Positions 1 to 31,728 of a stretch of 31,728 nucleotides of DNA are shown in pieces. A model generated the notes under the pieces. That model saw only the letters and a program-made list of their open reading frames with translations, searched no databases and had not been told where the DNA came from. The position numbers were made by a program, and so were the translations under genes. The stretch comes from a virus (lineage: Duplodnaviria > Caudoviricetes), in the IMG/VR virus record IMGVR_UViG_3300049050_000028, positions 1 through 31,728 of that record; one strand, 5' to 3'. Each line of letters begins with the position of its first letter. Within the stretch, counting starts at the first letter, position 1.

Positions 1-23
1 AACTGGCGCTCGACCTCATTTGA
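1..23 (+). CDS. 3' end of an upstream gene (partial; ...LALDLI*)
   Basis: Frame CTG GCG CTC GAC CTC ATT TGA ends at 23, before the SSB RBS; product not identifiable from this fragment. Confidence 0.4.
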
Positions 24-54
24 TTCGCAACCCGCACTGACCGAAAGGACCACC

Positions 55-657
55 ATGAAAGTGCACATCGAGAACGCCCGCCTGTCCTTCGCCGACGGGC
101 TGTGGAAAGCCAAGGCCATCGAGGACGGGCAAACGCCCAAGTTCGGATGCGACTTCCTGCTCGGCCCCGAGACGAAGGTCTACACCGTCGACGCCACCGG
201 CAAGAAGACGCCCAGCAGCATGCCCGCCGTGCTGCTGGCCGTCGCGAACGAGACGTGGAAGGGCCGCGGTGCGCCGATGCTGGAAGCGCTCGAGGCTTCG
301 AAGAAGTGCTATCGCAACGGCGATGCGCGCATGAAGAAGGACGGCACGCCGTACGACGGCTACACCGGCCTGTGGTACGTGACCGCGAAGAACAAGACGC
401 GGCCGACCGTGCGCGATCGCAACCCGACGGTGCTGCTGACCGAGGAAGACGGCCGGCCCTACAGCGGCTGCTACGTGAACGGAATCATCGACGTGTACGG
501 CATGAGCGACCCGAAGCGCAAGGGTGTGTTCGCCACGCTGATGGGCGTGCAGTTCGTGCGCGACGGCGATGCGTTCTCCGGCTCGGGCCGCGTGGCCGGC
601 GATGACGAGTTCGCCGACCTGGGCGAAGGCGCCGACGCGGCTGCCGACCTGGTCTGA
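55..657 (+). CDS. Single-stranded DNA-binding protein, DUF2815 (APSE/gp2.5-like) family
   Basis: N-terminal ARLSF, CYRNGD, YSGCYVN, GVFATLMGVQFVRDGDAF motifs and acidic C-tail; RBS AAAGGA. Confidence 0.9.
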   Translation: MKVHIENARLSFADGLWKAKAIEDGQTPKFGCDFLLGPETKVYTVDATGKKTPSSMPAVLLAVANETWKGRGAPMLEALEASKKCYRNGDARMKKDGTPYDGYTGLWYVTAKNKTRPTVRDRNPTVLLTEEDGRPYSGCYVNGIIDVYGMSDPKRKGVFATLMGVQFVRDGDAFSGSGRVAGDDEFADLGEGADAAADLV

Positions 658-661
658 GCAC

Positions 662-866
662 ATGCCCCGCTTTGTCATCACGGTGTGCGACACGCCCGAG
701 GGCGACGCGCGTGTGGAGTTCTCCCACGACGCGCCCCTCGGCGGGCCGGATGCCGTGATGACGTCGGCGCAGGTGCTCGCCATCGCGATGCTGGAGGCGG
801 CTGCCGGGCGCCACCGCCTTCGTGCGAAACCAAGGCCTGCTTGAACTGCTGAACAAGGTGCACTGA
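662..866 (+). CDS. Small hypothetical protein, probably frameshifted near 806-808
   Basis: MPRFVITVCDTPEG... frame stops at 844; the +1 frame continues GATAFVRNQGLLELLNKVH* to 866, 3 nt before the next ATG. Confidence 0.55.
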
Positions 867-869
867 CCC

Positions 870-1241
870 ATGGACATGGAACAAGAAATCAAGGCCGCCG
901 GCGCCGACCGCGCGCCGCGCGTCACGCCGGCCGACATCGAGGCGAACATCGATGACGAGTGCTATTTCACCGCAGCCGAGGGCGCGCTCGGGGCAACAAT
1001 GGCTCAGGACCCGAACATGCTGCCGATGATCCCGCCGGCAACGCGCTTGCTCACCATCTGCGTGCTCGTGCTGCGCAACGGGTTCACCGTCACCGGCACG
1101 TCGGCCTGCGCCAGCCCCGAGAACTTCGACGCCGACATCGGCCGCAAGGTCGCCCGCGCCGACGCCGTGCGCCAGGTGTGGCCGCTCATGGGCTACGCGC
1201 TGAAGCAGCGCCTGCACGACGTCCAGCACGGCCCGGGCTGA
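870..1241 (+). CDS. Phage Gp49/Gp66 family protein (N4 gp49 / Sf6 gp66-like)
   Basis: APRVTPADIEANI, LTICVLVLRNGFTVTG-SACASPENFDADIGRKVAR, VWPLMGY motifs. Confidence 0.9.
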   Translation: MDMEQEIKAAGADRAPRVTPADIEANIDDECYFTAAEGALGATMAQDPNMLPMIPPATRLLTICVLVLRNGFTVTGTSACASPENFDADIGRKVARADAVRQVWPLMGYALKQRLHDVQHGPG

Positions 1242-1244
1242 CCA

Positions 1245-1480
1245 GTTTGCGGGTCTGCGGCTGCTACCCGCGCCGCGGCTAAGCGAGGTGGAGACCTCGA
1301 CCCGCGCCCCAACTAGCGGGGGCGCTTCTAAGGACAGCCTCGCATGAGCCACGAGGCGACCAGGCCGAGCAGGGTTAGCGCATCGCGGCCCGCCGCAGAG
1401 ATTTACGCGATGTGCATGAGTACGGGCGGGAAGCGCCGGCAACCTAATGACCGCCCATGCTCGGCAACGGCTTTCAACCG
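1245..1480 (+). ncRNA. Candidate structured non-coding RNA or regulatory leader
   Basis: ~245-nt gap in a densely packed operon with multiple stems: 1249-54/1300-05, 1284-89/1294-99, 1304-10/1319-25, 1337-42/1352-57, 1364-71/1458-65, 1378-87/1406-15. Confidence 0.4.
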
Positions 1481-1585
1481 AGAGAACCCATGACGACAGA
1501 CTACCGCCTCGGGAGCATCTCCACCCCGCTGAAGCCACTAGGCCAGGCCCTGAGCCCCCCTGAAGCCTGGGGACAAGATCCGGCA

Positions 1586-2425
1586 ATGAGCGCCAAGACC
1601 GAATCCACGGCCGAAGTCGTGGAGGCCGTCAAAGCCTTCTCCCTCGACTGGACGTGCCGCGGCTACCAGTACGAAGTCGGCAAGACCTACGAGCACGACG
1701 GCGAGGTGCAGGCATGCGATAGCGGCTTTCACGCCTGCGAGAACCCGCTGGACACGTTTGCGTACTACGAGCCGGGCCGATCGCGGTTCGCCTTGGTCGA
1801 GATGTCGGGCGAGTTCAGCCGTCACGCCGACGATTCGAAGATCGCCTCGGGCCGCATCAAGATCAAGGCCGAGATCGGCATTCCGGAAATCGTGTCGCGC
1901 ACCATCGCGTGGATCACGGCGCGGTGTACTCCGGCCGACGCCAAGCACGCCGATGGCTACAGATCGGCCAGCAGCGCGACGTGCTACAGCTCGGCCAGCA
2001 GCGCGACGGGCTACAGATCGGCCAGCAGCGCGACGGGCGACAGATCGGCCAGCAGCGCGACGGGCAACAGCTCGGCCAGCAGCGCGACGGGCGACAGATC
2101 GGCCAGCAGCGCGACGGGCTACAGCTCGGCCAGCAGCGCGACGGGCTACAGCTCGGCCAGCAGCGCGACGGGCGACAGCTCGGCCAGCAGCGCGACGGGC
2201 GACAGATCGGCCAGCAGCGCCAGCGGCATCGCCGCCGTCGCCATGAACATCGGCCGCTTCGGCAAGGCGCGCGGATCAGATGGGGCAGCAATCGTGCTCG
2301 TCTACCACAACGACGACGGGACGCTTCGGCACATCTTCGCCAGCAAGGTCGGCGAGAACGGGATCAAGCCGGACGTTTTCTACACGCTCGATGCCGATGG
2401 CAAGCCGGAGGAGGTGCAGTCATGA
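1586..2425 (+). CDS. Phage protein of the DUF7666 type with SATG tandem repeats (alternative start 1490)
   Basis: CRGYQYEVGKTYEH...ACDSGFHACENPLD N-terminal domain, 9-aa repeats, C-terminal VGENGIKPDVFYTL; ATGA overlap with next gene. Confidence 0.8.
   Translation: MSAKTESTAEVVEAVKAFSLDWTCRGYQYEVGKTYEHDGEVQACDSGFHACENPLDTFAYYEPGRSRFALVEMSGEFSRHADDSKIASGRIKIKAEIGIPEIVSRTIAWITARCTPADAKHADGYRSASSATCYSSASSATGYRSASSATGDRSASSATGNSSASSATGDRSASSATGYSSASSATGYSSASSATGDSSASSATGDRSASSASGIAAVAMNIGRFGKARGSDGAAIVLVYHNDDGTLRHIFASKVGENGIKPDVFYTLDADGKPEEVQS
1955..2224 (+). repeat. Ten tandem 27-bp in-frame repeats, consensus GGC(T/G/A)ACAG(A/C)TCGGCCAGCAGCGCGACG
   Basis: Read directly; encodes G[YDN][RS]SASSAT. 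Confidence 0.95.
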
Positions 2426-2706
2426 GCGCGGCAACCATCGACAACCTGCGCATCACTCCCCGCGCCATGCGCGCCATCGATGACGCAGCAGCCCGGCGAG
2501 CCGCCCTGGCCGCCGATGCCTACGACGAACTGCTGGCGGAGTTCTTCGCTGCAGTCGAAGCGGGCGACGCCTCTGCCGAGATCCGCCTGAAGGCCTGCCC
2601 GAACTGGCCTCCGTACACCGTGACCGCCGTGAAGGGCGGGGAGGTTCACTTCGAGCGAGGGGGTACTCGTGGGTATGCGCCGGTTGGTGGAGTGGTGAGG
2701 GCGTGA
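2422..2706 (+). CDS. Hypothetical protein (MSAATIDNLR...)
   Basis: ATGA overlap with upstream stop, RBS GGAGGAGG, GTGA overlap with polymerase start. Confidence 0.7.
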   Translation: MSAATIDNLRITPRAMRAIDDAAARRAALAADAYDELLAEFFAAVEAGDASAEIRLKACPNWPPYTVTAVKGGEVHFERGGTRGYAPVGGVVRA

Positions 2707-4793
2707 CGCGCAATAGCTTCCACGACCTCGAGACGCGCAGCCACGTGCCCATCCAGCACGGCGCGCACCGCTACGCGGAAGACGCCGAGCCGATCCTGTG
2801 GTCCTACGCGGTCGAGGACGGCCCGGTCAGCGTGTGGCAGGTCGAGCACGAGCCGATGCCGGCCGACCTGCAGGCGATCCTCGACGACGACACCCTGCTC
2901 GTGTGGTTCCACAACGGCGGGATGTTCGACTTCATCGTGCTCGACGCCTGGGCCAAGCGCGGCGGGCCGGCGCCGATCCCGATGCACCGCCGGCGCGACA
3001 GCATGGTGCTGGCGTACATGCACTCGCTGCCCGGCTCGCTCGACACGCTCGGCGACATCCTGAGCATCCCCCTCGACAAGCGCAAGCTCAAGGAAGGCAA
3101 GGAACTGGTACGGCTGTTCTGCATTCCGCCGATCAAGACCAGCAAGCGCAAGACCTTCGCCACGCGCGAGACGCACCCCGACGAGTGGGCGCGGTTCGTG
3201 ACCTACGCCGGCGTCGACATCCACGCGATGCGCGCGTGCGTCGCGAAGATTCCGAAATGGAACATGACGCCGTTCGAGCTCGACCTGCTGGAGCTCGATT
3301 GGACGATCAACGCCCGCGGCGTGCTGGTCGACCTGGAGTTCTGCCGCGCGGCCCTGGCCGCCAGCGACCAGGAAAAGGCGCGCCTGGCCGAGCGAACCGC
3401 CGACATCACCGGCGGCGAGGTCGAGGCGGCCACCCAGCGCGACAGGCTGCTGGCCCATCTGCTCGAGTGGTACGGCGTCGCCCTGCCCGACATGCAAGGC
3501 GGCACGCTCGAGCGGCGCGTCGACGACCCCGACCTGCCCGAGCCCGTGCGCGAGCTGCTGGCGATCCGGCTGCAAGCCTCGTCGACCAGCGTGTCGAAGT
3601 ACAACAAGTTCCTGGCCTGCACGTCGAGCGACGGCCGTCTGCGCGGCACGCTGATGTTCGCCGGCGCGCTGCGCACCGCCCGGTGGGCCGGCCGGCTGGT
3701 GCAGCTGCACAACATGAGCCGGGTGCCCAAGTACCTGAAGAAGCTGTACGACCAGGCTATCGACGCCATCAAGGCGGGCGCGGTCGACCTGCTGTTCGCG
3801 AACGCGATGGAGGTCATCGGCTCGACCGTGCGCGGCGCGCTGATCGCGAGGCCCGGCCACAAGTTCGTGCGGGCCGACCTGTCGAACATCGAAGGCCGCG
3901 CGCTGGCGTGGCACGCCGGCGAGGAATGGAAGGTCGAGGCCTTCGCCGCCGGCGAGGACCTCTACATCCTGGGCTACTCACGATCGTTCGGAGTGCCCAT
4001 CGCCGAGGTCGAGGAAGACGAGGCCGCCGGCGGCACGATGCGCCTTATCGGCAAGGTGCAGGAACTGGCGCTCGGCTACCAGGGTGCCGTCGGCGCGTTC
4101 GGGTCGATGGCGCAGCTCTATGGCGTGAACCTCGACGAGGAACGCATCCTCGAAATCGTGAAGGCCTGGCGCGCGGCGAATCCCCGCATCGTGTCGTTCT
4201 GGTACGAGCTCGAGGACGCGGCTACGCAAGCCGTGCGCAACCCCGGGCAGACCTTCGAATGCCGGCGCCTGCGCCTGCGCCGCGACGGCGCCTGGCTACG
4301 CATCCGCCTGCCCAGCGGCCGGGCGCTGTGCTACCCGTCGCCGAAGTGGGCGCCGAAGACGCTGAAGTGCAAGGCGTGCGAGGGCTTCGGGTTCGTCAAG
4401 CTGATCGCCGAGGCCGAGGGCCTTGTCGAGCCGGCCAGGTGCGACAAGTGCGAAGGCGCCGGCGAGGTCGAGAACCCCGAGGGCGGCCTCACGTACATGG
4501 GCGTCGACCAGTACACCCGCAAGTGGAAGCGCATCAAGACCTACGGCGGCAAGCTGGTCGAGAACGTGACCCAGGCGACGGCGCGCGACGTGCTGGCCGA
4601 GTCGCTGCTGCGCATCGAGCGCGCCGGCTACCCCATCTGCCTGCACGTGCACGACGAGGTCATCGCCGAGGTGCCTGACACCAGCGAGTTCACGGGCGCC
4701 GAGCTGGGCCGCCTGCTCGCCACGCCGCCCGCCTGGGCGCCGGGCCTGCCGCTGGCGGCCGAGGGTGAAGAACTGCACCGCTATCGCAAGTAA
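2703..4793 (+). CDS. polA: Family A DNA polymerase with 3'-5' exonuclease (APSE/SPO2-like)
   Basis: Exo motifs DLET and FHNGGMFD; motif A ADLSNIEGR, motif B RLIGKVQELALGY (Leu at the E. coli 762-equivalent position), motif C VHDE. Confidence 0.95.
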   Translation: MTRNSFHDLETRSHVPIQHGAHRYAEDAEPILWSYAVEDGPVSVWQVEHEPMPADLQAILDDDTLLVWFHNGGMFDFIVLDAWAKRGGPAPIPMHRRRDSMVLAYMHSLPGSLDTLGDILSIPLDKRKLKEGKELVRLFCIPPIKTSKRKTFATRETHPDEWARFVTYAGVDIHAMRACVAKIPKWNMTPFELDLLELDWTINARGVLVDLEFCRAALAASDQEKARLAERTADITGGEVEAATQRDRLLAHLLEWYGVALPDMQGGTLERRVDDPDLPEPVRELLAIRLQASSTSVSKYNKFLACTSSDGRLRGTLMFAGALRTARWAGRLVQLHNMSRVPKYLKKLYDQAIDAIKAGAVDLLFANAMEVIGSTVRGALIARPGHKFVRADLSNIEGRALAWHAGEEWKVEAFAAGEDLYILGYSRSFGVPIAEVEEDEAAGGTMRLIGKVQELALGYQGAVGAFGSMAQLYGVNLDEERILEIVKAWRAANPRIVSFWYELEDAATQAVRNPGQTFECRRLRLRRDGAWLRIRLPSGRALCYPSPKWAPKTLKCKACEGFGFVKLIAEAEGLVEPARCDKCEGAGEVENPEGGLTYMGVDQYTRKWKRIKTYGGKLVENVTQATARDVLAESLLRIERAGYPICLHVHDEVIAEVPDTSEFTGAELGRLLATPPAWAPGLPLAAEGEELHRYRK

Positions 4794-4807
4794 GGGTTTG
4801 CGATAGG

Positions 4808-4832
4808 GCTTTGCGTACTTGCAAAGCGTTTT
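4808..4832 (+). terminator. Putative intrinsic terminator after polA
   Basis: GCTTTGC-gtactt-GCAAAGC stem followed by GTTTT. Confidence 0.5.
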
Positions 4833-4848
4833 AGCGTTTGCTAAAGTC
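4819..4848 (+). promoter_or_regulatory. Sigma70-type promoter with operator-like palindrome
   Basis: TTGCAA-N17-TAAAGT with extended -10 TG; TTTAGC-GTTT-GCTAAA at 4830-4845. Confidence 0.75.
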
Positions 4849-4880
4849 TCTCCATCGCAACACGCATTGGAGCCTAGCAA

Positions 4881-5084
4881 ATGACTCGCAAGCAACACCT
4901 GCAGCACACGGTCAGCCGCGGCCCGACCTGCAAGTCGGGTCGTATCGGCGGCCAGCTGTCCGGCGAACACATCACCGTCGAGTTCGCCCGGTTCGCTGCG
5001 CGCCCGGACCTGCAGTGCGAGAGGTGCAGCGCGAGCAAGTTGTTCGCCTTCCTGCAGCGCAAGGCCTCCAAGCCCATCCAGTGA
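4881..5084 (+). CDS. Hypothetical protein (CxxC motif)
   Basis: GGAG RBS, first ORF after promoter; CERC motif. Confidence 0.7.
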   Translation: MTRKQHLQHTVSRGPTCKSGRIGGQLSGEHITVEFARFAARPDLQCERCSASKLFAFLQRKASKPIQ

Positions 5085-5089
5085 CAGCC

Positions 5090-5299
5090 ATGCTGAACCA
5101 CAACGAGCTGATGCAAGCCGGCAACCAGGTGTTCAGCGCCGCTTGGCGCGCCATCTACGCCGAGACGGGGCGCATGCACGAGACCCGCCGGCAAGCGACC
5201 GCCGCGCTCGCCAAGGCCGCGGCTGACGCGGGCCTGAAGGGCGACGACGCGAACTGGGCCGTCGGGTTCGGCCTGTCGAAGTTCGGCTACGGCTCCTGA
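5090..5299 (+). CDS. Hypothetical protein (MLNHNELMQ...; alternative GTG start 5081)
   Basis: GC-rich third codon positions, adjacent to upstream stop. Confidence 0.65.
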   Translation: MLNHNELMQAGNQVFSAAWRAIYAETGRMHETRRQATAALAKAAADAGLKGDDANWAVGFGLSKFGYGS

Positions 5300-5306
5300 G
5301 GCAGCC

Positions 5307-5603
5307 ATGTCTGAAGTGAAGCACACGCCTGGGCTGGTGCGCATCAACATCAGCGCCACGATCGACAACGAGTACGCGAACAGGCTGCCGGACTGGCTGC
5401 CCGAATCGATCGAGGCGGGGCGCAACGAGGTGCCGCTTGACGTAGCGCGGGCGATCCTGGCAGACGCCGAATACAACAGCGATCGCGAAGCTGTGGACGT
5501 CGGCCCCTACGGCACGCCGCTCCCGGTGTTCAACGCATACCGAGCGCTCGCCAAGCAAGTCCGCGCCGCCATCGCCAAGGCCGAGGGAGGCAGCCATGGG
5601 TGA
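5307..5603 (+). CDS. Hypothetical phage protein
   Basis: MSEVKHTPG N-terminus and RAAIAKAEG C-terminus, typical of small phage early proteins; GAGG RBS. Confidence 0.75.
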   Translation: MSEVKHTPGLVRINISATIDNEYANRLPDWLPESIEAGRNEVPLDVARAILADAEYNSDREAVDVGPYGTPLPVFNAYRALAKQVRAAIAKAEGGSHG

Positions 5604-5847
5604 GCCCATCTGCCGCATCGCCCGCGAGAACGGAGGGCGCGTGCCCCTCGACTGCCTGTTCGGGTGCGCGCATGGCTGCAAGAGCGACGAGCCTACAGCT
5701 CCGCCCCGCGGCACGCCGCGCTGCAACCGCTGCGGCAGCACCGACGTGCGCTGGCGCCAGCAGACGGGCCGCTGGGTGCTGTTCTCCAACCAGCCCGGCG
5801 TCGAGCACGTGTGCGACGTGTCGGGCGACTTTGAGGTGCTGACATGA
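5596..5847 (+). CDS. Hypothetical Cys-rich, zinc-ribbon-like protein
   Basis: CLFGCAHGC and CNRCG...HVC motifs; GGGAGG RBS; overlaps neighbours. Confidence 0.7.
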   Translation: MGEPICRIARENGGRVPLDCLFGCAHGCKSDEPTAPPRGTPRCNRCGSTDVRWRQQTGRWVLFSNQPGVEHVCDVSGDFEVLT

Positions 5848-6077
5848 CGCGCTGCCCGAAGTGCAAAGCCGTCAGCGGCGATAGCTGGGCGCAGTGCAAG
5901 GGGTCGTGCCCGATGCCGGGATCGCCTCACTACAAGCCCGAGGGCTTCAACGAAGCGCAGCAGCGCGCCGGCTTCAGCGAGCAGTCGGCCCAGGCGCAGA
6001 GCGAGTTTTTCGCGGCGCTCGGGGTCACTGAAATCCGGGTCGGCAGCCGTCGCTACAAGGTGAAAGGCAAGCAATGA
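5844..6077 (+). CDS. Hypothetical Cys-rich protein
   Basis: CPKC...CKGSCP; ATGA overlaps; GAGG RBS. Confidence 0.7.
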   Translation: MTRCPKCKAVSGDSWAQCKGSCPMPGSPHYKPEGFNEAQQRAGFSEQSAQAQSEFFAALGVTEIRVGSRRYKVKGKQ

Positions 6078-6292
6078 CCACGCACACCGCAGACCGCCCG
6101 CCGCACAGCGGCCCGTTCAAGACGCGCACCGGCGTCGTGATCGGCGGCGCCTACATCCCGCCGCGCACGCCGGCCTACGCCGATCCCGTCGAGCGCGTCA
6201 GCCAGCGCATGCCGCTGCACGAGAAGGCGCTCTATGTCGTTGGCGCCGCGTCGTTCATCTTCGTCGGCCTGCTCATCTACTGGGGGAAGTGA
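6074..6292 (+). CDS. Hypothetical protein with C-terminal transmembrane helix
   Basis: ALYVVGAASFIFVGLLIYW hydrophobic segment; ATGA overlap. Confidence 0.7.
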   Translation: MTTHTADRPPHSGPFKTRTGVVIGGAYIPPRTPAYADPVERVSQRMPLHEKALYVVGAASFIFVGLLIYWGK

Positions 6293-6293
6293 C

Positions 6294-6524
6294 ATGCTGC
6301 TCACTGCTGCCATCCTGCTCGGCGTCGCCGCATGCTTCGGGGCTTTCCTGGTCTGGAGCCTGGCGCACGCACCGCTCGACCCGTTCGACGTCGACACCGT
6401 CCTCGACCGCGACGCGGCGCGCGACACCTGGGCGGTGTGCCGCGACTTCGTCGAGGACCCGGACCTCGAGGGCTCGTGCCTCGCGTGCGGCCACGGCTTC
6501 GACGACCACCGGGCCGCTCTATGA
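6294..6524 (+). CDS. Hypothetical membrane-anchored protein with Cys/His motif
   Basis: N-terminal hydrophobic segment; C...CLACGHGFDDH. Confidence 0.65.
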   Translation: MLLTAAILLGVAACFGAFLVWSLAHAPLDPFDVDTVLDRDAARDTWAVCRDFVEDPDLEGSCLACGHGFDDHRAAL

Positions 6525-6808
6525 AGTGGCCCGCTTACACCGGCCTTGCGGTGCCCGCGCACCCACGCACCGCCCTGTGGTGGCAGCAGCGCGAGCAGTG
6601 CCAGCGCTGCGCGCGAAGCGTCACCGAAGGCGACACGACGAACGGCCGACGCACACAGGCCACGGCGGCCGGCGGGCTGCGTTGCAGCGCGGCGACGAAG
6701 CGCATCGGGGGCGCCGGCTCACGCGCCGTTGCTGTCTACTGCATCGACGCCCGCGACGAGGGAGGGCGCTGCGGGCCCGAGGCCAAGCTGTTCGAGGCCG
6801 CGCCATGA
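6521..6808 (+). CDS. Hypothetical Cys-rich protein (MKWPAYTG...)
   Basis: ATGA overlaps at both ends; CQRC...C...C...CGPEAKLFE. Confidence 0.7.
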   Translation: MKWPAYTGLAVPAHPRTALWWQQREQCQRCARSVTEGDTTNGRRTQATAAGGLRCSAATKRIGGAGSRAVAVYCIDARDEGGRCGPEAKLFEAAP

Positions 6809-7143
6809 GATATCGCAACCTCGAGGAACGACTTATCGCCAACAGCATCCCGGTGCACCGCGGCCACACCATCGACGGCGTGCCGTCGGAATGCTGGGAG
6901 TGGATCGGCAACCGGGACCACCACGGCTATGGGCGCGTGACGCTGCGCGTCAACGGTAAACACAAGAAGGTGCGCGCCCATCGCGTCGCGGCGCAGGAGC
7001 TCGCCGGCATCAAGTTCGACGACGAGCGCGACACGTGGGAGCACGAGTGCCGCAACACGTGCTGCATCCACCCCAACCACGGCAAGCCCCTGCCGAACGC
7101 GGTGAACGCCGGCGGGCGCAGCAACGGGAGGCGCTTCGAATGA
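6805..7143 (+). CDS. HNH (His-Me finger) endonuclease-like protein
   Basis: CWEWIG, GYGR, RAHRVA, HECRNTCCIHPNH motifs. Confidence 0.8.
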   Translation: MRYRNLEERLIANSIPVHRGHTIDGVPSECWEWIGNRDHHGYGRVTLRVNGKHKKVRAHRVAAQELAGIKFDDERDTWEHECRNTCCIHPNHGKPLPNAVNAGGRSNGRRFE

Positions 7144-7376
7144 TCGAATGGGTCAGCGTCGATGACCGTTTGCCCGAGGCCAACGGCGAATACCTGTGCT
7201 TCGTGCGGGTGCCGCGTCGCGCCCGTGGCTCGGGCGTGCGTCACGCGCACACCCGCTACATGGCGCTGATGTTCGAGGACGGCGCCTTCTGGATCAACAA
7301 CGGGGCGCCGCTCGGGTGGGTGACGCACTGGGCCACGCTCCAACCACCGCAAGGGGAAACACATGCGCGAGCGTGA
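7140..7376 (+). CDS. DUF551-like protein
   Basis: WVSVDDRLPE N-terminus and VTHWATL C-terminus. Confidence 0.75.
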   Translation: MIEWVSVDDRLPEANGEYLCFVRVPRRARGSGVRHAHTRYMALMFEDGAFWINNGAPLGWVTHWATLQPPQGETHARA

Positions 7377-7680
7377 AGTCGAAGCGCACCTCGTCAAGCG
7401 CGTGAAGGCGCTGGGCGGCGAGGTCCGCAAGGTTCAGTGGATCGGCCGGCGCGGCGCGCCCGACCGACTGGTGATGCTGCCGCTGCGGTATGTGCAGGGG
7501 CTTCCTCTGTACCACCTCGGCCCGAACGTGAAGCCTTCGACCGTGTGGGTTGAGCTCAAGCGCCCAGGCGCCACCGCCGAGCCGCACCAGGCGCGCGAGC
7601 ACGAGCGCATGCGCAAGATGGGGCAGACCGTGGTCGTGCTCGATTCAATCGAAGCTGTGGACAGGTGGCTCGCATGCTGA
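7363..7680 (+). CDS. VRR-NUC domain nuclease
   Basis: MREREVEAHLV, GAPDRLV, WVELKRPG, Q...H motifs; located upstream of SNF2 helicase. Confidence 0.9.
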   Translation: MREREVEAHLVKRVKALGGEVRKVQWIGRRGAPDRLVMLPLRYVQGLPLYHLGPNVKPSTVWVELKRPGATAEPHQAREHERMRKMGQTVVVLDSIEAVDRWLAC

Positions 7681-7871
7681 ACGTTCAACCCCAGGTCGAC
7701 CCCATCGTCGCGAACCTCTACCCGCACGGAGGCCCGCCGGCCGACGCGCTGCGCAAGCTGCTCACGTCACTGTGCGAGCTGGCCTACCACCAGGGGCGAC
7801 TGGCCGCCACGAGGCAGATGAAGGACCAGGCGCTTCTGGCGCTGCTGATGCCTGGAGGGCCGAAGCAATGA
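7674..7871 (+). CDS. Hypothetical protein
   Basis: Overlaps VRR-NUC stop and next start; AGGTGG RBS. Confidence 0.6.
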   Translation: MLNVQPQVDPIVANLYPHGGPPADALRKLLTSLCELAYHQGRLAATRQMKDQALLALLMPGGPKQ

Positions 7872-8032
7872 GTCAACCACGTGAGTTCTACGACCAAGAG
7901 CAATTCCGCGTCTGGGCTGACGGCACCGTGCAGCCCGTGGAAGACGGCGACCCGTACACCTGGATGTCGGACGACTTCTCCGTCGTCTGGGCGTACACCG
8001 AAGACGAGGCGCGGGTAAAGGCAAATGCGTGA
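7868..8032 (+). CDS. Hypothetical protein (MSQPREFYDQ...)
   Basis: GGAGGG RBS, ATGA overlap. Confidence 0.65.
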   Translation: MSQPREFYDQEQFRVWADGTVQPVEDGDPYTWMSDDFSVVWAYTEDEARVKANA

Positions 8033-9410
8033 GTTCACCCCTCGCCCTTACCAGCAGCTCGGCGCCGAGTGGCTGCTCGACCGCGACCGCTGCGCCCTGT
8101 GGGCAGGCATGGGGATGGGCAAGACGTCGACCACCCTGAACGTGCTCGACATCCTGCACAACGTCGTCGGCGAGTCGCGCCCTACCCTCGTGCTGGCGCC
8201 GAAGCGCGTGGCGCGCGACACGTGGCCCGAGGAGCGCCGCAAGTGGCGGCACCTGTCGGGGCTCGACATCGCCGTCGCTGTCGGCTCGCCTGATGAGCGC
8301 GCGGCCGCGCTCGCGCGTGACGTGCCTGTCGTCACGACGAACTACGACAACCTGCCGTGGCTGGTCGACCACTTCGGCGACCGCTGGCCGTTCGGCACGG
8401 TCGTCGCCGACGAGGCCACCCGGCTGAAGTCGTTTCGCCTGAAGCAAGGCGGCGCACGCGCGGCCGCGCTGGGCCGCGTCGCGCACAAGCTCGTGCGCCG
8501 ATTCATCCAGTTGACCGGCACGCCGTCGCCGAACGGCCTGGCCGACCTGTGGGGGCAAATGTGGATGCTCGACGCCGGCCAACGCCTGGGCCGCACCTAC
8601 GACGCCTTCCGCCAGCGCTGGTTTCAAAAGTCGTTCGACGGCTACAGCGTCGAGCCCCTGCCCTTCGCGCAGCAGCAGATTCAGGACGCACTGCGCGACG
8701 TGTGCCTCACGCTCGACCCGAAGGACTGGTTCGACCTGAAGGACCCGATTCGCACGACGGTCTACGTTGAACTGCCTGACCGTGCGCGAAAGAAGTATCG
8801 CGACATGGAGCGCGAGATGTTCGCATCGATCGACGGCCACAACCTCGAGGCCTTCAACGCGGCGGCCAAGACGATGAAGTGCTTGCAGCTCGCGAACGGC
8901 GCCTTCTATGGCGACGAGGACCGTTACGGCAAAGGCGCGTGGTTCACCCTGCACGACGAGAAGCTCGAGGCGCTCGACAGCATCGTCGCGGAAGCGGCAG
9001 GCATGCCCGTGCTCGTGGCCTACCAGTTCGTCAGCGATCGCGAGCGAATCATGCGCGAGTTCCCCAAGGCCGTCGACCTGGCGACCGTCGAAGGCATGGC
9101 CGCGTTCAAGGCCGGCAAGTCGCCGATAGGCGTCGGCCACCCGGCCAGCATGGGGCACGGCGTCGACGGGCTGCAGGACGTCACGAACATCGTGGTGTTC
9201 TTCGGCCACTGGTGGGACATGGAGCAGCGGCAGCAGATGGTCGAGCGCGTCGGGCCAGTGCGCCAGATGCAGAGCGGCCACGACCGGCCGGTGTTCATCT
9301 ACGACATCGTCGCGCGTGCGACGGTCGACGAGCTCGTGCTCGCGCGGCACGAGACGAAACGCAGCGTTCAAGATTTGTTGTTGGAAGCGATGAAAGCGAG
9401 GAAGCCATGA
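8025..9410 (+). CDS. SNF2-family (superfamily 2) helicase
   Basis: RPYQ, MGMGKT, VVADEA, LTGTP, GHGVDGLQ, ERVGPVRQ motifs. Confidence 0.95.
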   Translation: MREFTPRPYQQLGAEWLLDRDRCALWAGMGMGKTSTTLNVLDILHNVVGESRPTLVLAPKRVARDTWPEERRKWRHLSGLDIAVAVGSPDERAAALARDVPVVTTNYDNLPWLVDHFGDRWPFGTVVADEATRLKSFRLKQGGARAAALGRVAHKLVRRFIQLTGTPSPNGLADLWGQMWMLDAGQRLGRTYDAFRQRWFQKSFDGYSVEPLPFAQQQIQDALRDVCLTLDPKDWFDLKDPIRTTVYVELPDRARKKYRDMEREMFASIDGHNLEAFNAAAKTMKCLQLANGAFYGDEDRYGKGAWFTLHDEKLEALDSIVAEAAGMPVLVAYQFVSDRERIMREFPKAVDLATVEGMAAFKAGKSPIGVGHPASMGHGVDGLQDVTNIVVFFGHWWDMEQRQQMVERVGPVRQMQSGHDRPVFIYDIVARATVDELVLARHETKRSVQDLLLEAMKARKP

Positions 9411-9766
9411 CGTTCCTGAAGAAGACACTCGACGCCGAGAGGCCCGAGACCCCGCCGATGGTTGCGGCGCCGTGCTCATTCCCGGCGTGCGGCTGTCATC
9501 AGCCGGCGACGTGCAAGCAAGACGCCGCGCCGGCCAGCGCCGACGCGCGCCGCGCCCTCGACCGCCAGGTGGGCGGCGGCCATTACAAGGGCATGGCGAT
9601 TCAGCCGGTCGAGTACATCCACCGCAACGGCCTGGGGTTCGCCGAGGGGTGCGTCGTCAAGTACGTGAGCCGCTGGCGCGCCAAGGGCGGCGTCGAGGAC
9701 CTGAAGAAGGCGCGGCACTTCCTCGACCTGCTCATCGAGATGGAGACCGCCCCGAAAGCGGGATAG
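9407..9766 (+). CDS. DUF3310 (T7 gp1.7-like nucleotide kinase-like) protein
   Basis: QVGGGHY, GCVVKYVSRWRAKGGVEDLKKARHFL. Confidence 0.85.
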   Translation: MTFLKKTLDAERPETPPMVAAPCSFPACGCHQPATCKQDAAPASADARRALDRQVGGGHYKGMAIQPVEYIHRNGLGFAEGCVVKYVSRWRAKGGVEDLKKARHFLDLLIEMETAPKAG

Positions 9767-9815
9767 GTCTTACCTTCAGCTAATACCATAATGGGCGCCC
9801 TGCAAGGAGCGCACC

Positions 9816-9989
9816 ATGTTCGTCGTCAAGCTCATCGCCCAGGTGTTCGCCATTCTCGTGCTGCTGTCGCTCATCGGGCCGCTTGGCCTGCCGCCCGGCG
9901 GCGCCGCGCTCGTCGGCGCTGTGTGCCTCGGGTGGGGTGTGTGGCTACTGGTGTCGATCGTGCGGCATCTGACACGCCGGCGGGCTTGA
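9816..9989 (+). CDS. 57-aa two-helix membrane protein (absent from ORF track)
   Basis: AAGGAG RBS; MFVVKLIAQVFAILVLLSLIGPLGLPPGGAALVGAVCLGWGVWLLVSIVRHLTRRRA*. Confidence 0.75.
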   Translation: MFVVKLIAQVFAILVLLSLIGPLGLPPGGAALVGAVCLGWGVWLLVSIVRHLTRRRA

Positions 9990-10015
9990 CGAGTATTTTA
10001 GCGATTGCTAAAGTC
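9986..10015 (+). promoter_or_regulatory. Sigma70-type promoter with operator-like palindrome
   Basis: TTGACG-N17-TAAAGT with extended -10 TG; TTTAGC-GATT-GCTAAA at 9997-10012; 19/20 identical to 4829-4848. Confidence 0.8.
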
Positions 10016-10021
10016 GTCTGC

Positions 10022-10282
10022 ATGAACACTGCTACCGAGATTCAAGCCCGAATCGCCGAGCGGGAGCCGAGCTTCGCCAATCTGCAGGCGACCGTCGAGC
10101 GCGAAATCGTTGACCCCTTGGTGGGCAAGCTTTCGCTCGTCGCTTATGGGCGGGAGGTCTGCGCCCGTCGAGCGCGGAAGCTGCGCAAGCGCGGCGACAT
10201 GATCAGGTTCCATCGGTGGACGGCGACCGGCAAGTGCCGTTACATCTGGGTGCCAGGCGCACGGTGGGAGGTCTTCCTGTAA
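10022..10282 (+). CDS. Hypothetical basic protein, probably leaderless
   Basis: ATG 7 nt after the -10 box, no SD; TAATG coupling to next gene. Confidence 0.7.
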   Translation: MNTATEIQARIAEREPSFANLQATVEREIVDPLVGKLSLVAYGREVCARRARKLRKRGDMIRFHRWTATGKCRYIWVPGARWEVFL

Positions 10283-10506
10283 TGGAACCGATGTATCTCG
10301 ACCTTCCCCGCACCGCCGAGTTCATGGCCGTGTCAGTACGCACCTGGCAGAACCTCGTCCAGGCCGGCGAGGCGCCCAGGCCGCGCAAGCTCAGCGCGGG
10401 CCGCGTCGGCTGGCTGGTGAGCGAGCTGCGCGAGTGGGGCGAAGCGCGCCCCGTGTCCGACTTGTTGCCGCCTGCGAATAGCGGTCGGCGGAATGGAACG
10501 CCATGA
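10282..10506 (+). CDS. AlpA-family winged-HTH protein, probable excisionase
   Basis: AVSVRTWQNLVQAGEAPRPRKLSAGRVGWLVSELREW; close to integrase. Confidence 0.85.
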   Translation: MEPMYLDLPRTAEFMAVSVRTWQNLVQAGEAPRPRKLSAGRVGWLVSELREWGEARPVSDLLPPANSGRRNGTP

Positions 10507-10892
10507 CCACCCTAGCCCTGTTCTTCGCCACGAAGGGCGACGTGCTCGCCTGGGTCGAGCTCGAACCGCCGGGCGGCGAGTACATCGGGTTTCGCAGCCA
10601 CGTCGGCGCGCTGCGGCCGCTGCCCGAGGGGGTCGAGTACCTCATCACGATGCACGACGAGCCGCTGTTCCCGTGGCTCAAGCGCATCCGCGTCGACCGC
10701 CTGGCCTCCGTCATCTGGCCGGGCATCTCCCACCAGCTGCGCACCTACGGCGTGCCGCGCGTCGACGCGCAGAATCAGGCGCTGATGACGCGCGGCCTGT
10801 TCAAGCGCATCGTCGCCGAGCGGCACCTCGCCAACCTGGGCGAGGTGTGGGCGCTGCAGGGCGAGCTACTGCCTCAGCTCGCCAGCGCCTGA
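10503..10892 (+). CDS. Hypothetical protein
   Basis: ATGA overlap; GC-rich third positions; 3' end overlaps integrase 3' end by 19 nt. Confidence 0.75.
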   Translation: MTTLALFFATKGDVLAWVELEPPGGEYIGFRSHVGALRPLPEGVEYLITMHDEPLFPWLKRIRVDRLASVIWPGISHQLRTYGVPRVDAQNQALMTRGLFKRIVAERHLANLGEVWALQGELLPQLASA

Positions 10893-12151
10893 AGCCGATC
10901 GCTGAGCTTGCCCAGCCACAGCCGCCGCTCGCGGTCGTACTGGTGCAGGTTGTAGACGCCCTGCACGCCGGGCTGCATGTGGCCGAGCACCGCCTCGGCG
11001 ACGGTATCCGGGCACCCCATCGACGCCAGCATCGTGCGCACCGTGCGGCGCAGGTCGTGCGGCGCCCAGTGCGTGACGGGCAGCCGCGGCCGCTCATCCT
11101 TGGGCCTCGTCTTGCTGTAGGGCTGGCGGAAGTGCACCGCCGTCTGCACCGCCTTCTGCTCGAGGTGGCCCGCGCCGCGCGCTGCGGGGAATAGCCAGCC
11201 CTTCGGGTGCACACCCAGGCGCCGGCGCACGACGCGCTCGGCCTCGCCGAGCAGCGGCACGCGCAGGTCGCTGGCGGCCTCGTGGCGCGCGTTCTTCGTC
11301 TTCACCTTGGGGCAGGTCCACCACAGACCATCGGCCTCGTCTGTGACCTCGTGCGCTTCCATCTGCACGAGCTCGGCGCCGCGCGCCCCGGTCCACAGGT
11401 ACAGCGTCAGCACGTCGGCCACGTTGCGCGAGAAGTTCGGCAGCCAGCGCACCAGCGCCGCGACCTCGGGCTCGCGCAGCACGCGCTTGGCGGTGACCCG
11501 CTTGCCGGCGATCCTGTGCCCCTTCGACCGGAGCCGGCCGCGCATCACCTGGCGCCACCAGTTCGGCGCCGAGTCGGGCAGCCGGCCGGCGTCGAGCGCG
11601 TAGTCCCACGCGGCGCCGAGCTCCGTCCGCAGCTTCGCCGCTTGTACCGGGATGCCGGCGTGCAGCTCGAGCAGATCGAAGGCCTGCGATCGCGTGAGCG
11701 TGGCCGCCGGCTCGTCGGCCACCGTGGCGAGCATGGTGTCGAACATGCGCTTGACCTCGTCGGCGCCCTTCTTCTTTCGGTGCACCTTCACGTGGCCGGC
11801 GAGGTAGTCGGCGGCCAGGCGCCGCACGGTGTAGGCCTCCGCGCGCTGCGCGGCCCGCTCAGCGCTCGCCGCGGCGGCCGCCTCGACCCGGGCCTGCCGG
11901 CGCTCGCCGGCAGGGTCCGCGCCCGCCTCGCGCGCCTTGCGAGCCCGCTCCCAGGCGGCCAGCGCCGCCGGCAGCGCCACCTCGGGCCAGCGGCCGAGCT
12001 TGACCTGCTTCATCCGCCCATCGATCGGCGACTTGTAGCGATAGGTCCAGGTGCGGTGCTGCGCCGTGGCTTCCAGGCGCAGGCCCGGGCATCCGTCGAT
12101 GGTAAGGTGCGCCCCTGGCGCGAGTTGCTTGGCGGTGCGTGCGTCGAACAT
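10874..12151 (-). CDS. int: Tyrosine integrase with N-terminal arm-binding domain (P4-like)
   Basis: GCPGLRLE...WTYRY...LGRWP arm domain; TGAR, HDLRR, LGH and GVY catalytic motifs. Confidence 0.97.
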   Translation of the reverse strand: MFDARTAKQLAPGAHLTIDGCPGLRLEATAQHRTWTYRYKSPIDGRMKQVKLGRWPEVALPAALAAWERARKAREAGADPAGERRQARVEAAAAASAERAAQRAEAYTVRRLAADYLAGHVKVHRKKKGADEVKRMFDTMLATVADEPAATLTRSQAFDLLELHAGIPVQAAKLRTELGAAWDYALDAGRLPDSAPNWWRQVMRGRLRSKGHRIAGKRVTAKRVLREPEVAALVRWLPNFSRNVADVLTLYLWTGARGAELVQMEAHEVTDEADGLWWTCPKVKTKNARHEAASDLRVPLLGEAERVVRRRLGVHPKGWLFPAARGAGHLEQKAVQTAVHFRQPYSKTRPKDERPRLPVTHWAPHDLRRTVRTMLASMGCPDTVAEAVLGHMQPGVQGVYNLHQYDRERRLWLGKLSDRLQALAS

Positions 12152-12262
12152 GGCCGGCGTAGGTTCTGCCGACGATGGTAGCCGATGCAGCGTAGGTTTT
12201 TGCTGGAGCTAAGAAGAACCTACGCCAGCCCTCGGGGAGCGCATGCAGCAACGTGCGCGCAA

Positions 12263-12292
12263 TTGCCAAATTCCTTTACCGACTGCTAAAGC
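12263..12292 (+). promoter_or_regulatory. Promoter facing the att core, with degenerate operator-like site
   Basis: TTGCCA-N18-TAAAGC with extended -10 TG; TTTACC-GACT-GCTAAA at 12275-12290. Confidence 0.6.
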
Positions 12293-12305
12293 CTGAAGCA
12301 TTGCA

Positions 12306-12349
12306 AATCAACGAGTTGCCCGAAATCGGCTTTACAAATCAAGGGGTTG
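12306..12349 (+). promoter_or_regulatory. Two IHF consensus sites in attP
   Basis: AATCAACGAGTTG (12306-18) and AATCAAGGGGTTG (12337-49) both match WATCAANNNNTTR. Confidence 0.75.
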
Positions 12350-12441
12350 CGAAGGACCCTCTTTCCAACCACACGCCCATGATGCAGCAGCGCATTCACC
12401 TATGAGCGGCCGGGCCGCCAGGGCAGAACCTACGCCGAAAC

Positions 12442-12621
12442 CTACGCCGTCTTCTCGACGGGCACCATCTGCTCGAGCAGTTCCGCGGTGAGCCGCTGGC
12501 GCTGCTCGGCGTCGAGCAACACGGGCATGACGATCAGCTTCAGCGGGGTGGCGTGGATGTACCGCGCAAGCGCCGCGATGTCCTCGTCGGACAGTTCGCG
12601 GGGCTGCGGGAAGTCGGTCAC
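12442..12621 (-). CDS. Small hypothetical protein at end of lysis operon (59 aa)
   Basis: GTGA overlap with upstream stop; [21 protein letters not shown]... Confidence 0.55.
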
Positions 12622-13133
12622 TGCTTGCGCGCGAGAAGCGCGTTCTTCTCGGCGCTGCTGGCCGAGCTGCCGAAGTAGTAGCTGATGATCGACGCCCAGG
12701 CGCCACCCAGCGCGCCGAGCATCACCAGCAGCGCGTCGCCGCCGGTCTCCGGCTTGCCTTCGGTGAGCAGGTAGCCCAGCACGCCGAAGAAGCCGACGGT
12801 GACCAGGCCGGCCAGCAGGCGGGGCGTCCACGAGTCGCCGGTCTTCGCCTCGCGCTCGCGGGCGCTGGCGCGGTCGCCCTGGTGCAGCCGCTCGAGGTCG
12901 ATGTCGAGCTCGCGCATGCGCACGGAGAAAGCCTGGTCGGCCTGCTTCAGCTTGAGCAGCGCGTCCGGGCCGCCGGCGACCAGCGCCGCGGAGATTTCGC
13001 CTTCGGTCCCGTTCGGCTTGCCCAGCAGTGCGTCGGAGATGGCTGACACCGCCAGGCCGGCCAGGGGGCCGCCGAGCGCCGTGCCGAGCGCTGGCGCGAC
13101 GGCGCCCACGATCGCCTTCCAGTCGAAGCTCAT
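12618..13133 (-). CDS. Holin-like membrane protein (GTA 3TM-holin-like)
   Basis: [12 protein letters not shown]-terminus, DRASARERE, two C-terminal TM helices, YYFGSS; directly after endolysin. Confidence 0.75.
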
Positions 13134-13134
13134 G

Positions 13135-13602
13135 TCACACCCTTTTCAGGTTCTCGGCGACGCGCTGCGCCCAGCCGCGGCCGAAACTGGGCCAGGTCTT
13201 CAGGTCGTTCAGGTAGTCGAGCCGCCAGCCGTTGAACCGCGCGACCAGGCGCTCGGGGTCCATGCTCTGCGCGGCCTGCAGCGTGCGAGGCCCGAGGATG
13301 CCGTCGGGCGTCTCGCCGACGGCGCGCTGCAGCATCTTGATGGCCTCACGCACCGGCGCGTTCACGGCGGTATCGAACAGGTCGAACTTCAGCGATGCCG
13401 GTACGGCGTCGCATCCGGCCGGGCCCCAGTAGTCGCGCCGATAGATTTCCTTCGCGCGCTCGAGTGTCATGCCTGCGATGTTCTCGGTCGGGTGCGCCCG
13501 CCTGCTGATGCCGAACTTCGTCTCGCCGCCCGGGTCGTCGGGGTGGTTGACGTAGCCGCCCTCGTGGCCGATCAGCACCTTGAACGCTTCATCGAACGTC
13601 AT
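13135..13602 (-). CDS. Endolysin, glycoside hydrolase family 108 with peptidoglycan-binding domain
   Basis: [41 protein letters not shown]; ATG at 13602 overlaps upstream stop. Confidence 0.92.
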
Positions 13603-13856
13603 GCTGCCTTTCCCCCCAGGTGCTGCAACAGCCACGCCAGGCCGCCGCAGATGGTCGCGCCCGCGCCGCCGAGCCACATCATTGCTTTCCAGCCGCCGCG
13701 CGCCTCGCTGAGCGTTTCGAGCACGGTGTCGAGCTTGGCGCCGAGCGCCGTGTTCGCGGCCTGCAGTTCGGTGACCTGCTTGCCCATGAGCTCGACGGCC
13801 ATTTCCAGCCGTGCAATGTCAACTCGCGCTTCAGTTAGGGGGTCGCTTTGCGGCAT
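13599..13856 (-). CDS. Holin/XhlA-like coiled-coil protein with C-terminal TM helix
   Basis: Coiled-coil then RGGWKAMMWLGGAGATICGGLAWLL; directly upstream of endolysin. Confidence 0.65.
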   Translation of the reverse strand: MPQSDPLTEARVDIARLEMAVELMGKQVTELQAANTALGAKLDTVLETLSEARGGWKAMMWLGGAGATICGGLAWLLQHLGGKAA

Positions 13857-13873
13857 AGTGCTCATCCAGGTCT

Positions 13874-13901
13874 TTGACGACGTTTTACTTTTTTGTAAAA
13901 T
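13874..13901 (+). promoter_or_regulatory. Sigma70-type promoter for the SGNH lipoprotein gene
   Basis: TTGACG-N16-TAAAAT in an AT-rich gap; TTTTAC-N6-GTAAAA inverted repeat overlaps it. Confidence 0.65.
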
Positions 13902-13932
13902 GGCAGCACCAACAACCAATCAGGGCCGCAAC

Positions 13933-14601
13933 ATGAAAGCTCTTGTTCTTCTCGGGGTTCTTCTCTTGGCTGGGTGCGGAGGTGGCGGCAGCGGGGGAGA
14001 CACCCCGGCGCCTGCCGCCACAGCCGCGGCGGCGTGCACGCCGCGGGTCGTCGCGCTCGACGTGTTCGGCGATTCCGTCAACCACGCTGCGGCGCCCTTC
14101 GTGCAGGCCGAGCTCGACCGGCGATTCGGTGCCGGCGCGGTGCTGGTGCGCAACCGCGCGGTGCCGGGCTCGACGAGCGAGCAGCTCGTGTCTGGCACCG
14201 ATGGCCTGAATGCCCCTTGGCCCGCGTCCGTCGCGGCCGACGTCGTGCTCGTGAACCACGGTATCAACGACGCCTATGCGCCGCTGGGCATCGCGCCCGA
14301 GCGGTATCGCGCGAACATGCTGGCGCTTGCCTCCGGCCCCGCCGTCGTCGCGCTGCAGACCTCGAGCCCGACCACGGCCGCCGTGTACGACACCGCTGCG
14401 AACGCCGCGACGGTGCGCGACATCGCCGCCCAGGTGCGCACACCCCTGGCCGACGTGCAGGCCTACGTGCTCGGCCTGCCGAACTGGCAAGGCCACATGC
14501 CCGACGGCATCCACCCGAACGCTGTGCTGCACGCGATGATTGCCCGCGACGTCACCGTGCCGGCGATCGCGCCGCTGGTCGAGAGGTTGCGGTGCCTGTG
14601 A
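13933..14601 (+). CDS. SGNH/GDSL hydrolase lipoprotein (moron)
   Basis: Signal peptide with lipobox LAG|C, Gly/Ala linker, motifs FGDS, NRAVPG, HGIND, DGIHP. Confidence 0.88.
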   Translation: MKALVLLGVLLLAGCGGGGSGGDTPAPAATAAAACTPRVVALDVFGDSVNHAAAPFVQAELDRRFGAGAVLVRNRAVPGSTSEQLVSGTDGLNAPWPASVAADVVLVNHGINDAYAPLGIAPERYRANMLALASGPAVVALQTSSPTTAAVYDTAANAATVRDIAAQVRTPLADVQAYVLGLPNWQGHMPDGIHPNAVLHAMIARDVTVPAIAPLVERLRCL

Positions 14602-14613
14602 CATCGCGCTAAC

Positions 14614-16734
14614 TCACGCGGTCGTGTGACCGGTGATGTCGAGGATCAGCGACGACCCGCTCGCCCCGATCGACGCCCACGTGAGCGCCGTCGCCGAGCC
14701 GGCGGCGTACAGGGTCAGCACCGTTCCGTTGATTTCGCCGACGACGGCGGTCGCGAACAACGTGCCCTGCACTTTCGCCATGCCGTTGATTGCAAACGGC
14801 AGGTTGATACGGAAAGTGCCGGTGCCCGGCGCGGCCCATGTGATCGCGCCGAAGTTGTGCTTCAGGTGCACCAGCCGGCCGACCTTGATGGCCTGCGCCT
14901 GGAACCCACCCGCTGCCGCGAGCGTCGTCGGATCGCCGGTGCTGCCCGTGATCGTCATCGCGTCCAGCGGCGTCGCGAGGTTCTCCTGGTAGTCGTCCAG
15001 CGTATTCGCGTCGCTCGACGGCACCTGGGTCGCGGGGAACGTCAAGCCACCTTCGGTGGACAGCGCGCTGAACTGCCCCGGCAGGTTCTCCGTGCGATAC
15101 GGGTTGCCGGAGTTGTTCAGGATCGTCAGCGCGCTGAACGTGGGCGTGTCGTAGGCAGCCAGGTCGCGGCAGTTCACGAACTGGGTTTCGGCCTGCGCGG
15201 TCAGCAGAACCGACTCGTTGCCAGTCGGCTTGATGATGCGCGTGTTCTCGAATCGCGATTGGTAGATCGCGCCGGATGCGCCGATGACCACGGACCGGGT
15301 CTTGGTGTTCGCGAGGCCGATGTGCTGGCCGCTGATGAACTCGTGGCCGACGCAGTTGCCGCCCACCGTGTCGTTGATCAGCAGCTCCTGCGTCACGTTC
15401 GCAGCACCCTGCGGCTCGAGCGTGTAGTCGCGGAACACGTTGCCGTGGCCGCCGTCGACCTCGAGCAGACTCGTGCTCGGCGTGCCGGGGTTGTTGAAGC
15501 AGACGAAGTGCGACAGCGCGTTGTCGGAGCAGTTCTCCAGGATGAGCGCCGCACGCGCGCCGTGGTAGTGCACGCAGTTCTTCGACGCCCCGGAGTAACA
15601 GGTCTTCAGGAACGCGCCGTCCGTGCCGCCGTTGGTGATGACGTGGTCGAGCTCCCAGTAGGTGAGATTCTCGAGGTGGAGCGGGCGCGCCGTCGCCAGC
15701 GACATCGCGACATCGCGCAGGATGATCTGATCGACCGCCCCCTGCGACACGCCGATCATCTCCAGGCAGCGCGCGGCGATGCTGTTGGCGTTGAGCTTCA
15801 GGTACTCGATCGTCACGCCCGAGTAGGCGCCGCTCGGGTAGCTGACCATGGCCGAGCCGGCGAAGCCGGCCAGGGCCTTGATGATGGCCTTCTCGCGCTT
15901 GCGACCCTTCAGGGTCTGTTGCGTCGTCGGGGTGAGCGGCACGCTGATGCCGTATGTGCCGGGCGTAAAGTCGATTTCATAGCCCGTGTCGATGATGGTG
16001 TTCAGCGCCGCGGCGACGTTCATGCTGCCGGTGTTCGACAGCACATCGGCCACCTCGGCATCCGTCATCGCCCAGGTCGACGGCGGGCGGCCGTAGCTCG
16101 CCAGGCCTAACGACTTCACCGGGTAGATCAAATCGTATTTCGACTTGACGAGGCCGGCGCCCAGCGAGGCGCTTGTCGCGTTCGCCAGCTCGGCGATGAG
16201 CTCGCCGATCTGCCCGGTGGTGGGGTCGAGGTTCACCAGGGCATCGGCCGCCGCGTTCCACCCGAGAACCTTCAGCGCCTCGGGAACAGGCAGCGTGATG
16301 TCGACGTCGTTGCTCGTCGCCGGGGGCAGCTGCACCGCGCGGCTGACCAGCGCGGCGGCCTGCTTCGCCAGCATCACCGAACGGTCGAGCGCGTTCTCGA
16401 TGACCTCCGGGAGGAAGCCACCGGCGTTCTGAATGTCGGTCTCCTGGGTGTACTCCAGGTCGCTGAGAATGGTCAGCGTCTCGCCAGTGGGTAGCGCCGT
16501 GGTGACGCCGGCCGCCTTGTACGTGATCGACCCACCCGGGCTGTTGTTCTGGTCGACGTTCAGCGTGACGCTATAGCCCGAATCGAGAACGAGGTCCGTC
16601 TCGATGTCATCGCTGTCCGAGTGGACGACCCGCAAGTCGCCCGCTTCGAAGACCTTGAAGCTGAACGCGAAATCGGTGGTTACGCCGTTGCCGGTGTACG
16701 GGCCGGCGCGGGGGTCGGTTGCGGTAACGGTCAT
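14614..16734 (-). CDS. Tailspike/tail fibre with pectate-lyase-like beta-helix
   Basis: N-terminal GPYTGNGVTTDFAFSFKVF anchor; AALN...DFTPGTY beta-helix start; C-terminal TFPATQVPSSDANTLDDY motif. Confidence 0.85.
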   Translation of the reverse strand: MTVTATDPRAGPYTGNGVTTDFAFSFKVFEAGDLRVVHSDSDDIETDLVLDSGYSVTLNVDQNNSPGGSITYKAAGVTTALPTGETLTILSDLEYTQETDIQNAGGFLPEVIENALDRSVMLAKQAAALVSRAVQLPPATSNDVDITLPVPEALKVLGWNAAADALVNLDPTTGQIGELIAELANATSASLGAGLVKSKYDLIYPVKSLGLASYGRPPSTWAMTDAEVADVLSNTGSMNVAAALNTIIDTGYEIDFTPGTYGISVPLTPTTQQTLKGRKREKAIIKALAGFAGSAMVSYPSGAYSGVTIEYLKLNANSIAARCLEMIGVSQGAVDQIILRDVAMSLATARPLHLENLTYWELDHVITNGGTDGAFLKTCYSGASKNCVHYHGARAALILENCSDNALSHFVCFNNPGTPSTSLLEVDGGHGNVFRDYTLEPQGAANVTQELLINDTVGGNCVGHEFISGQHIGLANTKTRSVVIGASGAIYQSRFENTRIIKPTGNESVLLTAQAETQFVNCRDLAAYDTPTFSALTILNNSGNPYRTENLPGQFSALSTEGGLTFPATQVPSSDANTLDDYQENLATPLDAMTITGSTGDPTTLAAAGGFQAQAIKVGRLVHLKHNFGAITWAAPGTGTFRINLPFAINGMAKVQGTLFATAVVGEINGTVLTLYAAGSATALTWASIGASGSSLILDITGHTTA

Positions 16735-16756
16735 CGGGCAGCCCTGTAGCTGCCGC

Positions 16757-16778
16757 GACTTTACAAGCTGCCAAAGTC
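16757..16778. promoter_or_regulatory. Degenerate operator-like palindrome upstream of tailspike
   Basis: GACTTTACA-AGCT-GCCAAAGTC; contains TAAAGT on the - strand. Confidence 0.4.
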
Positions 16779-16802
16779 GATATGCGAACGGCTAAAGCGC
16801 CT

Positions 16803-19800
16803 TTACTTCGGCGGCCCGACCAGCAGCGCCAGCGGGTTGCGCGTCTCGCCGTTGCGCAGCGCCTCGAACCCGGCGACGGTGCGCTGCACCTGGCCGGCGG
16901 GGTAGTGCAGCGCGATGCCGGCGGTGTTGTTCAGCGCCTTCAGGAACGCCGCGTCGGCCTCGCCCTGGCCGGCCTGCTTGCCCAGCTTCGCGAGCTCGGC
17001 GAAGAACCGCGCGCCGGCTGGGCCGCTGTAGTCGCTGTACAGCCCGAGCGCGCCCTGGATGCCGGCACTGGTCTCGCGCACGCCGAGGATGGTGCCGGTC
17101 AGGTAGGTCAGCTGATCGGCGGCCAGCTTCTTCGCAAGTTCGTCGTCATCGCCGCCGGTGAGGGCGTGCTTCAGCAGCGTCGCCATGAGGGCTGGGATGG
17201 TGTAGAGCAGCAGGTAATCGCGCATGAGCAGCGCGACGCTGGCCGGGCTCTTGAAGTCGGTGCGGTTCAGCGACTCGGCCGACAGGTTGTGCAGCACGTT
17301 GAAGAAGCTGTAGAAGTTCGTCCATAGCTTCATCCACACGCCGCCGCGCTGCACGCGCGCCAGGTCCTTGATCTGGCCGCCGCCCTGCGCGTCGATGACC
17401 GCCTGGTCGGCGAGCGCCACGCTGCGCGCCTCGTCGTTGCCCTCGGCCTGCGCCTTCTCGTAGGCGCCCAGCCACGTCGGCACGTCGGCCACCTTCTGCG
17501 CGGTCTGGATCATCCAGAAGTACGACGCCTCGAGCTGCGTCAGGCGCTTGCCCTTCACCACGTTGAGAATCTCGTTCAGTTCGCGCTGCTGCGTCTTGGC
17601 GCGCAGGCGCATGAACTCCGACTTCGCGTTGATCGTCTCGAGCGACTGCACCGGCGAGCCGACCCAGGCGGCCAGCCCCTTCGCCACCCACGCCGGGCCG
17701 ATGCGCACCATCGACTGCGTGAGGCCGATCGGCTGCAGCAGCGAGGTCATGAGGTTCCACCCCAGGCCGGCGACCGTGGTGCCGACGCGGATGTGGTTCA
17801 TCGCCCGCTCGAGGTGGTCCTGCGCAGGCACGTCGCCGGCGGCCATGTCCTCGATGGCCTTGCGCATCTCGCGCAGCACCTCGGGCCCGTAGTGCTCGCG
17901 GATGGCCGCGTCGATCGGCTTGGCGCGCAGCAGGCGCTGTGCGTCGATCAGCCATTCGTGCCACGAGATGTCGTGCGCCACCTGGTTCACGTGCTCGAAC
18001 ACGACGCCCAGGTCTTTGCGCACCGGGCGGCCGACGACTTCCTCGACGCGGGCCTTGGTGTGGCCGCGCCGCGTGGTGGCGCGCGTGTAGGCGCCGCCCA
18101 TCATCTGCTTGGCGACCTCGGCCGCGGTGTCGGCCTCGGCCTTCGTGCTGCGCGTCGGGTCGTACTTGATCGGGTAGTAGCCGCCCTTGTACTCGCCGAA
18201 CTTCGTGGCGATCGGCGCGGCCTCGACCTTCTCGGGCGCGGTGCCGGTGAGGCGGCGCTCTTTCTCTTTGATCGCCGGCCAGTAGGTGTCGACGTGGTCC
18301 CACACGGCCTGCACGAAATCCCACTCGTGTTTTTCCAGGCGCGCGAGGATGGCTTGCACCTGGGCCTCGCTCCAGCCGTCGCCCTGCATCACGCGAGCGC
18401 GGTTCGCCTCGTTGCCCCAGTTCAGCGCGACCGAAACCATCTGCTCGCGCGTGAGCGAGTCGCCAATCTCGGGGATCGACTCGCGCCGGCGCAGCGCCTT
18501 GGTGTCGAGCTTGGCGAACACCTTCGTCAGTTCGATCGTCGCCGCCTCGCGCATGCCGGCCTCCCGGTCGCCGGCCTCGTTCATCGGTCGGACGAACACC
18601 TCCCACAGCGCGCCGCCATCCTTGAATCCGTCCATCTCGCGGACCATGCTGGCGAACTTGCGGTGCATCGCCAGCACGCCGCGGAACGTCTCGCCGATCG
18701 CGCCGCCCTCGTCGCCGTACTTCTTCGATCGGCTGCCGCGTGCGTTCGCGCGAATCGATGCTTCGGCGTCTGCCACGGCGGCAGCGAACTCGCGTTGATC
18801 CTTGGCGGTCAACAGCTTCTTTTTCAGCCGGCCCAGGTGCTCGATGTTGCGCACGGTGTCGACCACGCCGCGGAACGTGTCGAGCGGCAGGTCCTTGTAG
18901 TGCTGGCGCTGCGCGGCTTCGATCAGCGCCGGGTCGACCGTCGGGTCGAACCCCTGCTCGCGCTGCGCCTCGACCCACTGGGCCAGCGTCTTGCGCTTGT
19001 CGATCGCCGTGAGCGACTGACTGCGCCGCAGGTCATAGCGGTCGAGGATGGCGTCGATCTGGTCGGCGTAGTCGACGTCGAGGCCTTTGAGGTTGATGCC
19101 GGTGAGGTAGGCGACGGCCTTGTCGACCTCGGCCAGGGCGTCGGCCGCGGTGCGCGCGGCGTAGTGGTTCAGCAGCTCGTTCCGTTTCGCCGCGGCGGCG
19201 CCCTGCGTGTCGCCCTTCTTCATCGCCTCGGCTGCCTGCCGGCCGGCGCGCGTCTCGGCCGCGCGGTGCTGCGCCGGGCGGATGTCGCGGATGAGCTTGC
19301 GGCCGGTGATCGCCTTGGCGAAGGCCTTGGCCTGGCGCGCCAGCACGTTGACGCTGCCGCCGCCCGGCGTCGCCTCGCGCACGTTCAGCATGCGGCCCAG
19401 CGCCTTCAGCTCGGCGGCCACGAACCGGCCGCGGGCCTCGTTGTGAATGGCGGCCTCGGCGGCGCGCTCGAGCGCCGCCTCGTTCGTCAGGTCGCCGTAG
19501 GTCTCCAGCATGCGCTGGTCGGTCAGCCCTTCGACGACCTCGGCCTGCGGGTCGGCGGCCAGCAGCGAGCGCACCAGGTGGTCGCCGCTGCTGAAGCCGA
19601 ACACCTCCGCGATGACGTTCGGGTGCACGCCCTCGGCCGCCGCGAGCCCACCCTTGCCGACGGGCAGGTAACGCCACGGCGCTGCGGGCCCCTCGCCGTA
19701 CATCACTTTCAGAGCGCCGAGGTCGAGCTTCGCCTTCATGCCGGCGAACGACTCCAGCGCCTTGCGCTGGGCGTTGTTCAGCTGCAGGCCATCGGGCAGC

Positions 19801-22800
19801 CGGCCGCGGCGCAGGAAGCTGTCGACCATGTAGAGCGGCTGGCGCCCGACCTCGTCGGCGACGGTGGCCTGCATCGCGTCGCGCTTGGCCTTCGCGTCAG
19901 CCTGCAGCCGCTTCAGCTCGCGCCCCTTGGCGTTGCTCAGCCAGCGCATGTCGCGCAGCGATTCGCGCTGCAGCTTCTCGACGGCCTGCTCGGTCGCGTC
20001 GTTGGCGAGCGCCTGATACGCGACGAACTGCTGCGGCGTCATGCCGGCGGCCTCGGCCGTCTCGAACATCGGCGCGAAGCCTGCGGCCGCCTGCGCCTCG
20101 GCGATTTGCGCGTCGGTGGCGATCAGCCGATTCATCACGCCGCGCACCTCGTCGGTGAGCTCGACGTTCAGGGCGGTGATCGACTTGTAGACCTGCACCA
20201 GCCACGCGCGGAAGCGCTGGAACAGCGATTGCAGTTCGATGTTTGGGGCCTTGCCCTCGAACAGGTAGGCCTCGAACCCGCGGGCGAACTTCTCGTGTGC
20301 ATCGCGCCGCTTGTCCAGCGGCAGCGCCAGCCACTCGGCCGCGGTGCCCTTGTGCCCGAACCACTCGAGCAGCGCCCGCATGTCGGCCTGCACCTGGGCC
20401 GGCGCTGCGGGGTCGGCGGCCAGGTGCGCGACGGTCTCGAGGTAGAAGTGCCCGAGCTCGTGCAGGAAGGTCGACAGGTCCGCGCCCTTCAGCAGCGCGA
20501 TTGTGTTCGTGCCGGGATCGAAGGTGCCGCGCGGTGCGGCTTCGCCTTGGGCGAGCGTGCGTCCTTCGACGTAGTACGCCTTGGCGCCCGCGTCCTTTGT
20601 GCCGATTTCGTCCACGACGGCGCCCTGCACATCCGCCTTCGGGATGCGCACGACGGCGACCGCCGGCGGGTTGTCGGAACGGTGCTGCAGTTGCGCCTCG
20701 ACCTTCTCGCGCCAGAAGTTGACACCATCGCGGTCGGTCAGGAACACCCGCCCCCGGGAGTGCCCTGCGTAGACCCCGCCGAACATCGACCCTTGGTCGG
20801 GCATCAGTCCGTCTTGTAGGATGGCCCGCGCGTTCTGGTAGGTGGTGACGTGGTAGTAGAACTCGTCGGGGTCAAGGTGGCTGCCGACCTCGCCCCTGAA
20901 AATCTTCCACTTGCTGCGCTGCGGCTTCTCCTTCGGCGGCGCGTAGATCGGCGGGGGTGGGTTCGCCTTCGAGTGCGCACGCCTCGCGGGGCGGTCGCGC
21001 AGGAGTTGCAGGGCTTCGTCGGCCGACGAAGCGATGTGCACCTGCTCGAGCACGTTGCCCTCGGCGTCAAGGACGCTGAAGATCGCTTTGCCCGTCAACG
21101 GGCTGCGCTTGCCGGTGTCGACCGCACTCGCCGCGGCGTCGGCGATTGCCTGAATGCGCTGGTCGTCGGGCTGGCTCAGCACCGCCCCGCCTTGCGCCGG
21201 GTTCTCCGCGACGATCCGCAGCGGGTGCTGAGCGAACAGCGCGTCGGGCGTCGTGACGAGCCGCTCGGCCATCACGGTATAGAAGTCGCGCACCAGCCCG
21301 GCGTATGCCGCGTTCACCTCGTCGGTGAAGCGGCGCGCCTTCTTCAACTGATCCATGACCTGGGTCTGCACCGCCTCGGTCTGCGCGATGAACTCGGCCG
21401 CGCGCTGCGACTGGGCGAGAACCTGTTCGGCCTCTTGCTGCAGCAGCCTCGCCCCGTCCTTTCCAAACGCGTCGGCCTCGGCCTGCGTCCACGCGTCCGG
21501 GTCGGTGCGCACCAGCGGCGCGAGCGACTGCTCGAGCGGCGTGCCGGCGAGCGTCGTGAACTCGCCCAGCGGCACCGCGATGTCGCCGCCGGTGGCGACG
21601 CCTTCGGCCAGCGCCTCGATTGCCTTGGGCATCGCCTCGGCGAGCTTGACCTGCTCGGCCTCGGGCAGCTTCGCCAGCGACTGCGCGAACATGGTGGCAT
21701 CGACGTACACCGCCGGCGTGCCGGCCTGGTCGGCTGCCGCCTGCACGTGCTCGGCGAAGGCCTGCGGGTCGCGCTCGCGCAGCTTTGACGTCTTCGCCAG
21801 CGTCATCACCTCGGCGACAGCCTGCCCACCCTGCTGCGCCGCCTGGGCGCGCTGCTGGCGGTCGGCCAGCCCCTTCGCCGCGGCGCTGATGCCGCCGATG
21901 GTGCCCGTCTGCACGAGCGTCGCCAGCAGGGTCTGGTAAGCCGCGCCGGGCCGCTCGCGCAGGAAGTCCTCCCACGACTTGTCGGGGTTGGCGACCGCGG
22001 TGTCGATGGAGTCCTGCAAGAACGTCGCGACCTGCTCGCCGGGAATCTCGCGGCCGAGCAAGCCCTTCAGGAACTCACCGGCGCCGGCCCGCCCGAACTG
22101 CTTGACCATGAACCCCATCGGCATGACCTCGGTGCCGACCTCGACGGCGCCCTCGCCCACCGCGCCGATGAAGGCCGGGAACGGGTCAGCGCCGCGCGCC
22201 CGGTACTTGCCATACGCCTCGGCCTCGGTCTGGATGCCGGCGGCCGCCAGCGCCGGCGTGGCGCTGCGCGTGGCGATCGACGCGGCCAGGCCGGGGATTT
22301 GCCGCAGCAGGCTCGTGCCGCCGGAGTACAGGCCTTGCGCCGTGGAGGAATCGAACTCTGGCGTGCTCAGCGCCGTGTCGGTCTGCGCGCTAGCGAACGA
22401 GCGCGCGGCGCGCCGGCTGCCTTCTTCCGACCCGATCAGGTCGGCGAACTGCTGGTCGATGCCGGCCTTCGCCAGCCGGGCGCCCTGCACCGGCGCCTGC
22501 GCCAGCCCCGACAGCACGGAGCCAAGCGTCGCCTGCGGGCCTCGCGTGGTCTGGAGCTCGCCGAACTTCGCGATGCTCGCCTCGAGCTCGGCCAGCGTCG
22601 GCACGTCGTCGTGCGCCATCATCGCGAAGATGCGATCTTGCATCTTCGACTCGAGCAGCGGCGAGCCGTTGAGCTTGTCCCACGCGCGGTCGACGGCGTC
22701 CTGCATCTGCACGTCGCGCAGGTTGCGCAGCACCGCCTCGTCAGGGATGCTGCGCCGCTTGGCGATCTGCTTGGCCTGCGCCGCCTGGTCGGGGTTCGTT

Positions 22801-22949
22801 CGCACGGCGGCCTGCAGGTTCGACGCCACGCGCGTCTTCTGCTCGCCGATGACCGACTCGACCGCCTTGCCGAACGGGTCGTCGGTGACGCCGGGGGTGG
22901 GTTGCTGCAGCACGCCGCCTACGGCGGCGTCCCAGTCGTCGAGCGCCAT
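16803..22949 (-). CDS. Large internal virion (ejection) protein, 2048 aa, polyvalent type
   Basis: Size and position between the second core protein and tailspike; helical, Ala-rich; STFLHELGH motif; inserted ART-like domain. Confidence 0.85.
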   Translation of the reverse strand: MALDDWDAAVGGVLQQPTPGVTDDPFGKAVESVIGEQKTRVASNLQAAVRTNPDQAAQAKQIAKRRSIPDEAVLRNLRDVQMQDAVDRAWDKLNGSPLLESKMQDRIFAMMAHDDVPTLAELEASIAKFGELQTTRGPQATLGSVLSGLAQAPVQGARLAKAGIDQQFADLIGSEEGSRRAARSFASAQTDTALSTPEFDSSTAQGLYSGGTSLLRQIPGLAASIATRSATPALAAAGIQTEAEAYGKYRARGADPFPAFIGAVGEGAVEVGTEVMPMGFMVKQFGRAGAGEFLKGLLGREIPGEQVATFLQDSIDTAVANPDKSWEDFLRERPGAAYQTLLATLVQTGTIGGISAAAKGLADRQQRAQAAQQGGQAVAEVMTLAKTSKLRERDPQAFAEHVQAAADQAGTPAVYVDATMFAQSLAKLPEAEQVKLAEAMPKAIEALAEGVATGGDIAVPLGEFTTLAGTPLEQSLAPLVRTDPDAWTQAEADAFGKDGARLLQQEAEQVLAQSQRAAEFIAQTEAVQTQVMDQLKKARRFTDEVNAAYAGLVRDFYTVMAERLVTTPDALFAQHPLRIVAENPAQGGAVLSQPDDQRIQAIADAAASAVDTGKRSPLTGKAIFSVLDAEGNVLEQVHIASSADEALQLLRDRPARRAHSKANPPPPIYAPPKEKPQRSKWKIFRGEVGSHLDPDEFYYHVTTYQNARAILQDGLMPDQGSMFGGVYAGHSRGRVFLTDRDGVNFWREKVEAQLQHRSDNPPAVAVVRIPKADVQGAVVDEIGTKDAGAKAYYVEGRTLAQGEAAPRGTFDPGTNTIALLKGADLSTFLHELGHFYLETVAHLAADPAAPAQVQADMRALLEWFGHKGTAAEWLALPLDKRRDAHEKFARGFEAYLFEGKAPNIELQSLFQRFRAWLVQVYKSITALNVELTDEVRGVMNRLIATDAQIAEAQAAAGFAPMFETAEAAGMTPQQFVAYQALANDATEQAVEKLQRESLRDMRWLSNAKGRELKRLQADAKAKRDAMQATVADEVGRQPLYMVDSFLRRGRLPDGLQLNNAQRKALESFAGMKAKLDLGALKVMYGEGPAAPWRYLPVGKGGLAAAEGVHPNVIAEVFGFSSGDHLVRSLLAADPQAEVVEGLTDQRMLETYGDLTNEAALERAAEAAIHNEARGRFVAAELKALGRMLNVREATPGGGSVNVLARQAKAFAKAITGRKLIRDIRPAQHRAAETRAGRQAAEAMKKGDTQGAAAAKRNELLNHYAARTAADALAEVDKAVAYLTGINLKGLDVDYADQIDAILDRYDLRRSQSLTAIDKRKTLAQWVEAQREQGFDPTVDPALIEAAQRQHYKDLPLDTFRGVVDTVRNIEHLGRLKKKLLTAKDQREFAAAVADAEASIRANARGSRSKKYGDEGGAIGETFRGVLAMHRKFASMVREMDGFKDGGALWEVFVRPMNEAGDREAGMREAATIELTKVFAKLDTKALRRRESIPEIGDSLTREQMVSVALNWGNEANRARVMQGDGWSEAQVQAILARLEKHEWDFVQAVWDHVDTYWPAIKEKERRLTGTAPEKVEAAPIATKFGEYKGGYYPIKYDPTRSTKAEADTAAEVAKQMMGGAYTRATTRRGHTKARVEEVVGRPVRKDLGVVFEHVNQVAHDISWHEWLIDAQRLLRAKPIDAAIREHYGPEVLREMRKAIEDMAAGDVPAQDHLERAMNHIRVGTTVAGLGWNLMTSLLQPIGLTQSMVRIGPAWVAKGLAAWVGSPVQSLETINAKSEFMRLRAKTQQRELNEILNVVKGKRLTQLEASYFWMIQTAQKVADVPTWLGAYEKAQAEGNDEARSVALADQAVIDAQGGGQIKDLARVQRGGVWMKLWTNFYSFFNVLHNLSAESLNRTDFKSPASVALLMRDYLLLYTIPALMATLLKHALTGGDDDELAKKLAADQLTYLTGTILGVRETSAGIQGALGLYSDYSGPAGARFFAELAKLGKQAGQGEADAAFLKALNNTAGIALHYPAGQVQRTVAGFEALRNGETRNPLALLVGPPK

Positions 22950-24583
22950 CAGAGCCCCTTTGCAGCCTTGAAGGCTTGCAGGATTTGTGCGTCGGTGGGC
23001 GCGGCCACGCCGCGCTTCTTGAATGCGGTCACGATGCCGGCGCGGTCAGCGTCGGAGATGGTCGGCGTGAATTTCGCCGCGTCGGGCGTGCCGGCCACCT
23101 CATAGAAGCGCTTTCCGCCGAAGAACCACGAGTCATTTTCGATCATCATTTTGTCGATGACCTTCTGCCGCTCGTCTTGCGTCAGGTCGCTGCCCTTGAC
23201 CTTGCGCGCGTCGTTCAGCGCCTGCACGGTCACGGCGTCGAACCGGCCCTTCTTTTCCTGGTCGCCGTTGCCCAGCTTCAGCAGGTTGTGCGCGATGCCG
23301 AGCTGCTGCTGCAGCGTGACCACGTCCTGCGTCTTGTCGGGCTTGCCGGCCGCGGCCTTCAGGTCGAGCAGCGATTCGCGCTGCGCCGGCGCGAGCTTGT
23401 CGAAGTGCTGCACGAGCGACTTCTTCGCGAACGCCGCCGGGTCCGCTGCCGCTTCCTCGCGCAGCTGGGCATACAGCGCCCAGTCGGTTCTCGTGCGGTC
23501 GACCGCGGCGCTGTTCGCCTTTTCCTTGAGGTGGTTCTTGATCGCGATGCGGGTGCGCGGGTCCATGTCGGCCTGCACCTTCGTCGGGATGGCCGACCAG
23601 CCTCCGCCCTGCTCGATGACGCCCCAGGCCGCCTCCGCAGCGTCGCCTTGCAGGCGCTCGCGCGCTGCGTGCTGCTCGGCGATGCGCCCTTTCAGCGTGG
23701 TGACGAAGGTGTCTTCCTCGTCGCCGGTGTACTTCTCGCGGATGAGCTTGATCGCGTCGGCCTCGGGCACGCCGCGCTTGACCGCTTCGTCGGCGAAGGC
23801 CTGGGCCTTCACCTTCGTGGTGCCGAGTCGCACCGTCTTCTCGATTTCCGCATGCTTGACGCCGGGAATCTCGGCCTTGTTCGCCGCGAAGTATGCCTCG
23901 GCCTTCATCGGGTCGTTCTCGACCATGGCCTGCAGCACCTGGGTGTGCAGCGTGCCGGTCTGGTTCTGCTTCTCGAGCGCGATCTTCTCGGGCGTCCAGC
24001 CGCTCAGGCGGCCCACCGCCTCGACCTTGTTGCCGATGGTGGTGCGCGCCTTGCCGATGCTGTCGGGCGAGGGGTCGGCCGCGGCGAGGTTGATGTCGGC
24101 CACGATGCTCGCCTGCCCGGACTCCACGAGCGACTTCTTGCGCTGCTCGTCCTCGTGGCGGCCGGCGTACTCGACGCCGCGCGCACGCAGCGCCTCGGCC
24201 TGCCGGCGGAACAACAGCCTCTGCCGCTCGTTGGTGAGGCCTTCGCTGTTGCGCTTGACCGCGTCGTCGAACCACTTCTTCGTGTCCTCGGTCGCGCCCC
24301 ATGCGTCCTGGCCGTTGCGGTTGCGAAGCTGGCGTTCCTGGTCGACCCACTCGTTCGTGAGCGCGGTGCCAGCGCGCAGCAGCATGTCGGCATCCTCGCG
24401 TTCTTGCCGCTCGCGGAAGAACGTGGCCGCGGCGCCCTCGACGCTTTTGAGCGCGTGTCCGAGTTGCTGCGCCTGCTGGGCGCTGCCGGCGAAGGCGCCG
24501 ACCGGCGCGTCGATCGACTGCCGCACGTTGGGCAGCGGGGCGAGCTCTGCGCTCGGGCCGGTGACGGCTGGCACTCGCGGCAT
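22949..24583 (-). CDS. Internal virion protein (second ejection protein)
   Basis: MPRVP N-terminus, helical 544 aa, synteny. Confidence 0.75.
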   Translation of the reverse strand: MPRVPAVTGPSAELAPLPNVRQSIDAPVGAFAGSAQQAQQLGHALKSVEGAAATFFRERQEREDADMLLRAGTALTNEWVDQERQLRNRNGQDAWGATEDTKKWFDDAVKRNSEGLTNERQRLLFRRQAEALRARGVEYAGRHEDEQRKKSLVESGQASIVADINLAAADPSPDSIGKARTTIGNKVEAVGRLSGWTPEKIALEKQNQTGTLHTQVLQAMVENDPMKAEAYFAANKAEIPGVKHAEIEKTVRLGTTKVKAQAFADEAVKRGVPEADAIKLIREKYTGDEEDTFVTTLKGRIAEQHAARERLQGDAAEAAWGVIEQGGGWSAIPTKVQADMDPRTRIAIKNHLKEKANSAAVDRTRTDWALYAQLREEAAADPAAFAKKSLVQHFDKLAPAQRESLLDLKAAAGKPDKTQDVVTLQQQLGIAHNLLKLGNGDQEKKGRFDAVTVQALNDARKVKGSDLTQDERQKVIDKMMIENDSWFFGGKRFYEVAGTPDAAKFTPTISDADRAGIVTAFKKRGVAAPTDAQILQAFKAAKGL

Positions 24584-24584
24584 G

Positions 24585-25061
24585 TCAACCCCCGACCGAA
24601 TACCACTGCTTTGCGACCGAGCCGGCGCTGTCCAGCAGCGAGGCGTAAGTCGCGAAAGCCGGGCTGATGTTGCTGGCCTGCATCTGGTACAGCCCCGCCT
24701 GCGCCTGTGCGTTGCTGCCCTGCACTCGGTGCGCCCACACTTCGCGGTCGGCGTTGTTCTTCAGCGTGATGGAGTCCGACTGTGCGAACAGGTCGGTATC
24801 GCCGAGCAGCGCGAGCGCGGACCCTTCGCCCATGTCCACGCCGCTCGAGGCCAGCGCCGCGCGCTGCGTTCCGGCCAGGCGCGCGTACTTGCGCCGGCTT
24901 TCCATTTCGGCGTGAGCGCCGCGCTCGGCCGCGTCCTTGGCCTGCCACTCGGAAATCGTGGCGTTGTTGCGCGCGACCTCAGCCTGATACCGCGCGGCGT
25001 TCTTCGCCCCCTGCGCGCCGGAGAAGGCGCCGAAAGCATTGACGAACATCGATCCGCACAT
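24585..25061 (-). CDS. Internal virion protein, T7 gp14-like
   Basis: MCG start, Ala/Gln-rich, QRAALASSGVDMGEGSAL motif. Confidence 0.8.
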   Translation of the reverse strand: MCGSMFVNAFGAFSGAQGAKNAARYQAEVARNNATISEWQAKDAAERGAHAEMESRRKYARLAGTQRAALASSGVDMGEGSALALLGDTDLFAQSDSITLKNNADREVWAHRVQGSNAQAQAGLYQMQASNISPAFATYASLLDSAGSVAKQWYSVGG

Positions 25062-25063
25062 CG

Positions 25064-25519
25064 TCAGGCCCCCATCTCGAATCGGTAAAAAGTCACATCG
25101 CTCAGCCCCATGCGGCGTGGTTCGCGGATGCTGAAGCCGAGCCGGCGAAGCCATCGGATGCTGCGGGCGTTGCGGGCGTCCACGAAGTTTTCCAAATGGC
25201 TAAACTCGTTTTGCAAAACGCTAATGTAGCCGGGGGCCAGCCGCATAAGCGAACGGGAATTGCGGTCGAGAACGTCGGTGCCCAGCATCCACGGCGCGCC
25301 GCTGCCGCTCAGCAGGCAGCGCGGCACCGCGCCGAAGATGCACGCAAGCTCGCCGTCGACCAGGGCGACGGCCAGCAGCGCCGAGCGCTCGGCGCTGCGC
25401 CTGATCGTCTCGAGCGTATCGGGCCCGGACATCGCCACAATCTCGGCACGGTCGGCCGCCCGCAGGCGCGCGTCGAGCGCTTCGCAGTCGCCGGCGCGCA
25501 GCTCGCGGACCTCAACCAC
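25064..25519 (-). CDS. T7 gp13-like / GNAT-fold protein
   Basis: LRAADRAEI, PWMLGT, LENFVDARNARSIRWLRRLGF. Confidence 0.85.
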   Translation of the reverse strand: MVEVRELRAGDCEALDARLRAADRAEIVAMSGPDTLETIRRSAERSALLAVALVDGELACIFGAVPRCLLSGSGAPWMLGTDVLDRNSRSLMRLAPGYISVLQNEFSHLENFVDARNARSIRWLRRLGFSIREPRRMGLSDVTFYRFEMGA

Positions 25520-27797
25520 TGACCTCGACCTCCAGCGCCAGGCCGAGCACGGACAGCGGCAGCGGGTCGGCCTGGCGCACGCACACCGTGCCGTCGCGCT
25601 GCCAGGTCGGGTCGAGCGGCACCTCGACCTCGCGCGTCTGCAGCGACGGCGGCGAGCCGTAGGGCTCGGTCGTGCGAATCTTGGCCTCGCGCAGCTTCGT
25701 GAACGAGGGGCCGACGAAGATGCCGCTCGACTTGTCCACGCGAAGGAAGGCGCGGTTCACGTTCTTGACCATGCCGCGGCCAGCCGCCGGCGCCGCCTCG
25801 ACCGTCAGCGGCAGCGTTTCAAGGTCGGACGTGATCGGCAGGCCGACGTGCACGACGCTGGCCGCCGCGGGCAGCGTAATGCTGCCATTGGTGACGGTGA
25901 GCCCGCGCACGACCGCGCCGTCTGCCAGCGCGACGACGGACTCGCCTTCCAGGTGCCACAGGCCGGTGATCGTCGAGGCCGCGGCGCCGTTGTAGGTGTC
26001 GCCCGCGTCGACGAAGAAGCGGTAAACCTGCTCGTCGGGCCGGCGCTCTTTCATGCGCTCGATGAGCTTGACGCTGCGCCCGTTGATCGTGCGCGCGACG
26101 ACAGCATAGAGAATGTCCTCGGAGCCCTCGGCGACGACGGCCACAGACTTGAACAGCCCGTCAGTCTCGTGCTGGTGCCAGCCGTAGACGCGGTGCTCGG
26201 GCACGTACGTCATCCCCAGCAGCGTGCCGTCGCCGCGCACCGCCCATGCCGTCTGGTAGGGCGCGGTCTGGTAGGCCATATCGACGATGGTCTCGGCGTC
26301 GAACAGGTGCGGCGCCAGCAGCGACACGTCGTTCGCCTGGTAGCCGTTGCGCTCCCACGAGTACGACATCTCGCGGATGTGCGCGCCGCGGCCCTGCGCG
26401 AACAGCACCGACGTCGACGTGAGCAGCGGCTTGACCTGGGCGGCGCCGACGAATGACTGCGCCCGCACCTTCAGCGTCGACGGGGTCAGCGCGTCGGCGT
26501 CGGTGAACGCCCGCCACTCGGCGCCGTTGGTGAGCATCAGCAAATCCTGCAGCGGCAGCAGGTACTGGATTCGGTTCTGCTGCGCGGCCTTGATGCGGTA
26601 GAAGATGGCGTCATCGTCCTGCACCGGGATCGACGTGGTGAGGTTCGACTCGGTGCCGGGGCGAGTCAGCCACACGTTCTGCGGCCGGTTGTCGGTAGCC
26701 GCGAACACGCGGCGCTGCTCGAAGTACCCGACCGCGGCGGGGTAGTCGCCGGCCGCGTTGAACGGGTTGCTGCCCACCGGCGGCGTGCGCAGCGTGTCGG
26801 CGGTGTAGTTGGTGTCGCGGAACGCCGAGCCGTCGGTCTGCCCGATGTAGCCATACAGGCCGTTGCTCAGCTTGTAGATGTTGAAGCGCGACGCGCCGCT
26901 CACCGCCGGCGGGTCGACGTCGATGTAGTTGCCGGCGACGGTGAGGTCGAGCGATACGTTGGCCGAGGCCGAGGCGAACGATTCCTCGTTGCTGTCGTTC
27001 ACCGCCGTGCACACGTAGGTGTGGGTGATCGGCGTGCCGCCGCCGGGGCCGCCAGTGGTCAGCGTGGGCGCGGCCGGCGTGGTGATCGTCGGCGCGAATG
27101 TGATGGTCGCCAGCTGCCAGTTCGTCGCGCCCAGGCGCTGCAGTTCGCGCGGCGCGTGGCTCGGGTGCACCAGCGTCATGATGTCGGCCGACTGGGTGTA
27201 ATCCAGGTCGAACACCTGGTCGCTGGTGTAGGGCGTGGTGACCGTGTAGACGCGCGCCGTCGTGCCGCCGGCGGTGTAGGCGCCCATCGCTGTCGTGTTG
27301 ATGTTCGCGCCGCCGAGGTCGGTGAGCTCGAACGTGTTGGCGCCGGCGTCGACGTTCGCCACCTTCACGAAGCGGCCGTTCAGTGCCGTCATGCCGCCGA
27401 TGCCCGACAGGAACATCCAATCGCCGTTGGCCGGGTCCGCGCCGACGTAGGTGAGCACGCCCGGGTTCGCCTGGGTGATGCCGCTGATCGCGAGGCCGGT
27501 CTCGAGCAGCGTGCCGCCGGCAGTGTGGAACCGCACGTACAGGTGCCCGAACTCCAGCACGTAGGTCTGCTCGTTGTTGAAGCTGAACGCGATGATGCGG
27601 ACGTTATTCGCGCTGTCCTTCGCCTCGAGGATGTGCTCGAACCCTGAGCGGTTGACGACGGGGCCGTGAGGGAGCACACGGAAGTTGCGGCAGGTCTTCA
27701 GGCCGGTCTGGAACTTGTCGATGTCCAGGCGGCCGGCCATCTCCGGCGCAATCTCGCCGCCAGCGAACGCGCGTTGCAGGGTGCGCACCGCGGTCAT
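25512..27797 (-). CDS. Tail nozzle (tail tubular protein B, T7 gp12-like)
   Basis: Start MTAVRTLQRAFAGGEIAP; YFEQRRVFA, GWHQH, VHVGLP, QADPLPLSVL motifs. Confidence 0.9.
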   Translation of the reverse strand: MTAVRTLQRAFAGGEIAPEMAGRLDIDKFQTGLKTCRNFRVLPHGPVVNRSGFEHILEAKDSANNVRIIAFSFNNEQTYVLEFGHLYVRFHTAGGTLLETGLAISGITQANPGVLTYVGADPANGDWMFLSGIGGMTALNGRFVKVANVDAGANTFELTDLGGANINTTAMGAYTAGGTTARVYTVTTPYTSDQVFDLDYTQSADIMTLVHPSHAPRELQRLGATNWQLATITFAPTITTPAAPTLTTGGPGGGTPITHTYVCTAVNDSNEESFASASANVSLDLTVAGNYIDVDPPAVSGASRFNIYKLSNGLYGYIGQTDGSAFRDTNYTADTLRTPPVGSNPFNAAGDYPAAVGYFEQRRVFAATDNRPQNVWLTRPGTESNLTTSIPVQDDDAIFYRIKAAQQNRIQYLLPLQDLLMLTNGAEWRAFTDADALTPSTLKVRAQSFVGAAQVKPLLTSTSVLFAQGRGAHIREMSYSWERNGYQANDVSLLAPHLFDAETIVDMAYQTAPYQTAWAVRGDGTLLGMTYVPEHRVYGWHQHETDGLFKSVAVVAEGSEDILYAVVARTINGRSVKLIERMKERRPDEQVYRFFVDAGDTYNGAAASTITGLWHLEGESVVALADGAVVRGLTVTNGSITLPAAASVVHVGLPITSDLETLPLTVEAAPAAGRGMVKNVNRAFLRVDKSSGIFVGPSFTKLREAKIRTTEPYGSPPSLQTREVEVPLDPTWQRDGTVCVRQADPLPLSVLGLALEVEVSG

Positions 27798-27799
27798 GG

Positions 27800-28399
27800 T
27801 CAGCTCCGGGCCCGGATGTGCGCCGGGATGCGATCGGTGCGAGGCTCGTCGTGCTGTTCGTTCGAATCGACGCCGGTGGCCTCGCGGAACTTCTGCACGA
27901 ACATGGCGTAGAGCTCTTTCCGGGCCTGGCCGGTCGAGTCCTTTCGAATCGGCCCGACCACGTAGCTCGCGAGCAGCCACGACAGGCAGGTCACGAACAG
28001 CGGGTCGAACTTCGTGGTGTCGGTGATGCGCTGGGTGTAGACGAGCGAGGTGATTTCCTCGTGGGCGTAGATGCGTTGCCCCTCACGCTTGAAGATGGCG
28101 CCCTCGTCATCCTCGTCGGTGTCGCCGTCGCGCATCGCGCGCTGCACCTTCATGCACCCCGCCGGCAGGTTGTAGCTGTACTCCCACGCGGCGACGTCGC
28201 TGGCGAGCTCGGCGGGCGCGCTGCGCGTGGTGGCGAAGCCCCAGGTGTGCGCGACCAGCAGCTCGTCGCGGGCGATCGGGTAGAAGCGAGCGCAGTGTTC
28301 GGCCTGCACGCTGCCGTCGGGCGGCGAGATGGCGGAGATGTCGGCGCTGTCGCCGAAGTGCGAAAGCGCCAGGTTGCAGATGTCAACGACGGAAGCCAT
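27800..28399 (-). CDS. Head-tail adaptor (tail tubular protein A, T7 gp11-like)
   Basis: MASVVDICNLALSHFG, HTWGFAT, YNLPAGC, FDPLFVTCLSWLLA. Confidence 0.88.
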   Translation of the reverse strand: MASVVDICNLALSHFGDSADISAISPPDGSVQAEHCARFYPIARDELLVAHTWGFATTRSAPAELASDVAAWEYSYNLPAGCMKVQRAMRDGDTDEDDEGAIFKREGQRIYAHEEITSLVYTQRITDTTKFDPLFVTCLSWLLASYVVGPIRKDSTGQARKELYAMFVQKFREATGVDSNEQHDEPRTDRIPAHIRARS

Positions 28400-28402
28400 A
28401 GG

Positions 28403-29548
28403 TCAAAGCCCCATCCCCGTTGCGGGGTTCAAGGTGAGTCGGAAGGCGGCCGGCCCGGTGATGACAGCGCCGGAGTACGTGACCTGCACGGCCTTGCCGC
28501 TGAGCGTGTAGCTGCCGGCCGCGAGCGCCGCGGCGTAGGTGCGGCGCATGCTCAGGTCTTGGCCCGCGGTCGTGTAGGCGCCCTGCCCCACGGCCATCGT
28601 CTTGGGCCCGGCGCCGCTGTAGCTCAGCCCCACTGGCTGCCCGATCAGCTGGTAAATGCCGGTGCCGAGCGTGATGCTCAGGTCTGCCAGGGCGTCGGAA
28701 CCGGTCTGCGTGTAAGTGCCGCGGCCGATGACCATGCCGCGGCCGGGAAACAGCGTCACCGACTGGCCGGTGTAGGTGTAGCTGCCCTGCCCCATCGCGA
28801 GCGCACGGCCGCGCGCCAGCGCGATCGACTGGCCCGTGTAGGTGTAGCTGCCCTGGCCCACCGCGATCGTGCGCACCGCGCCGGAATAGCTCAGGCCGAC
28901 CGCCTGGCCGCTGTGGCTGTAAGTGCCCTGGCCGATCGCGATGGTGTAGCTGACGGTGGTGTTATCCGCGGACCACAAGACGATGCCGCCGCCGGCGGTG
29001 TCGCCATAGATGAAGACGCCGGCATAGCCGGCCGTCGTGATGCGCGCGGCGTCGGTGTCGTCGAACGTGGCGAACGTGCTGAAGCTGGTAGGGCTGGCGG
29101 CCAGCGCCTTCTCGACGGTCAGCGTCACGGTCGCGCCGGTGCCGCTGACCTTCAGGCGGCAGACGTCGCCGTCTGCGAACGAGCCCGCCGGCTGCGACAG
29201 GATCGTGTCGGACCCGGCGACCGTGCGCACCAGGTAGTTGTCGCTGCCGTTGCTGTCGAAGTGGTACGCGGTCGCGGCGCCGCTTTGGCAGCGCACGGCC
29301 GGGCCGATGTAGATGCCGTTCGAGATGTTCGCCGACGAGAAGACGACATCCGACCGGTGGTTCGCGTTGAACGCATCGGCGTTCCACCGCGCAATGTTGG
29401 TGACGCCGCCCGATCCGCCGGCCACATAGCCGGTGTTGTCGCCAACGTTGAATGTGCCCTGTACCAGGCTCCAGCTGGCCGAGTAGGTCGTCAGCGCCTG
29501 CGTGCCGCCGCTTGTCTGCAGGAAGGTGTCGCTCGCGGGCAGTGCCAT
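28403..29548 (-). CDS. Putative virion fibre/decoration protein with about seven GxGxYxxxGQ repeats
   Basis: Beta-rich N-terminal domain; C-terminal ~22-aa repeats. Confidence 0.7.
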   Translation of the reverse strand: MALPASDTFLQTSGGTQALTTYSASWSLVQGTFNVGDNTGYVAGGSGGVTNIARWNADAFNANHRSDVVFSSANISNGIYIGPAVRCQSGAATAYHFDSNGSDNYLVRTVAGSDTILSQPAGSFADGDVCRLKVSGTGATVTLTVEKALAASPTSFSTFATFDDTDAARITTAGYAGVFIYGDTAGGGIVLWSADNTTVSYTIAIGQGTYSHSGQAVGLSYSGAVRTIAVGQGSYTYTGQSIALARGRALAMGQGSYTYTGQSVTLFPGRGMVIGRGTYTQTGSDALADLSITLGTGIYQLIGQPVGLSYSGAGPKTMAVGQGAYTTAGQDLSMRRTYAAALAAGSYTLSGKAVQVTYSGAVITGPAAFRLTLNPATGMGL

Positions 29549-29549
29549 G

Positions 29550-30338
29550 TCATGGCGTCCACAGTGTCGGCCGGTTGGCGTTGACCCAGGCCGGGTGATT
29601 CCCGTTGCCCGACTTGTCGCTGATGTCGTCGGGCGTCGGGTTCAGGTTCACGTAGTGCAGCGAGGTGATGCCGTTGGCGGCGCAGTAGGCGCGCACCGCA
29701 GAGCTCGAGGTGAGCTGCCGCAGCGCGAGGATGTGCTCGATGCTCAGCTCGCCGGAGTAGACCTGCAGGCCGCGCAGCACCCCGTTCAGCGTCTCATTGC
29801 CGGGCGCCCACGGCGCATCGCCGAAGGTCAGGGCCGGGTCGGTTACGGCGGCGAAGCCATCGGCATAGGTCGGGTTCGTCGATCGGGTCAGGCTCTTGCT
29901 CGTGTCGCTCAGGTCGAAGTAGAACTTCGTGTGCAGCACCGAACCGGTGGCCGTTGCGATGAACGCTTGATCGCGGAACACGCCGTAGGGGTCGACGACC
30001 GTGCTCACGCCACCGTCGCCGGTGACGTAGTCGTCGCCCTCGACGGAAATCTCCCACTTGTGCGTCAAGCCGCCTGGGCCGCCATCCGGGTACGGGTGGG
30101 GGCCGTAGTAGCCGGCGCCGGTGAAGGACCCGCTCGGGCCCCAGAAGAACGTCGTGTAGTAGCTGGCCTGGTAGTCGTGCCGGGCCCGCCAGATGTACGT
30201 CGCGGGGAACGCCGGCAGCAACGCCGCGCCGGTGAAGTGGAAGGCTACGGTCCCTTCCGCCTCGGTGGCAGCGTTGCTCGGAAATAGAAGGCCGCTCAGC
30301 GCCTCAACGCTGTGCCCGATGCGCAGGCCTCGCCCCAC
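29550..30338 (-). CDS. Putative LamG/ConA-like beta-sandwich structural protein
   Basis: Aromatic/Thr-rich; LNGVLRGLQVYSGELS and DISDKSGNGNH resemble LamG-like domain ends. Confidence 0.6.
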   Translation of the reverse strand: MGRGLRIGHSVEALSGLLFPSNAATEAEGTVAFHFTGAALLPAFPATYIWRARHDYQASYYTTFFWGPSGSFTGAGYYGPHPYPDGGPGGLTHKWEISVEGDDYVTGDGGVSTVVDPYGVFRDQAFIATATGSVLHTKFYFDLSDTSKSLTRSTNPTYADGFAAVTDPALTFGDAPWAPGNETLNGVLRGLQVYSGELSIEHILALRQLTSSSAVRAYCAANGITSLHYVNLNPTPDDISDKSGNGNHPAWVNANRPTLWTP

Positions 30339-30339
30339 A

Positions 30340-30579
30340 TCACCGCCCCGGCGCCATCGCGCGGGCCAAGAACGCGATTTCCTTTTTCAGGTCGACCCAC
30401 TTCTCGCGGCCGCGGTTGTCGTCGATCTTGGCCGCGATCGCATGGGCCTGCGCCTGCAGCTCGCACACCTGGGCGTTGATCCGCGCGAGGTCGGCCTCGA
30501 GCGGCTCGTTGTTGCGGTTCACGAGGTCGCGCTTCGCGCACAGGCGCTCGTAGCGCAGCTTCATTTCGGCGATGCTCAT
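30340..30579 (-). CDS. Small coiled-coil hypothetical protein
   Basis: GGAG RBS; MSIAEMKLRYERL... heptad pattern. Confidence 0.7.
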   Translation of the reverse strand: MSIAEMKLRYERLCAKRDLVNRNNEPLEADLARINAQVCELQAQAHAIAAKIDDNRGREKWVDLKKEIAFLARAMAPGR

Positions 30580-30592
30580 GGTGTGCTCCGGG

Positions 30593-31018
30593 TCAGGAGT
30601 GCTGCCACACGCCGTTTGTGGCGTCGCAGTCCAGCGTGAAGGTCTCGCCGTCGGCCAGCGTGACATTCGAGCCGTAGTCCCAGTACGCGACCAGCGGGTC
30701 GGCCGGCGACGTCTGCGTGTCGTTGTAGAGGACCGGGTAACGGAAGGGGCCGATCGTTCCGCCCGCGGCGGTGATGACCTCGTCGGCGATGGTCACCTTC
30801 GCGGTGCCGCTCGTCTCGCTCAGCGTGACGGTGTCGGCCGTCGCGCCGCCGGCGGTGTAGCCGTTGCCGGCCGCAATCTCGGTGAGGTCGGCCTTCACCG
30901 TGTTCGTCGCCACCGGCGCGGTGTTCGTGAGCAGCCACTTGAAGGTGTGCGCCGACCAATCGTGCTTGGCCTTGTTGACCTGCTCGACGTAATCCTGGAA
31001 CTTGTTGTAGGTCGCCAT
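30593..31018 (-). CDS. Putative phage structural protein
   Basis: MATYNKF, LTNTAP, GNGYTAGG, IGPFRY, LVAYWDYG, TLADGETFT; GGAG RBS. Confidence 0.75.
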   Translation of the reverse strand: MATYNKFQDYVEQVNKAKHDWSAHTFKWLLTNTAPVATNTVKADLTEIAAGNGYTAGGATADTVTLSETSGTAKVTIADEVITAAGGTIGPFRYPVLYNDTQTSPADPLVAYWDYGSNVTLADGETFTLDCDATNGVWQHS

Positions 31019-31031
31019 TCGCGAGGCTCCG

Positions 31032-31268
31032 TCAGTACAAGGCCATCAGCCCTGTGGCGCTGGTGTCCGTGAAGTTCACGCGCTTGGGCGAGAACGGATA
31101 GATGTGCTTCGCGTCGACCGGGAACACCTCGACGTGGTCGTCGTCGCCGACCAGGGCGATTTCACCGGCGCCAGTGACGTAGATGCTGCGAGGCGGCGTC
31201 GGCAGGTTCACCGTGTCGCTCGGCGTGATCGCCGCCCAGCGCGTCGCGGGTTTCGTCTTCTCGCTCAT
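31032..31268 (-). CDS. Head-spike base protein, RcGTA Rcc01079-like
   Basis: AITPSDTVNL...RSIYVTGAG...KRVNFTDTSATGLMAL matches the family pattern as I recall it. Confidence 0.75.
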   Translation of the reverse strand: MSEKTKPATRWAAITPSDTVNLPTPPRSIYVTGAGEIALVGDDDHVEVFPVDAKHIYPFSPKRVNFTDTSATGLMALY

Positions 31269-31283
31269 GCAACTTCCCTCTAC

Positions 31284-31308
31284 GAAAGCAGGGGCGCGAG
31301 GCCCCTGC
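31284..31308 (-). terminator. Hairpin/weak intrinsic terminator after the capsid-region genes
   Basis: GCAGGGGC-N5-GCCCCTGC stem, followed by TTT on the - strand. Confidence 0.55.
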
Positions 31309-31332
31309 GTTTCAGCTACTGCCAGGCGTGCG

Positions 31333-31641
31333 TCAGACGAGGCCGCTGGCCTCGCTCGCTTCGGCGTTCTTCTGCCGCGCCACGCTCTGCGCCTTCTGCG
31401 GCTTCGTGTCGCCGTTGGTGGGCTCGGCCGACTTCGCCAGGGCGCGCTTGGCCGCGGCCGGGTCGTTGGCCGGCATCGCCCAGGCGGGCGGCTTCACCTT
31501 GCGGCGCTCGGTGCCCGTCTTGACGCCCTTCTCGTTGCGCACGACGCACTCGCGGGTCTCGTTCTCGTTGAACTCGAACTCGGTGCCGCGGCGGATGCGC
31601 TCGCCGGCGTAGAAGCCGGCGCGGATCGCGATCATCTTCAT
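31333..31641 (-). CDS. Hypothetical protein following cement gene
   Basis: AAGGGA RBS; AIRAGFYAGERIRRGTEFEF N-terminus, low-complexity tail. Confidence 0.75.
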   Translation of the reverse strand: MKMIAIRAGFYAGERIRRGTEFEFNENETRECVVRNEKGVKTGTERRKVKPPAWAMPANDPAAAKRALAKSAEPTNGDTKPQKAQSVARQKNAEASEASGLV

Positions 31642-31664
31642 GGTGTCCCTTCAGCTCAGCCGAA

Positions 31665-31728
31665 TCAGTTCGATGCGTCGGCGTACGGGGCCCACTTGCC
31701 CACGTCGTTCGTGAGGAAGGCGTTGATC
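31665..31728 (-). CDS. 3' end of probable Bbp16-like capsid cement protein (partial)
   Basis: ...INAFLTNDVGKWAPYADASN*; position upstream of the head-decoration and tail genes. Confidence 0.55.
   Translation of the reverse strand, partial: INAFLTNDVGKWAPYADASN

Follow-up and report, generated by a model that had tools for sequence, protein, structure and literature searches.

Does a phage that integrates into mutS bring this mismatch repair gene under the control of its own lysis-lysogeny switch? The question is raised by a virus record of the Caudoviricetes (IMG/VR record IMGVR_UViG_3300049050_000028), in which a predicted promoter that faces the phage attachment core overlaps a dyad of the kind found at the phage's early promoters. 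From this overlap, an earlier note on the same DNA proposed that host mutS would be transcribed, after integration, from a promoter bound by the phage regulator, so that the mutation rate could depend on the state of the prophage.

The stretch analyzed, called the window here, comprises 31,728 nucleotides (31.7 kb) of podophage DNA in which the genes are ordered as in Bordetella phage BPP-1, and its DNA polymerase is 49% identical to that of BPP-1. The left part of the window encodes a ssDNA-binding protein, the polymerase, a helicase, an AlpA-like excisionase and a tyrosine integrase, while genes for endolysin, tail and virion proteins occupy the minus strand of the right part (Table 1). The phage is present in its excised (attP) form, and DNA near-identical to the window is found in sequencing runs from soil and the rhizosphere, two of which may be its source. 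The cI/cro switch of BPP-1 is located ahead of the ssDNA-binding gene, on its upstream side, and the equivalent place lies beyond position 1 of the window; no homologs of the cI/cro genes of related phages were found within the window. Two other features of the early region are an 86-amino acid gene of no known family that is first in the excisionase operon (10022-10282, predicted to be leaderless), and at least 10 tandem 27-bp repeats (1901-2278) inside a 322-amino acid open reading frame (1457-2425); an early gene of BPP-1 likewise has a variable repeat region.

Table 1. Features of the att region and of related elements, in window coordinates.
Feature	Position	Strand	Remarks
Early promoter after DNA polymerase gene	4819..4847	+	perfect dyad (4830-4845)
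Promoter of xis operon	9986..10014	+	perfect dyad (9997-10012); ATG 7 nt after -10, predicted leaderless
AlpA-like excisionase / directionality factor	10216..10506	+	
Tyrosine integrase, mutS-targeting family	10874..12151	-	
Three integrase arm-type repeats, int side	12157..12225		12157-12165, 12190-12198, 12217-12225; same repeats in relatives
Predicted Xis-site region	12235..12270		in relatives, three ~11-bp-phased repeats here (by eye)
Predicted weak sigma-70-type promoter facing att core	12263..12292	+	-35 TTGCCA 12263-12268; TG 12284-12285; -10 TAAAGC 12287-12292
Operator-type dyad, cro-proximal (OR1-like) variant of phage family motif	12275..12290		overlaps extended -10
Replacement MutS N-terminus, 23 codons from TTG	12301..12369	+	
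IHF consensus site 1	12306..12318	+	
IHF consensus site 2	12337..12349	+	
att core region	12361..12390	+	30 nt common to mutS-reading contig of run X6
HTPMMQQ codons in core	12370..12390	+	
Two arm-type repeats beyond core	12427..12447	+	
End of late operon (unknown-function gene and endolysin)	12618..13677	-	att promoter faces these antisense in free phage

The site of integration could be established from the sequences themselves. The att region lies between int (start at 12151) and the late genes, and arm-type repeats flank the HTPMMQQ codons on both sides, so the site in the window is attP. Contigs of soil run X6 break at the core with a 30-nt overlap and branch at 12390, and one of them goes on with the mutS codons Y-L-R-I-K-A, which is also how mutS continues in integrated relatives. 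This contig represents either the right prophage junction or the empty site of the host and, whichever way it is read, mutS is the integration target, as the earlier note had claimed. No branch at the core was present among the matches listed in six other DNA runs.

Hundreds of mobile elements are known to occupy the HTPMMQQ motif of mutS, including prophages of Betaproteobacteria (Chu et al., 2017; PMC5296598). The core of the window phage lies in these codons, its integrase has relatives encoded beside mutS, and its att segment supplies an in-frame N-terminus for MutS, the frame being open from 12196 to the core; judged by these features, the phage is a member of the same class. Among 158 relatives of the integrase, 124 had enough upstream DNA for analysis and 62 of these matched the core pattern, which left a non-redundant set of 44 mutS att segments after near-duplicates and two false cores were dropped. 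When compared by eye, these relatives have a common att plan: the arm site is followed by three phased repeats and ~40 variable bases, and then come two IHF-type sites and the core. The two predicted IHF-type sites of the window are its only matches to the IHF consensus. The integrase family is also used for other targets, some with tRNA-like cores (upstream of int in L008, L030, L039, L050, L063 and others), and a BPP-1-like phage in which an integrase of another class faces attP also has a mutS core (L254:2338-3370).

Within att, the dyad occupies variable sequence that lies ~95 to 80 bases ahead of the core. It has one mismatch in 12 positions, as had been reported, and together with the perfect copies at 4830 and 9997 it makes up the complete list of sites in the window with no more than one mismatch; this single departure is the normal variant of cro-proximal sites. 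A weight matrix was built from 36 sites of related phages and gave the dyad 21.5 bits, which is the median of the training sites and the third-highest score in the window, although the matrix is partly circular in that its training sites were picked with a pattern derived from this dyad. None of 2000 dinucleotide shuffles of the arm-to-core segment reached this score, and the best score among the 44 other mutS att segments was 13.7 bits. In 20 further att segments, one phage (L506/L507) scored 17.6 bits by way of a conserved phased Xis-type repeat, and its own operators are of a different type from this match. The att dyad is real, and a chance origin is unlikely. No variation in the site was seen in the sequencing runs that were compared.

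The further possibility that the phage mimics the site of a host regulator was rejected, as the motif is absent upstream of native mutS (best score 9.6 bits at 30 Burkholderiales loci from a 151-genome sample). The upstream half-site that the earlier note had described scored -6.1 and is unsupported on its own; it falls inside the predicted Xis-site region, and no good second site was found near the att dyad by matrix scoring, second sites in relatives being likewise degenerate. A scan of viral contigs for the dyad alone returned 119 stretches, in which no protein matched the window, and the dyad plus the mutS core pattern gave 0 matches in metagenome contigs; a looser form of the combined pattern gave 31 viral matches, none of which contained a full dyad when inspected by eye. 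Elsewhere in the window, a second weak dyad (12198-12213; 2 mismatches) lies between two arm-type repeats and 47 bp from the int start, degenerate dyads (12.3 and 10.5 bits) occupy the short gap between a large virion gene and the tail-fibre gene (16745-16800), and others occur at 13884 and, within coding sequence, at 25189.

What protein might bind the dyad is suggested by its distribution in related phages. In these genomes, the motif T(T/G)TAGC-N4-GCTA(A/C)A occurs at early promoters, and further copies lie after cI and between the cro-like gene and the divergent cI-like gene; the cI-like protein of one relative (L215) matches the PHROG family 'transcriptional repressor' at 2.6e-14, and the cro-like protein has a weak match. 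The right half of the dyad forms the extended -10 of a promoter, and the left half at the cro promoter of relatives is usually TTTAC(C/A), the form seen at att. When the 23-bp att element was compared with 81 loci, the top three matches (19 of 23 positions identical) were all cro-proximal sites. In addition, a prophage that is integrated in mutS (L497) has near-identical dyads in its cI/cro gap and over its xis promoter, and the layout of the latter is that found at 9997 in the window, where the dyad covers the promoter of the operon that contains the excisionase. Since an excisionase promoter must be off in a lysogen, it is likely, from the relatives and from this xis-promoter dyad, that the lysogenic repressor, a CI-like protein, binds the dyad family. 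These findings support the assignment of the att dyad to the operator-type motifs of CI/Cro-like switches, and its geometry faces the core rather than int.

All 10 of the complete dyad-bearing relatives are without a tyrosine or large serine integrase, and 8 of the 10 have a cI-like gene; one phage (G017) has kept dyads and cro, and a cI homolog was not found in the stretches of it that were searched. The motif can therefore persist outside integrative lysogeny. A clade of 44-47 kb BPP-1-like phages (L188-L225, L260, L262; G003-G018) has a cI/cro pair and many operators but no tyrosine or large serine integrase in its 10 complete records, and possibly consists of phages with non-integrating lysogeny or of virulent derivatives.

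The promoter elements are found where the earlier note had placed them, and their layout is similar to that of the two early promoters, though not the same, as it had stated: the spacer is 18 nt rather than 17 nt long and the -10 ends in C in place of T. The -35 agrees with the consensus at 4 of 6 positions, and a T at the last -10 position, which is missing at att, is present in 67 of 96 family dyads read in one orientation, most of the others having a different geometry. A sigma-70 consensus scan of positions 11900-12700 returned 0 promoters, and the only candidate promoter for mutS found in the att segment is a predicted, weak one. RNA run X24 contains one 195-nt contig from this region (12265-12459; depth 2.9) that is of the attP form, unstranded and starts upstream of the predicted transcription start; it carries no weight as promoter evidence. 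The earlier proposal of a phage-regulated mutS promoter is supported in part: mutS is the target and an operator-type motif faces the core; the promoter itself is weak, and the predicted binder is not encoded in the window.

The TTG at 12301 is in frame, in agreement with the earlier note, and lies 23 codons before H-T-P-M-M-Q-Q. It has no Shine-Dalgarno sequence and is preceded by an extra A; in the leaderless genes of the family an ATG lies 7 or 8 nt after the -10, and the same place at att is occupied by A and then TTG. Other in-frame starts are GTG 12253, TTG 12316 and ATGs in the core, and an in-frame ATG is offered by 31 of the 44 other att segments. A 17-codon open reading frame in another frame (12243-12296), with a GGGGAG Shine-Dalgarno sequence, crosses the operator and stops 4 nt before TTG 12301; given a transcript start further upstream, it could couple translation.

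The orientation of these elements bears on the alternative, which the earlier note had itself named, that the site regulates only the divergent int gene. A minus-strand -35 hexamer with 5 of 6 matches does adjoin the dyad, an arrangement like that of the cI promoter in relatives, and a second, weaker dyad (8.7 bits) is present at 12198; against this, the corresponding -10 has only 2 of 6 matches, a distance of 124 bp separates the dyad from the int start, and the -10 geometry faces the core, so that this alternative appears very improbable.

How widespread an operator at this position might be was asked of 13 other mutS phages (L004, L005, L045, L267, L268, L282, L288, L349, L401, L492, L497, L507 and phage Aval), in which the operators could be recognized by visual inspection of the cI/cro gap. 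In none of them did att contain the phage's own operator with 2 or fewer mismatches (the best matches had 3-5), contrary to the notion that related mutS phages keep one there. The 13 include two BPP-1-like phages with the same integrase family (L268, L507) as well as L497, which has an almost identical operator at its xis promoter, yet none in att. The search for switches had covered 32 elements, with helix-turn-helix (HTH) matches in 13; those excluded from the operator test were L291, L286, L281, L064 and L379 (unreadable), RS-AB1, and L481, L484, L501 and L502 (without att DNA). A blind test for near-palindromic repeats in 29 elements, in which 2 of the 28 others matched the words of the window equally, was too blunt, and the per-phage operator tests were therefore used instead. 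By these sequence comparisons, the att operator is a trait of one lineage and not of mutS phages generally. This restriction, the weakness of the promoter, the TTG start that has no Shine-Dalgarno sequence, the poor score of the upstream half-site and the position of cI/cro outside the window argue against a general mutator switch.

That a single lineage has the site also fits a view in which a copy of a phage promoter replaced the variable part of att and the operator, which has no selected role there, was carried along because its right half is the extended -10. The close match to a cro-proximal promoter-operator, the loss of the last T of the -10 and the invariance of the site in the runs examined are all compatible with such a remnant; however, the left half-site, which is situated in the spacer of the promoter, is preserved intact in the family's natural form, and likeness to the switch region as a whole beyond the dyad is not significant. 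We consider this origin rather unlikely. A duplication of the entire switch region as the source of the att segment was likewise rejected as not significant (best p, 0.014 among 14 comparisons, with one control segment scoring higher).

The position of the dyad within att suggests another role, in recombination. A repressor on the dyad, with the excisionase repeats on one side of it and IHF site 1 on the other, could block assembly of the excision complex, or Cro could assist it, with any effect on transcription being incidental. The dyad is separated from the predicted Xis region by 5 bp and from the first IHF site by 16 bp, and it is better kept than the -10 box. The Cox protein of phage P2 is reportedly a switch protein that also binds att. 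A further precedent is Apl of phage 186, one protein that acts both at the lysis-lysogeny switch and at att (PMC7498355); Apl, however, is an excisionase and binds phased direct repeats, whereas the site described here is a dyad, and the window phage has a separate AlpA-like factor of its own that is already behind an operator. Moreover, L191 and L259, which bear the dyad and have other integrases, are without it at att. On balance, control of recombination seems an unlikely function for the site.

The reading that we prefer, and put forward tentatively as a real possibility, is that the replacement mutS promoter of this lineage was made from the phage's own cro-type promoter-operator, so that the phage repressor would damp mutS in the lysogen. 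Integration at the HTPMMQQ codons places a 220-bp phage segment in front of mutS. This segment gives the in-frame N-terminus and the sole promoter candidate found, from which mutS would be transcribed weakly. The CI-like protein, encoded outside the window, would then bind the dyad in the lysogen and, by analogy with the cro promoter of relatives, would be expected to block RNA polymerase by occupying the extended -10. Upon induction CI would leave, and a Cro-like protein may later silence the promoter in the free phage, in which the att promoter points antisense into the lysis genes.

The last of these steps could be the whole of the function. If the Cro-like protein bound the site well and CI bound it poorly, mutS would be expressed normally in the lysogen and the operator would stop antisense transcription into the lysis genes of the free phage. 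In its attP form the promoter does face the 3' ends of the late operon, the persistence in G017 of cro and dyads, with no cI homolog found in the stretches searched, would fit a site read by Cro, the att site is off the symmetric consensus and without a good cooperative partner, and the cost of a mutator host would presumably be avoided. On the other side, the variant present at att is the one found at the cro-proximal site of relatives that have cI, and there, by the logic of lambda, CI has to act as a repressor; in addition, the 13 other mutS phages do without such a site. A role limited to the free phage is, in our judgment, improbable.

Damping of mutS by CI, if it takes place, may or may not shift the mutation rate. 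It is doubtful that CI turns mismatch repair down while the phage is integrated to the extent that lysogens are mutators with a lower recombination barrier, in which derepression or curing restores repair, and a measurable mutator phenotype of lysogens is improbable. Silencing of mutS would mutate the prophage as well, a consideration that counts against damping.

The significance of the site depends on which function it has. Elements in mutS supply a start and a promoter region for this gene that perhaps answer to other cues, and the effect of an element-borne promoter on mutS expression was left open (Chu et al., 2017; PMC5296598); the phage described here offers a precise case for this question, in which the site measures 16 bp, its binder is predicted and the expected outcome is clear. 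If CI does damp mutS, a dormant phage would set the mutation and recombination rates of its host while it remains integrated; should the site serve to lock excision or to silence antisense transcription, it makes a smaller point about the design of att.

Several known systems share parts of the proposed arrangement, and the earlier view of it as a new system was overstated, given that a replacement promoter and its response to other cues had been put forward by Chu et al. (2017; PMC5296598) and that repression of host pckA by CI is known (PMC1151598). In the Chu et al. (2017) elements, which have the same target motif and supply a start and promoter, the mutator state comes from a 2-bp excision scar, as opposed to the control proposed here while the phage is integrated, and the word 'repressor' is absent from the main text of that paper. 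A search of open-licence papers and bioRxiv preprints found no described operator inside att that controls mutS. The phage-like element SpyCI of Streptococcus pyogenes controls mismatch repair by its integration and excision at mutL, and in one strain an element-borne promoter that is inhibited by mitomycin C rescues mutL; this promoter lies in a broken int gene, and the available text does not describe a repressor site on it (PMC3430984).

Other parallels exist at genes outside mismatch repair. At torS, a promoter near attP of phage HK022 replaces the native promoter of the host gene, as is proposed here, but expression is raised and host control removed, with no phage operator on the promoter mentioned in the text available (Carey et al., 2019; PMC6814406). 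Lambda CI binds the regulatory region of host pckA, and transcription of this gene is thereby reduced in lysogens (Chen et al., 2005; PMC1151598); the sites bound in that case belong to the host DNA and control is exerted in trans, whereas the promoter and operator considered here are phage DNA brought by integration. In this way, the proposed system would combine the promoter replacement of HK022 at torS with the repression of a host gene exerted by lambda CI at pckA.
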